From the NCBI RefSeq assembly GCF_053078305.1, contig NZ_CP166879.1: a stretch of 64,000 nt of DNA, one strand, 5' to 3'. The position numbers and the translations under genes were made by a program. How positions within the stretch are numbered: the stretch's first letter is position 1; each line of letters starts with the position of its first letter. Of the stretch, positions 1 through 64,000 are shown in pieces. Under the pieces are notes generated by a model. That model was not told where the DNA came from and searched no databases. It worked only from the letters and a program-made list of their open reading frames with translations.

Positions 1-251
1 ATATCAGCGAAGTTTCCCGCGTGATGGAAAACCTGCTGCTGGAATCGGCGGATAAACTGCTGCGTTACAAAGGGATGCTGTGGATTGACGGCGAACCTAA
101 CCGCCTGCTGTTCCAGGGCGTCCAGCGCCTCTACAGCGCCGACTGGGACCGCCCGTGGGGCGATGAAAAACCGCATAGCACGATGGTGTTTATCGGGATT
201 CAGTTGCCGGAGGAAGAGATTCGGGCGGCGTTTGCGGGGTTGAGGAAGTAA
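1..251 (+). CDS. yjiA: C-terminal part of a CobW/YjiA-family GTPase; 5' end lies outside the window
   Basis: Reading frame is open from position 3 to the stop at 249-251. The C-terminal sequence (…GEPNRLLFQGVQRLYSADWDRPWGDEKPHSTMVFIGIQLPEEEIRAAF) matches my recollection of E. coli YjiA. Confidence 0.6.
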   Translation, partial: ISEVSRVMENLLLESADKLLRYKGMLWIDGEPNRLLFQGVQRLYSADWDRPWGDEKPHSTMVFIGIQLPEEEIRAAFAGLRK

Positions 252-284
252 TTTTGGATGATGGCCGCCATGTGGCGGCCTGAA

Positions 285-587
285 TTATTTTTTGTTCTGA
301 TCGCGCAGCATCGCTTCACGTAAAATTGCGTTCAGGCGAGTTTGATAGCCTTTACCTGGTCGCTTCAACCATTCCATCACATCAGCATCAATACGCACCG
401 AAGCCTGAGTTTTCAATGGCCGATAAAACTTACCACGTTCGGCGTTAGACCATTGCTCATCGCTGGAAGGTGGGATATCACTGTAATCAATATCTTCGTC
501 GGATTTATTCGCCAGCGCCTTCAGTTCGGCCTCATGCTGCACATCGAGTGTAGAGGGTGCCCCTCGTTTATGTTTAACCATGCTCAT
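285..587 (-). CDS. BrnA-like antitoxin (RHH/DUF4415 type) of a BrnT/BrnA toxin-antitoxin pair
   Basis: About 100 aa from the internal Met (MSMVKHKRG…). The C-terminal motif RIDADVMEWLKRPGKGYQTRLNAILREAM is BrnA-like. The start overlaps the 3' end of the upstream toxin gene, as is usual for TA operons. Confidence 0.6.
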   Translation of the reverse strand: MSMVKHKRGAPSTLDVQHEAELKALANKSDEDIDYSDIPPSSDEQWSNAERGKFYRPLKTQASVRIDADVMEWLKRPGKGYQTRLNAILREAMLRDQNKK

Positions 588-855
588 AGCGACTCCTCTC
601 TTTACGATCTGCTTTTCGTGCACTGATGATTCGAATAATTTCATTTCCGCTTTCGAAACGGATGGTATGCGCAACCAGAATAACCACGATACCGTGAACC
701 AAGCCGATAGTCTGCCAGCGATACTCACCGTTTTCTATGCGATCTTGCTGTGACAAATGTTGTGGATCATCAAACACTAACACCGCATCTTCAAAGCGGA
801 TGCCATGTTTCACCCGATTACTTTTGGCCTTGTTTGCATCCCATTCAAACTCCAT
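574..855 (-). CDS. BrnT-like toxin (DUF497 ribonuclease toxin)
   Basis: 93 aa from MEFEWDANKAKSNRVKHGIRFEDA… with the characteristic RIISARKA motif. It sits upstream of and overlaps the BrnA-like gene. Confidence 0.65.
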   Translation of the reverse strand: MEFEWDANKAKSNRVKHGIRFEDAVLVFDDPQHLSQQDRIENGEYRWQTIGLVHGIVVILVAHTIRFESGNEIIRIISARKADRKERSRYEHG

Positions 856-1057
856 TGGCATAGTTGCCATCCCTAATTGTATATACAAAAATGTATCTAC
901 AATTATTCTGCAATTATAGCGTTGATGTTGGAAATAGCATCACGTTTTGGATAATCAACCATGAAATTGACAATGAGTAAGTTGGACTTGATTCATCCAA
1001 TAGAATTTCTCGCCTGACATGGCACACTAAACACCTCGCTGTCGTTAAGGGATTACC

Positions 1058-2224
1058 GTGAAAAACTATAAAGTTATTACCCCGCTTTTTCCTACCTATG
1101 CACAGGTTAAAGCTATGATGAAAGCCGTCTCAGGCTATTCCCTGAAAGCGGTACGCAATATGATTACCGCCATTCACGAGCAAACCGGTACGCCGCAAAA
1201 ACCCGTTGACTGGTCGGAACCCGACTTGTGGATCAGCGAGCGCTTAACGGGTGAAGATGCCGACATCGCCCGTCGTATTTGGGATACCGATAATCACATA
1301 TTGAACCCGCGCCACAGCTACGGCTGCTACTTATTCCTCAACTATCCCCAGTTTGAGCTGATGGAAAGCACTCCAGATGATACCTGGCAGCCCACCTCGC
1401 GCGGGCAAAAATTCCTGCAAGATGACGAAAAAACGCTGCGTTCACTGGACGACCAGGAAGGAATTCTGCAACTGCTTGAGCTGCTGGCTGGCCGGGAAAT
1501 GTCGCGCCGCGCCGATTTACTGCCGGAATGGCAGGCCTTTTTGCATCAGCATTCCAAATTCGCTTCCGACCGGTCAGCCAAAAGTACGCTCTACTCCCGT
1601 CTCTATAACCTTATCGACCGCGACATGGTTACTCGCGAAGGCATGAGCTATCGCATCACCGATACCGGGCGCGCCTGGCTTGGAAAAGCGTTGCCAGCAC
1701 GAAAAAGCGATCCGCGTAAAGAGCTGCTGGAAGCGGTGAAACGCTACAACGAGCAGCAAAAAGAGCTGCTGCGCGAACAAATCAGCACAATGAACCCGTA
1801 CAAATTTGAACAACTGGTCGGTCAATTACTGGAAGCAATGGGCTACGAGCAGGTCGAAGTGACCAAAGCCTCAGGCGATAAAGGCGTGGACGTGATTGGT
1901 CAGGTGCAGGTCGGCATCACCACTATTACCGAAGTGGTGCAGGTCAAAAGAATGCAGAACACCATCACTCGACCGTATATCGACCAGTTGCGCGGAGCGT
2001 TACCTTACCACAAGGCCATTCGCGGTACGCTTATCACCACCGGGAAATTTGCGGCGAAATGTGCAGAAGCGGCGCTCTTTCCGGGGGCAGCGCCCATTAC
2101 GCTTATCGACGGCGATCGCTTACTGGAACTGTTAATCGAAAATAACGTCGGCATTCGCCGCAGCAATGCAGTGGAATTGCTGGATGTGGATTTGCAGTTG
2201 TTTGATGAGCTGGAGATGGATTAA
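1058..2224 (+). CDS. Mrr-family (type IV, modification-dependent) restriction endonuclease, long form with N-terminal winged-helix region
   Basis: 388-aa ORF with a GTG start. The C-terminal ~150 aa have an Mrr catalytic (PD-(D/E)XK) signature (…GDKGVDVIGQ…EVVQVKR…). It is not the 304-aa K-12 Mrr sequence as I remember it, and it lies 63 bp upstream of hsdM on the same strand. Confidence 0.6.
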   Translation: MKNYKVITPLFPTYAQVKAMMKAVSGYSLKAVRNMITAIHEQTGTPQKPVDWSEPDLWISERLTGEDADIARRIWDTDNHILNPRHSYGCYLFLNYPQFELMESTPDDTWQPTSRGQKFLQDDEKTLRSLDDQEGILQLLELLAGREMSRRADLLPEWQAFLHQHSKFASDRSAKSTLYSRLYNLIDRDMVTREGMSYRITDTGRAWLGKALPARKSDPRKELLEAVKRYNEQQKELLREQISTMNPYKFEQLVGQLLEAMGYEQVEVTKASGDKGVDVIGQVQVGITTITEVVQVKRMQNTITRPYIDQLRGALPYHKAIRGTLITTGKFAAKCAEAALFPGAAPITLIDGDRLLELLIENNVGIRRSNAVELLDVDLQLFDELEMD

Positions 2225-2287
2225 AGGGCGAAATCCGCCGCCTCAACCATTACAATAGCGACCCAATTTATCTGAACAGAGTTCATC

Positions 2288-3903
2288 ATGGCCAAAGCAC
2301 CAACTAAAAAAGCCAAAGCAAAGAAAGGCTTTGAAGAAACATTATGGGATACCGCAAACCAGCTTCGCGGTAGCGTTGAGTCCTCCGAATACAAGCACGT
2401 GGTGTTGAGCCTCGTATTCCTGAAATTCATCAGCGATAAGTTTGAAGCACGCCGCAAAAAAATGATTGCCGATGGGCAAGCAGACTTCCTTGAGATGGAA
2501 GTGTTCTACCAGCAGGACAACATTTTCTACCTGCCGGAAGAGGCGCGCTGGTCGTTTATCAAACAAAATGCCAAACAGGACGATATTGCGGTTCGTATTG
2601 ACACCGCCCTCTCGACCATTGAGAAACGTAACCCAACCCTGAAAGGCGCGCTGCCAGACAACTACTTCAGCCGTCAGAATCTGGAAACCAAAAAACTGGC
2701 GTCACTGATTGATACCATCGACAACATCGAAACGCTGGCACACGAAACTGACGTTGAAACGTTGTCGAAAGAAGACCTGGTCGGACGCGTTTACGAATAC
2801 TTCCTCGGTAAGTTTGCCGCAACCGAAGGCAAAGGCGGTGGAGAGTTCTACACGCCCAAATGTGTGGTCACGCTGTTAACTGAAATGCTCGAACCCTTCC
2901 AGGGCAAAATTTATGACCCGTGCTGCGGCTCGGCAGGGATGTTCGTGCAGTCGGTGAAGTTCGTCGAGAGCCATCAGGGTAAAAGCCGTGATATCGCGCT
3001 GTATGGTCAGGAACTGACACGACGTATAAACTGGCAAAAATGAACCTCGCCATTCGCGGTCTTTCAGCTAACCTCGGCGAACGACCGGCAGACACCTTCT
3101 TTAGCGACCAGCACCCGGACCTGAAAGCCGACTACATTCTGGCGAACCCGCCGTTCAACCTGAAAGACTGGCGTAATGAAGCCGAATTAACCAAAGACCC
3201 ACGTTTTTCCGGTTATCGTATGCCGCCAACCGGTAACGCCAACTACGGCTGGATTTTGCATATGCTCTCCAAGCTGTCGGCTAACGGTACAGCAGGTTTT
3301 GTGCTGGCAAACGGTTCGATGAGTTCTAACACCAGCGGTGAAGGCGAGATCCGTGCACAGATGATCGAAAATGATCTGATCGACTGCATGATTGCTCTGC
3401 CAGGTCAGTTGTTTTACACCACGCAGATCCCGGTGTGTTTATGGTTTATGACCAAATCGAAGGCTGCCGATCCGGCCAAAGGTTATCGTGATCGTCAGGG
3501 CGAGACGCTGTTTATTGATGCGCGTAACCTCGGCACCATGATTAGCCGCACAACTAAAGAATTAACGGCGGAAGATATTGCCACAATCGCCGATACCTAC
3601 CATGCCTGGCGCAGTACGCCAGAAGAACTGGCTGCACGGATTGCGCGTGGTGACAGCAAGCTGGAAAAATATGAAGACCAGGCAGGCTTCTGCAAAGTTG
3701 CGACCCTGCAAGATATTAAAGATAACGACTACGTGCTGACGCCGGGCCGCTATGTGGGTGCAGCCGAGCAGGAAGAAGACGGCGTGGCATTTGAGACCAA
3801 AATGCGTGAATTGTCGAAGACGTTGTTTGAGCAGATGAAGCAGGCGGAAGAACTGGATCGTGCGATTCGCCAGAATCTGGAGGCGCTGGGTTATGGGGAG
3901 TAA
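2288..3903 (+). pseudogene. hsdM: Type I R-M DNA methyltransferase subunit HsdM, interrupted by a frameshift around 3011-3043
   Basis: Two adjacent ORFs (2288-3043 and 3040-3903) carry the N-terminal HsdM region with the AdoMet motif DPCCGSAGMF and the catalytic NPPF motif respectively. The frame changes inside …[20 protein letters not shown]…, consistent with a single-nucleotide indel. This may be a real mutation or a sequencing error. Confidence 0.7.
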
Positions 3904-5293
3904 AATTACACTCGCTGAAATATGTACAGATATTTCATATGGATATACAGCAAGCGCAACTGCGAAACCTGTTGGTCCTAAATTTCTCCGTATAACAGAT
4001 ATACAAGGAGGCAAGGTCAATTGGGAAAATGTACCTTATTGTGAAATAGATGAGAAAGACTCTTTAAAGTATTTATTGCAAGATGGTGATATCGTAATCG
4101 CAAGAACCGGAAACAGTACTGGCGAAAACTTTATATTTAGCTCAAATACAAAAGTAGTATTTGCATCATACCTAATTCGGTTCCGTATTGATCCAAAGAA
4201 AGCAAATCCCAAATTTATTTGGCTTCAAATGAGAACACCTCAATGGTGGAGTTTTATTGATTCCGTAAAAACTGGCTCAGCCCAAGCTGGAGCTAATGCA
4301 AAGGTTTTGGGACTGTATGAGGTTGAATTACCCGAAAGAAAAATTCAAGACCACATTGCTGATATTGGATTTAATTTACTAAAAAAACAGGATATTAACT
4401 CCAAAATAAACCAAACCCTGGAACAAATGTCCCAAACCCTGTTCAAATCCTGGTTTGTGGATTTTGATCCAGTGATTGATAACGCTCTGGATGCAGGAAA
4501 TCCAATCCCGGAAGCCCTGCAAACTCGCACCAAATTGCGTCAAAAAGTACGTAATAGTGCAGATTTTAAACCACTTCCGGCGGAAATCCGCTCGCTTTTC
4601 CCAAGTGAATTTGAAGAAACGGAGTTGGGTTGGGTACCTAAAGGTTGGGATGTCGTAAAAACTGAAGATATTGCTATAAAAATTGGCATGGGGCCGTTTG
4701 GTTCAAATATTAAAGCATCACAATTTGTTAGTAGCGGTATCCCAATCATTAATGGCCAACAACTTAAAGGGCTTATTTTAGAAAAAAATTTTATCAACTA
4801 TATTACTGATGAGCATGCAAATATTCTCAAGAATTCATTAGTATATGAACACGACATTGTGCTAACTCATCGTGGCACACTTGGTCAAGTTTCATTAATA
4901 CCAAAAAGAAAGGGAAATGAAAAATTTGTAATCTCTCAGAGCCAATTCTACTTAAGAGTTGATAGGAAAAAATGTTCACCTTTTTATATGATACATTTTT
5001 TAAAATCTAGAATTGGTCAGGAAGCATTACTCTCCAATGCTTCTCAGGTGGGGGTTCCTTCTATAGCTCGTCCATCAACCCATTTAAAAAAAATAACTTT
5101 CATAAACCCACCATTATCACTGCATAAACTCTTTGACAATGAATTTGAAGTGATACTAGAAAAAATCATGAATTGCAAAGAGCAGTCACTGGCCCTAACC
5201 GCACTCCGCGACACCCTGCTCCCGAAACTCATCTCCGGTGAGCTATCCCTGGAAGATCTTCCGGATCTCACCACCGATACAGAAGCCGCATAA
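3893..5293 (+). CDS. hsdS: Type I R-M specificity subunit HsdS
   Basis: The start ATG at 3893 overlaps the hsdM stop (ATGGGGAGTAA). The two-target-recognition-domain layout is typical of HsdS. The middle of the gene is AT-rich, as expected for variable recognition domains. Confidence 0.7.
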
Positions 5294-5387
5294 CGCATTT
5301 TGCCCCTGTAAAATCAGGGGCTTTCTGGTAAGGTTTTCTACTGATACAGGAATGCTTACCAGAAATTAGCCAGGGTTGGAGCGCGAT

Positions 5388-8300
5388 ATGAGTCTCTCTT
5401 TCAGTGAAGCAAAATTAGAACAAGCGATCATTGAACTGCTACAGGATCAGGGATATCAACACCTGATCGGCGATAATGTCCCACGTTCGAGTCTCGATCA
5501 GGTCATTATCGAAGACGATCTCCGTCATTATTTAGCGGCACGCTACCAGCCTGATGGCATTACTGAAGAAGAGATTCAGCGACTGATCAAACAGTTCACC
5601 ACGCTTCCGGCCTCCGACCTTTATGAAAGCAACAAAACATTTTGTCGCTGGCTGGCAAATGGTTTTCTGTTCAAACGCGACGATCGGCAACAAAAAGATC
5701 TCTATATTGAATTGCTCGACACCCGGCATCTACCTGCCGCACTGCGCCAGATATTTGACGCCGAAGATGTCCCGTTGCAACAGGCGGCGGAACTCCCGCC
5801 TTCCTATATGAATCCGCCGCTTAACCGGATTAAGATTGTTAACCAGCTTAAAATCTCCGGCAAAGATAATCAGACTCGTATTCCTGACGGCATTCTCTAT
5901 ATCAATGGTCTGCCATTGGTCGTCTTTGAATTTAAAAGTGCGGTGCGCGAGCAGGAAGCCAGTATTGGCGATGCCTGGAAGCAGCTCTGTAAACGCTATC
6001 GCCGGGATATTCCGCAACTGTTTATCTACAACACGCTCTGCATTATTAGCGATGGCGTAAATAACCGGATGGGCAACCTGTTTGCGCCCTATGAATACTT
6101 TTACTCATGGCGCAAAGTCACCGGTAATGAAAACCGTGAACAGGACGGAATTCCATCATTGCACTCAATGATTCAGGGGCTGTTTCATCCGGTACGTCTG
6201 CTGGATGTGATTAAAAACTTTATCTGCTTCCCGGATAAAGCCAAGCACGAAGTAAAAATTTGCTGCCGATATCCGCAGTACTATGCCGCCCGCAAACTCT
6301 ATTACAGCATCAAGCAAGCGCGTAAACCTTTCGGTAGCGGTAAAGGCGGCACCTACTTTGGCGCAACGGGCTGTGGCAAAAGTTACACCATGCAATTTTT
6401 AACGCGTCTTTTGATGAAGAGCGTGGAGTTTGCCAGCCCGACCATTGTTTTGATCACCGACCGCACCGATCTGGACGATCAGCTTTCTGCGCAAATGTGC
6501 AACGCCAAAAATTACATTGGCGACGACACCATCGTTCCTGTTACCAGCCGTGAAGATTTGCGTAATCAACTGGCGGGACGCAATAGTGGCGGTGTATTCC
6601 TGACAACGATCCATAAATTCACCGAAGACACCGAACTCCTTTCTGAACGCAGCAATATCATTTGCATCTCGGACGAAGCACATCGCAGCCAGGTTAACCT
6701 CGACCAGAAAGTCATCGTCGATAAAGAAAGCGGAAAAGTACGCAAAACGTATGGCTTTGCAAAATACCTGCACGATTCACTGCCAAACGCCACCTATGTT
6801 GGCTTTACCGGCACACCGATTGACGCGACGCTCGATGTCTTCGGTGAGGTGATCGACAGTTACACCATGACCGAATCCGTTCAGGATGAAATCACTGTAC
6901 GCATCGTGTACGAAGGCCGTGCGGCTAAAGTGATCCTGGACTCCAGCAAACTGGAAGAAGTCGAAAAGTATTACGAAGAGTGCGCAAACGCAGGCACCAA
7001 TGAGTGGCAAATCGACGAAAGCAAAAAAGCCACCGCAACCATGAATGCGGTACTGGGTGATGAAGATCGGTTAAAAGCCCTCGCGGAAGATTTTGCCAAA
7101 CATTATGAAAAACGCGTAGCCGAAGGTTCCACCGTAAAAGGCAAAGCCATGTTTGTTTGTGCCAGCCGTGAAATTGCCTGGGATTTCTACCGTCAGCTTA
7201 AAGCTATTCGCCCTGCCTGGTTTGAAGTGAAGCAAGCACCCGATGGCGTCGTCCTGACGGAACAGGAACAAAAAGAGTTACCGCCTTCTGAAATGGTGAA
7301 GATGGTCATGACGCGCGGTAAAGATGACGACGAGGCGCTTTATGATTTACTGGGCACAAAAGAATATCGTAAAGAGCTGGATAAGCAATTCAAAAACGCT
7401 AAATCGAATTTCAAAATTGCCATTGTTGTTGATATGTGGCTGACCGGTTTCGACGTCCCGGAACTGGATACCATCTATATTGATAAACCCTTACAAAAAC
7501 ATAATCTTATCCAGACCATTTCTCGCGTTAACCGTAAACTGGAAGGCAAAAGTAAAGGGTTAGTGGTGGACTACATCGGCATTAAAAGCCAGATGAACCA
7601 GGCACTGGCAATGTATTCCCGCATTGATGCCACCAACTTTGAAGATATTCAGCAATCGGTAATAGAAGTTAAAAACCATCTCGATTTGTTGGGGCAAGTC
7701 TTTTACGAATTTGACAGTCGGGATTATTTTAGTGGTGAGCCACAAGCGCAATTATCCTGCCTCAACCGCGCGGCGGAATTTGTTCTGCGTACCCAGAAAG
7801 TTGAACGTCGTTTTATGGGACTGGTTAAACGCATGAAAGCCGCCTACGACGTCTGCTGCGGCAGCGAAGCATTATCACAGACAGAACGTGACTATATTCA
7901 CTATTATCTTGCTGTTCGTTCAATTGTTTTCAAACTGACGAAAGGTGACGCACCGGATGTTACCCAGATGAATGCACGCGTTCGTGAAATGATTGCAGAA
8001 GCGTTAAAAGCTGATGGCGTAGAAGAAATTTATTTTCTTGGGGATAAAAAAGCGGAATCCATCGATATTTTTGACGAAGATTATCTGGCGCGAATTAACA
8101 AAATCAAACTTCCGGCAACAAAGATCCAGTTATTACAAAAATTACTGGAAAAAGCGATCAGCGACTTCAAGAAAGTGAACCAGTTACAAGGGATTAACTT
8201 CACCCGCCGCTTCCAGGCGATTATAGATCGTTATAATGAGCGGCGAGAAGATGATGTACTCAACGGTGAAGAATTCGATACATTCAGTCAGGAAATGACC

Positions 8301-8651
8301 GATATTATCTATGATATTAAAACCGAAATGGGCACCTGGGCCGATTTAGGTATTGATATTGAAGAAAAAGCGTTTTTCGACATTCTTGCTCATATGCGCG
8401 ATAAATATCAGTTCACCTATGACGATGAAAAAATGCTGTCACTGGCAAAAGAGATGAAAAGCGTGGTTGACAACACATCGAAATATCCTGACTGGAGTAA
8501 ACGCGATGATATTAAAGCGAAACTGAAAGTTGAACTTATTCTGCTTCTACACAAGCATAAGTTCCCGCCAGTAGCGAATGATGATGTTTATATGGGTGTG
8601 CTGGCACAGGCAGAGAATTTTAAAGAACACCATATGAATGCTTTAAATTAA
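5388..8651 (+). CDS. hsdR: Type I R-M restriction subunit HsdR (SF2 helicase/nuclease)
   Basis: About 1087 aa with helicase motifs GATGCGKS (Walker A), DEAH (ICISDEAHRSQ), GFTGTP and LTGFDVP…ISRVNR. The ATG at 5388 has a GGAG ribosome-binding site 6 nt upstream; the ORF list used an upstream TTG. Confidence 0.75.
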   Translation: MSLSFSEAKLEQAIIELLQDQGYQHLIGDNVPRSSLDQVIIEDDLRHYLAARYQPDGITEEEIQRLIKQFTTLPASDLYESNKTFCRWLANGFLFKRDDRQQKDLYIELLDTRHLPAALRQIFDAEDVPLQQAAELPPSYMNPPLNRIKIVNQLKISGKDNQTRIPDGILYINGLPLVVFEFKSAVREQEASIGDAWKQLCKRYRRDIPQLFIYNTLCIISDGVNNRMGNLFAPYEYFYSWRKVTGNENREQDGIPSLHSMIQGLFHPVRLLDVIKNFICFPDKAKHEVKICCRYPQYYAARKLYYSIKQARKPFGSGKGGTYFGATGCGKSYTMQFLTRLLMKSVEFASPTIVLITDRTDLDDQLSAQMCNAKNYIGDDTIVPVTSREDLRNQLAGRNSGGVFLTTIHKFTEDTELLSERSNIICISDEAHRSQVNLDQKVIVDKESGKVRKTYGFAKYLHDSLPNATYVGFTGTPIDATLDVFGEVIDSYTMTESVQDEITVRIVYEGRAAKVILDSSKLEEVEKYYEECANAGTNEWQIDESKKATATMNAVLGDEDRLKALAEDFAKHYEKRVAEGSTVKGKAMFVCASREIAWDFYRQLKAIRPAWFEVKQAPDGVVLTEQEQKELPPSEMVKMVMTRGKDDDEALYDLLGTKEYRKELDKQFKNAKSNFKIAIVVDMWLTGFDVPELDTIYIDKPLQKHNLIQTISRVNRKLEGKSKGLVVDYIGIKSQMNQALAMYSRIDATNFEDIQQSVIEVKNHLDLLGQVFYEFDSRDYFSGEPQAQLSCLNRAAEFVLRTQKVERRFMGLVKRMKAAYDVCCGSEALSQTERDYIHYYLAVRSIVFKLTKGDAPDVTQMNARVREMIAEALKADGVEEIYFLGDKKAESIDIFDEDYLARINKIKLPATKIQLLQKLLEKAISDFKKVNQLQGINFTRRFQAIIDRYNERREDDVLNGEEFDTFSQEMTDIIYDIKTEMGTWADLGIDIEEKAFFDILAHMRDKYQFTYDDEKMLSLAKEMKSVVDNTSKYPDWSKRDDIKAKLKVELILLLHKHKFPPVANDDVYMGVLAQAENFKEHHMNALN

Positions 8652-8658
8652 TTATGAA

Positions 8659-8692
8659 GGCCGGATACACTTTGTTATCCGGCCATTCTGAA
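8659..8692 (+). terminator. Probable intrinsic terminator after hsdR
   Basis: Stem-loop GGCCGGATA…TATCCGGCC starts 8 nt after the hsdR stop and is followed by an A/T-rich tail. Confidence 0.45.
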
Positions 8693-8770
8693 TTAACGTT
8701 AATTTCTCTTCCAGATCTTTCCAGTAACGCTTTTATTATTTTCTATTTTTAGCTGGACTTTCCCTGTATT

Positions 8771-8790
8771 TACTGATGATATATCCAGGT
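8771..8790 (+). promoter_or_regulatory. Candidate LexA (SOS) box upstream of symE
   Basis: TACTGatgatatatcCAGgt fits the CTG-N10-CAG LexA consensus and lies about 80 bp upstream of the symE start. symE is known to be SOS-induced. Confidence 0.45.
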
Positions 8791-8794
8791 ATTT

Positions 8795-8871
8795 AGCGCG
8801 GTGCGGATGTGCGCCAACACACCCGCACCGCTAATCACAATCACTATTTATAGGGAATAGCAGTTATGACT
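8795..8871 (-). ncRNA. symR: Probable SymR antisense sRNA covering the symE ribosome-binding site and start codon (boundaries approximate)
   Basis: On the minus strand inside the 5' end of symE there is a sigma70-like promoter (TTCTGC-N17-TAGAAT) that would start transcription about 3-6 nt inside symE and read antisense across its RBS. This matches the known SymR arrangement. Confidence 0.4.
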
Positions 8872-9204
8872 GATACGCATTCTATTGCACAACCGTTCGA
8901 AGCAGAAGTCTCCCCGGCAAATAACCGTCAATTAACCGTGAGTTATGCGAGCCGCTACCCGGATTACAGCCGTATTCCCGCCATCACCCTGAAAGGTCAG
9001 TGGCTGGAAGCCGCCGGTTTTGCCACTGGCACGGCGGTAGATGTCAAAGTGATGGAAGGCTGTATTGTCCTCACCGCCCAACCACCCGCCATCGAAGAGA
9101 GCGAACTGATGCAGTCGCTGCGAAAGGTGTGCAAGCTATCGGTGCGTAAACAAAAGCAGGTGCAGGAATTTATTGGGGTGATTAGTAGCAAAACGCCACG
9201 CTAA
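8866..9204 (+). CDS. symE: SymE, SOS-induced type I toxin (AbrB-fold)
   Basis: 112-aa [55 protein letters not shown]… that I recognise as SymE (YjiW). Confidence 0.8.
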
Positions 9205-9212
9205 GTTTCTCT

Positions 9213-9238
9213 CCCCTTCCCCACACGGGAAGGGGAAT
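9213..9238. terminator. GC-rich hairpin between convergent symE and yjiS (possible bidirectional terminator)
   Basis: CCCCTTCCC-acac-GGGAAGGGG inverted repeat with a 9-bp stem between the two convergent stop codons. The U-tract is weak. Confidence 0.35.
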
Positions 9239-9246
9239 TTCCCCCC

Positions 9247-9411
9247 TCACTCCACATCCTCCCTGCGTAACCCGATATCCCTCAACCGTTCATCACTCAT
9301 CTGCTGTAACACCCGTCGGGCCTGCATTTGCCGCCGCCAACGCCTCACCGCCTGCCAGAGTTGTACAAGTCTGATAAACGGCGTTTTGGCTTTGTTTTCG
9401 TGAAATTCCAT
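9247..9411 (-). CDS. yjiS: DUF1127 small protein YjiS
   Basis: 54-aa minus-strand ORF below the ORF-track cutoff: MEFHENKAKTPFIRLVQLWQAVRRWRRQMQARRVLQQMSDERLRDIGLRREDVE. It matches YjiS as I remember it. Confidence 0.65.
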   Translation of the reverse strand: MEFHENKAKTPFIRLVQLWQAVRRWRRQMQARRVLQQMSDERLRDIGLRREDVE

Positions 9412-9587
9412 CTGCTGCCTCCTCATCTTTCAGAGGCTTCATCATCCGTCTTCTGGCAGTTCACAATACAGATGCAAATATTAGTTTTATTTAACATACA
9501 GACAGGTTAAAACAGCATCTGCATCCGGTTTTTTAGCCTCATCTGTACCGGTTTTTCTCTCTGTATGGTCCAAATAAGGAATACAGC

Positions 9588-22565: not shown

Positions 22566-25500
22566 ATGGCTTCGACAAATGCGCATCAAATAAAAAATAA
22601 TGATCAAAACTCTTTATGTGGTCTGGGTGACAAAATACGCCGCCTGACCGCCGGAGTTTGTTTATTTACACAATTTTTTTTCCCCGTCATGGCGACGGCA
22701 CAAAATGTGGTACACGCTAAACCTCAGACGACAGTTTCATCTGCCCCCCCTCTACTAGAAAATAATACGGTGCCTTACACGCTTGGTGCGCTGGAATCAG
22801 CGCAAAGCGTTGCTGATCGATTCGGTATTTCACTGGAGGAGCTTCGTCGTCTTAATCAGTTCCGTACTTTTGCTCGCGGCTTTGATAACGTGCGCCAGGG
22901 TGAAGAACTGGATGTTCCGGCAACAACCTCGCAGAAAAGCCATGAGCAACAAAATGCCGTACCGCCTGCGAATGGCGAAAACACGCTGGAGAATCAAATA
23001 GCCAGCACCTCGCAGCGAGTTGGCACTCTGCTTTCACAAGATATGAATAGTGAGCAGGCCAGCGGCATGGCGCGTGGTTGGGCGTCTTCAGAAGCCTCTG
23101 GCGCGATGACTGATTGGTTAAATAACTTTGGCACTGCGAAAATCTCTCTGGGTGTGGATGAAGATTTTAGCCTGAAAAATTCGCAATTCGACTTCCTGCA
23201 TCCGTGGTATGACACACCTGATTATCTGCTCTTCAGCCAGCATACCCTTCACCGAACAGACGATCGTACCCAGATCAACACCGGTTTGGGCTGGCGTCAT
23301 TTCACCTCCAGCTGGATGTCAGGCATCAACCTGTTTTTTGACCACGACCTGAGCCGCTATCACTCCCGCGCAGGGCTTGGCGCAGAATACTGGCGTGATT
23401 ATCTGAAGTTGAGCAGCAACGCTTATATCGGCCTGACCGGCTGGCGTAGCGCACCAGAATTGGATAACGACTTCGAAGCCCGCCCGGCCAACGGCTGGGA
23501 TTTACGCGCGGAAGGCTGGTTACCTGCCTGGCCACAACTGGGGGGAAAACTGGTCTATGAACAATACTATGGCGATGAAGTGGCGCTGTTTGACAAGAAT
23601 GATCGTCAAAGTAACCCCCATGCTATTACCGCAGGCCTCAACTATACCCCCTTCCCGCTTCTGACTCTCAGTGCGGAACAGCGTCAGGGGAAGCAAGGTG
23701 AAAATGACACACGTTTTGCCGTTGATCTGACCTGGCAACCCAGCAGTTCAATGCAGAAACAGCTTAATCCGGACGAAGTGGCCGGACGGCGCAGTCTGGC
23801 CGGTAGTCGTTATGACCTGATTGATCGCAACAACAACATCGTTCTGGAATACCGCAAGAAAGAGCTGATTCGCCTGAGTCTGCTGGATCCGGTGAAAGGG
23901 AAGTCTGGAGAAATAAAACCGCTGGTTTCCTCGCTACAGACCAAATATGCCCTGAAAGGCTATAACATCGAAGCCGCTGCGCTGGAAGCTGCCGGAGGTA
24001 AAGTCAGCACGTCTGGAAAAGATATCACGGTCACGCTGCCAGGTTACCGCTTCACTAACACCCCAGAAACCGATAATACATGGTCGATAGACGTTACCGC
24101 CGAGGATGTAAAAGGTAACCTGTCACGGCATGAACAAAGCATGGTAGTTATTCAGGCTCCGACATTAAGCCAGAAAGATTCTCTGTTATCCGTCAATCCG
24201 CTAACCGTGGCTGCAGATAAAAAATCGACGACCACATTGACCGTTACTGCGCACGATTCCGACGGAACTCCGGTGCCGGGGCTGGCGCTGCAAACCCGCA
24301 GTGAAGGCGTTCAGGATATCACCCTGTCTGACTGGACAGATAACGGTGATGGTAGTTACACACAGATACTGACCGCCGGAACGACATCAGGTTCAGTAAC
24401 ACTGACGCCGCAAATTAACGGTGAGAGTGCGGTAAAAGAATCCATCGTCGTTAATATCGTCCCTGTTGTCTCATCCCGCGACCATTCATCAATAACAATT
24501 GATAACGTATCGTATTATGCCGGAGACGACATCAAGGTTAGGGTGGAACTGAAAGACGACAGCAATCAACCGGTTGCATATCAAAAAGAGGAATTGGTAA
24601 AAGCCGTTACTGTCGAAAACAGCAAACCTGGCACCACGATTGTCTGGCACGAAGAGCAGCCGGGGGTTTATGCCGCGAATTATCCGGCCCATAAGCAAGG
24701 GACTGCACTAAGGGCACAACTTAGCCTTCACAACTGGAATGCTCCACTGCAATCGCATATTTATAACATTGAGGCAAACCAGAATAAGGCTCGCGTTGCC
24801 ACATTATCAGCGACAAATAATGACGTTTACGCCGATAAAAAGACATTTAATACCCTCACGATCAACGTCACTGATGAGAGTGATAATCCCCTGACAAATC
24901 ATCAGGTCACCTTTAAGAATGAAAAAGGAAGCGCGGAGTTTGTCGAACCGCCGCAGCAAAATACGGATGCATATGGTGTTGCCACAATAAACATGGTAAG
25001 TCAGGTTGCGGAAGAAAATACGATTAGCGCCACGCTGCCAAATGGTTTCTCACAACGGATAATTGCGAAATTCGTTAGCGATTCGAGTACGCCAAAATTC
25101 AAACAACTGGTTGCCGATCCAGATACCATTATTGCTGGCAACAGCCAGGGCAGTACTCTGACCGCCATCGTCACAGACTTTCATAACAACCCGTTAAAAG
25201 ATATGAAAGTGAATTTTGTGGCACCTGGTGGCTCGCAACTGGACAACACGACCGCCACAACAGACCAGTCCGGTATTGTGCGGGTGCACCTGACCAGTTC
25301 AAAAGCTGGTAGCTATTCCGTCGATGCCTCGCTTGAGGTGGATAAAAATATTCACCAGTCGGTCACGATCACCGTGGTCCCAAACAGGGAACAATCGGTA
25401 ATGACCTTGAATGCCGGGTCGGGCAGTGCGATCGCTAACAATACAAATATCGTTACCCTGACTGCCAGTGTGAAAGATGTTTATGGACACCCGTTGCCGG

Positions 25501-27806
25501 ATGAGGATGTGAAATTTACCTTGCCAGCCTCCATGACCGGGAACTTCACGCTAAGTAGTGAAACCGCCCGCACCGATGCAAACGGTGATGCCGTGGTCAC
25601 ATTGCGAGGCACAAAAGCGGGTGAGTTTACAGTTACGGCGACGCTGACCAGAAATAATACCGTTGTTTATCAGCAAGTCACTTTTATTGGGGATACAAAC
25701 AGTGCGCAGCTCCAGCCGCTGACTGCCTCATTAAATTCCATTGTTGCGGGTAACAGTACGGGGAGTACCCTGACGGCAACGATCCTGGACGCTTACCAAA
25801 ATCCGCTTAAAGACCAGTTGGTCACTTTCCAGAGTAACGATGTCACTCTAAGCGGAACAGAAGTCACCACCAATACGCTGGGTCAGGCGACGGTAACAAT
25901 GACCAGCAATATTGCCGGGCAACATAACGTCGTGGTGAGCCGGAAAGCGCAAGCCTCCGATAATAAAACGTTTAGTTTATCAGTGCTCCCGGATGAAAGT
26001 TCGGCGAAGGTAATAAGTATAACCGGAGCCGAAAAAACGATAACGGTTGGCGAAAACATCACGCTACGGATACTCGTCCAGGACGCGTTTAACAATGTAA
26101 TCGCGGGTCAACGCGTCAGATTAAGTGCGCAGCCAACAACTAACATTACGATAGGCGATACGGCTTACACCGATAATAACGGTTATGCGTACGTTAACCT
26201 TCTCAGCACCCAACCTGGGGTTTATCAGGTGACGGCAACGCTGGACAATAACAGTAGTAGTAAGGTTGACGTGAATGTGGCAAATGGCAAACTCGAGTTA
26301 ACATCATCGAAACCAGAAACCACGGTCCATAATAGTGAGGGTATTACGCTGACCGCAACGGCGAGAAATGCGCGGGGTGAATTGATGCCAGGGCAAATTA
26401 TCACCTTTAGCGTAACGCCTGAAGGTGCAACGCTAAGCAATACAGGGGAAGTCCTTACTGACCAGTCAGGTCAGGCCAAAGTGACGCTGACCAGTGACAA
26501 AGTGAATGTCTATACCGTTACGGCCATAATGAGCAAAGATGTTCCCGTTCAGAGCCAGGTAACGGTTGCGGTTAAGGCAGATGCTAAAACGGCACATGTT
26601 GTGAGCGTCGTGGCTTCTCCTGACACCATCACCGCCGACGGCATCGATAGCAGCACCATCACTTCACGAGTAGAAGATGATTACGGATTCCCGGTTGAAG
26701 GTGTCGATGTTAGTTATACCTTAGACACCAAAGGTCGCCCGGTAGTTAATATTCCAACTACGCGTACCGATCAATCCGGGCAAGTCACGGCGACAATAAC
26801 CAGTACATTGGCAGAAACCTTAACAGTCAATGTGCAAGTTCCTGGTACAGCCAACCAATCCGCAGCTATTACCTTGATTGCCGGCACGGCGGATGAAAGT
26901 AAGTCAATTTTGAAATCCGACGTTAGCACTCTGATGGCTGACTACCAGCATAGCGCGAAACTTACGCTAACATTGCAAGACAAGTACGGTAACCCGATAG
27001 TGACGTCTGATCATCTGGAATTTGTCCAGTCAGGTCCCTTCGTGAACTTTCTCAAGTTGAGCGATATTGATTACAGCCAAAGAAATTATGGCGAGTACAC
27101 CGTGACTGTCACTGGCGGAAAAGAGGGAACAGCGACTCTCATTCCCATGCTGAACGGGGTTCATCAGGCAAACTTAAGCGTATCGCTGAATCTCATCCGC
27201 TCGATAAAAGAAATGTCCGGTCATGTCACTGCAAACAACCATACCTTCTCCACGGCTAAATTCCCGAGCGAAGGTTTTGCAGGAGCGTATTACACACTCA
27301 ACAATGATAACTTTGAAGCGGGTAAAACCGTTGATGATTATATGTTTTCAAGTTCACAGAGTTGGGTGTCGGTCGATGCTTCAGGTAAGGTTTCTTTCGC
27401 AAATATCGGCGATCAAACGTCAGTCACAATAAGCGCTGTTCCCCGACAAGGAGGTACAACCTACCAGACCTTAATTAAGCTGAAAGGCTGGTGGGTGAAT
27501 AATGGAAATCATACCAATATCTGGCTAGCTGCCAATGCGCTCTGTCATGCTAAAAATGATGGATATAATCTTCCAGGCATCACACATTTGACGTCTGGCG
27601 AAAACAAACGCACGCAGGGATCACTGTATGGTGAATGGGGGAACGTTGGAGCGTTTTCCAGTAATTCGCAATTTACACAAGGAGCTTACTGGACAAGTGA
27701 ATCTGATGATTACAATCGGCACTACTATGTGCAGATGCTAACCGGTATGACTGGAAGCGACGCTGATTCCAGCCCCCAACTGACCGCCTGCCGTAAATCA
27801 CTATAA
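22566..27806 (+). CDS. Inverse-autotransporter (intimin/invasin-family) adhesin with LysM, beta-barrel, many Ig-like repeats and a C-terminal lectin-like domain
   Basis: 1746 aa. N-terminal LysM-like segment (YTLGALESAQSVADRFGISLEELRRLNQF), an intimin/invasin-type barrel region, then about a dozen roughly 100-aa Big_1-like repeats, and a Cys-containing C-terminal domain. Confidence 0.7.
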   Translation: MASTNAHQIKNNDQNSLCGLGDKIRRLTAGVCLFTQFFFPVMATAQNVVHAKPQTTVSSAPPLLENNTVPYTLGALESAQSVADRFGISLEELRRLNQFRTFARGFDNVRQGEELDVPATTSQKSHEQQNAVPPANGENTLENQIASTSQRVGTLLSQDMNSEQASGMARGWASSEASGAMTDWLNNFGTAKISLGVDEDFSLKNSQFDFLHPWYDTPDYLLFSQHTLHRTDDRTQINTGLGWRHFTSSWMSGINLFFDHDLSRYHSRAGLGAEYWRDYLKLSSNAYIGLTGWRSAPELDNDFEARPANGWDLRAEGWLPAWPQLGGKLVYEQYYGDEVALFDKNDRQSNPHAITAGLNYTPFPLLTLSAEQRQGKQGENDTRFAVDLTWQPSSSMQKQLNPDEVAGRRSLAGSRYDLIDRNNNIVLEYRKKELIRLSLLDPVKGKSGEIKPLVSSLQTKYALKGYNIEAAALEAAGGKVSTSGKDITVTLPGYRFTNTPETDNTWSIDVTAEDVKGNLSRHEQSMVVIQAPTLSQKDSLLSVNPLTVAADKKSTTTLTVTAHDSDGTPVPGLALQTRSEGVQDITLSDWTDNGDGSYTQILTAGTTSGSVTLTPQINGESAVKESIVVNIVPVVSSRDHSSITIDNVSYYAGDDIKVRVELKDDSNQPVAYQKEELVKAVTVENSKPGTTIVWHEEQPGVYAANYPAHKQGTALRAQLSLHNWNAPLQSHIYNIEANQNKARVATLSATNNDVYADKKTFNTLTINVTDESDNPLTNHQVTFKNEKGSAEFVEPPQQNTDAYGVATINMVSQVAEENTISATLPNGFSQRIIAKFVSDSSTPKFKQLVADPDTIIAGNSQGSTLTAIVTDFHNNPLKDMKVNFVAPGGSQLDNTTATTDQSGIVRVHLTSSKAGSYSVDASLEVDKNIHQSVTITVVPNREQSVMTLNAGSGSAIANNTNIVTLTASVKDVYGHPLPDEDVKFTLPASMTGNFTLSSETARTDANGDAVVTLRGTKAGEFTVTATLTRNNTVVYQQVTFIGDTNSAQLQPLTASLNSIVAGNSTGSTLTATILDAYQNPLKDQLVTFQSNDVTLSGTEVTTNTLGQATVTMTSNIAGQHNVVVSRKAQASDNKTFSLSVLPDESSAKVISITGAEKTITVGENITLRILVQDAFNNVIAGQRVRLSAQPTTNITIGDTAYTDNNGYAYVNLLSTQPGVYQVTATLDNNSSSKVDVNVANGKLELTSSKPETTVHNSEGITLTATARNARGELMPGQIITFSVTPEGATLSNTGEVLTDQSGQAKVTLTSDKVNVYTVTAIMSKDVPVQSQVTVAVKADAKTAHVVSVVASPDTITADGIDSSTITSRVEDDYGFPVEGVDVSYTLDTKGRPVVNIPTTRTDQSGQVTATITSTLAETLTVNVQVPGTANQSAAITLIAGTADESKSILKSDVSTLMADYQHSAKLTLTLQDKYGNPIVTSDHLEFVQSGPFVNFLKLSDIDYSQRNYGEYTVTVTGGKEGTATLIPMLNGVHQANLSVSLNLIRSIKEMSGHVTANNHTFSTAKFPSEGFAGAYYTLNNDNFEAGKTVDDYMFSSSQSWVSVDASGKVSFANIGDQTSVTISAVPRQGGTTYQTLIKLKGWWVNNGNHTNIWLAANALCHAKNDGYNLPGITHLTSGENKRTQGSLYGEWGNVGAFSSNSQFTQGAYWTSESDDYNRHYYVQMLTGMTGSDADSSPQLTACRKSL

Positions 27807-27929
27807 TTTCTGCAGTTGTTATTAAAGGATACCCTTTTACGAGGGTATCCTTTCAGACTGATAACAAACGCTACATTGCCGGATGTGCTGCGCTTATCAG
27901 GCCTATATAGCCCCTGCAATATATTGAAT

Positions 27930-28514
27930 TTATTGTTTTTGTACCCCAGTCGGCATAAACGACCACTCAAGAAACTCAACAGCAACCGTTGATGTCAGCC
28001 AGACCCCGTTTTCCGCTTGCCAGAAAGGGATGCCTCGTTTCGCCATCTCCTGTGCTTTGACGGTTAAGATAACCGGCGATCCGTGTCTTGCTCCCACTTT
28101 GCGTGCCGTTGCTTCATCAGCAGAGAGATGCACGTAATGACGATCCCCTGCAATCAGCCCCTGTTTTTTTATCTCGTCAAGGAAACGGCTTGCCGTACCG
28201 TGGTAGAGAAACTGTGGCGGTGTTTTTTCGGCAAAGGAAATAGCGACCTGCGAAGTCGAATGCCCCTGAACCGCGCGGATGCACCTACCATCACTGGAAT
28301 AATTAAAACGCTTTTTATCGCTGGTTGCGACCACGGTATCCAGCAATGCACGGGTTAACCGCTTGCCCGCTTTTTGGGCACAGAGTATAAGCTTATCGAT
28401 ATCCGCCCATCCTTCACGGTCCAGTACGATACCAATCGCCTCCGGTTTGTGTCGGAGGACAAAACTTAAAAACTTGCTCGTATCCGCCAGCTCTTTTTCG
28501 TTGTACTTTGCCAT
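27930..28514 (-). CDS. kptA: RNA 2'-phosphotransferase KptA (Tpt1 family)
   Basis: Start at the internal Met [25 protein letters not shown]…; conserved HGT/Tpt1 motifs. Confidence 0.75.
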
Positions 28515-28751
28515 CGCGTTTTCGTCCCTGGATTTTCTGTTTTTATTTACTGATGTCATTGTCACTGGGTTTATGAATTTTCTGCAACTCAATCCTGCGC
28601 AGAGCCTTTTCCACACAGCGTAATTTTACCGCTATGCAAAAAACGCATAGCCAGAAACATACTTGCATTTTCCCCATACCCACATGGCTGATAAGGTTTT
28701 TCCGCTCCAGGAATTTTCCTGGCTCAAGCAACACACAAACACAAAAAAACA

Positions 28752-29447
28752 ATGGGGATTGTTATGACACAACAAGGGGATGCTGTAGCCGGGGAGCTGG
28801 CGACAGAAAAAGTGGGCATTAAAGGGTATCTGGCTTTTTTTCTCACCATAATCTTTTTTTCCGGTGTTTTTTCCGGAACAGACAGCTGGTGGCGCGTTTT
28901 TGATTTTTCCGTGCTGAACGGATCGTTTGGGCAACTGCCTGGTGCGAATGGAGCCACCACCTCATTTCGCGGGGCGGGTGGCGCGGGGGCTAAAGATGGC
29001 TTTCTCTTTGCGCTGGAGCTGGCACCGTCAGTCATTCTCTCTCTGGGGATTATTTCAATTACCGATGGTCTTGGTGGATTACGCGCCGCGCAGCAGTTAA
29101 TGACACCTGTGCTAAAACCGTTGTTGGGCATTCCAGGGATCTGCTCGCTGGCGCTGATCGCTAACTTGCAAAACACTGATGCCGCCGCCGGTATGACCAA
29201 AGAGCTGGCGCAGGAAGGTGAAATTACCGAACGCGATAAAGTGATTTTCGCCGCATATCAAACCAGCGGTAGCGCCATCATCACCAACTACTTCTCTTCC
29301 GGCGTCGCGGTGTTCGCCTTTCTGGGCACGTCCGTAATCGTACCTTTAGCCGTCATCCTGGTGTTTAAATTTGTCGGAGCCAACATTTTGCGCGTCTGGC
29401 TTAACTTCGAAGAACGTCGCAACCCAACGCAAGGAGCGCAAGCATGA
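28752..29447 (+). CDS. yjiH: Inner-membrane protein YjiH
   Basis: Hydrophobic 231-aa ORF; start may be the downstream ATG at 28764. Coupled to yjiG. Confidence 0.65.
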   Translation: MGIVMTQQGDAVAGELATEKVGIKGYLAFFLTIIFFSGVFSGTDSWWRVFDFSVLNGSFGQLPGANGATTSFRGAGGAGAKDGFLFALELAPSVILSLGIISITDGLGGLRAAQQLMTPVLKPLLGIPGICSLALIANLQNTDAAAGMTKELAQEGEITERDKVIFAAYQTSGSAIITNYFSSGVAVFAFLGTSVIVPLAVILVFKFVGANILRVWLNFEERRNPTQGAQA

Positions 29448-29905
29448 CAACTCAGGTCCGCAAAAACGTCATGGATATGTTTATCGATGGCGCGCGCCGT
29501 GGCTTTACTATCGCCACGACCAACCTGCTGCCAAACGTGGTGATGGCGTTTGTCATCATTCAGGCGCTGAAAATTACCGGCCTGCTCGACTGGGTGGGGC
29601 ATATCTGTGAACCCGTAATGGCGCTGTGGGGATTACCCGGTGAAGCGGCAACCGTCCTTTTAGCCGCATTAATGAGTATGGGTGGCGCAGTCGGTGTTGC
29701 CGCCAGTCTGGCAACCGCTGGCGCATTAACCGGTCACGATGTCACCGTTTTACTGCCCGCGATGTATTTAATGGGCAACCCAGTGCAAAATGTCGGTCGC
29801 TGCCTGGGGACAGCCGAAGTGAATGCCAAATATTACCCGCATATCATTACGGTCTGCGTGATTAACGCATTGCTGTCGATCTGGGTTATGCAGCTTATTG
29901 TTTAA
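29444..29905 (+). CDS. yjiG: Inner-membrane protein YjiG (SpmB-like)
   Basis: 153-aa hydrophobic ORF overlapping the yjiH stop. Confidence 0.65.
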   Translation: MTTQVRKNVMDMFIDGARRGFTIATTNLLPNVVMAFVIIQALKITGLLDWVGHICEPVMALWGLPGEAATVLLAALMSMGGAVGVAASLATAGALTGHDVTVLLPAMYLMGNPVQNVGRCLGTAEVNAKYYPHIITVCVINALLSIWVMQLIV

Positions 29906-29917
29906 CAAGGAGTTACC

Positions 29918-31090
29918 ATGATTGATTATACCGCAGCCGGTTTTACCCTGCTGCAGGGAGCGCATTTGTATGCGCCGGAAGATCGGGGAATTTGCGATGT
30001 CCTCGTCGCTAACGGCAAAATTATCGCCGTTGCCAGCAATATCCCTTCTGACATTGTACCGGACTGCACGGTTGTCGATCTCAGCGGGCAGATCCTCTGC
30101 CCAGGTTTTATTGATCAACACGTCCATTTGATTGGCGGTGGCGGCGAAGCAGGTCCCACGACGCGCACGCCGGAAGTGGCGCTAAGTCGCCTGACGGAAG
30201 CGGGCGTCACGTCAGTGGTTGGTCTGCTGGGCACCGACTCTATCTCTCGCCACCCGGAATCCCTGCTCGCCAAGACCCGTGCGCTCAATGAAGAAGGCAT
30301 CAGCGCCTGGATGCTGACCGGCGCTTATCATGTCCCTTCCCGCACCATTACGGGTTCCGTGGAAAAAGACGTGGCGATTATCGATCGTGTGATTGGTGTG
30401 AAATGCGCCATCTCTGATCACCGTTCTGCCGCACCGGACGTTTATCACCTGGCTAATATGGCGGCCGAATCCCGCGTTGGCGGTTTGCTCGGCAGTAAAC
30501 CTGGCGTCACCGTGTTCCACATGGGCGACAGTAAAAAGGCGTTACAGCCTATCTATGACCTGCTGGAAAACTGCGATGTGCCGATCAGCAAGCTGCTGCC
30601 GACCCACGTTAACCGCAACGTACCGTTGTTTGAGCAGGCGCTGGAGTTCGCGCGCAAAGGCGGCACCATCGATATCACCAGCAGCATTGACGAACCGGTC
30701 GCCCCTGCCGAAGGTATTGCCCGCGCCGTTCAGGCGGGTATTCCGCTGGCACGCGTCACCCTCAGCTCCGACGGCAACGGTAGCCAGCCGTTCTTCGACG
30801 ACGAAGGGAATTTAACCCATATCGGTGTTGCAGGTTTTGAAACGTTGCTGGAAACCGTGCAGGTGCTGGTTAAAGACTATGATTTCAGTATCAGCGATGC
30901 CCTGCGCCCGCTCACCAGTAGCGTAGCCGGTTTCCTTAACCTGAGCGGGAAAGGCGAAATTCTGCCAGGCAATGACGCAGACTTACTGGTCATGACGCCA
31001 GAATTGCGCATTGAGCAGGTATACGCTCGCGGCAAACTGATGGTCAAAGACGGCAAAGCCTGCGTGAAAGGAACGTTTGAAACGGCATAA
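29918..31090 (+). CDS. iadA: Isoaspartyl dipeptidase
   Basis: 390-aa amidohydrolase with the HVHLIGGGGE metal-binding motif; matches IadA. Confidence 0.8.
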   Translation: MIDYTAAGFTLLQGAHLYAPEDRGICDVLVANGKIIAVASNIPSDIVPDCTVVDLSGQILCPGFIDQHVHLIGGGGEAGPTTRTPEVALSRLTEAGVTSVVGLLGTDSISRHPESLLAKTRALNEEGISAWMLTGAYHVPSRTITGSVEKDVAIIDRVIGVKCAISDHRSAAPDVYHLANMAAESRVGGLLGSKPGVTVFHMGDSKKALQPIYDLLENCDVPISKLLPTHVNRNVPLFEQALEFARKGGTIDITSSIDEPVAPAEGIARAVQAGIPLARVTLSSDGNGSQPFFDDEGNLTHIGVAGFETLLETVQVLVKDYDFSISDALRPLTSSVAGFLNLSGKGEILPGNDADLLVMTPELRIEQVYARGKLMVKDGKACVKGTFETA

Positions 31091-31154
31091 ACGGTTGTCA
31101 GCCGCCCTAATGGACGTAGAATGCCCGCAAGGGCGGCTGACAGAGTAAAACGTA

Positions 31155-32066
31155 ATGGATGACTGTGGTGCGGTTTTGCATAATATTGAAACTAAATGGC
31201 TTTATGATTTTCTGACCCTGGAAAAATGCCGCAATTTTTCCCAGGCGGCAGTTAGTCGCAACGTCTCGCAACCGGCATTCAGCCGCCGCATCCGTGCACT
31301 GGAACAGGCGATTGGCGTTGAATTGTTTAACCGCCAGGTGACGCCGCTGCAACTCTCAGAACAAGGGAAAATCTTCCATTCGCAGATCCGCCATCTGTTG
31401 CAACAGTTAGAAAGTAACCTTGCAGAGCTGCGTGGCGGCAGCGATTACGCGCAACGTAAAATCAAGATAGCCGCTGCACACTCTCTTTCCCTCGGTCTGT
31501 TACCGTCCATTATCAGCCAGATGCCGCCGCTTTTTACCTGGGCAATTGAAGCCATTGATGTCGATGAAGCGGTCGATAAACTGCGTGAAGGGCAAAGTGA
31601 CTGTATTTTTTCCTTTCACGACGAAGATTTGCTGGAAGCGCCGTTTGACCACATTCGCTTATTTGAATCTCAATTATTCCCTGTCTGCGCCAGTGACGAA
31701 CACGGAGAAGCACTTTTTAACCTCGCGCAGCCACACTTTCCGTTACTGAATTACAGCCGCAACTCCTACATGGGACGATTGATTAATCGCACCCTGACGC
31801 GCCACAGTGAGTTAAGTTTCAGCACCTTTTTTGTCTCTTCGATGAGCGAGCTTTTAAAGCAGGTTGCCCTCGACGGCTGTGGGATTGCCTGGCTGCCGGA
31901 GTATGCCATCCAACAAGAAATTCGCAGCGGGCAGCTCGTTGTGCTGAATCGGGACGAACTGGTGATCCCGATTCAGGCCTACGCATACCGGATGAATACC
32001 CGCATGAATCCAGTTGCCGAACGCTTCTGGCGTGAACTGCGCGAGCTGGAGATTGTGCTTAGCTGA
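31155..32066 (+). CDS. hypT: LysR-type transcriptional regulator (HypT/YjiE)
   Basis: 303 aa with an N-terminal LysR helix-turn-helix (…[24 protein letters not shown]…). Confidence 0.7.
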
Positions 32067-32451
32067 CATTCTCCAGCGTCGCACTGCGCCAACCGCCATT
32101 ATCCCAGACCAGATCAAACGTTAGCGGTTCATCGTCGTGGTACAGCATTATCTCAAGGCTGATCGCCAGAGTGTGGCAGTACGCTTCTTTCAAATTAACC
32201 TGCAACGCCGCAATCCGTGGCTCATGAAATAACAGTGCAGAACGCAGCTGACGGCAATACCAGCTCTGGAGATGTTTGTCGCTCGAGTTATGCACTTGCC
32301 ACTCGGGCATGCCTGAAACAAGTAATGACGGTAATGCCGAATGAGGAGAATTAAAAAGAGTGAGGAGATCGCTGCATACCGATTTACGCAGCGATGACGT
32401 TTTATTGCCTGAAATTTCAGGTAAAACAGCCTGAAGTGATTGGCGCATCAT
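32059..32451 (-). CDS. iraD: Anti-adaptor protein IraD
   Basis: 130 aa from [21 protein letters not shown]…; matches IraD. Confidence 0.7.
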
Positions 32452-33122
32452 TTTGCGCACTCCTGACGTTTAGCAACATATGCGGCTTGCCCTGAACACC
32501 GGGCACCACTGTATTGATGCTCATTTTCCATAGCCATTCCCTTTTGTTCATTACATCCATGTCAGTCTGAGACAGGCCTGAATCCTGTCAGCAAAGTATA
32601 AAACCTTACTTGCCTATGAATATCTACTGACTTTTCAGGAAAAAAGTCATGATTTGATAAAAATCATCAAACTCAAAAAAAAACCGCTAGTATATTCTGA
32701 ATATTCCGAATAGTTACGTAGATGAAAATACTTGTCACCGCCGCTACTTAATTCCGGTGGGAAATTATTTATTTCCGCATAATCAGCCATGTATTATTTG
32801 AAACAATTAGTTTGTAAATAATATAAATTGATAACATATCAAATACATCAAAAATACCATTCATAGGCATTATTAATATAGACATCAATATAGCAACATC
32901 AAATTCCAATTAGTAATAAGATATGCTTTTTAATTGCATGAAAATAATTTCAAATGAGCGTTTTTTGATACTTTAGAGTGTTTCCTACCCTTTAATATCA
33001 CCGTGTAGAGTTGATATCACTACAACAGAAACATGCATGTCATTTTTTTACTTCTTTTTTACTACAGAAAAATTTATCTATTTTTCTAAACATCAGTGAA
33101 ATACTCATAAAAGGTAACTATT

Positions 33123-33953
33123 ATGTCTATGCCATTAAGCAATACCCTTCAGAGCCAAATTATTACAGATAATCACTTCCTTCATCATCCAAAAGTCGAC
33201 AGTGAGTTAACACGTAAATATGAACGTGCACGCCTGGATACGGAAAATATCTATCTTCTGCCTCTTGCTCGTGGCAATAACCATAATTACGATGGAAAAA
33301 GCGTTGTCGAAATTAGAAAACTTGATATTAGTAAAGAGTCCTGGCCATTTAATTATGTGACAGAAGCATGCAGAGAATCCGATGGTATTACAACAACAGG
33401 ACGTATGCTCTATCGAAACTTGAAAATCACCTCAGCTTTAGACGAAATATATGGTGGCATATGTAAAAAGGCGCATGCTGCTACAGAATTAGCAGAAGGT
33501 TTACGGCTAAATTTATTTATGAAGAGCCCTTTCGATCCTGTTGAGGACTATACAGTTCATGAAATAACATTAGGCCCTGGTTGCAATGTTCCAGGTTACG
33601 CCGGAACCACGATAGGATATATTTCAACCCTTCCAGTTTCTCAGGCAAAAAGATGGACCAATGAGCAGCCAAGAATTGATATCTATATTGATCAGATAAT
33701 AACTGTCTCAGGGGTAGCAAATTCTTCCGGATTCGCCCTTGCCGCATTACTTAATGCTAATATTGAGATGGGAAATGACCCAATCATTGGTATAGAAGCC
33801 TATCCTGGTACCGCGGAGATCCATGCAAAAATGGGATATAAAGTTATCCCCGGTGATGAAGATGCGCCACTCAAACGCATGACTCTGCAACCGTCATCTC
33901 TTCCAGAACTGTTTGAATTAAAAAATGGTGAATGGAATTATATTGGTAAATAG
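33123..33953 (+). CDS. yjiC: Uncharacterised protein YjiC
   Basis: 276-aa ORF preceded by a roughly 650-bp AT-rich intergenic region. Confidence 0.55.
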   Translation: MSMPLSNTLQSQIITDNHFLHHPKVDSELTRKYERARLDTENIYLLPLARGNNHNYDGKSVVEIRKLDISKESWPFNYVTEACRESDGITTTGRMLYRNLKITSALDEIYGGICKKAHAATELAEGLRLNLFMKSPFDPVEDYTVHEITLGPGCNVPGYAGTTIGYISTLPVSQAKRWTNEQPRIDIYIDQIITVSGVANSSGFALAALLNANIEMGNDPIIGIEAYPGTAEIHAKMGYKVIPGDEDAPLKRMTLQPSSLPELFELKNGEWNYIGK

Positions 33954-34093
33954 CCACTGAGAAGAATGAGTACTAATATTCAGGTTATACAGATATTTAA
34001 ACAATACCCTGCAATTTACAAAGTAATACTCATTGCGACTTCTTAATTTAAGAAAGCGCAAGGAACGTTTACCCTTGCGCTTATTATAATCAG

Positions 34094-34867
34094 TCAGGCG
34101 TCGACTTTATCCAGCGGCCATGAATCAAACAGATAGCCGTCAAAATAAATATCGTCAACGTTCGAGAATTCCAGCAGACGTTGCTTAACGTTTTCCAGAT
34201 GCTGCCACATTGCCAGCTTCGCCGCTCGGGCATCTTTTTTGATTAACGCGGCGAGGATCTGTTTGTGATCGCCCAACCACTCTTTACGATACAGGCTGTC
34301 ATCCAGATGGCTGTGCAACTGGATCCACATTGGATTGTTTTCCCGCCACTGCCAGGACTGACGGAATAACTCCACCAGCATGCTGTTATGCGTTGCTTCG
34401 GCAATAGCGAGATGGAACTGCATGTCACCGCTTTCGCTGCTGCCCGGCGCACTGGAAGCCAGTTCACGCTCTTCCAGTTGCAATGCCTGACGCATTTTGA
34501 CGATATCTTCGCGGGTAGCCTGCAGGGCGGCAAACTCGGCGATGTTACTTTCCAGTAACTGACGCGCCTGTAACAGCTCAAAAGGACCCGCATCATTGCA
34601 GACGTTGGCATCCGGACTGTCTGTGTTGTGGCTGCCTGAGCTATCAAGAACATAGATACCGGCACCCCGGCGCACTTCCACCAGCCCTTTGATCTCCAGC
34701 ATGATCAGCGCTTCACGTACCACCGTCCGCGTGACATCAAGCATTTCTGCAATTTCACGCTCCGGCGGCAGCCGTTCGCCAGGATTGTACGGCGTCTTTA
34801 TGATCAGATCGCGGATCATCGCCCCGACTTCCTGGTAAGGTCTTTGCGCAGAGGTGGCAGATTTCAT
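34094..34867 (-). CDS. uxuR: GntR/FadR-family repressor of the hexuronate regulon UxuR
   Basis: 257 aa, MKSATSAQRPYQEVGAMIRDLI…; matches UxuR. Confidence 0.8.
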   Translation of the reverse strand: MKSATSAQRPYQEVGAMIRDLIIKTPYNPGERLPPEREIAEMLDVTRTVVREALIMLEIKGLVEVRRGAGIYVLDSSGSHNTDSPDANVCNDAGPFELLQARQLLESNIAEFAALQATREDIVKMRQALQLEERELASSAPGSSESGDMQFHLAIAEATHNSMLVELFRQSWQWRENNPMWIQLHSHLDDSLYRKEWLGDHKQILAALIKKDARAAKLAMWQHLENVKQRLLEFSNVDDIYFDGYLFDSWPLDKVDA

Positions 34868-34904
34868 GGTGTTGTGTCCGTTAGGTGCGGTTAATCAAAT
34901 TTTT

Positions 34905-34937
34905 GCCGGATGCGGCGTGAACGCCTTATCCGGCCTA
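34905..34937. repeat. REP element
   Basis: GCCGGATGCGGCGTGAACGCCTTATCCGGCCTAC. Confidence 0.6.
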
Positions 34938-35081
34938 CAACGGGCAATTTTACGGCCCCCGTTAATCTCAAACTATACCATTAGCACTGGAAGTTGGCAC
35001 GTACAGGTGGGCAAAAAAACGAAAACTGGTCAACCAAATATCAGTTTGATTGACCAGTAAGTCTGTAGGGTAATCAGTTAG

Positions 35082-36542
35082 TTACAGCGCAGCCACACAC
35101 TCGCGCGCACCGCGTTCGCACAGCTGCTGATATGCCGCAGTCACCGCGCCAACAAAGTCGGCATTCTGCGGCAGATCATCGGCAAAAATACCGCTCAGGC
35201 CCAGCAGCGCTTTCACGCGGTCTGCGCCCTGATACTGCGCGTTAATCTTCTGGAACTCGGCCAGCATCGGGTCGACCACGTCAATGGCATTACCCTGCTC
35301 ATCCACGCCCTGGGTGTAACGCATCCAGCCAGCCACGCCCAGCGCCAGGTGACGCCAGCTGCCGCCGTTTTGCAGGTGCAGACGCACCGGATCCAACAGA
35401 CGCTGCGGTAACTTCTGGCTGCCGTCCATCGCAATCTGCCAGGTACGGTGACGCAGAGACGGGTTGCTGAAACGCTCGATCAGCAGCGTCGCATAGGCGT
35501 TCAGGTCCGTACCTTCCGGCATCGACAGCGTTGGCGCTTGTTCCTGCATCATCAGGGCAAAGGCCGCTTTGCGATAATCCGGGTTAGTCATGGTGTCGGC
35601 AATAGTTTCATAGCCGCCGAGGTAACCGAGGTATGCCAGGAAAGAGTGGCTGCCGTTCAGCATACGCAGTTTCATCATTTCGAACGGCACAACGTCTGCA
35701 ACGAACTGTGCGCCAACTTTATCCCAGTCCGGACGACCATTAACGAAGTTATCTTCAATCACCCACTGACGGAACGGTTCGCAGGCAATGGCGCACGGGT
35801 CGTAAACACCCAGCTGGTCAGCAATTTCCTGTAAGGTTTCTGGCGTCGCCGCCGGAACGATGCGGTCAACCATGGTGCACGGGAAGGTGACGTTCTCTTC
35901 AATCCATGCCGCCAGCTGCGGATCACGCGCCTGAGCCAGCCCCAGAACCGCGACCTTTGCCACATGACCGTTCTCACGCACGTTGTCGCAGGACATGACA
36001 GTAAACGCTTTCAGCCCTTTTTCACGACGCAGACGCAAGGCTTCGACGATGTAACCAATTGCAGACTTCGGCGCAGTCGGGTTTTCCAGATCGTGCTTGA
36101 TCAGCGGGTTATTGAGATCCAGTTGACCGCTTGCCGCATCAGCGCAGTAGCCTTTTTCCGTGACCGTCAGAGAGACAATCGCCGTTTGCGGACGCGCCAT
36201 CGCGTTGAGAATACCTTCGCAGCCGTCGATTTCCGGGTGCAGAGCTTCTTTCATCGAACCGATAATTTTCAGCTCGGTGCTTTCCGCGCCTTTTTCCGCC
36301 ACGGTGTACAGCAGTTGCTGTTTTTTCAGGTTTTCGATCAGCACGCGGTCGTTGCCTGGCATCAGGTTAACTTCGCAGATGCCCCAGTCGCTGTCGGTGC
36401 TTTCCAGCAGATGATGGGTATACAGCGCCTGGTGCGCGCGGTGAAACGCCCCGCAACCGAGATGCACAATGCGTGATTCCAGACGAGAATGATCCCATGA
36501 CGGGCGGGCAACCGGCAGATTGCTGTCAACAATAGTAGTCAT
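35082..36542 (-). CDS. uxuB: D-mannonate oxidoreductase
   Basis: 486-aa mannitol-dehydrogenase-family ORF in the uxuAB operon. Confidence 0.85.
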   Translation of the reverse strand: MTTIVDSNLPVARPSWDHSRLESRIVHLGCGAFHRAHQALYTHHLLESTDSDWGICEVNLMPGNDRVLIENLKKQQLLYTVAEKGAESTELKIIGSMKEALHPEIDGCEGILNAMARPQTAIVSLTVTEKGYCADAASGQLDLNNPLIKHDLENPTAPKSAIGYIVEALRLRREKGLKAFTVMSCDNVRENGHVAKVAVLGLAQARDPQLAAWIEENVTFPCTMVDRIVPAATPETLQEIADQLGVYDPCAIACEPFRQWVIEDNFVNGRPDWDKVGAQFVADVVPFEMMKLRMLNGSHSFLAYLGYLGGYETIADTMTNPDYRKAAFALMMQEQAPTLSMPEGTDLNAYATLLIERFSNPSLRHRTWQIAMDGSQKLPQRLLDPVRLHLQNGGSWRHLALGVAGWMRYTQGVDEQGNAIDVVDPMLAEFQKINAQYQGADRVKALLGLSGIFADDLPQNADFVGAVTAAYQQLCERGARECVAAL

Positions 36543-36622
36543 CGTAAACTCCAGAATCCGTCTTCAGAGAGTGACGGCAAGGAAGAAGGAACCGGCACGG
36601 CGCGCAGCCATGCCGGTGGGTA

Positions 36623-37807
36623 TTAACGGCTAAAGAAAGCGCGCTGAATCGCCAGTTCGACACCGCGAACTTCGGCCAGGCCTTTCAGACGACCAATTGC
36701 GGAGTAACCTGGGTTGGTTTTCTTCTTCAGGTCGTCCAGCATCTGATGACCGTGGTCCGGACGCATCGGGATCAGGTCTTCTTTGCCTTCCGCTTTACGA
36801 CGGTGTTCTTCTTCAACAATCGCTTTCACCACTTCGTACATATCAACGTCACCGTTCAGGTGCGCCGCTTCGTGGAAGGTTTTCGGGTTATCTTCACGCA
36901 TGGTGGAGCGCAGATGGGTGAAGTAAATACGCGGACCGAACTGCTTGATCATATCAACCAGATCGTTGTCAGCACGCACGCCGTAGGAACCGGTGCACAT
37001 GGTGAAACCGTTCGCCATGCTGTTTACGGTATCAACCATCCACTGCATATCTTCAATGGTGGAAACAATGCGCGGCAGGCCGAGGATCGGGCGCGGCGGA
37101 TCGTCCGGGTGAACCGCCATACGCACGCCAACTTCTTCAGCAACTGGAATAATCGCTTTCAGGAAGACCGCAAAGTTTTCGCGCAGCTTCGCTTTATCGA
37201 TATCTTTGTACAGCTCCAGGTGCTTACGGAACTGGTCGAGGGTATACCCTTCTTCCGCGCCCGGCAGACCGGCAATGATGTTACGGGTCAGACGCGCTTT
37301 GTCTTCGTCGCTCATGGTGGCGAAGCGTTCTGCGGCCTGAGCAATTTCTTCTTCGGTGTAATCCGCTTCCGCGCCTGGACGTTTCAGGATATGCATTTCG
37401 AATGCAGCGAATTCGATCTGGTCGAAGCGCAGAGCTTTGGAGCCGTCTGGCAGCACGTATTCGAGGTCAGTACGGGTCCAGTCGAGCACCGGCATGAAGT
37501 TGTAGCACACGGTGCGAATGCCACACTGCGCCAGGTTGCGCAGAGTCTGCTGATAGTTAGCGATCCACTGCTCATAGTTACCAGTGTGGGTTTTGATATC
37601 TTCGTGAATTGGTACGCTTTCTACGACAGACCACACCAGGCCTGCGTCTTCAACGATCGCCTTGCGTTTGAGGATCTCTTCTACGGACCATACTTCGCCG
37701 TTCGGGATATGGTGCAGCGCGGTAACCACGCCAGTTGCGCCCGCCTGACGGACATCAGCTAAAGAAACCGGATCGTTTGGGCCGTACCAGCGCCAGGTCT
37801 GTTCCAT
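36623..37807 (-). CDS. uxuA: Mannonate dehydratase
   Basis: 394 aa from [28 protein letters not shown]…. Confidence 0.85.
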
Positions 37808-38146
37808 GATTTTTCCTCTTTCACATAGTGGGTTCCACAGCAAAGAGACGCGGAACCCTGGAGTTGTTTAGGTATCCGGATGAACAACCAGACCGCAGCC
37901 GTGGCGTTGCATCGGATGAGATGGCGTATAAGTTCTACCTTTTGGTAAGACATGTCAACCCGAATTCTAAAATTGGTTAACCACATCACAAGAATTTCAC
38001 TCTCATGGTTGTTGCTGCAAATTGCAGCAAAGGGTAATCGATGGTTATTGATCAGAGGATGTGACATTCATCGCAACAATGGTTGACCAATTTACATAAC
38101 ATGTCGCCCAAAATAACAACGGTTCAACCAGGTAAGGTAAAACGTT

Positions 38147-39490
38147 ATGCATGTGCTTAACATTCTCTGGGTGGTATTCGGCATTGGTCTGATGCTGGTA
38201 CTGAATTTGAAGTTCAAAATCAATTCAATGGTGGCTTTGTTGGTGGCGGCGCTGTCCGTCGGGATGCTGGCGGGCATGGATTTGATGTCGCTGCTGCACA
38301 CCATGAAAGCGGGCTTCGGCAACACGCTGGGGGAACTGGCTATCATCGTGGTGTTCGGTGCGGTCATCGGTAAATTGATGGTCGACTCCGGCGCGGCTCA
38401 CCAGATAGCGCATACGCTGCTGGCGCGTCTCGGTCTGCGCTATGTACAGCTGTCAGTGATTATCATCGGCCTGATTTTTGGTCTGGCGATGTTCTATGAA
38501 GTGGCCTTTATCATGTTAGCGCCGCTGGTTATTGTTATTGCCGCCGAAGCTAAAATTCCGTTCCTGAAACTGGCGATCCCGGCAGTAGCAGCTGCCACTA
38601 CCGCACATTCACTGTTCCCACCGCAGCCGGGTCCGGTGGCGCTGGTGAATGCTTATGGCGCAGATATGGGGATGGTTTATATCTATGGCGTACTGGTGAC
38701 GATCCCAAGTGTAATCTGCGCAGGTCTGATCCTGCCGAAGTTCCTCGGCAATCTTGAGCGCCCAACGCCATCATTCCTGAAAGCAGATCAACCGGTAGAT
38801 ATGAACAATCTGCCCTCTTTCGGCGTTTCGATTCTGGTGCCGCTGATCCCGGCGATCATTATGATCTCTACCACCATCGCCAATATCTGGCTGGTAAAAG
38901 ATACCCCTGCCTGGGAAGTGGTTAACTTTATCGGTTCCTCGCCGATTGCAATGTTTATTGCGATGGTGGTTGCATTCGTACTCTTTGGCACCGCACGTGG
39001 TCATGACATGCAATGGGTGATGAACGCTTTTGAAAGTGCGGTGAAAAGCATTGCAATGGTGATTCTGATCATCGGTGCGGGTGGCGTGCTGAAGCAAACT
39101 ATCATCGACACCGGCATTGGCGACACCATCGGCATGTTGATGTCCCACGGCAATATCTCGCCCTACATTATGGCATGGCTGATCACTGTGCTAATTCGTC
39201 TGGCGACGGGTCAGGGTGTCGTTTCGGCGATGACCGCCGCCGGGATTATCAGTGCTGCAATCCTTGATCCAGCAACTGGTCAGCTGATTGGCGTGAATCC
39301 GGCGCTGCTGGTGCTGGCGACGGCTGCGGGTTCCAACACCCTCACCCACATTAATGATGCCTCATTCTGGCTGTTCAAAGGTTACTTTGACCTGTCAGTA
39401 AAAGACACGTTGAAAACCTGGGGACTGCTGGAGCTGGTCAACTCCGTGGTTGGGCTGATTATTGTGTTGATTATTAGCATGGTAGCGTAA
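38147..39490 (+). CDS. gntP: Gluconate/fructuronate transporter GntP
   Basis: 447-aa GntP-family permease, divergent from uxuA. Confidence 0.8.
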
Positions 39491-39555
39491 AAGAACACCA
39501 GAGCCTGCCAATGGCAGGCTCAGTTCGGATTGTCGGCAAAGTGCGCTTTGTTTAT

Positions 39556-39591
39556 GCCAGATGCGACGCTGACGCGTCTTATCTGGCCTAC
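39556..39591. repeat. REP element
   Basis: GCCAGATGCGACGCTGACGCGTCTTATCTGGCCTAC, preceded by a GCCTGCC…GGCAGGC hairpin after gntP. Confidence 0.55.
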
Positions 39592-39664
39592 AAAGGGCTA
39601 ACGTGCAGGTTTTTAGCTTCAGGTAATATTTGCGTACCTGCATTAGCAATGCCCTGTGATTTCT

Positions 39665-40567
39665 TTATTGATAAACAAAAGTCACGCCAATAATCGATTG
39701 CACATTCCCTGCAGTCACCTGCCCTCCGGTACGTGCGTAATTTGCCGTTAATCCCAGACTTACCGCCGAAGTTCCTACTGCTCCTAACGATACCGTGTTA
39801 TTCGCTGGAATAATCGTACCGTTGCGCGTCAACTGTACGCCGACGCCCTGCGCTGGTGAAAACGACGCGGTATTGGTGAAAATCGAGTTGCCCGCATCTG
39901 CGGTTGTGCCGGAGAGGTAATACCCCAGGTTTTGGCTTTTCGCACAATAAACGGTAAGAGGAATTGGCACTGAACCAGGGTAGTCCGGCAGAGTAACAGT
40001 GACATCACGAGCAGAAACATCGCAGCCGCCAGTAGGCACCACCACATCATTATTGGCGTAAATATTCCACACAAACTGGAAATCATCGCTGTTATAGTTG
40101 TTGGTCTGTCGCAAAATAAGCACGGCAATTAATGAGCCAGCTTTAATCGCCACCCCGCCCGCACTGCTCACAGGCGTCAAATAAAGCGCCACCGGCCACG
40201 GCTTATCCGTTCTCGAATTATAAACAACCCGCGGCGTTTCGCTGGTGGTCGGAAATGGATAGCTACTGCCACTATATTTTACGGTCCCGGAAAAATTAGA
40301 TAACACGCCGCCATAAGCCGAGCCTCGTTGCAGTGTGACATAGTCTGTAATGGTTTCCGGATAATCGTTATGGCAAAAGATTTGCGTCGAAAGATCTACG
40401 ACCAGGTTTTGCCCCACATTCACGGCAGGCGCAAGGTTTACATAAACATTAGCGCTGCCACCGCCAATAGGGATAGCGGTACCATTGGCGGTTTTACAGG
40501 CGAATGACCAGGCATTTACCGACCAGCCCATCAGCAGTACAGCAAACAGGGTAATAACTCGTTTCAT
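39665..40567 (-). CDS. fimH: Type 1 fimbrial mannose-binding adhesin FimH
   Basis: 300 aa, MKRVITLFAVLLMGWSVNAWSFACKTANGTAIPIGGG…. Confidence 0.9.
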   Translation of the reverse strand: MKRVITLFAVLLMGWSVNAWSFACKTANGTAIPIGGGSANVYVNLAPAVNVGQNLVVDLSTQIFCHNDYPETITDYVTLQRGSAYGGVLSNFSGTVKYSGSSYPFPTTSETPRVVYNSRTDKPWPVALYLTPVSSAGGVAIKAGSLIAVLILRQTNNYNSDDFQFVWNIYANNDVVVPTGGCDVSARDVTVTLPDYPGSVPIPLTVYCAKSQNLGYYLSGTTADAGNSIFTNTASFSPAQGVGVQLTRNGTIIPANNTVSLGAVGTSAVSLGLTANYARTGGQVTAGNVQSIIGVTFVYQ

Positions 40568-40586
40568 TACAATTATCTCTTCGGGT

Positions 40587-41090
40587 TCAGCTGTAGGTAT
40601 AGGTGATGCTAATCACTGCCTGAATGGTTCCCTGAGTGGCTCCGCCATTTACCGTCAATGCTCTGACCTGTAACGGGAAGTGCGCTGATTGTGAGGAATC
40701 ATCCACCTGAACTGTTTTGGTTGCGCCAGTATTCAATGTGTTGCCACTGTCATCCTGTAGCTCTAACTGGATGTTTTGCGCGGTCCCCTGGTTTTTATAA
40801 TATCCGGTACTGTCGGCTGCCCCGCTGAAGCTGGCAGTGACCCTCGACGTTCCCACCGGACAATTAGTCAACTCAAGCGCAACATCATGCCAGGCCGATG
40901 CCGCCCCGGCAGACATCAGACTGAAAGAATAAAGATCGCCGAGATCAACCGTGGCATTGGTGGTGGAAACTGTGCACGGTTTGGCGACGACCTTACCGTT
41001 CACCGTGATGGTGACATCAGCTGCCTGTATCGTCGCACTTGCGAGCGCCAATATTGCCGCCAATAAATACCCACGTTTGCGCCATTTCAT
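40587..41090 (-). CDS. fimG: Type 1 fimbrial minor subunit FimG
   Basis: 167 aa from MKWRKRGYLLAAILALASATIQA…. Confidence 0.85.
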   Translation of the reverse strand: MKWRKRGYLLAAILALASATIQAADVTITVNGKVVAKPCTVSTTNATVDLGDLYSFSLMSAGAASAWHDVALELTNCPVGTSRVTASFSGAADSTGYYKNQGTAQNIQLELQDDSGNTLNTGATKTVQVDDSSQSAHFPLQVRALTVNGGATQGTIQAVISITYTYS

Positions 41091-41102
41091 GAGCATCTCC
41101 AG

Positions 41103-41633
41103 TTACTGATATTCGAGAGTGAAGGTAGCCGTGGCATTGATATGCCCCGCAGTGACAGGCACCTGTGTCGCCATTAGCCGGGCGTAAAAATTCAACGTAT
41201 TTGGTTTACCCGGCGTCAGGGTCGTCCACGAAATCGCGGACGATGGAGCATTAAGGGGTATCTGATTTTGCTGCTCATTCAGAAGCTGTATTCCCAGTCC
41301 CGAAGCCGCTGACACCGTATTTTCAAGTGCAAGCAGGTTGGCATTGTGGCTATCTGCAACGCCGGTAAACCCAACCTTTACGGCAGAAACGGCGTTACCA
41401 CAGGGTGACAGCAAAATACGAAATGGAACGACAGGAGTCGTTGCGCCAATGTTGTTAAATTGCTTCGCCGCGTTTTCCATCAGATCAACAGTAAAATTGG
41501 CTGATTCAGCGGCCACACTACAGCCGTTATCTCTGACATAGCCGCGGATAGTAATCGTGCTATCCGCAGCCAAAACGCGACTTACCGCCAGCCACAAAAA
41601 AGCGCACAGAAGATAAAAAGGTTTGTTTCTCAT
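41103..41633 (-). CDS. fimF: Type 1 fimbrial minor subunit FimF
   Basis: 176 aa from [18 protein letters not shown]…. Confidence 0.85.
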
Positions 41634-41642
41634 CACGCCCCC

Positions 41643-44279
41643 TTAACGACATTCAGCTGATAGCTGGGTTAATAACTGCTGCTGACTCTCTGGTGGCAGT
41701 TGATAATTGGCGACACAGTGAGCATTTTCCTCTTCTCCCCATTTCACCTGAACTTTTCCCGCTAGAGGCATTCCGCTGAGGTAAACCTGACCATTATCCG
41801 CAACAATGCCGCTACTCTGGCTACTCTCTGATGTCACCATCGCCCCGAACGGCAGCGGCTTATTATTGTGGGTTAGCGTCATGAGCAGTTTTATCCCAAC
41901 GCGCGCTTTAAACTCTGCTCGCACGATCGCCCCACGAGTGGGAACAACGTTAGCGACCGCGTTATCTAAATCGACGTTATCAGCCAGGGTATTGGTATCC
42001 AGCGCCACTCTGTTTTCCCGATATTCGGTGGCATAAGGCAGCACGGCATAACCGCGCCAGTCGGTACGCACCCCCGTCTGGTTTTCGACTTTTGCATCTT
42101 TTGCGCCAGGCGCTTTAACAAGTACCACCGTATCGTTTAACGGCTGCCCCAGCGTTACACCATTGGCATGAGCCAGTACCCCACCGCTGACTCCGTAATA
42201 GAGCTGCTTAATATCATCGCTATGGCTGTAACCGATATTGGCATTGCCGTAACCACCGCGATAATTCAGCGTGGTGTAGCCTGTACTTCCGCTATTACCA
42301 TCGCCTCCCCCGGCATAGCCGGTTTGCACGCTATAACTGAGGTTGTTGTCTTCCAGCAACGTACCGTATACACCAGCCAGATTGGTCATCCGACCGTTGA
42401 GATCGTGTGACATGCTGTAGCTGGCACTGGCATGTCGCCACTGAGATTTACTGTCAGAACGCAGCCAGTGGCTGAAAGGAATATTGACGTTAAGCGCTAA
42501 CATCTGATCCCGTCCTTTTTGCCAGGCGTTTTTCGTCAGGCTATAGCTGAGCGTCCAGTTGATATCTTCGAACGCAGTATTTAATCCAGCCTGGAATTGC
42601 TCATCGACATTACTCGTTCCCCAATAAGTTTGATGGCTACCACTCAAATACAGTGTTGATGTGCGCCCGAGTTGCTGAGTAACGGTGAGCTGTAATTTCC
42701 CGCGTTTGTTATAAGCGAGGTTGTAATAGTCGGTGAATTTCGGCTTAACCTGAATAACTCCGTCCTGTGTTTCGATGTTGTAGCCATTCATTCGACTGTA
42801 TGTTGTATCAGCGAAATTAAAATATCCGCTGGTCGAATAACGGTAACCCACTAACTGAATATTCGTGCCTGACTCATTGAGCGATTTGTTATAGAGAAAA
42901 CGCACCGATTGTCCGTCATGCTGACTGTCATCGGGAAGTGTGGAATTAGCCTGCGTCATATCCACAGACAGAGCGCCCAGTGCCCCCATGTTTTTCCCGA
43001 TACCGAAATTAAAAGCACGATAACGATCCGCCAGTTGCGTTCCACCATATATTGTCCAGCCAGCCGGAAGGCCGTGGAGTAATGTACTCTGGAAAAAGCG
43101 GGTTTTTTCCTGCTGCGCATTTCCACTACGGTATTCTCCTGCCGTAATGGAATAACGAGTATGCCCTTCACGTTGCAAAAGCGGGACTGACGAATAGGGT
43201 ACGGTAAAAATCTGCGTGCTGCCGTCAGCCTCTTTGATCGTTACCTGCAAGTCACCACTATTACCTGCGGCATAGATATCGTTGATGGTAAAAGGCCCCG
43301 GTGGCACCGTACTATTATAAATGTCATACCCATTTTGTTTAATAGTGACCTGTGCAGTACCACGAGCAATACCGTGGATCACCGGGGCAAATCCTCTTTG
43401 GCTATCGGGTAACATATTGTCATCTGAGGCCAATTGTGCGCCGCGAAAGTTAATACCATCGAAAATATCGCCCTGAGTATAACCATCACCCAGCGTCAGC
43501 CGGGAACGTAAAGGAATTATGTCTCGCTCAAGCCAGGTATTGATATGCTGCCATTTATTTTTGCTACCTGATGAACTGTCGCTACTGTTATAACTCCAGG
43601 TGGTATTGTCGCGTAAACGCCACGCACCAATATTTAACCCACTCTGTAGGTTTAAATATGCATAATGGCTGTTACCCCCAATCCGATTCTGTACACTATT
43701 TCCGCTGAAATTATAATTGAGCAATCCGGCATTAATACCAGGATCCCATAACTCAGGAGGAATATAACCACGCGCGCGATTACTCATAAATGCCTGAGGG
43801 ATCGTCAGGTTCAGTCGCTGCTGACCAACATCTAAATGCGCAGTAGCGTCCTGGACCATTGTGGTTAATGGCACACAGGCATCATCCGCCAGCAGATTCA
43901 TACCGGCGACAGAAGCCGTATTCAGCCCCATACTGGCAAGTTGCGCGCGTGTCAGGCAGGGAACAATCCCTTGTTCACTGTCGCCCGTATTAAATGTGAC
44001 ATCACGCGTTGCCATATAACCATTATTCAAATAGATATCGACACGATACGTCCCTGGCGGTAATTCTTGCCCATTTTCAAAACGCGATAAATCGGCCACA
44101 GCCTGGGGATCATCCGCTAAAAAACGCGGGTTAAAATAGAGTTCGGCAGATGACAAAGGTGCCTGTGCGGCAAAAGCACAGGCAACAAAGAGCCGGACAA
44201 AAAAACCAGCCAAACGATGCTTACGAATATGCAAGCATTGTGTGTTTCGCTGGTAAAGTCTTAAATTCAGATATGACAT
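41643..44279 (-). CDS. fimD: Outer-membrane usher FimD
   Basis: 878-aa usher at the conserved position. Confidence 0.9.
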   Translation of the reverse strand: MSYLNLRLYQRNTQCLHIRKHRLAGFFVRLFVACAFAAQAPLSSAELYFNPRFLADDPQAVADLSRFENGQELPPGTYRVDIYLNNGYMATRDVTFNTGDSEQGIVPCLTRAQLASMGLNTASVAGMNLLADDACVPLTTMVQDATAHLDVGQQRLNLTIPQAFMSNRARGYIPPELWDPGINAGLLNYNFSGNSVQNRIGGNSHYAYLNLQSGLNIGAWRLRDNTTWSYNSSDSSSGSKNKWQHINTWLERDIIPLRSRLTLGDGYTQGDIFDGINFRGAQLASDDNMLPDSQRGFAPVIHGIARGTAQVTIKQNGYDIYNSTVPPGPFTINDIYAAGNSGDLQVTIKEADGSTQIFTVPYSSVPLLQREGHTRYSITAGEYRSGNAQQEKTRFFQSTLLHGLPAGWTIYGGTQLADRYRAFNFGIGKNMGALGALSVDMTQANSTLPDDSQHDGQSVRFLYNKSLNESGTNIQLVGYRYSTSGYFNFADTTYSRMNGYNIETQDGVIQVKPKFTDYYNLAYNKRGKLQLTVTQQLGRTSTLYLSGSHQTYWGTSNVDEQFQAGLNTAFEDINWTLSYSLTKNAWQKGRDQMLALNVNIPFSHWLRSDSKSQWRHASASYSMSHDLNGRMTNLAGVYGTLLEDNNLSYSVQTGYAGGGDGNSGSTGYTTLNYRGGYGNANIGYSHSDDIKQLYYGVSGGVLAHANGVTLGQPLNDTVVLVKAPGAKDAKVENQTGVRTDWRGYAVLPYATEYRENRVALDTNTLADNVDLDNAVANVVPTRGAIVRAEFKARVGIKLLMTLTHNNKPLPFGAMVTSESSQSSGIVADNGQVYLSGMPLAGKVQVKWGEEENAHCVANYQLPPESQQQLLTQLSAECR

Positions 44280-44345
44280 TATTCCTCCGGTTTAAAATCA
44301 CCCGGCAGTCAATTCTTTTTATTCAGGCGAAAAATTCCCCCTGCG

Positions 44346-45071
44346 TTATTCCATTATGCCCGTCATTTTGGGGGTAAGTGCGCCATAATCATTTATTGTT
44401 CGGTAAGTAATATTGCTTCCTGCATCAGAAGGCAATTTAACCGTGCTTTCGCCCATTGGAGGCACCAAGGCATTTTCAAGAACCCGGGTTCCGGCATTCA
44501 ACTCTGTTACCGTCAGGTAATAGGGTGTCGGGTTAATCAGCGTCAGAGAATTCGCGCTACGACGAAATCTTAATTTTTCTGCGGCCTGATCGGATGGCAA
44601 CGCTAATTTAGCCGGACGATAGTACAGTTTAATGCGGCTGATAATTGCGAGCTGTAGCGTATTCTCAGTCAATTTTGATTTATCCATTGACGGAATCGCT
44701 TTAACGTTCATCCAGAATAAACTTTCCCGGTCCTGTGGCAATTGGTTATTTGTTGCATCAAGAATACGCAAGGTATTCTCTTTTTTTCCCTTCATCGCAA
44801 ACAGAGGAGGCGTCACGATAAAACGACCATCCTTTACACCATCGGCATTTTCCACCCATGATTGAATTAAATAGGTACTATTTTCATCATTATTTGTCAC
44901 GGCAAGTTGCACTTGTTTTTGCCCTGCCGGATAAATTACGCGAGTCGCACCTAAGGCCACTCCCGCTTCAGCGCGTCCGGCAACCATCATTGCCATGAAC
45001 ATCAGGATACCTGCCAGCAAGCAGAATGTTATTTCCTGCGATTTCCTTACATTGACGTTTTTATTACTCAC
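44346..45071 (-). CDS. fimC: Periplasmic chaperone FimC
   Basis: 241-aa PapD-like chaperone. Confidence 0.9.
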   Translation of the reverse strand: MSNKNVNVRKSQEITFCLLAGILMFMAMMVAGRAEAGVALGATRVIYPAGQKQVQLAVTNNDENSTYLIQSWVENADGVKDGRFIVTPPLFAMKGKKENTLRILDATNNQLPQDRESLFWMNVKAIPSMDKSKLTENTLQLAIISRIKLYYRPAKLALPSDQAAEKLRFRRSANSLTLINPTPYYLTVTELNAGTRVLENALVPPMGESTVKLPSDAGSNITYRTINDYGALTPKMTGIME

Positions 45072-45107
45072 TGTCCTGTTCCTGTTATCACATTATCTGC
45101 TGAACAA

Positions 45108-45647
45108 TTACTGATAGGTTAAAGAGAACCAGGCCTGGGCATTGGCGATGCCGCCAGTAACCCGACGCCCGGTAGCACGATATTTGGCGATGAAATGTAG
45201 CGAAGTAGAGCCTGAGTAAAGCCGTTTCCAGTTTGCTGGAGGACGATTAATCGGTACGAGGTTTCCTTCATCATCAAACAACGCTACGCCAATATTGGTG
45301 GCTATCCCTGGCCCCTCTCCCACGGAAAGCACATCCGGATTTTTACCATCCGCGACACCGTGAAACGCCACACCCACACGTTCACTCACCACCGTGCTAC
45401 ATTCCCGTAAATGAATAACAAAAGGCACCGGTGCGCTATCTTCCCCTACCGCATGAAACCGGTTACTGCTGATTTGCCCCATATTGACCGTCATTTGTTT
45501 ATCACCGGCTTCAATCCGGCAAGTTTCCGCAATAATGACGCCCTGAAATTGCATATTTCCGCCGGGCAACGTGGTATTCCATTTATTTCCGGCCAGAGCA
45601 AACATTGGCAGCAACGACGCTAATAGAAATAATCTCTTCCTTTTCAT
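45108..45647 (-). CDS. fimI: Fimbrin-like protein FimI
   Basis: 179 aa from [19 protein letters not shown]…; the longer ORF upstream is probably untranslated. Confidence 0.75.
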
Positions 45648-45711
45648 CGTTATTTTTATCGCACAAGGGTGGGCATCCCTGCCCGTAATGACGTCCCTGA
45701 ACCTGGGTAGG

Positions 45712-46260
45712 TTATTGATACTGAACCTTGAAGGTCGCATCCGCATTAGCTGCGCCAGGGGTTGCGACACCGGTTGCATAATAACGCGCCTGGAACGGAA
45801 TGGTGTTAGTACCGTTATTCAGGGTTGTTTGCTCACTGAATGTCGCACCATCCAGCGTCAGCGCAGCACCCGTTCTGTCCAGGATCTGCACACCAACGTT
45901 TGTTGCACTACCTGCAGCAGAACTCTGCAGAGCCAGAACGTTGGTATGAGTCGCATCAATCGCCGTACCTAAAAAGGCAACAGCGGCTTTTGATGCAACA
46001 TTGGTATCGCAATCATTCAGCTGAATGTTAAAACCGACAGCAGAACTGGTTGCTCCGTCCTGTGCCAGCGATGCGGTACGAACCTGTCCTAACTGAACGG
46101 TTTGATCCACAGAGCCTGCATCAACTGCGCAAGCGGCGTTAACAACTTCCCCTTTAAAGTGAACGGTCCCACCATTAACCGTCGTGGCAGCGGCCAGAGC
46201 CGCTGTAGAACTGAGGGACAGAGCCGACAGAACAACGATTGCCAGAGTTTTAATTTTCAT
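45712..46260 (-). CDS. fimA: Type 1 fimbrial major subunit FimA
   Basis: 182 aa from [23 protein letters not shown]…. Confidence 0.9.
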
Positions 46261-46379
46261 GCTGCTTTCCTTTAAAAAAACTATTTCTAAATCGACATGG
46301 GCAGTCGTTCTGTACACTTTGTTTTGTCAACGAGTTTGACTGCCAACACTGCACAGTTTTCCCCCAAAAGATGAAACAT

Positions 46380-46693
46380 TTGGGGCCATTTTGACTCATA
46401 GAGGAAAGCATCGCGCACAAACTTTTTCAGTTTATTTGTTGGCTTAATATTCTATTGTTATCTTTATTTATAGATTTTTATATTGCATGAGGTGGTTTTT
46501 GGAGAGAAGAATGAGGAAGATGCGTCGAGCCACAGAAACGTTAGCTTTACATATAGCGGAGGTGATGTGAAATTAATTTACAAGAGAAATAATTTACATA
46601 TCAAACAGTTAGATGGTTTTTGTCGTTTTTTAAAATTTTTATGCTTGAGAAAAAATACGTAACTTATTTATGATATGGACAGTTTGGCCCCAA
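46380..46693. promoter_or_regulatory. fimS: fimS invertible phase-variation switch (314 bp), apparently in the OFF orientation
   Basis: Bounded by 9-bp inverted repeats TTGGGGCCA (46380-46388) and TGGCCCCAA (46685-46693). The only good sigma70 promoter inside (TTGAGA-N18-TATGAT, 46645-46674) lies at the fimE-proximal end and points toward fimE, away from fimA. Confidence 0.7.
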
Positions 46694-46740
46694 TTGTCTT
46701 GTATTTATTTGTTTTTTAACTTTATTATCAATAAGTTAAA

Positions 46741-47337
46741 TCAAACCTCTTCTCTTTTTAATTTTTCGTTTATGAGATTATTTCTTTCCCATAATCCGGC
46801 AAAACGAGCAGCATTACTGGCGGTATAACGTACAGTATGGCGAATATTTCGATGCCCGAGATAATCCTGAATTAAACGAGTATCTGCACCACGCTCCGCC
46901 AGTTCATAACCGCAAGCATGCCTTAACATATGAGGATGAGTCTGCGTTACGGTTCCAGCTTCAATACCGGCATCACGAATAATGCGATAGGCCTGCTGGC
47001 GAGAAAGCCGACTCCCGCGGCGAGAAATAAATATAGCGTCGGTCCGGTCAGCGCCTTTCCAGTTAGCACGTTCCAGGGTCCAGCGTTCCACAGCTTCACG
47101 CTCATCAAAACGTAACGGGTGAACGGTAGAAAATCCGTTCTTCAGTCGGCGAATATTTATTCGACCTTCATTAAGGTCAAGATCCTGATAATGCAGATCA
47201 AGCAGTTCACTAATACGCATCCCATGCCGATATGCCAACAGAATAAGACAATAATCTCTGGCTCCCGTTGCCCCGTAACAAACCGCCTGCATCATGGCCT
47301 GAACTTCTTTACCGGTAAGATAACGACGTTTACTCAC
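46741..47337 (-). CDS. fimE: Tyrosine recombinase FimE (ON-to-OFF switching)
   Basis: 198 aa, MSKRRYLTGKEVQAMMQAVCYG…. Confidence 0.9.
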   Translation of the reverse strand: MSKRRYLTGKEVQAMMQAVCYGATGARDYCLILLAYRHGMRISELLDLHYQDLDLNEGRINIRRLKNGFSTVHPLRFDEREAVERWTLERANWKGADRTDAIFISRRGSRLSRQQAYRIIRDAGIEAGTVTQTHPHMLRHACGYELAERGADTRLIQDYLGHRNIRHTVRYTASNAARFAGLWERNNLINEKLKREEV

Positions 47338-47814
47338 AATAGTAGTACTCCTAACTGAGATATATTTGAATGAATACCTATAGGAAACCTCAATCGGTCA
47401 AAATTAGCCCAATAGATAAAAAGATAACCACACACGAAGTGATGTGGCTATCAGTCAATTACATTAAATATCATACAAAAATAAAATATCACTGATGTGA
47501 CAACATCTATTTTCATTGATTTGATTCAATATAACAATAGATTGCAGTGGATTAACTTCCAGTTGCTTAAAAAATAAAGAAAAAAGTGCGAAAACAGGAG
47601 AATTTAAGCGATGTGTAAATTTATGAATGATTTTGTTTATTTATTTTGAAGAACATAAACCATTGTATTTTGTATGGATATGGTTAACTTAATGTTTATT
47701 ATGATAATTAAGAATTATACTTACAATAACATCAATTAATAAATGGTTAATCGTTTTTGATATATCGTAAGAATAATGTAGTTTTTAACACCATCCCTGG
47801 TATCTCAACTATCT

Positions 47815-48417
47815 CTATAAAACAGCGTGACGCTGTCGTCCTCTGGCTCTATCCCAGATGCCGTAAAAACGCCCTGCATTGCTGGCGGTATACCAGACAG
47901 TATGACGAATATTGCGATGCCCAAGATAATCCTGGATAAGTCGCGTATCTATTCCCATATTCGCCAAAGCAAAACCACACGAATGGCGTAACATGTGCGG
48001 ATGAATCTCCAGTGACAACCCGGCATTACCACCGGAAGTCGAGATAATATGGTAAAACTGTTGCCGAGAAAGCGGATTCCCCTTACGCGATAAAAATACC
48101 CACTCGCTCTCAGCATGCGGATAAGAAGTACGGATACTCAACCAGTTTTTTAAAGCCTGAATTTCTTTGTTCAATAGCGGGTGCGTTGTTGAAAAGCCTT
48201 TTTTTAATCGATGGATATATATACACTTTGCCTTAAGATCAATATCCGAAATCCTCAATCGACAAATTTCACTCGCCCGGAAACCATGAATAAAACAAAG
48301 CAAAGTCAGACAATAATTACGTGCTGCATGAGGCCCGGTATTTGCTGCTTTAAGGAGTGATTCGATTTCACTATGGGTCAGGAAGTTCCTTTTTTTGTTA
48401 TCAGCCTTATTCTTCAT
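47815..48417 (-). CDS. fimB: Tyrosine recombinase FimB
   Basis: 200 aa from MKNKADNKKRNFLTHSEIESLL…. Confidence 0.9.
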   Translation of the reverse strand: MKNKADNKKRNFLTHSEIESLLKAANTGPHAARNYCLTLLCFIHGFRASEICRLRISDIDLKAKCIYIHRLKKGFSTTHPLLNKEIQALKNWLSIRTSYPHAESEWVFLSRKGNPLSRQQFYHIISTSGGNAGLSLEIHPHMLRHSCGFALANMGIDTRLIQDYLGHRNIRHTVWYTASNAGRFYGIWDRARGRQRHAVL

Positions 48418-49863
48418 CGTTTTTCCCTTATAATTACAGACGCGCACTAGCTGTGCTGGGTTAGCAATAATCCAACATTTTTATCCTGATTATGTTTATA
48501 AAAGCGAACGTTTGCTTAATAACTAACGTAAGTGGACCAGTTCTTCTGAGTGAACTTAAATGGAGTAGCAACAGTTAATTATAATAACGTTGCCATACAA
48601 ACGCTATGCTCTTGCATGCTATGTACCTTTATATATTTATCAATCGGATACGAATCTAATAATAACCCTCATCATTAATGCAACTAATCTTATCTATATA
48701 TCATGTGATATGTTCTGTAACAAGTAAAATCAACATAAAAAATTCAGCAAAATTTAATATTCGTTCAACTAGCCGTCTCACATATGACATTATTAGTCAA
48801 CTCAATTTGCCACAAAATGGCTATTTCATGGAACACAGTAATTTCTTAGTGGCTATTATCAAGCTAATTCTTAGGTCCCTAGCGATTATTCCTGGCTGGT
48901 TCGTCAGTTTAAGCCATGAGATTGTTACATTCCTTTTTATCCTGGAGATATGGGGGAACGCAGGAGACGATTTTTTCATCTACATTCGCTGGTAAATATG
49001 GCTTTGGTCACTGCGACTTAAACCTTCCTCAATCACAGCCATTCGCCGGGCGATACGGCAAACAAACTAAGTGAAACATCATCCTGAAAACACCAACATC
49101 AACAAGCCTCTCCAGATCGACTTCAGAAGTGACCAGTTACAAGCCACAAACCAGGAAACATATTTCATGATGAGAGTTATGCTCAGCCTGATGGCGGGTA
49201 AACACTTATTTTCACCAAGCTCACTGAGTTAGCTTGCAAAGCTTCCCTTGTTTAGACTCTAAATAAATTATTTATAAAACATATAGTTAAAAGAAGATCT
49301 TTAGTTTTTGAAGACCACCGCAAGTGTTCGTCTGGCTTCACATGGCATCTTCTTCTTAGAAAAAGATCGACATATTTTGTGACACGAATTGCAAATCTGG
49401 TTTTGTTGTATGGATTGCGTGATTTTTGATCTGGTATAACAGGTATAAAGGTGCACCACGATAGACAATGAGACAGGGCATCTTGCAATCTATGGCAAAC
49501 ATCGCTTCAGTTCTTTCTCATCGGGTGATGAAAACGCACTTCAGTCTGAAAGGAATATGAAAATGAGATCAACAGACACTCTATTTTATGACTCTGGGTA
49601 AAATGGATTGAGTAAGTGATATAGCTTACGAACATTCAAATCAATTAAACATCAGAAGAGATTTTATACTCAGGTATTTAATCTGGATCTCTGTTTATTT
49701 AAATAATGTGAAAAGAGATTTTTCACAGGAGACCTTATACAAAAAAATATAAAATACAGCTACCGGTTGCCAAAGACACTATAAGCCTGGCAAAAAATAT
49801 TACACAACATAAATGCTAATTGTTTATGCGGGCTTTGTATTGCTTTCTGTATCCTACAAATGA

Positions 49864-50589
49864 GTGAAATTTATGAAAAAGGCTAAAATACTTTCTGGCG
49901 TATTATTACTGTGCTTTTCGTCCCCATTAATTTCTCAGGCTGCGACACTGGACGTACGTGGTGGATATCGTAGTGGAAGCCACGCCTATGAGACTCGACT
50001 CAAAGTCAGTGAGGGATGGCAAAATGGATGGTGGGCAAGTATGGAAAGTAATACCTGGAATACCATTCATGATAATAAAAAGGAAAATGCCGCACTCAAT
50101 GATGTTCAGGTTGAAGTTAATTACGCGATTAAACTTGATGATCAATGGACGGTGCGCCCGGGAATGTTAACGCATTTTAGCAGCAACGGCACACGCTACG
50201 GACCCTACGTAAAACTGTCCTGGGACGCGACAAAAGATCTTAATTTTGGCATTCGCTATCGTTACGACTGGAAAGCTTACCGACAACAAGACTTATCCGG
50301 TGATATGTCTCGTGATAACGTTCATCGTTGGGATGGATATGTCACTTACCATATTAATAGTGATTTCACCTTCGCATGGCAAACGACGCTATACAGCAAA
50401 CAGAACGATTATCGCTATGCAAACCATAAGAAATGGGCGACGGAAAATGCATTTGTTCTACAATACCATATGACGCCGGATATTACGCCATACATAGAAT
50501 ATGACTACCTTGACCGTCAGGGTGTTTACAACGGCAGAGATAATTTATCGGAAAACAGTTATCGCATTGGTGTGTCATTTAAACTGTAG
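49864..50589 (+). CDS. nanC: N-acetylneuraminic acid outer-membrane channel NanC
   Basis: KdgM-family porin; probable start at ATG 49873 (MKKAKILSGVLLLCFSSPLISQA). Confidence 0.75.
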   Translation: MKFMKKAKILSGVLLLCFSSPLISQAATLDVRGGYRSGSHAYETRLKVSEGWQNGWWASMESNTWNTIHDNKKENAALNDVQVEVNYAIKLDDQWTVRPGMLTHFSSNGTRYGPYVKLSWDATKDLNFGIRYRYDWKAYRQQDLSGDMSRDNVHRWDGYVTYHINSDFTFAWQTTLYSKQNDYRYANHKKWATENAFVLQYHMTPDITPYIEYDYLDRQGVYNGRDNLSENSYRIGVSFKL

Positions 50590-50608
50590 TAGACAGGAGA
50601 CAGTCACA

Positions 50609-51715
50609 ATGAATAAAACAATAACGGCGCTTGCTATCATGATGGCTTCATTTGCCACAAACGCGTCTGTATTACCGGAAACTCCTGTGCCATTTAAAAG
50701 TGGTACCGGAGCAATTGATAACGACACTGTCTACATTGGTTTAGGTAGCGCAGGTACGGCATGGTACAAGCTGGATACACAGGCCAAAGATAAAAAATGG
50801 ACAGCGTTAGCTGCATTCCCTGGTGGACCAAGAGATCAAGCAACCTCGGCATTTATTGATGGCAATCTGTATGTGTTTGGCGGCATTGGAAAAAATAGCG
50901 AGGGCTTGACTCAGGTATTTAATGACGTACACAAATACAACCCTAAAACCAATAGCTGGGTTAAATTGATGTCGCACGCACCGATGGGCATGGCGGGCCA
51001 TGTGACTTTTGTACACAACGGCAAGGCTTATGTTACTGGCGGTGTTAACCAGAATATCTTCAATGGCTATTTTGAAGATCTCAACGAAGCTGGAAAAGAT
51101 TCAACCGCTGTAGATAAAATCAATGCCTACTATTTTGACAAAAAAGCAGAAGATTATTTCTTCAATAAGTTTCTGTTGTCTTTTGATCCCTCAACACAGC
51201 AATGGAGTTACGCTGGCGAATCGCCCTGGTACGGAACGGCTGGTGCGGCGGTTGTGAATAAAGGTGATAAAACCTGGCTTATTAATGGCGAAGCCAAACC
51301 AGGATTGCGAACGGATGCCGTATTTGAACTTGATTTCACCGGTAATAATTTAAAATGGAATAAGCTTGCTCCCGTCTCATCACCAGATGGCGTCGCTGGC
51401 GGTTTTGCGGGGATAAGCAATGATTCTCTTATATTTGCCGGAGGGGCCGGATTCAAAGGTTCACGAGAAAATTACCAGAACGGTAAGAACTATGCGCATG
51501 AAGGCCTGAAAAAATCATATAGCACTGATATTCATCTTTGGCATAACGGGAAATGGGATAAATCGGGTGAATTATCGCAAGGTCGGGCCTACGGAGTATC
51601 ATTGCCCTGGAATAATAGTCTATTAATTATTGGCGGTGAAACTGCAGGCGGCAAAGCGGTGACGGATTCAGTTTTGATCTCTGTGAAGGATAATAAAGTT
51701 ACAGTACAAAACTAA
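50609..51715 (+). CDS. nanM: N-acetylneuraminate mutarotase NanM (Kelch-repeat beta-propeller)
   Basis: 368 aa from MNKTITALAIMMASFATNASV…, with an AGGAGA ribosome-binding site. Confidence 0.8.
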   Translation: MNKTITALAIMMASFATNASVLPETPVPFKSGTGAIDNDTVYIGLGSAGTAWYKLDTQAKDKKWTALAAFPGGPRDQATSAFIDGNLYVFGGIGKNSEGLTQVFNDVHKYNPKTNSWVKLMSHAPMGMAGHVTFVHNGKAYVTGGVNQNIFNGYFEDLNEAGKDSTAVDKINAYYFDKKAEDYFFNKFLLSFDPSTQQWSYAGESPWYGTAGAAVVNKGDKTWLINGEAKPGLRTDAVFELDFTGNNLKWNKLAPVSSPDGVAGGFAGISNDSLIFAGGAGFKGSRENYQNGKNYAHEGLKKSYSTDIHLWHNGKWDKSGELSQGRAYGVSLPWNNSLLIIGGETAGGKAVTDSVLISVKDNKVTVQN

Positions 51716-51779
51716 CGCTTCAGGGCCCCAGTAAAGGGGCCCAGCTATCAATTTGTCATTTCAATTACGCGAAAATTAT

Positions 51780-52760
51780 ATGAACGCAATAATATCGCCC
51801 GATTATTACTATGTTCTTACCGTTGCTGGTCAGTCTAATGCTATGGCGTATGGCGAAGGACTGCCATTACCGGACAGGGAAGATGCGCCTCATCCCAGAA
51901 TTAAACAATTAGCGAGATTTGCGCATACGCATCCCGGAGGCCCGTCATGTCACTTTAACGACATTATTCCACTGACTCACTGCCCACACGATGTTCAGGA
52001 TATGCAGGGTTATCACCATCCTCTGGCAACGAATCATCAAACACAGTACGGCACCGTTGGCCAGGCACTGCATATTGCACGGAAATTACTGCCCTTCATT
52101 CCTGATAATGCAGGGGTTCTCATCGTTCCATGTTGTCGTGGCGGCTCGGCTTTTATCGCAGGCAGCGAAGGGACATATTCAGAACGGCACGGAGCCAGCC
52201 ATGATGCTTGTCGTTGGGGAACGGATACTCCGCTATACCAGGATTTAGTCAGCAGAACGCGAGCCGCACTGGCAAAAAATCCGCAGAACAAATTCCTCGG
52301 CGTATGCTGGATGCAAGGCGAATTTGACTTAATGACCAGTGACTACGCGTCACACCCTCAACACTTTAATCATATGGTTGAAGCCTTTCGTAGGGATCTA
52401 AAACAATACCATTCTCAGCTTAATAATATTACTGATGCGCCCTGGTTTTGCGGCGATACCACCTGGTACTGGAAAGAAAATTTCCCTCATGCGTATGAAG
52501 TTATTTATGGCAATTATCAAAATAATGTTTTAGCCAATATTATTTTCGTCGACTTCCAGCAACAAGGTGAAAGAGGACTGACGAACGCGCCTGATGAAGA
52601 CCCGGACGATTTAAGCACGGGATATTACGGTTCAGCGTACCGGTCACCGGAGAACTGGACGACGGCACTGCGAAGCAGTCATTTCAGCACGGCAGCCCGT
52701 CGGGGGATTATTTCTGACAGGTTTGTAGAAGCAATTTTGCAGTTTTGGCGCGAAAGGTGA
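51780..52760 (+). CDS. nanS: 9-O-acetyl-N-acetylneuraminate esterase NanS
   Basis: 326 aa from MNAIISPDYYYVLTVAGQSNAMAYGEGLPLPD…. Confidence 0.8.
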   Translation: MNAIISPDYYYVLTVAGQSNAMAYGEGLPLPDREDAPHPRIKQLARFAHTHPGGPSCHFNDIIPLTHCPHDVQDMQGYHHPLATNHQTQYGTVGQALHIARKLLPFIPDNAGVLIVPCCRGGSAFIAGSEGTYSERHGASHDACRWGTDTPLYQDLVSRTRAALAKNPQNKFLGVCWMQGEFDLMTSDYASHPQHFNHMVEAFRRDLKQYHSQLNNITDAPWFCGDTTWYWKENFPHAYEVIYGNYQNNVLANIIFVDFQQQGERGLTNAPDEDPDDLSTGYYGSAYRSPENWTTALRSSHFSTAARRGIISDRFVEAILQFWRER

Positions 52761-52767
52761 GCGTTCA

Positions 52768-53418
52768 TTAATTTGATTTATTCGCATCCATCAACGCTTT
52801 TAACTCCTCCGGCGTAAACGGTGGTTTGCGTCGGTGCAACATCGCATGGCAATTAGGGCACACAGGAAGTAAATCATTAACTGGATCCAGCAGGTAATCC
52901 TCTTTAATGGCTGAAAGCGGCACCAGGTGATGCATATGGATAAAGCCCTCAGCGATATCGCCATAGATCTTCACCAGATCAACGCCGCATACGTTGCACT
53001 GGCATCCGTGATATTCGACTGCTTTCTCGCGAGCTTTTTTATCGCGTTCATAGCTGTTTACCGTCACCTTTATCGCCGCACCTTCAACGTAGGTCCCCTG
53101 CGACGGCAACTCATCCGGGAACAGAACATCGGCTATGGGAGCCGCAGCGGCTTTATCCTGATGAATATGAAATCCCTGATCTATAAGTAGCTTGACGCAT
53201 TTAGATTTTATTCCGCCGGTGAAATCCGCAGGGGTAAATTGCGTCCCCGTCATCAATGTCGCTGCGATGCCAGCAATCGCCTTCGAGGGGTAACGTCGGC
53301 CATGATATTCAATCTCATACAACCGTGCAGGCTGGAACTGATGAGTTTCTCCCGCATCCCATAAATGAATAGCTTTGATGATATACCGCCGAGGAAGATG
53401 ATCGGGGAGTTTATTCAT
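52768..53418 (-). CDS. HNH-endonuclease-domain protein (possible modification-dependent restriction nuclease)
   Basis: 216 aa with a C-terminal HNH/zinc-finger signature CQCNVCG…HMHHLVP…N…CPNCH. The N-terminal domain is unidentified. Confidence 0.55.
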   Translation of the reverse strand: MNKLPDHLPRRYIIKAIHLWDAGETHQFQPARLYEIEYHGRRYPSKAIAGIAATLMTGTQFTPADFTGGIKSKCVKLLIDQGFHIHQDKAAAAPIADVLFPDELPSQGTYVEGAAIKVTVNSYERDKKAREKAVEYHGCQCNVCGVDLVKIYGDIAEGFIHMHHLVPLSAIKEDYLLDPVNDLLPVCPNCHAMLHRRKPPFTPEELKALMDANKSN

Positions 53419-53497
53419 GGAGAATGTCCTTATACGTTCTCAGAACAAGCAGCAAAAAAACAAATGAGATCAAAGTAATATATCTTCACTTGCAGGC

Positions 53498-54427
53498 TTG
53501 AACAGCAGAAAATTTGCGAGCATGATCGCAATTATTTCACTGCCAGGGATATCAATGGCTTCCAGTAAATCGCTACAGCAGGCAATTGCCAATATAAAAA
53601 TCTGGCATAAGGGTGAACAGCGCGCGCCGCATAAGCCATTGTTATTGCTATACGTATTAGCGGGATACCTGCATGGACATCCGCGCCTTTTCGATTATGG
53701 CTCGGAAATCTACGAACCTCTGCACAGTTTACTGGAACGTTTTGGGCCACAGCGTTCACAGTACCGACCTGATATGCCGTTCTGGCGATTACAAGGCGAC
53801 GGATTCTGGCAATTACACAATGCCGAGCGTTGCTCAACAGCAGGGAGCAGCCGACAACCGCCAGTGAAGGAACTGAACGAATACCACGTTGCAGGCGGTT
53901 TCGATGAACAGCACTACGCCCTGGTAACCGGCAATAAAAAACTCATCAATACTCTGGCGCAACAGATACTCGAAGCGCACTTCACCGAGAGTATTCAGGA
54001 AGAAATTGCTGACGAGCTGGGTTTTGATCTCCAGCAAATCCGTAAACAGCGCGACCCGTTATTTCGCAAAAATGTATTACGCGCTTATAAATACCAGTGC
54101 GCGATATGTGGCTTTAATATGCGCCACGACGACACCACCGTCGCGCTGGAAGCGGCGCATATAAAATGGAAACAGCACGGCGGTCCTTGTGAAATTCCTA
54201 ATGGCCTGGCGCTTTGCGCAATTCACCATAAAGCCTTTGATAAAGGATCGATTGGCCTGGACGAAAATATGCGGGTACTGGTATCAGATGCGGTAAACGG
54301 CGGAGGGATCGTTGAGAGATTATTCTGGGATTTTGACGGGAAAACTATTGCGTTGCCGCAGGTGCGTAAAAATTACCCTTATGAGGGGTTTGTGGAGTGG
54401 CATCGGAAAGAGGTTTTTAGGGGGTGA
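53498..54427 (+). CDS. HNH-endonuclease-domain protein (second copy, divergent)
   Basis: 309 aa with a C-terminal HNH signature YQCAICGF…AAHIKW…NGLALCAIHHKAFDKG. The N-terminal domain is unidentified. Confidence 0.55.
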   Translation: MNSRKFASMIAIISLPGISMASSKSLQQAIANIKIWHKGEQRAPHKPLLLLYVLAGYLHGHPRLFDYGSEIYEPLHSLLERFGPQRSQYRPDMPFWRLQGDGFWQLHNAERCSTAGSSRQPPVKELNEYHVAGGFDEQHYALVTGNKKLINTLAQQILEAHFTESIQEEIADELGFDLQQIRKQRDPLFRKNVLRAYKYQCAICGFNMRHDDTTVALEAAHIKWKQHGGPCEIPNGLALCAIHHKAFDKGSIGLDENMRVLVSDAVNGGGIVERLFWDFDGKTIALPQVRKNYPYEGFVEWHRKEVFRG

Positions 54428-54468
54428 GGTTGATAACTATCGCAGTATGTTCAATATTGCTGACATAA

Positions 54469-54651
54469 TCAGTGCAGGATCTTGCCGCTAGTTTACAACT
54501 CGCCTTCGATAGCGGCGCAAAACGAGTTCTGTTGCCGATATCCTCGGCTATGGATATTCCAACAGTTCCGGCAGAGTTGTTTACCAAGTTTCAGGTAAGT
54601 TTTTACTCAGAACCGGTTGATGCGGTTTATAAGGCGCTGGATGTGAATTAA
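54469..54651 (+). pseudogene. Possible 3' remnant of a Lon-like protease gene
   Basis: Start-less 60-codon frame ending …LQLAFDSGAKRVLLPISSAMDIPTVPAELFTKFQVSFYSEPVDAVYKALDVN*. This resembles the extreme C-terminus of Lon-family protease domains. Confidence 0.3.
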
Positions 54652-55049
54652 CACATTCCTCAGCTTATTTATAAAAGGATTATTCCCATTTGATATAATA
54701 TCAGTGCCAATTTACTTTTTTCAATGGAATATATCTCGGCTAAATAACAATAAAACTTATCGCTAATGGATTAAATAAACAATTTTCTAATTCATTTCAC
54801 CACCTTTGATATAGAAATTGATGGTGTTGTCGCTGCCATTGCTTATGGTGATGATAAAATCCACGTTTCTGGATCGTTGCGTAGAAAATCATCACTACCT
54901 TGATATTTTGATGCGATATGATCATACCGTTCCGTAGTACCAATTTCAATTTCAGGCTAAACCCCAACATTAAAAAAATTAGAGTTATTCACTGATTATA
55001 TTATCAATAATATAATCAGTGAATAACATGGACTATATAATAAATTGCT

Positions 55050-57320
55050 CTAATCATTTCCCTTACGAATATATGGGCCAAAAGCCCAAGAATCATAATA
55101 AGGGTGATGGACTAGTTTTTCATTAAATCGAACACTATAAGTTAATTTTTTTATATTTTTACGTACAGCATTAATACTGGGCAAAGAGGAAAGATAATCT
55201 ATAAACTTATCGATAGTGATTTCCCCTTCGCAACACTCAAACCCATCAATGATATTTTTCGCCATTTTTCCATTTTCATTTGTTTGATATATCACTCCAG
55301 GTATTCGTTGAAAAAAACTAGATAATGCATATTTGTCCGCTACATATGTATCATCCACATGATATTTCCCACCGAGCATAGTTGTAGTAACAATAAGCTT
55401 ATACACACCTTTGGGTTGCCATGTTGATGGTAGTTCGAATTCTTTAATGATCACATCAAGATGATTAAGATAATGTTCAGAAATTCGATTTATTTGTTGA
55501 AAATAAGAACGCATAAATTTATTATTATGATCATGTATTAATGAGCTATCTCCAACGATGTTACACACTTGCTGATAGTACTTACCATAATATATTGGTT
55601 GACCATTTGATTTTAGTTCTGTAAAAATCAAACAATCATCCAGGAGAATCACGCAATCGCACTGATAATTAGCATGAGCATCAATTGGAGAAGCTTTAAT
55701 CCCCGCATCACGAACTTGTTTTATAAATTGTTGCTCATGAAATCGCCCTTTACTTGCTTGAGAAATTTTTTTGGAACCAAATAATGACATTAGAGAGCGA
55801 GTCACTGAGCTATTTGCTATTAATGCAGGCATTAAGCATAAACCGTCCATACAGGGAATAAATGGGCAATCATTAAGATCATGTGATTTTGAATTGAAGG
55901 TAAAATAATCTATCAGTTTTTTTGCTGCATCTGCTGCAATCCCCTTACGTTGAAAGAATGATAACCAACTCTCACGGCTTTTTATGATCAGCCAGCGATC
56001 CAACTGTAGGGGTATAGGTTTTGTCGATGAAAATCTTTTGCTCATTTCTTCTTTAGATAACTCGACTAAACATTGATAAGCGTGCACCCAATTAAATAAT
56101 GATATATTCCCATATTCTTCATGAAGGTCATCAGGAGATATATTTTCCAACTCGCTTAGATGAAATGAGCTAAAAACGCCATCAGAATTTAAGTAAGATG
56201 GCATATGATCCTTTACCCAACTATTTAGATGAAAATGTTTGTTACTAAATTCATGAACTTCGCTATATAGATGTGACGCTCTCATCATTAGTCTATTTCT
56301 TGCAATCTCATAATCTCGGTATAAACAAAAACTATCAACCTCAAGAGAGTAAATGTTATTATCCAATTTTGTAAATACTGCACTACTTAGTCTGAAAAAG
56401 TCTCTTACTCTGCTTAATGAGTCAAAAACATTCCACTCATTAAGGTACCCTCCCATTGAAAGCAAGGTTTGTTTATTCACACAAGAAGTTAGTTTCAATG
56501 GCTCATGAGTCCGTAAATAAGAAAATATTCGTCCGGTGTAATTGGCTACCTCATCAAATGCCCTATCGATAACTCGAAAATATTCGATATCAGGTTCAGC
56601 ATGAATATTAATATTTTCAGAAACGATTACTCTGCTTAATGAGTCAAAAACATTCCACTCATTAAGGTACCCTCCCATTGAAAGCAAGGTTTGTTTATTC
56701 ACACAAGAAGTTAGTTTCAATGGCTCATGAGTCCGTAAATAAGAAAATATTCGTCCGGTGTAATTGGCTACCTCATCAAATGCCCTATCGATAACTCGAA
56801 AATATTCGATATCAGGTTCAGCATGAATATTAATATTTTCAGAAACGATAAATAATGGAAAAATCCTCTTCATTTTTTTAGGATCATTGACCACAACCAA
56901 GGATGATAATGATGATAAAAACATCTCACAAAACATGATGAGATTAAGTATTAATGCATGTGATTTTTTTGTATTTTTACGCCAAATACCAGCACATTTT
57001 GTAGCCGCAAAGAAAGAATTATTTATATCATGCATAATTTTACATTGACTCTCGAACTCAGAAATTAGTTCAATGTTATCAGGAAATGAGTTTACTAGCT
57101 CATTAATACATTTTTTGAATGTATTGTTATACTCAACTTCAGTCTGAACTGAAAATCTATTATAATAGATGGAAGATATTCTCAGCACATCCAAGGCGAT
57201 ATCTATACTAATATCATCTCTTTTTATGTACTCACAAAAAAAAGAACAAAACTGTTTCGGGTCGTTAGCAAGATTACTAATTCTAGTGGTATCATAAACT
57301 TTTTCCATTTTTCCATACAT
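55050..57320 (-). CDS. Large low-GC hypothetical protein (756 aa) with an internal 74-aa perfect tandem duplication
   Basis: Long minus-strand ORF with its own AT-rich upstream region and no recognisable family by eye. A possible PD-(D/E)XK-like motif (CDCVILLDD…TELK) lies in the C-terminal third. Confidence 0.5.
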   Translation of the reverse strand: MYGKMEKVYDTTRISNLANDPKQFCSFFCEYIKRDDISIDIALDVLRISSIYYNRFSVQTEVEYNNTFKKCINELVNSFPDNIELISEFESQCKIMHDINNSFFAATKCAGIWRKNTKKSHALILNLIMFCEMFLSSLSSLVVVNDPKKMKRIFPLFIVSENINIHAEPDIEYFRVIDRAFDEVANYTGRIFSYLRTHEPLKLTSCVNKQTLLSMGGYLNEWNVFDSLSRVIVSENINIHAEPDIEYFRVIDRAFDEVANYTGRIFSYLRTHEPLKLTSCVNKQTLLSMGGYLNEWNVFDSLSRVRDFFRLSSAVFTKLDNNIYSLEVDSFCLYRDYEIARNRLMMRASHLYSEVHEFSNKHFHLNSWVKDHMPSYLNSDGVFSSFHLSELENISPDDLHEEYGNISLFNWVHAYQCLVELSKEEMSKRFSSTKPIPLQLDRWLIIKSRESWLSFFQRKGIAADAAKKLIDYFTFNSKSHDLNDCPFIPCMDGLCLMPALIANSSVTRSLMSLFGSKKISQASKGRFHEQQFIKQVRDAGIKASPIDAHANYQCDCVILLDDCLIFTELKSNGQPIYYGKYYQQVCNIVGDSSLIHDHNNKFMRSYFQQINRISEHYLNHLDVIIKEFELPSTWQPKGVYKLIVTTTMLGGKYHVDDTYVADKYALSSFFQRIPGVIYQTNENGKMAKNIIDGFECCEGEITIDKFIDYLSSLPSINAVRKNIKKLTYSVRFNEKLVHHPYYDSWAFGPYIRKGND
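56405..56849 (-). repeat. Perfect 222-bp direct tandem duplication, in frame, inside the 756-aa ORF
   Basis: The two adjacent 222-bp copies are identical by eye and encode …SENINIHAEPDIEYFRVIDRAF…NEWNVFDSLSRV twice. Confidence 0.85.
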
Positions 57321-57975
57321 CCTATTGTCTAAATTACTATAAAACTAGCCACTTAACTAATAATTATAAATTTCATCTTTTACACCTTGCATTTTTATAA
57401 CCAATGAAATCTACAACAAGCAACTGATGGATAATCCGATATTGGTCGCATTTAATGGCATGGTAGCAAAGTTTTCATCACATACCTCCTTTGCACCAGA
57501 ATAAACGCCAGAGATCTGAAATTGCGAGTACACTACAGAAATTGTACTGCTGGTCCCATCAGCATAAAACCATAGTTACACAGGTAATCATCATTATTCG
57601 CCAAGATAATAAATATTATTCGGTAGAATAGCGTTCTCAGGTGGTCAGTAAAATTGTCTTCAACAAGATGTCTGCGCATCTCGTCTGCTAGCCCTACATA
57701 ACTGCTCTCGACCGAAACTATTTATTGAATGTTCACCAAGGTGGGCGTGGAGACAAAATGACGTCTTTTGATATTAGCTACCTGAGCCACATGGTCAAAA
57801 CGTTCAAGTAGCATAGCGAAACCACCCTGCCCACGTAATGTGGACGATGCAGCTTCCAGCCAGAGCAAACTTGGGACCATCGACTACAAAATGAAGAATA
57901 CTGAACTGCTTTTCTGGCAGGCCTATATACTGCACGGATATGGGTGATTTCAGACACAAAAAAAGCCGCCCTTGA

Positions 57976-57998
57976 GCGACTCGATTTGCATACGGTGT
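57976..57998 (-). repeat. att-site remnant: partial copy of a tRNA-Leu (leuX-like) 3' end
   Basis: The minus strand reads GTTCGAGTCCGGCCTTCGCACCA (T-arm, acceptor stem, CCA) with one base missing relative to leuX as I recall it. There is no upstream tRNA body, so this is not a functional tRNA. Confidence 0.5.
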
Positions 57999-58285
57999 GG
58001 TGCGAAGGCCGGACTCGAACATTTAATTAAACAACTGTATTTAAATAGTTTTTGTATTTAAAAATGAATTGATGCCCCTTTTTGTGCCCCCATTACCAAA
58101 ATAACAACCTAACCTTGTACTAAAAAAGAGATTTTTCAATGTAGGCACTCTGGTTCGGCTACGCTTACCGGAGACGAACCTGAACATAAGAAATCTGAGA
58201 TAACTTCATAGTAATCATCTTTAACACTTTTGACCAATAATATCTATCATAAAGGCAGAGAAATTAATCTCTGCCTTTATTAAGG

Positions 58286-59154
58286 TCACATAAAAAGATT
58301 ATTAATTAGAGTACACTGTTGACATCCATTAATATCTACAGCTTTTAAAAAATCTGTGTTACTAATCAAAACAGCATTACTAACACCTGAAAACTGCAGC
58401 TGTGCATACATACCTAAGATAGATTTTTTTTCGTAATACTGAGATCTTCCTGTATAACTTTCACCAGTATTAGAACTTATAAATCGCCTCGTTCTTTCTT
58501 GTATCAATAAATTATTTTTAAGGAAGCTCAAAATATCTTGCTGCAATTGTTTGTTTTTGTTATGAAAATAACATAACAATTGATCCTCTAAGGTACCAAG
58601 CTGAGTGTTAACGTCATGAAAAATATACCCCCCCATTCACTCCCATTAAACTCAATAATACTTCCATTGGAGAGTTGAGTAGTATCTTCTAAACCTATCT
58701 CATTTTTAATCTCTGTTATTCTGGCATCAATGCCAAGTTCATCAGCATCAAAAAAATATAAAAATCTATATGCAATTTCTATACTGAAGTCATCTGTACC
58801 AGAAAGTTCTTTATACATAGTGACTAACTCAGCCCTTTCACGACTTCTGCCATCACCATTTAGATTATGTATAAAAATTAAGTTCCCGTTATGATAGAAA
58901 CAAACAGAAGGTAGTTTTGGCCCGTTTGGCTGAAAGCCAAGTTTTTTATCTGGAATTCTTACTTGACTTAGTTCTTTTTCAAAGCGTTTATCAAACGGTG
59001 GAGGTAATTGACCAATTTTAAGATCTTGAAGTTGGAATCCATTAACTAAAAGAATTCTGCTAAGAAAAGCGACGTCATGCTGTCCTTCACAAAAGGCAAC
59101 TATGACTCTATTATAAGATACACTCACAATTTTAGCCTCTAATATCAAGATCAA
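58286..59154 (-). pseudogene. Toprim-like (OLD/AriB-like) gene split by a frameshift at a G7 tract
   Basis: ORFs 58588-59154 and 58286-58636 overlap across a C7/G7 homopolymer (58628-58634). The N-terminus has VAFCEGQHD and a later FFDADELG (Glu … DxD), suggestive of a Toprim fold. Fusing the frames gives an approximately 300-aa protein. Confidence 0.45.
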
Positions 59155-61369
59155 TATTTTTTATCAAATAGCCAAATCTTTCGCCATCAGCCCTTTTCAC
59201 TACTACTTTATCGTCAACTTTGCTTAACTGAAATCCAGTAATGCAATCATTATTATAATCATTATTTAAAAAAGCTCTGATACATTCACCCGAATGTGAC
59301 GTAAGGAACACTTGCACATTGAAACGTTCTGCAAGTTGTTGCGTAAATTTAGTAAACTCCAATAGTAAACTATAATGAATCGCAGTTTCAAATTCATCAA
59401 TAAAAAGTACACCGTTACGACATGCAGCAAAAGATAAAGCTATATAAAAGATGCGCTGAATACCCTCTCCATAAGAAGTAAGATCGAAACTTCTGTTAAA
59501 ATCATATGCTGATTCTACGATAAACCTTTTGAGCTCCATGTCTTCAGTAAATCTGACATCTTTTATCGTTGGCTCAATTTTATTCATGAATTCAATAACA
59601 AGGCCGATAGCGGATTGTATATTTAAATCATCTGATTCTGAGTCAGTTACAGACGTTAAATTTGCACCTATACTTTTGTTATAATCAGTGAGCAAATCGT
59701 CTATATCGTAGAAATAAGGGCTTTTAAATGACGATGAACACAAATGCGAAACTTGATCAGCGTTCCTTCTCATACGTTCATGGATAAAAGTATGGACTGT
59801 GTTATTTCTAAATTCTCCATCAATGCTAGACTTTAAGCTATAAGATGCTATATAGTCATCTTGTTTATCAATTGAAGAATCATCATATTTAATCATTTCA
59901 ACAGTAACATTACTATCATCAAATACTCCTGACAAGATTATTTTATCTTGGAAAAGAGCATTTAGCAATGTTGGACTCAAAGTACTGATTTTATTTTTTT
60001 GCCTAATAAGATTAAAATGCGATGAAATATCATTACGCTGCGTCAATAAGTAAATTGCTTCAAGCAATGAAGTTTTTCCAGCATTATTAAAGCCAGCAAT
60101 GATATTAATCTTATTGAAATTATCCAATGAGAAGTTTTTAAAGAATTTATATTTTTTGATATAAATGGATTTAAAATGTTTTTTTACTCCATACTCAAAA
60201 TTAGTTGTATAGTTTCCTCCTTCGATATTTATAGCCATCTGCTTTGGCATTATTTGTGTTAGTTTTTCTTTTGCATCATCTAATAAGCGCAAATCCTCTT
60301 GGTTTATGAGGCTACTATATAGATTTAAATCCTTTAAGGCGTCTTCAAGCTTGCTTAAAGCATTTTTATAGTTTTGCTGATTTACTGAACCGCTCGCAGC
60401 TAATCCTCTTGCAAGGCTACGTTCATCCTCCATTACCTTCAAGGCTTTTTCATTATTGATGAACAAAGCAAGATCTCGTATCTCAAGAGATTTAGTAATT
60501 ATAGGTTCTAGCTCAACGTATTCACCATTACTTTCCTCTTCAATATCATCTTCTAGCTCATTTTTCTCAAGGTATTCATCTGTTTTAGAGATCCACGAAA
60601 AAAGCCTATCAAGATTCACTAAATTTCTAGCATAATAACCGTTATCACTCCAGTCTAACCAAGATTTAATTACAGGCTTTTTGATTATTTCTTCAAAAAT
60701 ACCAAACATACTTGGTTCGAATTGCTCACCATACTCACTTGTTTTATATAAGGAAATTAGATTATAAACTCTAAGCATAGAGCGAAGACGCGTTTTAGAA
60801 ATACCGAGCGAACTAACTAGCTCATCTTCTTTTTCAACATACTCATCTCGAGTTTTGTCTTCATATGGTTTTAAAAAATCATAAAGCAGTTTGGACTGAT
60901 TATATGTTGACCACTTTTTATTACCACTTATATGCTTTAATCCCATTACAATCAGATGTTTTTCAACATCTTGATTATTATGGATTTCGAAAGGAACACT
61001 TCTAAAAATAGATGGATCTAGTTTTCCAATATCAAACCCCTTTTCATATGCTTCTTGCAATGCTTTCAGCGCCGTTACACGACGATTTCCCTCAAGGACT
61101 AAATAATTGTTATCTCCTAAATCCTTTACTTGAATAACATCAACATCTAAGTATCCATTAGATTTAAAACTTGCTATTAGATCTTTGATATTCTCTTGTC
61201 TATTTCCTTCTATAAAAAAGCGAGTCCTACGCTGAATTGTTGGATCTAGCATGTCCTTTTCTGAGACTGGCTTGTGCTGGTCATTGTCAACAAAACGGTA
61301 GTTATTAGGATCTAGAAATAAATTTTTTAAATTTTTGCTAATGCGCGGGCGAATTTGCTCGACATTCAT
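59132..61369 (-). CDS. Fusion of an N-terminal ParB/Srx-like domain with a C-terminal ABC-type (SMC/RecF/OLD-like) ATPase
   Basis: 745 aa. ParB box LVLEGNRRVTALKAL near the N-terminus; Walker A GFNNAGKTS, Walker B LFIDEFE and H-loop LTSHS in the C-terminal half. Low GC. Confidence 0.6.
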   Translation of the reverse strand: MNVEQIRPRISKNLKNLFLDPNNYRFVDNDQHKPVSEKDMLDPTIQRRTRFFIEGNRQENIKDLIASFKSNGYLDVDVIQVKDLGDNNYLVLEGNRRVTALKALQEAYEKGFDIGKLDPSIFRSVPFEIHNNQDVEKHLIVMGLKHISGNKKWSTYNQSKLLYDFLKPYEDKTRDEYVEKEDELVSSLGISKTRLRSMLRVYNLISLYKTSEYGEQFEPSMFGIFEEIIKKPVIKSWLDWSDNGYYARNLVNLDRLFSWISKTDEYLEKNELEDDIEEESNGEYVELEPIITKSLEIRDLALFINNEKALKVMEDERSLARGLAASGSVNQQNYKNALSKLEDALKDLNLYSSLINQEDLRLLDDAKEKLTQIMPKQMAINIEGGNYTTNFEYGVKKHFKSIYIKKYKFFKNFSLDNFNKINIIAGFNNAGKTSLLEAIYLLTQRNDISSHFNLIRQKNKISTLSPTLLNALFQDKIILSGVFDDSNVTVEMIKYDDSSIDKQDDYIASYSLKSSIDGEFRNNTVHTFIHERMRRNADQVSHLCSSSFKSPYFYDIDDLLTDYNKSIGANLTSVTDSESDDLNIQSAIGLVIEFMNKIEPTIKDVRFTEDMELKRFIVESAYDFNRSFDLTSYGEGIQRIFYIALSFAACRNGVLFIDEFETAIHYSLLLEFTKFTQQLAERFNVQVFLTSHSGECIRAFLNNDYNNDCITGFQLSKVDDKVVVKRADGERFGYLIKNIDLDIRG

Positions 61370-61630
61370 ATGTCACCTCAATGGTGTAGGAACTATACAA
61401 TGCAACTTTACTTGATACCTCAGCAATCAACAACTTCATGTTTTTGAAACTAAGCGCGCGCAGCCCCGCACGCCTGCCCGCTTCGCTTAACAGACTGGTT
61501 TTCATGCACCTCATAAATCGTCTCAGAAGCCACCAAACAAGGGTTTTCTCGTCAAAAATGGTGCATAAGACTCATGCGTTTTCATGCGCCATAGACATGC
61601 ACTCATTCGCTCTCATGCCAGCCAGGAAAA

Positions 61631-61662
61631 GGGGATAAAAAATCCCGGTACTGGACCGGGAT
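61631..61662 (-). terminator. Intrinsic terminator after the ogr/delta gene
   Basis: The minus strand reads ATCCCGGTCCAGTACCGGGAT followed by TTTTTAT, 21 nt after the stop. Confidence 0.55.
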
Positions 61663-61682
61663 TACGTGGGCGTTCTTTCTAA

Positions 61683-61964
61683 TCAGACAGGAATCTGCTG
61701 ACGGCTTGACAGTTTTGACGCGGAGCCATAGCGATTAAGTGTTTGCTGTTGTTTTTCCGGGGATTGTGCTTTGTCTGATAGCTGTTCATTGCGTCGGGGT
61801 TTCATGATTATCTTATCCACACTCTCCAGTGCCGTAAATGTGCAGGAACATTCCAGATTCTGGCACTGATACCACGAGCGTTTAACTGACGGAGCTTCAT
61901 AGGCTGCTGTTCTGGCGTGTGCAACTGTACCGCATTCCGGACATTTAAGTGCCATTAATATCAC
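61683..61964 (-). CDS. Ogr/Delta-family zinc-finger late-gene activator
   Basis: 93 aa with a CPECG…HARTA…YQCQNLECSCTF four-cysteine motif, like P2 Ogr and P4 Delta. Confidence 0.8.
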   Translation of the reverse strand: MILMALKCPECGTVAHARTAAYEAPSVKRSWYQCQNLECSCTFTALESVDKIIMKPRRNEQLSDKAQSPEKQQQTLNRYGSASKLSSRQQIPV

Positions 61965-62512
61965 TCCTGTATATCGTTAATGTCATTCAGGCGTTGCTGA
62001 AAACGCAGATGTTGTGCCGGGGTGTAAGAGCCCTGGCAATCACGAATCATCCCGGGGTCAGGCATCAAACCGGATTCATCCAGGATCTCACGATAATCCC
62101 CGGCAATTTCAGGCGGTGTTATTGTCAGCTGGCGAACCAGAGCACTGCGTAATATACGGGACGCAACGTCAACCCCTCCGCGCCCCTTCAGGAACGGAGC
62201 CAGTGCAGATGTCAGGGCTGCCCCATTCGCCTGCATAAAATTGCTGAGAGCGGCTTCTGTGCAGGCTTCCATCAGTAAATGCTGCGAGTAAATGCATTCG
62301 CGCGCAGCACAGTTAATTTGCCATTTCAGCACATCCAGACGTTCCCGCAGTAATTCGAGCTGTCGGGCATAATCTGCTGGTTTTTCTGTGGCAGCGAGGA
62401 GAGATGCTATCTGTTGTTCAACGGCTTTTCGGCTCTCACTATGTCCGGCCCACAGAATACGGGCATTCCGAAAACTGGTAAGTGCCTGGTCAGGCGTGCC
62501 TCGGGCCGTCAT
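61961..62512 (-). CDS. Psu-like (polarity suppression / capsid decoration) protein, tentative
   Basis: 183 aa, helical composition, size close to P4 Psu (about 190 aa). Operon position is between the sid-like and ogr-like genes. Confidence 0.5.
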   Translation of the reverse strand: MTARGTPDQALTSFRNARILWAGHSESRKAVEQQIASLLAATEKPADYARQLELLRERLDVLKWQINCAARECIYSQHLLMEACTEAALSNFMQANGAALTSALAPFLKGRGGVDVASRILRSALVRQLTITPPEIAGDYREILDESGLMPDPGMIRDCQGSYTPAQHLRFQQRLNDINDIQE

Positions 62513-63252
62513 ACTGCTTTCTCCTTCTCAGCAAGTTCCTGACGAACCTTAATTTTATGCATAGCTGCCGGAGAGAGTTGATTACTGAAATCCAGACGCG
62601 CCGCATAATCCGGGGCAATTCCCGCCAGTTTAAACACCGGGTCCTGTTCAGGCATCGCATCGTTAGCCAGAGCCGGTCTGGTGATATGTTTATGAATAAA
62701 GTCTTTCAGCACTGTGTCCGGGTCATTAACTGAATTCACCACACCCACAACGGCACTGGCTTCCCGGCCCATTGTGGATTTAAGCAGGCTCAGCGTCTGA
62801 ATAAGCGCTTTTCCATGCGATTGCATAAAATCTTCCCAGATTTGTTTTGCGCGAATATCCACAAGAATGTTATGCGCGTGGATATACTTTCCGGCTAATT
62901 CCGCAGCTTTCTGCGGCAAAAGTGCATTTTCGCTTTCCTGAGCCGCCAGCAGCTCATCAAAATCCTCAAGCGTTTCTCGTCCCAGCGCAATTTCCGTGCG
63001 CAGTTTTTTCATTTCCTTTGAAACCACGCCCTGACTTTCACGAAACAGCGTGCGCCACTCCTCATTCAGTGTGTTCGTCGTGGCTTCCATCTCAGCGCGA
63101 CGCTGGCGGATTGTCGCAATATTATCCGCTGCCGCTTTCTGCTGACGACGTGCTTCAAGCCATGCGTTTCTGGCTGTGTTCATGGTTTCCAGTGCCCGCT
63201 GCGTTACAGCCGGAAAAGTGGAAAGGTTGTTATTCACTGCGGTGTTGTTCAT
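62509..63252 (-). CDS. Sid-like capsid size-determination protein, tentative
   Basis: 247 aa (P4 Sid is about 244 aa), first gene of the operon, with an AGGAG ribosome-binding site before the ATG at 63252 and TGT-N12-ACA dyads upstream. Confidence 0.5.
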   Translation of the reverse strand: MNNTAVNNNLSTFPAVTQRALETMNTARNAWLEARRQQKAAADNIATIRQRRAEMEATTNTLNEEWRTLFRESQGVVSKEMKKLRTEIALGRETLEDFDELLAAQESENALLPQKAAELAGKYIHAHNILVDIRAKQIWEDFMQSHGKALIQTLSLLKSTMGREASAVVGVVNSVNDPDTVLKDFIHKHITRPALANDAMPEQDPVFKLAGIAPDYAARLDFSNQLSPAAMHKIKVRQELAEKEKAV

Positions 63253-63276
63253 GGCTTCTCCTGTCGGGTTGGTTCG

Positions 63277-63332
63277 TTACGTCAATTGTGTCGTGGCTGA
63301 CACAAGCACACTATCGGTGCTCAGTGTGTGGT
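63277..63332 (-). promoter_or_regulatory. Two TGT-N12-ACA dyads (candidate Ogr/Delta activator sites) upstream of sid
   Basis: TTGTGTCGTGGCTGACACAA (63276-63295) and TGTGTGGTGGCTGGCACA (63315-63332), about 38 bp apart. Confidence 0.45.
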
Positions 63333-63430
63333 GGCTGGCACAACGGGCGCTTGCGGTTATTCAGACGTGGCTATGAAAGCCAGCCAGATAAAAATGCCCT
63401 CAGTTTCAGTCTGCTTTATGTCCCTGATGC

Positions 63431-63619
63431 GGTGGAACAGGTGAAACATGTGTTACAGCTTTGTTTTATAAAGCACTTATATACACTGCACCGGTGGAAC
63501 ATCGCGGGTAACAAGGTGGAACAGCGGATTGGCTGGCGTTACATCTGTTCCACCTCACTATTTCAGAAGGTGGAACAGGTTCAGCCCTGTAAAATACGGT
63601 TGTTCCACCTGTTTCACCT
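63431..63619. repeat. Iteron cluster: about 8 copies of GGTGGAACA/TGTTCCACC in both orientations (P4 crr/ori-like)
   Basis: Perfect copies at 63431, 63493, 63515, 63546 (rc), 63569 and 63601 (rc), plus variants GGTGAAACA (63441) and TGTTTCACC (63611). P4 crr/ori carry TGTTCACC repeats bound by the alpha protein. Confidence 0.6.
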
Positions 63620-63652
63620 GTTACCCTTAATAAATAAGACTCACGCAAAGCC

Positions 63653-64000: not shown

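Follow-up and report, generated by a model that had tools for sequence, protein, structure and literature searches.

What is the strongly AT-rich gene at 55050-57320, on the minus strand of this stretch, for which no family suggests itself to the eye and which contains two identical copies of one of its own segments? Within the window (the whole 64-kb stretch of E. coli DNA that was analysed), the longest open reading frame at this position starts with ATG and encodes 756 aa including the duplication. Its composition is as AT-rich as the initial annotation described it, with a GC content of 33.1% compared to 46.4% for the window. The real start is probably Met5 at 57308, giving a product of 752 aa, because the PGAP start is found there in other strains, homologues open with M-K-x-Y-D, and the exact protein is known as WP_447309353.1, which is recorded in NCBI on one contig only, 5.94 Mb in size. 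The ancestral, single-copy form (682 or 678 aa) corresponds to WP_000416998.1. A hairpin and T-run terminator with a perfect 20-bp stem (54984-55027, minus strand) is located 23 nt past the stop codon, and since the gene has its own terminator, it is a single-gene unit. Upstream of it are the leuX terminator and a spacer of 690 bp. A promoter scan remained at chance level (20 sites versus 18.9 expected), and no promoter was assigned. An Rfam search over 52000-64000 gave no match.

Around the gene, at leuX, is a defence island in the course of decay. On the nanS side of the island is a gene for an HNH endonuclease (52768-53418, minus strand), followed by one for a phosphorothioated-DNA-binding HNH restriction endonuclease (53498-54427, plus strand; NF045808, E = 5e-132) and by the last 59 codons of the BREX protease BrxL (54472-54648, plus strand; TIGR02653, E = 4e-24). 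What had been called an "HNH pair" does consist of two HNH genes, but the second is the phosphorothioation-dependent enzyme. The two genes are divergent, lie between nanS and the BrxL stub, and are common to strains ETEC6335 and NRZ14408. Homology (85%) to BREX-carrying strains passes the brxL stop codon and extends to about 54934, covering what those strains have as the beginning of their END-nuclease gene. The island is thus a mosaic left after the loss of a BREX locus. In other strains, BREX-1, END nuclease and AbiE are found at the same site. WP_000766444.1, which is found in TW10828 (6293-7642) and E300082 (6299-7648), goes by a different name in each of these genomes, "anti-phage END nuclease" or "phospholipase D-like domain-containing protein", and the notion of three alternative genes downstream of brxL was consequently rejected, as the "PLD-like" and "END nuclease" genes encode this same protein.

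On the opposite side of the gene, the suspected att remnant of a satellite turned out to be 23 nt (57998-58020) copied from the 3′ end of leuX, with a P4-like satellite beyond it. The copy lacks one C relative to the intact tRNA gene of ETEC6335 (TGGTG-CGAAGG). ARAGORN detected no tRNA gene in the 64-kb window, and the intact leuX must therefore lie beyond the satellite. The hotspot of the P4-like satellite carries the candidate system PDC-M38: PDC-M38A is a ParB-AAA ATPase (59132-61369), and its partner, PDC-M38B, is at 58286-59154 (minus strand). The loss of one base from a run of C residues at about 58628 breaks PDC-M38B into two ORFs; the run has seven residues in the window and eight in strain STEC276, whose gene is intact and encodes 280 aa. 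Because of this split, PDC-M38B is a second defence-type gene in the strain with a fresh lesion.

The perfect, in-frame tandem duplication of 222 bp that was first seen by eye is borne out by Tandem Repeats Finder and by direct comparison. The former reports an array at 56405-56849 with a period of 222, 2.0 copies, 100% matches and no indels; in the latter, 56405-56626 is identical to 56627-56848, and the junction shares only 1 nt. A perfect repeat of 222 bp cannot have arisen by chance. As 222 is 74 × 3, residues 158-231 are repeated in frame as residues 232-305. In reading order, copy 1 is 56627-56848 (minus strand), encoding the former, and copy 2 is 56405-56626 (minus strand), identical to copy 1 and encoding the latter. 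A palindrome with a 10-bp stem, CTTAATGAGT-n12-ACTCATTAAG, is located at 56413-56444, within the repeat unit and 8 nt from its left end, and folds as single-stranded DNA with an energy of -7.5 kcal/mol (z = -4.4). Being so near the left breakpoint, the palindrome may have promoted a slip during replication.

The gene is present in 359 of 5,426 complete E. coli genomes (~6.6%). Among the matches listed, each of the 40 copies is 2,049 bp long, 222 less than the 2,271 bp seen here, and comparison across these strains thus finds the single-unit form in every case. A 100-nt probe centred on the junction found no match in the 5,426 complete genomes at E < 1e-30. When relaxed to E < 1e-5, the probe matched 335 genomes, and in all eight of those listed, it was divided into two pieces that mapped to opposite ends of one unit, which means that the probe itself works. 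Removal of one copy in silico yields a 2,049-bp sequence that is 100% identical to that of strain ETEC6335. The duplication is private to one genome. Since the junction is absent from all 5,426 genomes and the exact protein is found on a single contig, either an extremely recent event or an assembly error has taken place, the same two options that were offered at the outset.

That the duplication is an artefact of assembly or consensus calling, and that the strain truly has the ordinary single-copy gene of 678 aa, is rather unlikely. An error of this sort would account for copies that are 100% identical and for a junction and a protein that occur nowhere else, and the neighbouring PDC-M38B has a homopolymer frameshift (C7 versus C8) of a type that sequencing errors can make. 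However, when ~19 kb of the sequence is compared to close relatives, seven of the eight single-base indels are intergenic. This is the pattern expected from natural variation, whereas random sequencing errors would land mostly in coding DNA, and it suggests that the assembly is accurate. The hairpin-forming palindrome beside the breakpoint offers a biological route to the duplication, and short perfect tandem repeats are usually collapsed by assemblers and seldom created by them.

A separate observation concerns the database copies of the gene, very many of which come from contigs of 1-3 kb and encode incomplete proteins. In one Salmonella cluster of 2,989 members, for example, the longest contig is 1.8 kb. 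It seems that the gene or its flanks often break short-read assemblies.

The initial annotation was wrong to call the gene an orphan. A word-based search goes no further than E. coli, Salmonella (at 75% identity) and a handful of other Enterobacterales, the most distant at 41%. By an exhaustive profile search, the protein belongs to a family with 360 cluster representatives (50% identity clusters), 182 of them at E ≤ 1e-10, that spans bacterial phyla; most representatives are 620-700 aa in length and match over their full length. A Foldseek search of AFDB50 likewise returned full-length structural relatives with TM scores of 0.7-0.96 from Bacillus, Paenibacillus, Listeria, Streptococcus, Enterococcus, Legionella, Agrobacterium and a planctomycete, nearly all of which bear the automatic UniProt name "NERD domain-containing protein". 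In the species-representative genomes that were searched, matches were confined to Izhakiella and to one E. coli-like contig that had been assigned to a metagenome-assembled genome of Lachnospiraceae. This contig (SFGN01000178.1, 4,180 bp), which is 99% identical to the E. coli gene, is almost certainly a binning contaminant. A homologue search seeded with a 78-sequence alignment gave only close relatives and nothing new.

Few of the standard models recognize the family. The E. coli protein has no match in Pfam even at E ≤ 10, no significant match to NCBIfam or to PDB sequences, and a best match to PHROGs of only E = 0.8. Of 78 family members, the Pfam NERD model (PF08378) matches seven at E ≤ 1e-3 and 15 at E ≤ 0.1. 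In PADLOC-DB v2, the sole match to the E. coli protein is PDC-M29B, at E = 0.0015 and over 50 residues, and ten distant members of the family yielded either nothing or marginal matches to CARF_PDDEXK/Csx1. No defence family of PADLOC-DB v2, named or candidate, and no NCBIfam model corresponds to this one. A literature search, by accession or by "NERD domain-containing protein", gave nothing relevant and no characterized member.

The prediction of structure, like the search for remote homologues, places the protein in a NERD-type family, with a confident model of a nuclease. An AlphaFold2 model of the single-copy protein, made with the 78-sequence alignment, has a pLDDT of 92.4 and a pTM of 0.91 and is divided into four parts, which are described here, with their catalytic sites, in single-copy (682-aa) numbering and which are all encoded on the minus strand. 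The N-terminal region (residues 1-400; 55899-57320) is all-helical and family-specific and contains the duplication; these ~400 residues have no relatives outside the family, and we propose that it is a sensor or regulatory region. It is followed by a linker (401-449; 55752-55898), the most conserved stretch of the protein, in which a D407-x-x-D410-C-P412 motif precedes the core. The NERD-type PD-(D/E)xK core itself (450-600; 55299-55751) is an α/β domain that includes Q535, R538 and D588 in addition to the catalytic residues E455 (codon 55734-55736), D481 (55656-55658), E494 (55617-55619) and K496 (55611-55613). The C-terminal α/β tail (601-682; 55053-55298) consists of two helices and then a β-hairpin, and has a conserved glycine, G625.

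The core displays the hallmarks of the PD-(D/E)xK superfamily: a restriction-endonuclease-like α/β fold with an acidic residue on strand β2 (D481 in the model) and the (D/E)xK motif on β3 (E494 and K496). Its best structural matches in both the PDB and AFDB are all PD-(D/E)xK, Mrr or NERD nucleases. D481, E494 and K496 are intact in all 111 full-length relatives, so that the nuclease pattern guessed by eye around CDCVILLDDCLIFTELK turned out to be the actual signature of the family. Other residues are kept almost as strictly (of 111: P412 and G451 in 111, D407 in 110, E455 in 108, D588 in 107 and Q535 in 103). By this conservation and the modelled fold, the members of the family are predicted to be active NERD-type nucleases under strong constraint.

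Among known systems, the NERD branch of the PD-(D/E)xK nucleases (PF08378) is the closest in the core, with which it shares the order helix-E, strand-D, strand-ExK and the signature CD-x12-E-x-K-x-x-G. However, the name NERD refers only to a nuclease module of ~150 aa, while the N-terminal ~400 aa and the tail at the C-terminus are found in this family alone. The Mrr-like type IV restriction enzymes and the CARF-linked nucleases Can2 and Card1 differ in that the present family has neither a CARF domain nor one that reads DNA modifications, and its N-terminal region is unrelated to theirs. Upx is a single-protein anti-phage PD-(D/E)xK nuclease of 1,212 aa with two nuclease domains (PDB 9wuf; PMC13099982). 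The layout of D481, E494 and K496 is the same as that of D1161, E1176 and K1178 in Upx, but only the C-terminal core can be aligned, at 11% identity, with no relationship at the sequence level. The hallmarks of Upx, which are a length of ~1,200 aa, nuclease domains at both the N- and C-termini and a middle domain, are not found in the E. coli protein.

In all 13 genomic contexts examined, the gene is solitary. Defence neighbours are clear in E. coli and at four distant loci: one distant relative comes directly after Gabija in Tn7-like cargo, a second adjoins a type I restriction-modification system with Cap4 and PemK, a third adjoins CTD10/DUF2326, and a fourth is found near an HNH gene and a YobI-ATPase. 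Single-gene organization has precedents among systems of this kind: DefenseFinder lists 13 PD-(D/E)xK systems, of which eight consist of one gene (PMC13099982).

The reading favoured here, to which a probability of roughly 55% may be assigned, is that the gene encodes a stand-alone effector of ~680 aa, made from a helical N-terminal region and a NERD PD-(D/E)xK nuclease, and that it most likely acts as a one-gene system against phages or mobile elements. Kept inactive or steered by the helical region until infection is sensed, the nuclease would go on to cleave nucleic acid, whether DNA or RNA, of the invader or of the cell. The endonuclease is presumably Mg2+-dependent. There would thus be a division of labour, in which the fast-evolving helical region senses and regulates and the NERD nuclease executes, within a horizontally spread gene family. 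The fold, the active site, the solitary organization, the foreign base composition and the residence in an island are observed features of the gene; the roles in defence and regulation are inferred. The early suggestion of a defence or abortive-infection role is therefore still plausible, given the defence island and the presence of Gabija, type I restriction-modification and Cap4 near relatives. The gene is a credible candidate for a member of an unnamed family of single-gene defence nucleases. A more far-reaching version, possible though short of probable, is that this is an unnamed single-gene anti-phage family across phyla in which a new, all-helical sensor controls a NERD nuclease, and that the sensor part of the E. 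coli allele has just been duplicated, perhaps with a change in its triggering.

It is unlikely, though by no means far-fetched, that the nuclease serves no immune purpose and is instead a toxin of the selfish or addiction type, or an enzyme with which a mobile element processes DNA, travelling in variable islands. The gene is solitary and AT-rich, and in some genomes, its relative is found beside integrases, IS elements or parts of toxin-antitoxin systems. About half of the 13 contexts have no recognizable defence neighbours, namely those in Izhakiella, Xenorhabdus, Pantoea alhagi and on Bacillus and Priestia plasmids. A few plasmids of the latter two genera encode relatives, and the NERD domain itself was first noted on a Bacillus plasmid. 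However, no conserved neighbour, whether antitoxin, immunity gene or other, was found across the 13 contexts. None of 50,697 phage records encodes a relative, and the strongest associations of the family are with dedicated anti-phage systems.

Even if the gene is a defence effector, its target might be different from that of a DNA nuclease. ZwsA (Zowangsin), a NERD effector of P. aeruginosa that acts as a stand-alone protein, cleaves the genomes of the RNA phages PP7 and MS2 (bioRxiv 10.64898/2026.04.06.716636). It is encoded by a single gene in genomic islands and is an ~80 kDa protein with helical N-terminal domains, the NERD domain and a small C-terminal domain; the reported domains are VHS, DUF647, NERD and S4, and the catalytic residues are E535, D567, E580 and K582 (bioRxiv 10.64898/2026.04.06.716636). 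By this published description, on which the comparison is based, ZwsA resembles the E. coli protein in its stand-alone, multidomain organization, its size and its D-x12-E-x-K spacing, and the latter could by analogy be an RNA endonuclease directed against RNA phages. This is distinctly improbable. Neither VHS, DUF647 nor S4 has a Pfam match in any of the 78 family members at E ≤ 0.1, and no retrieved member fits the residue numbering of ZwsA. The catalytic lysine is K582 of ~700 aa in ZwsA and K496 of 682 here, which places it ~120 aa from the C-terminus in the former (an estimate from the published mass and K582) but 186 aa from it in the latter. These indirect comparisons thus gave no link of the family to ZwsA.

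To return to the favoured reading of a stand-alone nuclease effector, what does the duplication do to such a protein? The nuclease is untouched by it. Conservation is lowest in the duplicated region, which has 1.10 bits per column and drops to 0.59 bits in the loop of residues 161-180, compared to 2.04 for the linker and 1.80 for the nuclease core. As the unit starts in this variable loop, the duplication is topologically equivalent to an insertion of 74 aa at a variable surface loop. In an AlphaFold2 model of the 752-aa protein (pLDDT 85.8), the remaining fold is kept, copy 2 occupies the native position and copy 1 forms an extruded excursion with a pLDDT below 50. Because the alignment puts the homologues on one copy, this placement is weak evidence and says little about stability. 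The effect of the duplication could be anywhere from neutral to function-reducing, or the allele may be altered in function. No sign of an adaptive duplication was found in the one genome and its two identical copies, and it is highly improbable that a doubled sensor part that alters the response or the readiness to fire has been selected for: the duplication is in frame, leaves the nuclease intact and sits in the fast-evolving N-terminal region, but one in three random duplications would be in frame anyway, only one genome has it, two copies without any divergence have not existed long enough for selection to leave a trace, and perfect tandem repeats are unstable.

The duplication is far less important than the family to which it has drawn attention. 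It captures at an early moment how an accessory gene acquires a tandem duplication, and the two-copy allele could at best serve as an existing variant with which to probe the N-terminal region. With a confident model and an obvious active site, the hypothesis of a nuclease effector can be tested by simple point mutants. The E. coli carriers (~6.6% of complete genomes) include O145:H28 EHEC lineages. Should the family prove to be a true defence system, it would bring to the catalogue of such systems a one-gene nuclease effector whose sensor region had not been recognized before.

Follow-up and report, generated by a model that had tools for sequence, protein, structure and literature searches.

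A catalogued ParB-ATPase and Toprim gene pair with a split effector gene, probable defence cargo of a P4-like satellite

The two minus-strand genes that occupy the cargo slot of a P4-like satellite in the DNA studied here are the catalogued candidate system PDC-M38 of PADLOC, a variant of the defences that combine an OLD-type ATPase with a Toprim protein. Gene 1 joins a ParB/Srx-fold N-domain, an HTH-like helical region and an ABC ATPase of the OLD/AbiLi/AriA type, and the intact form of gene 2 encodes a predicted OLD-like Toprim protein of 280 aa, which belongs to the DUF3226 family and has the invariant residues E14 and D127-x-D129. The pair is probably swappable cargo of the satellite, a cassette of two genes that would act against phages or mobile elements and is of the same kind as OLD, PARIS and AbiL; we infer its anti-phage role from genomic context and homology. 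The original prediction, made from the sequence of the locus, had recognized the general nature of the two genes. What is new beyond it is that the pair is already listed as a candidate, and that a slip in a G-tract has disabled the effector gene in this genome.

Systems composed of an OLD-type ATPase and a Toprim nuclease, such as Old, Gabija, PARIS and the retron effectors, are some of the most common defences in bacteria. To our knowledge, the way in which infection is sensed is known for only a few of them. The present pair has a recognizable and strictly conserved candidate sensor attached to the ATPase, namely a predicted ParB-like NTP/DNA-binding module, and elsewhere the ParB module is also found beside nucleases of another family. 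This raises the question whether ParB-type switches, best known from chromosome partition, may act as infection sensors that gate nucleases.

Results

The gene pair and its flanks

The window analysed is a stretch of 64,000 nucleotides from contig NZ_CP166879.1 (assembly GCF_053078305.1). The features of the locus are as follows.

62509-63252, minus strand: sid, ORF, named after the RefSeq product in the 99.2%-identical E. coli locus
61961-62512, minus strand: psu, ORF, named in the same way
61683-61964, minus strand: ogr/delta, ORF, named in the same way
61641-61663, minus strand: intrinsic terminator after ogr/delta, 9-bp stem and T-run
59132-61369, minus strand: gene 1, ORF of 745 aa, full-length match to PDC-M38A (E=0)
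60980-61342, minus strand: ParB/Srx-fold N-domain of gene 1, ~aa 10-130, with invariant LDPNNYRF (19-26) and EGNRR (93-97)
60185-60979, minus strand: helical middle region of gene 1, HTH-like DNA-binding part, ~aa 131-395, with invariant MGLKHISGNKKW (142-153)
59135-60184, minus strand: OLD-type ABC ATPase domain of gene 1, ~aa 396-745, from Pfam and PADLOC profiles
58588-59127, minus strand: N-terminal fragment of gene 2, 179 aa from GTG 59127, on positions 2-168 of 278 of the PDC-M38B profile
58628-58634, minus strand: homopolymer tract, G7 on the coding strand here (C7 on the plus strand), G8 (TGG GGG GGG) in the intact allele
58286-58627, minus strand: C-terminal part of gene 2, out of frame, on positions 163-278 of 278 of the PDC-M38B profile
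58250-58278, minus strand: hairpin with 11-bp stem, 8 nt past the gene 2 stop, read from the sequence
58003-58020, no strand assigned: att repeat CGAAGGCCGGACTCGAAC, 18 nt, exact match to the 3' end of tRNA-Leu (leuX) in the reference locus

The position of the pair is that of P4 cargo, as had been proposed: the P4-type genes sid, psu and ogr/delta (61683-63252, minus strand) bound the hotspot on the upstream side, and downstream of the pair is the tRNA-Leu att repeat, an arrangement that corresponds to the documented P4 defence hotspot. This psu-int hotspot of P4, as well as the gpA-portal (old/tin) hotspot of P2, has been defined previously (PMC9122126). The att repeat is the end of the P4-like satellite, the satellite homology begins at 57998, and the 99.2%-identical E. 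coli locus contains a full P4-like element with the alpha primase and an integrase at tRNA-Leu. The interval from ogr/delta to att holds two genes only, and their GC content, which had been described as low, is 0.31-0.33 versus 0.47-0.55 on the sid/psu/ogr side. The pair is present in only 34 of 5426 complete E. coli genomes, whereas the conserved flanks match in 482, and it is thus dispensable cargo.

As a terminator follows ogr/delta, the pair would need a promoter of its own within 61370-61640. There is a strong Shine-Dalgarno sequence, GAGGTGA, at 61373-61379, and a consensus promoter scan returned 16 sites against 15.1 expected in shuffles, which is no better than chance. The hairpin past gene 2 is terminator-like, lacks a clean T-run and was not called by a consensus terminator scan. 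An Rfam scan of 57300-64000 gave no match, and a repeat scan of the locus revealed nothing convincing.

Gene 1 fuses a ParB module to an OLD-type ATPase

The open reading frames are where the original prediction had put them, gene 1 at 59132-61369 on the minus strand (745 aa) and gene 2 in two pieces at 58588-59154 and 58286-58636, and the motifs quoted for the two genes, i.e. LVLEGNRRVTALKAL, GFNNAGKTS, LFIDEFE, LTSHS, CEGQHD and FFDADELG, were all found. The exact gene 1 protein occurs on 726 public contigs. An OLD-type ATPase had been suggested, and the profile matches agree with it: in Pfam, AAA_21 (E 2.4e-16, 61.1 bits) and AAA_15 (40.8 bits) together span residues 400-697, and among the PADLOC profiles AbiLi (1.3e-36), NsnB (6.7e-19), AriA (3.6e-18), Old (6.8e-9) and also GajA matched. 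The Walker A motif is GFNNAGKTS (residues 426-434, with Lys432), the Walker B motif is LFIDEFE (655-661, with D658-E659), the ABC signature is LTSYGEG (630-636) and the H-loop is H692 in LTSHS (689-693), all of which are intact as judged from motif conservation across 118 homologues. With gene 1 as the query, neither a sequence search of the PDB nor tblastn on deposited phage genomes (E<=1e-20) found a match.

The N-terminus had been called ParB/Srx-like, and this is borne out by Pfam ParB_N, which matches 24 of 31 homologues at E<=0.1 (GmrSD_N/DUF262 matches just 2 of the 31), by TIGR00180, which matches the gene 1 N-terminus at E 8e-5, and by ParB PHROGs. The ParB-type motif LVLEGNRRVTALKAL covers residues 90-104; the phosphate-binding motif of the GxxRxxA type, E93-G-N-R-R97, is invariant in 31 sequences, with T99 and A100 conserved, and an EGNRR-type motif is still present in relatives with as little as 37% identity. 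In the region that a by-eye alignment matches to ParB box III, the invariant motif is a different one, MGLKHISGNKKW. When the PDB was searched by sequence with the N-terminal profile of gene 1, no match was obtained.

The ParB domain and the helical middle region together form a portable module of ~380 aa. In one lineage the ParB module has been swapped for another domain, and in three phyla it also exists as a protein of its own, with an Mrr_cat nuclease as neighbour; neither the alternative N-domain nor the neighbouring 756-aa protein of the former relative had a match in Pfam. Being replaceable in one lineage and stand-alone elsewhere, the N-terminus of gene 1 appears to behave like a sensor module.

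Gene 2 encodes a predicted Toprim protein

In gene 2, E14 comes after the strand 7-13 and D127-x-D129 ends the strand 120-127, which is the canonical Toprim layout (PMC12065111). This predicted geometry fits the Toprim-like Glu and DxD pattern pointed out earlier, and the separation of ATPase and Toprim protein had been likened to the logic of PARIS and OLD. The protein carries the conserved Glu and DxD on a Toprim fold by which OLD-family nucleases are recognized, and it also falls within DUF3226 (PF11536), a family recognized by the Pfam profile or by the structure of PH0156, the window's own protein being below Pfam detection. PH0156 itself is a structural-genomics protein from Pyrococcus horikoshii (structure 2p62). 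The assignment of gene 2 as a Toprim protein rests on the predicted structure and on the homologues. The intact protein has no match in Pfam at E<=10, DUF4435 included, and none in NCBIfam or PHROGs, and sequence searches of the PDB with gene 2, both as a single protein and as a profile, gave no match. Of the checks that had been suggested, the profile searches returned ParB and AAA matches for gene 1, none in Pfam for gene 2, and PDC-M38 from the PADLOC profiles.

A 23-nt overlap of the two genes had also been described. It holds for the longest N-terminal ORF of gene 2 (58588-59154, 188 aa from TTG), but this start was dropped; the likely start is GTG 59127, which lies 4 nt after the gene 1 stop with AGAGG before it, as in RefSeq.

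The effector gene is split at a G-tract

Alignment to E. coli STEC276, which has an intact copy of the pair within NZ_CP091022.1, 4232729-4236030, showed that gene 2 is split in the window because a G8 tract has lost 1 nt. The -1 slip truncates gene 2 after residue 175, and the conserved C-terminal domain is lost. The N-terminal fragment, found in its exact form on 19 public contigs, retains the Toprim core with E14 and D127-x-D129 and ends at a premature stop past the frameshift. The out-of-frame part is a helical domain with the invariant residues E181, K235, Q243-L-Q245, S247 and N251; the product of the 116-aa ORF at 58286-58636 is exactly WP_150527123.1, which occurs on 11 contigs. Compared with the intact STEC276 locus, the gene 1 protein has 0 differences and the whole region differs at 3 nucleotide positions in 3.3 kb. 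The tract length is 8 in 34 of the 34 complete E. coli genomes with the pair, and among public assemblies the G7 allele is found on 19 contigs, G9 on 14 and G8 on 395 plus 666. The effector gene is broken in other lineages too, with gene 1 intact. Since the -1 slip truncates the effector, this strain most likely has the system OFF, unless the tract slips back to G8, and for genome annotation it is to be taken as probably inactive here.

Relatives and their genomic contexts

Among relatives with identities as low as 37%, a gene for a ~280-300-aa protein always follows directly on the long ATPase gene, with the two genes abutting or overlapping, and in every relative examined the ATPase and the Toprim protein are on separate genes. 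A homologous pair is located in the P2 gpA-portal (old/tin) hotspot of two P2-like prophages. Further homologous pairs lie between hsdM and hsdR, beside hsdS, and with a type III-like methylase on one side and a ResIII helicase on the other, and the pair is also found on unrelated metagenomic islands. Its movement between the hotspot of the P2 helper phage, the hotspot of the P4 satellite and restriction-modification (R-M) operons would amount to defence cargo that shuttles between elements.

Comparison with catalogued and named systems

PDC-M38 is a computational two-gene candidate of PADLOC, the genes of which are adjacent and in the same order as here. The PDC-M38A profile PDLC04607 matches gene 1 with E=0 and 1109 bits (residues 1-745 on positions 1-715 of 715), and PDC-M38B matches intact gene 2 with E 9.4e-139 (positions 2-278 of 278); with such values the gene pair is not a product of chance. 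The other PDC-M38A profiles have ~370 positions and cover the ATPase part only, the ParB-fused form being one sub-type. In the literature searched, the name PDC-M38 appears nowhere and this pair is nowhere described as tested; the ABC ATPase classification of Krishnan/Aravind 2020 was outside this search and may describe ParB-OLD-ABC fusions. A literature search for DUF3226 and both RefSeq accessions likewise found no experiment on PDC-M38-type pairs.

The original prediction could place the pair in no named system, and this conclusion stands: membership in PARIS, AbiL, Menshen and the fused OLD nucleases was rejected because the pair lacks their defining features. PARIS, like the present pair, consists of a separate OLD-type ABC ATPase (AriA) and a Toprim effector (AriB) and is also found in the P4 hotspot. 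The AAA_21 and AAA_15 scores of gene 1 exceed the thresholds used by Rousset for the PARIS ATPase (27 and 32, respectively), and AriB resembles DUF3226 weakly in Rousset's HHpred table (96.8% probability over about 60 aa). PARIS was rejected on account of gene 2, which lacks DUF4435, has no match to an AriB profile at E<=10 in PADLOC and has no AriB among its listed fold matches.

AbiLi is the best named match of the gene 1 ATPase (PDLC02336, E 1.3e-36), over residues 399-738, i.e. the C-terminal half only. Both AbiL (AbiLi/AbiLii) and RloAB are two-gene cassettes of an ATPase and a Toprim-like protein, as is this pair, and type I R-M loci harbour both RloAB-like pairs and relatives of the pair studied here. 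Unlike gene 1, however, AbiLi has no ParB module, and AbiL was rejected as gene 2 has no AbiLii match in PADLOC at E<=10 and no match to RloB or DUF4435 in Pfam.

Menshen comprises NsnA (ParB-DUF262 and ParBDB), NsnB (OLD-ABC and DUF3696) and NsnC (inPIN and a nuclease). It resembles the present pair in combining a putative DNA-sensing module of the ParB superfamily, an OLD-type ABC ATPase and a nuclease, which in Menshen can be of the Toprim family, and the sensor is polymorphic in both. On the other hand, Menshen has three genes and the present system two, because sensor and ATPase are fused in gene 1; moreover, the ParB domain here is of the canonical ParB_N/KorB type, whereas that of NsnA is DUF262. 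The NsnB profile covers gene 1 with positions 3-284 of its 345 (E 6.7e-19), with no Pfam match to DUF3696. Menshen was rejected in view of the fusion, the absence of NsnA and NsnC from the best 25 of the 82 gene 1 matches, the lack of an NsnC match for gene 2 and the lack of an inPIN gene. A fused OLD nuclease was rejected as well, since OLD (P2 Old, class 1) and GajA (class 2) have the ATPase and Toprim in one polypeptide without ParB, and the genes are separate here. Judged by their descriptions, none of the novel P4 systems Crouga, Bandua, Aernus, Toga, Reve and Hailong, tested in a 2026 preprint (10.64898/2026.02.27.708500) has this architecture.

Discussion

The contexts of the pair, namely the P4 hotspot, the P2 old/tin hotspot and R-M operons, together with its listing as PDC-M38, support a role in defence, although the broken effector gene, here and in other lineages, could equally mean the decay of useless cargo. 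In PARIS, AriA senses Ocr and releases AriB, which cleaves tRNA (PMC11464382; PMC12839542). By analogy with PARIS, P2 Old, Gabija and Menshen, the most likely arrangement is a PARIS/OLD-like system in which ParB would sense, the ATPase would transduce and the Toprim protein would cleave; gene 1 would thus be both sensor and transducer, and gene 2 a stand-alone, metal-dependent Toprim nuclease effector of the DUF3226 family. In the uninfected cell, an oligomer of the ATPase would keep the Toprim protein inactive. Upon infection, the ParB/HTH module would recognize a phage cue, e.g. phage DNA, a DNA-like protein or an anti-restriction protein, possibly gated by nucleotide, and the change in the state of the ATPase would free or activate the nuclease. 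The nuclease might then cut DNA or tRNA and halt phage growth, a response that would probably be costly for the cell.

P4 is able to replicate in plasmid form, and the order of the ParB N-domain and the HTH in gene 1 resembles that in partition proteins; both facts would suit a role in partition or DNA handling for the satellite itself, as a ParB-SMC-like device that serves to maintain the plasmid state, to replicate or to package. We regard this as very improbable, since the same pair is found in P2-like prophages, R-M operons and unrelated metagenomic islands and in 34 E. coli genomes against 482 with matching flanks, no ParA partner is present, and the ATPase is of the OLD/AbiLi type rather than SMC or ParA and is always coupled to the Toprim nuclease. 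Another explanation concerns the state of one strain rather than the nature of the system: the locus may be a decaying pseudogene remnant, or the frameshift may be a homopolymer sequencing error in an intact system. Gene 2 is indeed split, homopolymer indels are a common assembly artefact, and G7 and G9 are rare compared with G8. But the gene 1 protein is identical to the intact reference, any decay would be very recent given the 3 differing positions, and the repeated occurrence of the exact G7 products, on 19 and 11 contigs, speaks against an isolated error, so that there is only a small chance of either.

The pair might alternatively be a toxin-antitoxin-like addiction module, with the Toprim protein as toxin and the ATPase as antitoxin, that stabilizes the satellite, prophage or R-M island. 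This would accord with its constant location on mobile elements or islands, with the repeated inactivation of the effector beside an intact gene 1, as for a toxic gene, and with the toxicity of PARIS AriB without AriA (review PMC13064643). Yet an antitoxin of 745 aa in which the ParB motifs are strictly conserved and the ABC catalytic motifs complete is far more than neutralization calls for, and such hotspot cargo has mostly been anti-phage when tested (PMC9122126; preprint 10.64898/2026.02.27.708500); an addiction module is hence quite unlikely. The remaining explanation is a specific version of the cassette reading that names the trigger: the pair would be a backup guard of R-M, triggered by phage anti-restriction DNA mimics (Ocr) that are baited by ParB/HTH, as in PARIS or PrrC. 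Among the non-prophage contexts examined, three lie in R-M operons of type I or a type III-like kind, or next to them, and Ocr is the trigger of PARIS, the closest relative that has been characterised (PMC9122126; PMC12839542). At the P4 and P2 hotspots, however, the pair is alone, with no R-M genes beside it, and the ParB-type sensors of GmrSD, SspE and Menshen are regarded as readers of DNA, not of proteins (PMC12065111). A guard of this kind therefore seems unlikely, and we prefer the broader reading of the pair as an anti-phage or anti-mobile-element cassette.

As a tentative extension of the cassette reading, the ~380-aa ParB and HTH module could possibly be a portable nucleotide-gated DNA sensor or clamp that is loaded onto the DNA of an invader and licenses a coupled nuclease, which would be the Toprim protein, acting via the fused OLD-type ATPase, in the pair described here, and a downstream Mrr-type PD-(D/E)xK nuclease without an ATPase in other phyla. 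The G8 tract would in this case be a contingency locus that switches the nuclease, costly to the cell, ON and OFF, a reading suggested by the circulation of all three alleles, G7, G8 and G9.

Genomic setting of the pair

The ORF listing and the sequence features that delimit the two genes are as follows:
59132-61369, minus strand, gene 1, the 745-aa ParB-ATPase ORF
58588-59154 and 58286-58636, minus strand, two shorter gene 2 (Toprim-like partner) ORFs in differing frames, 3' of gene 1
61641-61663, strong terminator 3' of ogr/delta
58003-58020, att repeat, an 18-nt copy of the 3' end of tRNA-Leu, at the end of the element

The GC content is 0.31-0.33 over the genes of the pair vs 0.47-0.55 in the adjoining sid/psu/ogr region. 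Positions 57998-64000 of the window share 99.2% identity with a segment of a P4-like satellite of E. coli STEC276, which is integrated at tRNA-Leu and whose RefSeq gene order is integrase, TOPRIM/DUF927 primase, sid-like gene, psu, ogr/delta, an 'AAA family ATPase' (745 aa) and a 280-aa hypothetical protein. The GC contrast, this synteny and the tRNA-Leu repeat bear out the original prediction of a low-GC pair in the cargo slot of a P4-like satellite, between sid/psu/ogr and att; likewise, all the motifs it quoted were found in ORFs of the window. Given the gene order and the repeat that marks the end of the element, the pair is the sole cargo between ogr/delta and att. This position is the psu-int hotspot, a reservoir of anti-phage systems, where the cargo of P4 itself is gop-beta-cII (Rousset et al., PMC9122126).

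As a strong terminator follows ogr/delta, the pair requires its own promoter; none was identified above background. Between ogr/delta and gene 1, the intergenic sequence (61440-61610) also contains, on the minus strand, a GC-rich stretch, GGCGTGCGGGGCTGCGCGC, which resembles the P2/P4 cos core, and a direct repeat (D2) made up of two copies, 80 nt apart, of a GCATGAAAAC-containing sequence.

Domain architecture of gene 1

Residues 396-745 of gene 1 constitute an OLD/AbiLi/AriA-type ABC ATPase. Pfam AAA_21 (E 2.4e-16) and AAA_15 were matched, as were the PADLOC profiles AbiLi (1.3e-36), NsnB (6.7e-19), AriA (3.6e-18), several GajA and Old (6.8e-9), in agreement with the SMC/RecF/OLD-type ATPase originally proposed. 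The Walker A lysine (K432), the signature LTSYGEG, Walker B (D658-E659) and the H-loop (H692) are kept across 118 full-length homologues.

The most conserved stretch of the protein is its first 395 residues, which carry the invariant motifs LDPNNYRF (19-26), EGNRR (93-97) and MGLKHISGNKKW (142-153). Pfam ParB_N matched gene 1 at E 0.08-0.2, and among 31 homologues it matched 24 at E<=0.1 and one at E<=0.001; TIGR00180 parB_part (E 8e-5) and two ParB PHROGs were also matched, and NCBI names N-terminal fragments of the protein 'ParB N-terminal domain-containing'. Judged by sequence, the support for ParB is weak but consistent. The likenesses listed for the N-terminal half include SbnI (7.7), the pNOB8 ParB-N (7.7, 186 residues aligned), PadC (7.4), the serine kinase SerK (7.4), sulfiredoxin (7.2), the KorB DNA-binding domain (7.1) and Spo0J (7.1, 152 residues aligned), and on this basis the module consists of a ParB N-domain and, after it, an HTH-like DNA-binding region, arranged like partition ParBs. 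The predicted ParB/Srx-like N-terminus is upheld by the profile matches. Since GmrSD_N was matched in only 2 of the 31 homologues, the module resembles the partition-ParB type more than the DUF262 type.

Gene 2 and its alleles

The intact 280-aa gene 2 protein had no match by sequence in Pfam, NCBIfam, PHROG or PDB, and the sole significant Foldseek match was PH0156; DUF3226 (PF11536) was matched by 14 of 31 homologues. The family is small, with 459 representative clusters at E<=1e-3 among 1.84 billion proteins, and its full-length members, at about 270-300 aa, are nearly all encoded as stand-alone proteins. An invariant E14 lies directly past strand 7-13, and strand 120-127 ends in the invariant D127-x-D129. 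Because this placement is the Glu...DxD arrangement of Toprim domains (PMC12065111), the analysis supports the Toprim reading that had been made from the pattern, and the protein would presumably act as a nuclease.

Alignment of the 3.3-kb region with the STEC276 locus, where gene 2 is intact, revealed three differing positions, one of them a missing homopolymer base:
58628-58634, G7 on the coding strand (C7 on the plus strand), frameshift site

The intact allele reads TGG GGG GGG TAT (G8); the original prediction had allowed for a frame correction of gene 2. The start placed there inside gene 1, at an upstream TTG, is unlikely, and gene 2 likely starts at the GTG at 59127, 4 nt past the gene 1 stop and 8 nt past an AGAGG. 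In the window the C-terminal 105 residues, several invariant positions among them, are out of frame; this genome carries a broken effector gene beside an intact ATPase gene. All 34 complete E. coli genomes with the pair (of 5426 complete genomes) have G8. The products of the G7 allele recur exactly on public contigs (the 179-aa product on 19, the 116-aa product on 11), as do those of a G9 allele ('...EWGGVYFS*' on 14, 'MSLMGVNGGGYIFHD...' on 3); the intact protein is found on 395 and a near-identical variant on 666. The tract is the sole G/C homopolymer of >=6 bases in the 32%-GC pair, and a P2-like prophage homologue (64% identity) codes the same Trp-Gly-Gly as TGG GGA GGG, without a run. The G7/G8/G9 variation could represent a phase-variable switch or a homopolymer sequencing or assembly error.

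Relatives of the pair

In every relative examined, down to 37% identity, a 708-747-aa ATPase with LDPNNYR and GNRR lies directly upstream of a ~280-300-aa protein, the two genes abutting or overlapping by 8 nt. Two pairs (L005:4755-7846 and L008:4762-7846; gene 1 identity 74-82%) belong to P2-like prophages, where they are flanked by gpA and the portal gene, the site of the old/tin hotspot, so the same cassette occurs in helper phage and satellite. Two others lie inside R-M operons, one between hsdM and hsdR, with a RloB-domain gene just upstream of hsdM (L009:483-9236), the other with a 991-aa N6/N4 methylase on one side and a ResIII helicase on the opposite side (L002:836-9944). One more adjoins hsdS, and a further one has a radical SAM gene, a resolvase and a KAP NTPase as neighbours. 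These contexts are those of defence cargo.

The N-terminus of gene 1 is modular. In one metagenomic lineage (L006:665-2554, L007:428-2317) the partner ATPase has 629 aa, of which the first ~140 residues are unrelated to ParB and had no Pfam match, and the remainder can be aligned to gene 1 residues 204 onward, as if the sensor domain had been swapped. The ~380-aa ParB-plus-HTH module also occurs on its own, in proteins of 350-376 aa with 27-35% identity to the gene 1 N-terminus:
L013:6001-7855, stand-alone module, Bacillus
L014:6001-7864, stand-alone module, Bacteroidota-type metagenome contig
L015:6001-7976, stand-alone module, Arthrobacter

At all three loci an overlapping Mrr_cat nuclease gene (248-294 aa) is directly downstream, and this cassette corresponds to no named system in PADLOC v2. 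The portable module is the most interesting lead.

Relation to known systems and possible mechanism

The two-gene PADLOC computational candidate PDC-M38 is matched by both proteins over their full length, so running PADLOC would report the locus, but with the status of an untested candidate only. No paper on PDC-M38 was found in the literature searched, and Krishnan et al. 2020 may describe the architecture. The original view that no named system fits stands: the pair is neither PARIS nor AbiL, because gene 2 lacks a DUF4435/AriB or an AbiLii match; it differs from Menshen in having two genes rather than three, a ParB domain not of the DUF262 type and no NsnC; and, with ATPase and Toprim on separate proteins, it falls outside the class 1-3 OLD nucleases. 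The AriA and Old profile matches and the Toprim reading agree with the proposed OLD/PARIS logic of a separate ATPase and Toprim protein. By analogy, PARIS and Menshen would be nearest in working logic, and the pair is unlike both in that one polypeptide combines ParB sensor and ATPase, and in its DUF3226-type Toprim.

The observation is confirmed and its interpretation as a candidate anti-phage system supported; the pair is an uncharacterised form of a familiar defence type, already catalogued computationally. To a specialist its logic as a whole would be unsurprising, and the pair is a good candidate for cloning. In PARIS, Ocr is sensed by AriA, whereupon AriB is released and cuts tRNA (PMC11464382, PMC12839542). 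The ParB/HTH module is probably the sensor, the ABC ATPase the transducer and the Toprim protein the effector nuclease; by analogy with PARIS, and also with Old, Gabija and Menshen, the ATPase would sequester this nuclease until a phage cue frees it, and the outcome would be cleavage of DNA or tRNA. The trigger might be anti-restriction proteins, as the embedding of relatives in R-M operons suggests.

The domain identities, intact catalytic motifs, obligate pairing and defence-type contexts are established, and a PARIS/OLD-like system is the best-supported reading. The rival readings are that the pair serves as an addiction module or in partition, or that the locus reflects mere decay or a sequencing error. 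Further effector alleles, one with an internal deletion and others truncated, occur in E. coli, Klebsiella and Citrobacter (P0004, P0014, P0183, P0184), two truncated Klebsiella forms being present on >120 contigs each; such alleles fit counter-selection of a toxic effector as well as decay of the cargo.

The leuX-adjacent island beyond the satellite

The following genes lie beyond the pair:
55050-57320, minus strand, 756-aa low-GC ORF
53498-54427, plus strand, homologue of a phosphorothioated-DNA-binding restriction endonuclease (NCBIfam NF045808, E 5e-132)
52768-53418, opposite to the 53498-54427 gene, 216-aa protein with an HNH-like Cys/His motif seen by eye

The 756-aa product belongs to no family in Pfam, NCBIfam or PADLOC. 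Its ORF contains a perfect in-frame 222-bp tandem duplication (56405-56849; 2.0 copies, 100% identity), whereas the segment is present only once in other E. coli genomes (2727 bp vs 2949 bp), and there the gene directly adjoins tRNA-Leu. The genes at 52768-54427, just beyond the satellite, are further defence-type genes of the leuX-adjacent island.

Follow-up and report, generated by a model that had tools for sequence, protein, structure and literature searches.

Tandem TGT-N12-ACA dyads mark a probable Delta/Ogr-dependent late promoter in front of sid in a divergent P4-like satellite at leuX of E. coli

In a 64-kb stretch of E. coli DNA (the window), which corresponds to the fim-nan-leuX region, two copies of the dyad TGT-N12-ACA lie upstream of a minus-strand sid homolog. 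The question raised by this locus is whether these dyads are the binding sites of a late-gene activator or whether they serve repression, RNA folding, or an unrelated DNA-binding protein, or are simply chance matches. TGT-N12-ACA is the consensus of the P2 late promoters, and CX2CX22CX4C is the signature of the Ogr protein (PMC3931495). Ogr binds inverted repeats centered at approximately −55 and works via RNA polymerase's alpha subunit (PMC3152322). The late genes of both P2 and P4 are activated by Delta and by Ogr (PMC8628076), and P4 delta, psu, and sid are trans-activated by Ogr (PMC7552001). From the comparisons described here, the two dyads very probably form a Delta/Ogr-dependent late promoter, equivalent to P4 Psid, in a P4-like phage satellite integrated at leuX, and this promoter would operate with positive feedback. 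The design itself is already known from P4 and is here re-identified in a divergent, uncharacterized satellite lineage.

Both dyads are perfect matches to the pattern (Table 1), with TGT and ACA separated by exactly 12 bp in each, as the initial annotation of this region had proposed. The two copies are 38 bp apart and identical at 16 of 18 positions. The placement given initially needs correction: the interval 63276-63332 takes in the proximal dyad and only the first 8 bp of the distal dyad and is off by about 10 bp, and the distance of 25-80 bp before the sid start codon becomes 35-52 bp and 73-90 bp upstream when the two spans are measured from the sid ATG (63252, minus strand). The pattern specifies six bases only and is low in information, and the pair could in principle consist of chance matches; eight other matches occur in the window, one of them inside delta. 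However, the pattern is rare, with a total of 10 in the whole 64 kb against 15.7 ± 3.8 in shuffled sequences. At the window's density, two dyad starts would fall inside a given 56 bp with a probability of ~9e-5, and only ~0.1 close pair is expected by chance in the entire window. As a separate observation, the match inside delta (61926-61943) is exact and spans the codons of the CPEC zinc-finger motif of Delta; it is also present in loci whose Sid is 99-100% identical to that of the window and is probably a coding coincidence.

Table 1. Coordinates of the dyads, the core promoter elements, and the sid-psu-delta genes in the window
Feature	Position	Strand	Basis or remark
Distal dyad, TGTGTGGTGGCTGGCACA	63325-63342		Exact pattern match; TGTGCCAGCCACCACACA in sid-strand sense
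Proximal dyad, TGTGTCGTGGCTGACACA	63287-63304		Exact pattern match; TGTGTCAGCCACGACACA in sid-strand sense
Weak −35-like hexamer, TAGTGT	63308-63313	minus	17 bp from −10; T1 and G3 alone conserved
Inferred −10 hexamer, CACAAT	63285-63290	minus	Conservation over 18 lineages
Predicted transcription start, A/A	63277-63278	minus	Inferred from the conserved −10; leader of ~26 nt
sid Shine-Dalgarno, AGGAG	63258-63262	minus	One G column invariant in the 18-lineage alignment
sid homolog, 247 aa	62509-63252	minus	PDB 7jw1 Sid, E = 4e-10
psu homolog, 183 aa	61961-62512	minus	PF07455, E = 1e-44
delta, single-domain Ogr/Delta zinc finger, 90 aa from ATG	61683-61955 (ORF to 61964)	minus	PF04606, E = 1e-15
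Intrinsic terminator, 9-bp stem then TTTTTAT	61641-61663	minus	20 nt past the delta stop

The genes behind the dyads were identified as Sid, Psu, and Ogr_Delta by Pfam, PHROGs, and PDB comparison, and they follow each other in this order, which bears out the earlier statement that an Ogr/Delta gene is encoded two genes downstream. The sid stop and the psu start have 4 bp in common, and delta begins 5 nt after the psu stop; this tight packing, together with the terminator after delta, indicates that sid-psu-delta is one transcription unit. The window Delta carries the CX2CX22CX4C arrangement, with C8, C11, C34, and C39 aligning with the cysteines of Ogr and P4 Delta, and is 36% identical to P2 Ogr and 35% identical to the N-terminal half of P4 Delta; a near-identical Ogr/Delta gene in RefSeq has 273 nt (90 aa). 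Public records name the Sid homologs of this lineage "septation initiation protein" or "phage polarity suppression protein" (e.g., locus L001, 8360-9103). Neither name fits capsid size determination, and the first seems to come from an acronym that was wrongly spelled out.

Judged by its gene content, the host element is a P4-like phage satellite integrated at leuX. P4-like satellites have a core of integrase, primase (alpha), an AlpA-type HTH, sid, psu, delta, and cos and sit at a tRNA gene. Of these, sid, psu, and delta lie in the window, and the integrase, primase, and HTH genes were seen in near-identical genomes, where the DNA past the window end encodes a TOPRIM/DUF927 primase, DUF5375, an Icd-like protein, an HTH regulator, and a tyrosine integrase, the last adjoining tRNA-Leu or tRNA-Arg. 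The 3′ end of the alpha-like primase gene (minus strand) is at ~63653, about 300 bp upstream of the promoter. Between this end and the sid promoter, an iteron cluster (63431-63619) holds about nine copies of GGTGGAACA/TGTTCCACC in both orientations, an arrangement resembling P4 crr. In the related loci L001 and L121, int, HTH, Icd-like, primase, iterons, sid, psu, delta, and cargo all run in one direction. Downstream of delta, a G+C-rich stretch noticed by eye (~61455-61485) lies where P4-like elements carry cos and is a candidate only. Blastn (DNA) and tblastn (protein) searches of a GenBank phage collection returned no match; P4 is apparently absent from that collection, and the lineage is too divergent.

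A consensus promoter scan of 63253-63400 on the sid strand found no self-sufficient sigma-70 promoter, which is expected of an activator-dependent promoter. Relative to the inferred start (~63278), the distal dyad is centered at −55.5 and the proximal dyad at −17.5; the latter sits in the spacer between −35 and −10, and its right ACA belongs to the −10 hexamer. In the GenBank record of P2, the activator sites are centered at −55 (PO), −56 (PP), −55.5 (PV), and −58 (PF) from the mapped starts, and the distal dyad is presumed to be the activating Delta/Ogr site.

To place the dyads in a wider context, we turned to related loci. Scans with an alignment of Sid homologs gave 12 loci from genome contigs and 53 more from viral contigs, with Sid 41-100% identical, from Enterobacter, Citrobacter, Pantoea, Mixta, and metagenomic viral contigs; the P4 Sid sequence was taken from the PDB 7jw1 alignment and then used as the query to retrieve P4-type loci. 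In a survey of 115 usable loci, which was anchored on the dyads themselves, the pair is kept in 114 with its copies 38-39 bp apart, a count that overstates the number of independent observations because the loci are kin. The sole exception has a proximal site that reads TGT-N12-AGA. All informative loci have the distal dyad 86-93 nt before the sid ATG, and the density of dyads is 12.1/kb in the 170 bp before sid versus 0.32/kb in the remainder of the same loci. The pair thus recurs at shared positions in P4-type and other related loci despite strongly diverged flanks and inner bases, and these comparative data refute the reading as chance matches, whose probability we regard as negligible.

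Within the dyads, conservation is concentrated in the half-sites. When representatives of 18 lineages, P4-type included, are aligned with MAFFT, 11 of the 12 half-site bases are invariant. These include each TGT triplet and the distal ACA; the remaining base is shared by 17 of the 18 lineages. In the CACAAT −10 hexamer, C, A, A, A, and T are invariant, and the third base is kept in 17 lineages. Further invariant columns are T1 and G3 of the −35-like hexamer, one base of the ribosome-binding site, and the sid ATG; CTG and C columns upstream of the distal dyad also score as invariant and were set aside because the window sequence is partly misaligned there. The inner 12 bp of the dyads drift. 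When TGT-N12-ACA is compared with the four annotated late-promoter sites of P2, the agreement is 5/6 at PO/PP and PF, and the spacing differs at PV. Therefore, the six-base pattern is not required and does not by itself fully define a site, and the sites of the satellites match it better than those of the helper.

The drift of the inner bases also bears on whether the dyads could act as RNA hairpins, i.e., as a terminator, attenuator, or processing signal on read-through from the primase operon, rather than as DNA sites. A short stem could form from each dyad, and the primase operon points toward the dyads in this lineage, with no intrinsic terminator detected in between. However, the region folds no better than shuffled sequences (z = −0.99), and its best fold is without dyad hairpins; complementarity between the inner arms of the distal dyad reaches 1.44 of 6 positions, a random value that limits conserved pairing to 3 bp per arm, and no compensatory change was seen. 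Moreover, no T-run follows either dyad, and P4-type elements keep the dyads despite a primase operon that diverges from sid. On the fold score and the random complementarity of the inner arms, we rejected the hairpin reading and consider it very improbable; drifting inner bases together with the lack of a significant RNA fold instead point to DNA sites read by a protein.

The dyads could also bind a different factor. One candidate is a host regulator such as CRP, whose sites have outer bases similar to TGTG...CACA, and another is the satellite primase (alpha), considered together with the iteron cluster, which lies 90-280 bp upstream of the distal dyad. The CRP consensus is TGTGA-N6-TCACA, with 10 bp and not 12 bp between TGT and ACA. 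In contrast, the spacing in the dyads is exactly 12 in every lineage, and a CRP site was rejected on these grounds; the iterons (GGTGGAACA) differ from the dyads in sequence, and none overlaps them. Binding by such another factor is highly unlikely.

The proximal dyad deserves separate consideration. Its right half overlaps the −10, and part of its conservation could stem from sigma-70 instead of the activator. Its left TGT (63302-63304) occupies a spacer position, where sigma-70 reads nothing, and is nevertheless invariant in the 18 lineages, which argues that the proximal site is selected in its own right, family-wide. On this alignment, such selection is seen for the one-domain Delta (here) and the two-domain Delta (P4) alike, and the proximal dyad is conserved to the same degree as the −55 site in lineages that share only 24% Sid identity. 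The dyads could alternatively be operators for negative control, by which sid-psu-delta would be silenced in the prophage or the level of Delta capped, with the same or another protein bound chiefly at the proximal dyad and the distal dyad not needed for activation. A site between −35 and −10 and centered at −17.5 would be in a classical repressor position, and it is this site whose left TGT is invariant though unread by sigma-70 and that is kept in nearly all of the surveyed loci. However, a promoter that is essentially without a −35 calls for activation and not repression, and the predicted position of the distal site is the one that the P2 record and the literature assign to the activator. 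Repression from the proximal site is moreover compatible with Delta/Ogr-dependent activation and does not replace it; as the sole function of the dyads, negative control appears improbable.

The activator reading gains from a comparison with P4 Psid, made here with P4-type loci, in which Sid agrees with the solved P4 Sid (PDB 7jw1) across the 218 residues that were compared. In both systems, the promoter lies before sid and has two perfect dyads, 38 bp apart, at positions −90 and −52 relative to the ATG, a CACAAT −10 that overlaps the right arm of the proximal dyad, iterons just upstream, and an activator gene within the operon. Where the window has its GGTGGAACA/TGTTCCACC iterons relative to Psid, the P4-type loci have GGTGAACAG repeats. 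On P4 Psid, Delta is reported to leave footprints at −55 and −18, in work by Julien and Calendar in J Bacteriol in 1995. We take these footprints to reflect the same 37-38 bp geometry as that of the window dyads. The initial proposal that the dyads are Ogr/Delta-type activator sites at a P2/P4-type late promoter appears well founded, in view of the gene set, the P4-type positions, the conservation of the half-sites, the predicted geometry around −55, and the CX2CX22CX4C motif of the activator gene.

The two systems differ in several other respects. There is no detectable DNA similarity beyond the conserved bases, and identity to the P4 proteins is only 24% for Sid and 29% for Psu. Delta is a single 90-aa domain here and a 166-aa two-domain protein in P4. 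Here, the primase operon lies directly upstream and runs in the same direction as sid; in the P4-type (locus L122), it is divergent from the sid operon. The gene order is sid-psu-delta here versus sid-delta-psu in P4, and this "swap" order is a known minority arrangement, found in 20% of P4-like elements (PMC8628076). P4-type elements have a third perfect dyad, TGTTCCGGCAACCTTACA (L122, 8841-8858), which lies ~100 bp upstream of the divergent HTH/primase operon, is conserved in >30 loci, and probably represents the PLL site; for the window lineage, a search of the early region (L001, 13380-14100) for a PLL-type dyad gave no perfect match and none convincing at 5/6. With the P2 promoters PP, PO, PV, and PF, the window promoter, judged from its predicted start, shares a partly dyadic site at about −55, a weak core, and an activator of the same zinc-finger family. 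However, the P2 late promoters have one annotated site each, compared with two perfect sites here, the second of which is inside the core promoter.

Taken together, a conserved but imperfect −10 and an almost absent −35 suggest that RNA polymerase needs help at this promoter. Such help would come from a small zinc-finger activator, either the satellite's own 90-aa Delta or the Ogr of a P2-like helper that infects or is induced. The activator would bind the distal dyad at about −55 and recruit polymerase through the alpha subunit, as in the P2 late promoters, and activation is most likely of the Class-I type from this position. Transcription would then proceed through sid (capsid size determination), psu, and delta and end at the terminator behind delta. 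Because delta lies in the operon that its presumed sites would drive, positive feedback on Delta synthesis is plausible, and Delta would also be able to switch on the late genes of the helper. The self-contained late-activation circuit suggested initially is in this respect partly supported, by the position of delta within the operon and the terminator after it, but the loop would still need a seed, which could be helper Ogr, basal transcription, or read-through.

The lineages differ in what read-through could contribute. In the window lineage, the primase operon runs toward the dyads, and the DNA in between showed no intrinsic terminator; therefore, read-through could prime Delta in this lineage. 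In the L007 type (Mixta and related lineages examined), a strong hairpin followed by UUUUU abuts the distal dyad (2867-2910; −20.1 kcal/mol, z = −3.1) and is apparently a terminator for the operon upstream, and no significant hairpin was found at the corresponding position in the window lineage (63343-63400) or in the P4-type. The proximal dyad, at about −17.5 in the core promoter, would be a second binding site for the same activator and could serve fine-tuning or self-limitation, as a brake or timer, or could help in open-complex formation. That the dyad near −18 is obligatory in the whole satellite family, as a possible brake or timer on the Delta loop, and that Delta seeded by read-through makes late activation independent of a helper here is a tentative proposal that we hold to be rather doubtful.

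These results locate the probable regulatory switch of a common, uncharacterized P4-like satellite lineage, the satellite region being found in 332 of 5426 complete E. coli genomes, and they indicate that the whole family keeps the two-site layout of the P4 sid promoter, whatever the number of Delta domains or the gene order. They may be useful for annotating satellites, for forecasting which helpers trigger them, and for reusing promoter/activator pairs as genetic parts. The present understanding of P2/P4 late control is unchanged by the finding at the sid promoter.

Several further observations were made around the promoter. The hexamer ATTGAC (window 63278-63284, minus strand), directly after the proximal dyad, was considered as a −35; since what follows 17 bp further on is the ribosome-binding site and not a −10, this reading was rejected. 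ATTGAC is nearly invariant in all non-P4 lineages, and P4-type loci have ATTTTC in its place; it lies at about −8 to −3, and the −10 does not account for its conservation. A T-run followed by (C/T)CTGGCTGGC occurs twice on the minus strand, at 61617-61640 (TTTTCCTGGCTGGC, just past the delta terminator) and at 63376-63395 (TTTATCTGGCTGGC, upstream of the distal dyad), and CCTTTTCCTGGCTnGCC recurs upstream of Psid at a variable distance in most lineages, including the P4-type.

A second perfect dyad pair, with its copies exactly 38 bp apart, was found in L079, a related satellite contig without psu, at 4321-4376. It precedes a gene for a 103-aa tail protein (phrog_103), just past the presumed cos region, and could be a neighboring P2-like late promoter that shares the two-site design. 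In the window, the variable cargo after delta and the presumed cos is the PADLOC candidate defense system PDC-M38 (58286-61369, minus strand). Its M38A gene (59132-61369, minus strand) encodes a 745-aa protein that combines a ParB-like N-terminus with an AAA_21/AAA_15 ATPase. M38B is divided between two minus-strand ORFs, 58588-59154 and 58286-58636, which cover profile positions 2-168 and 163-278; it is a single 280-aa gene in a 98.9%-identical genome, and the split is a probable frameshift in this strain.
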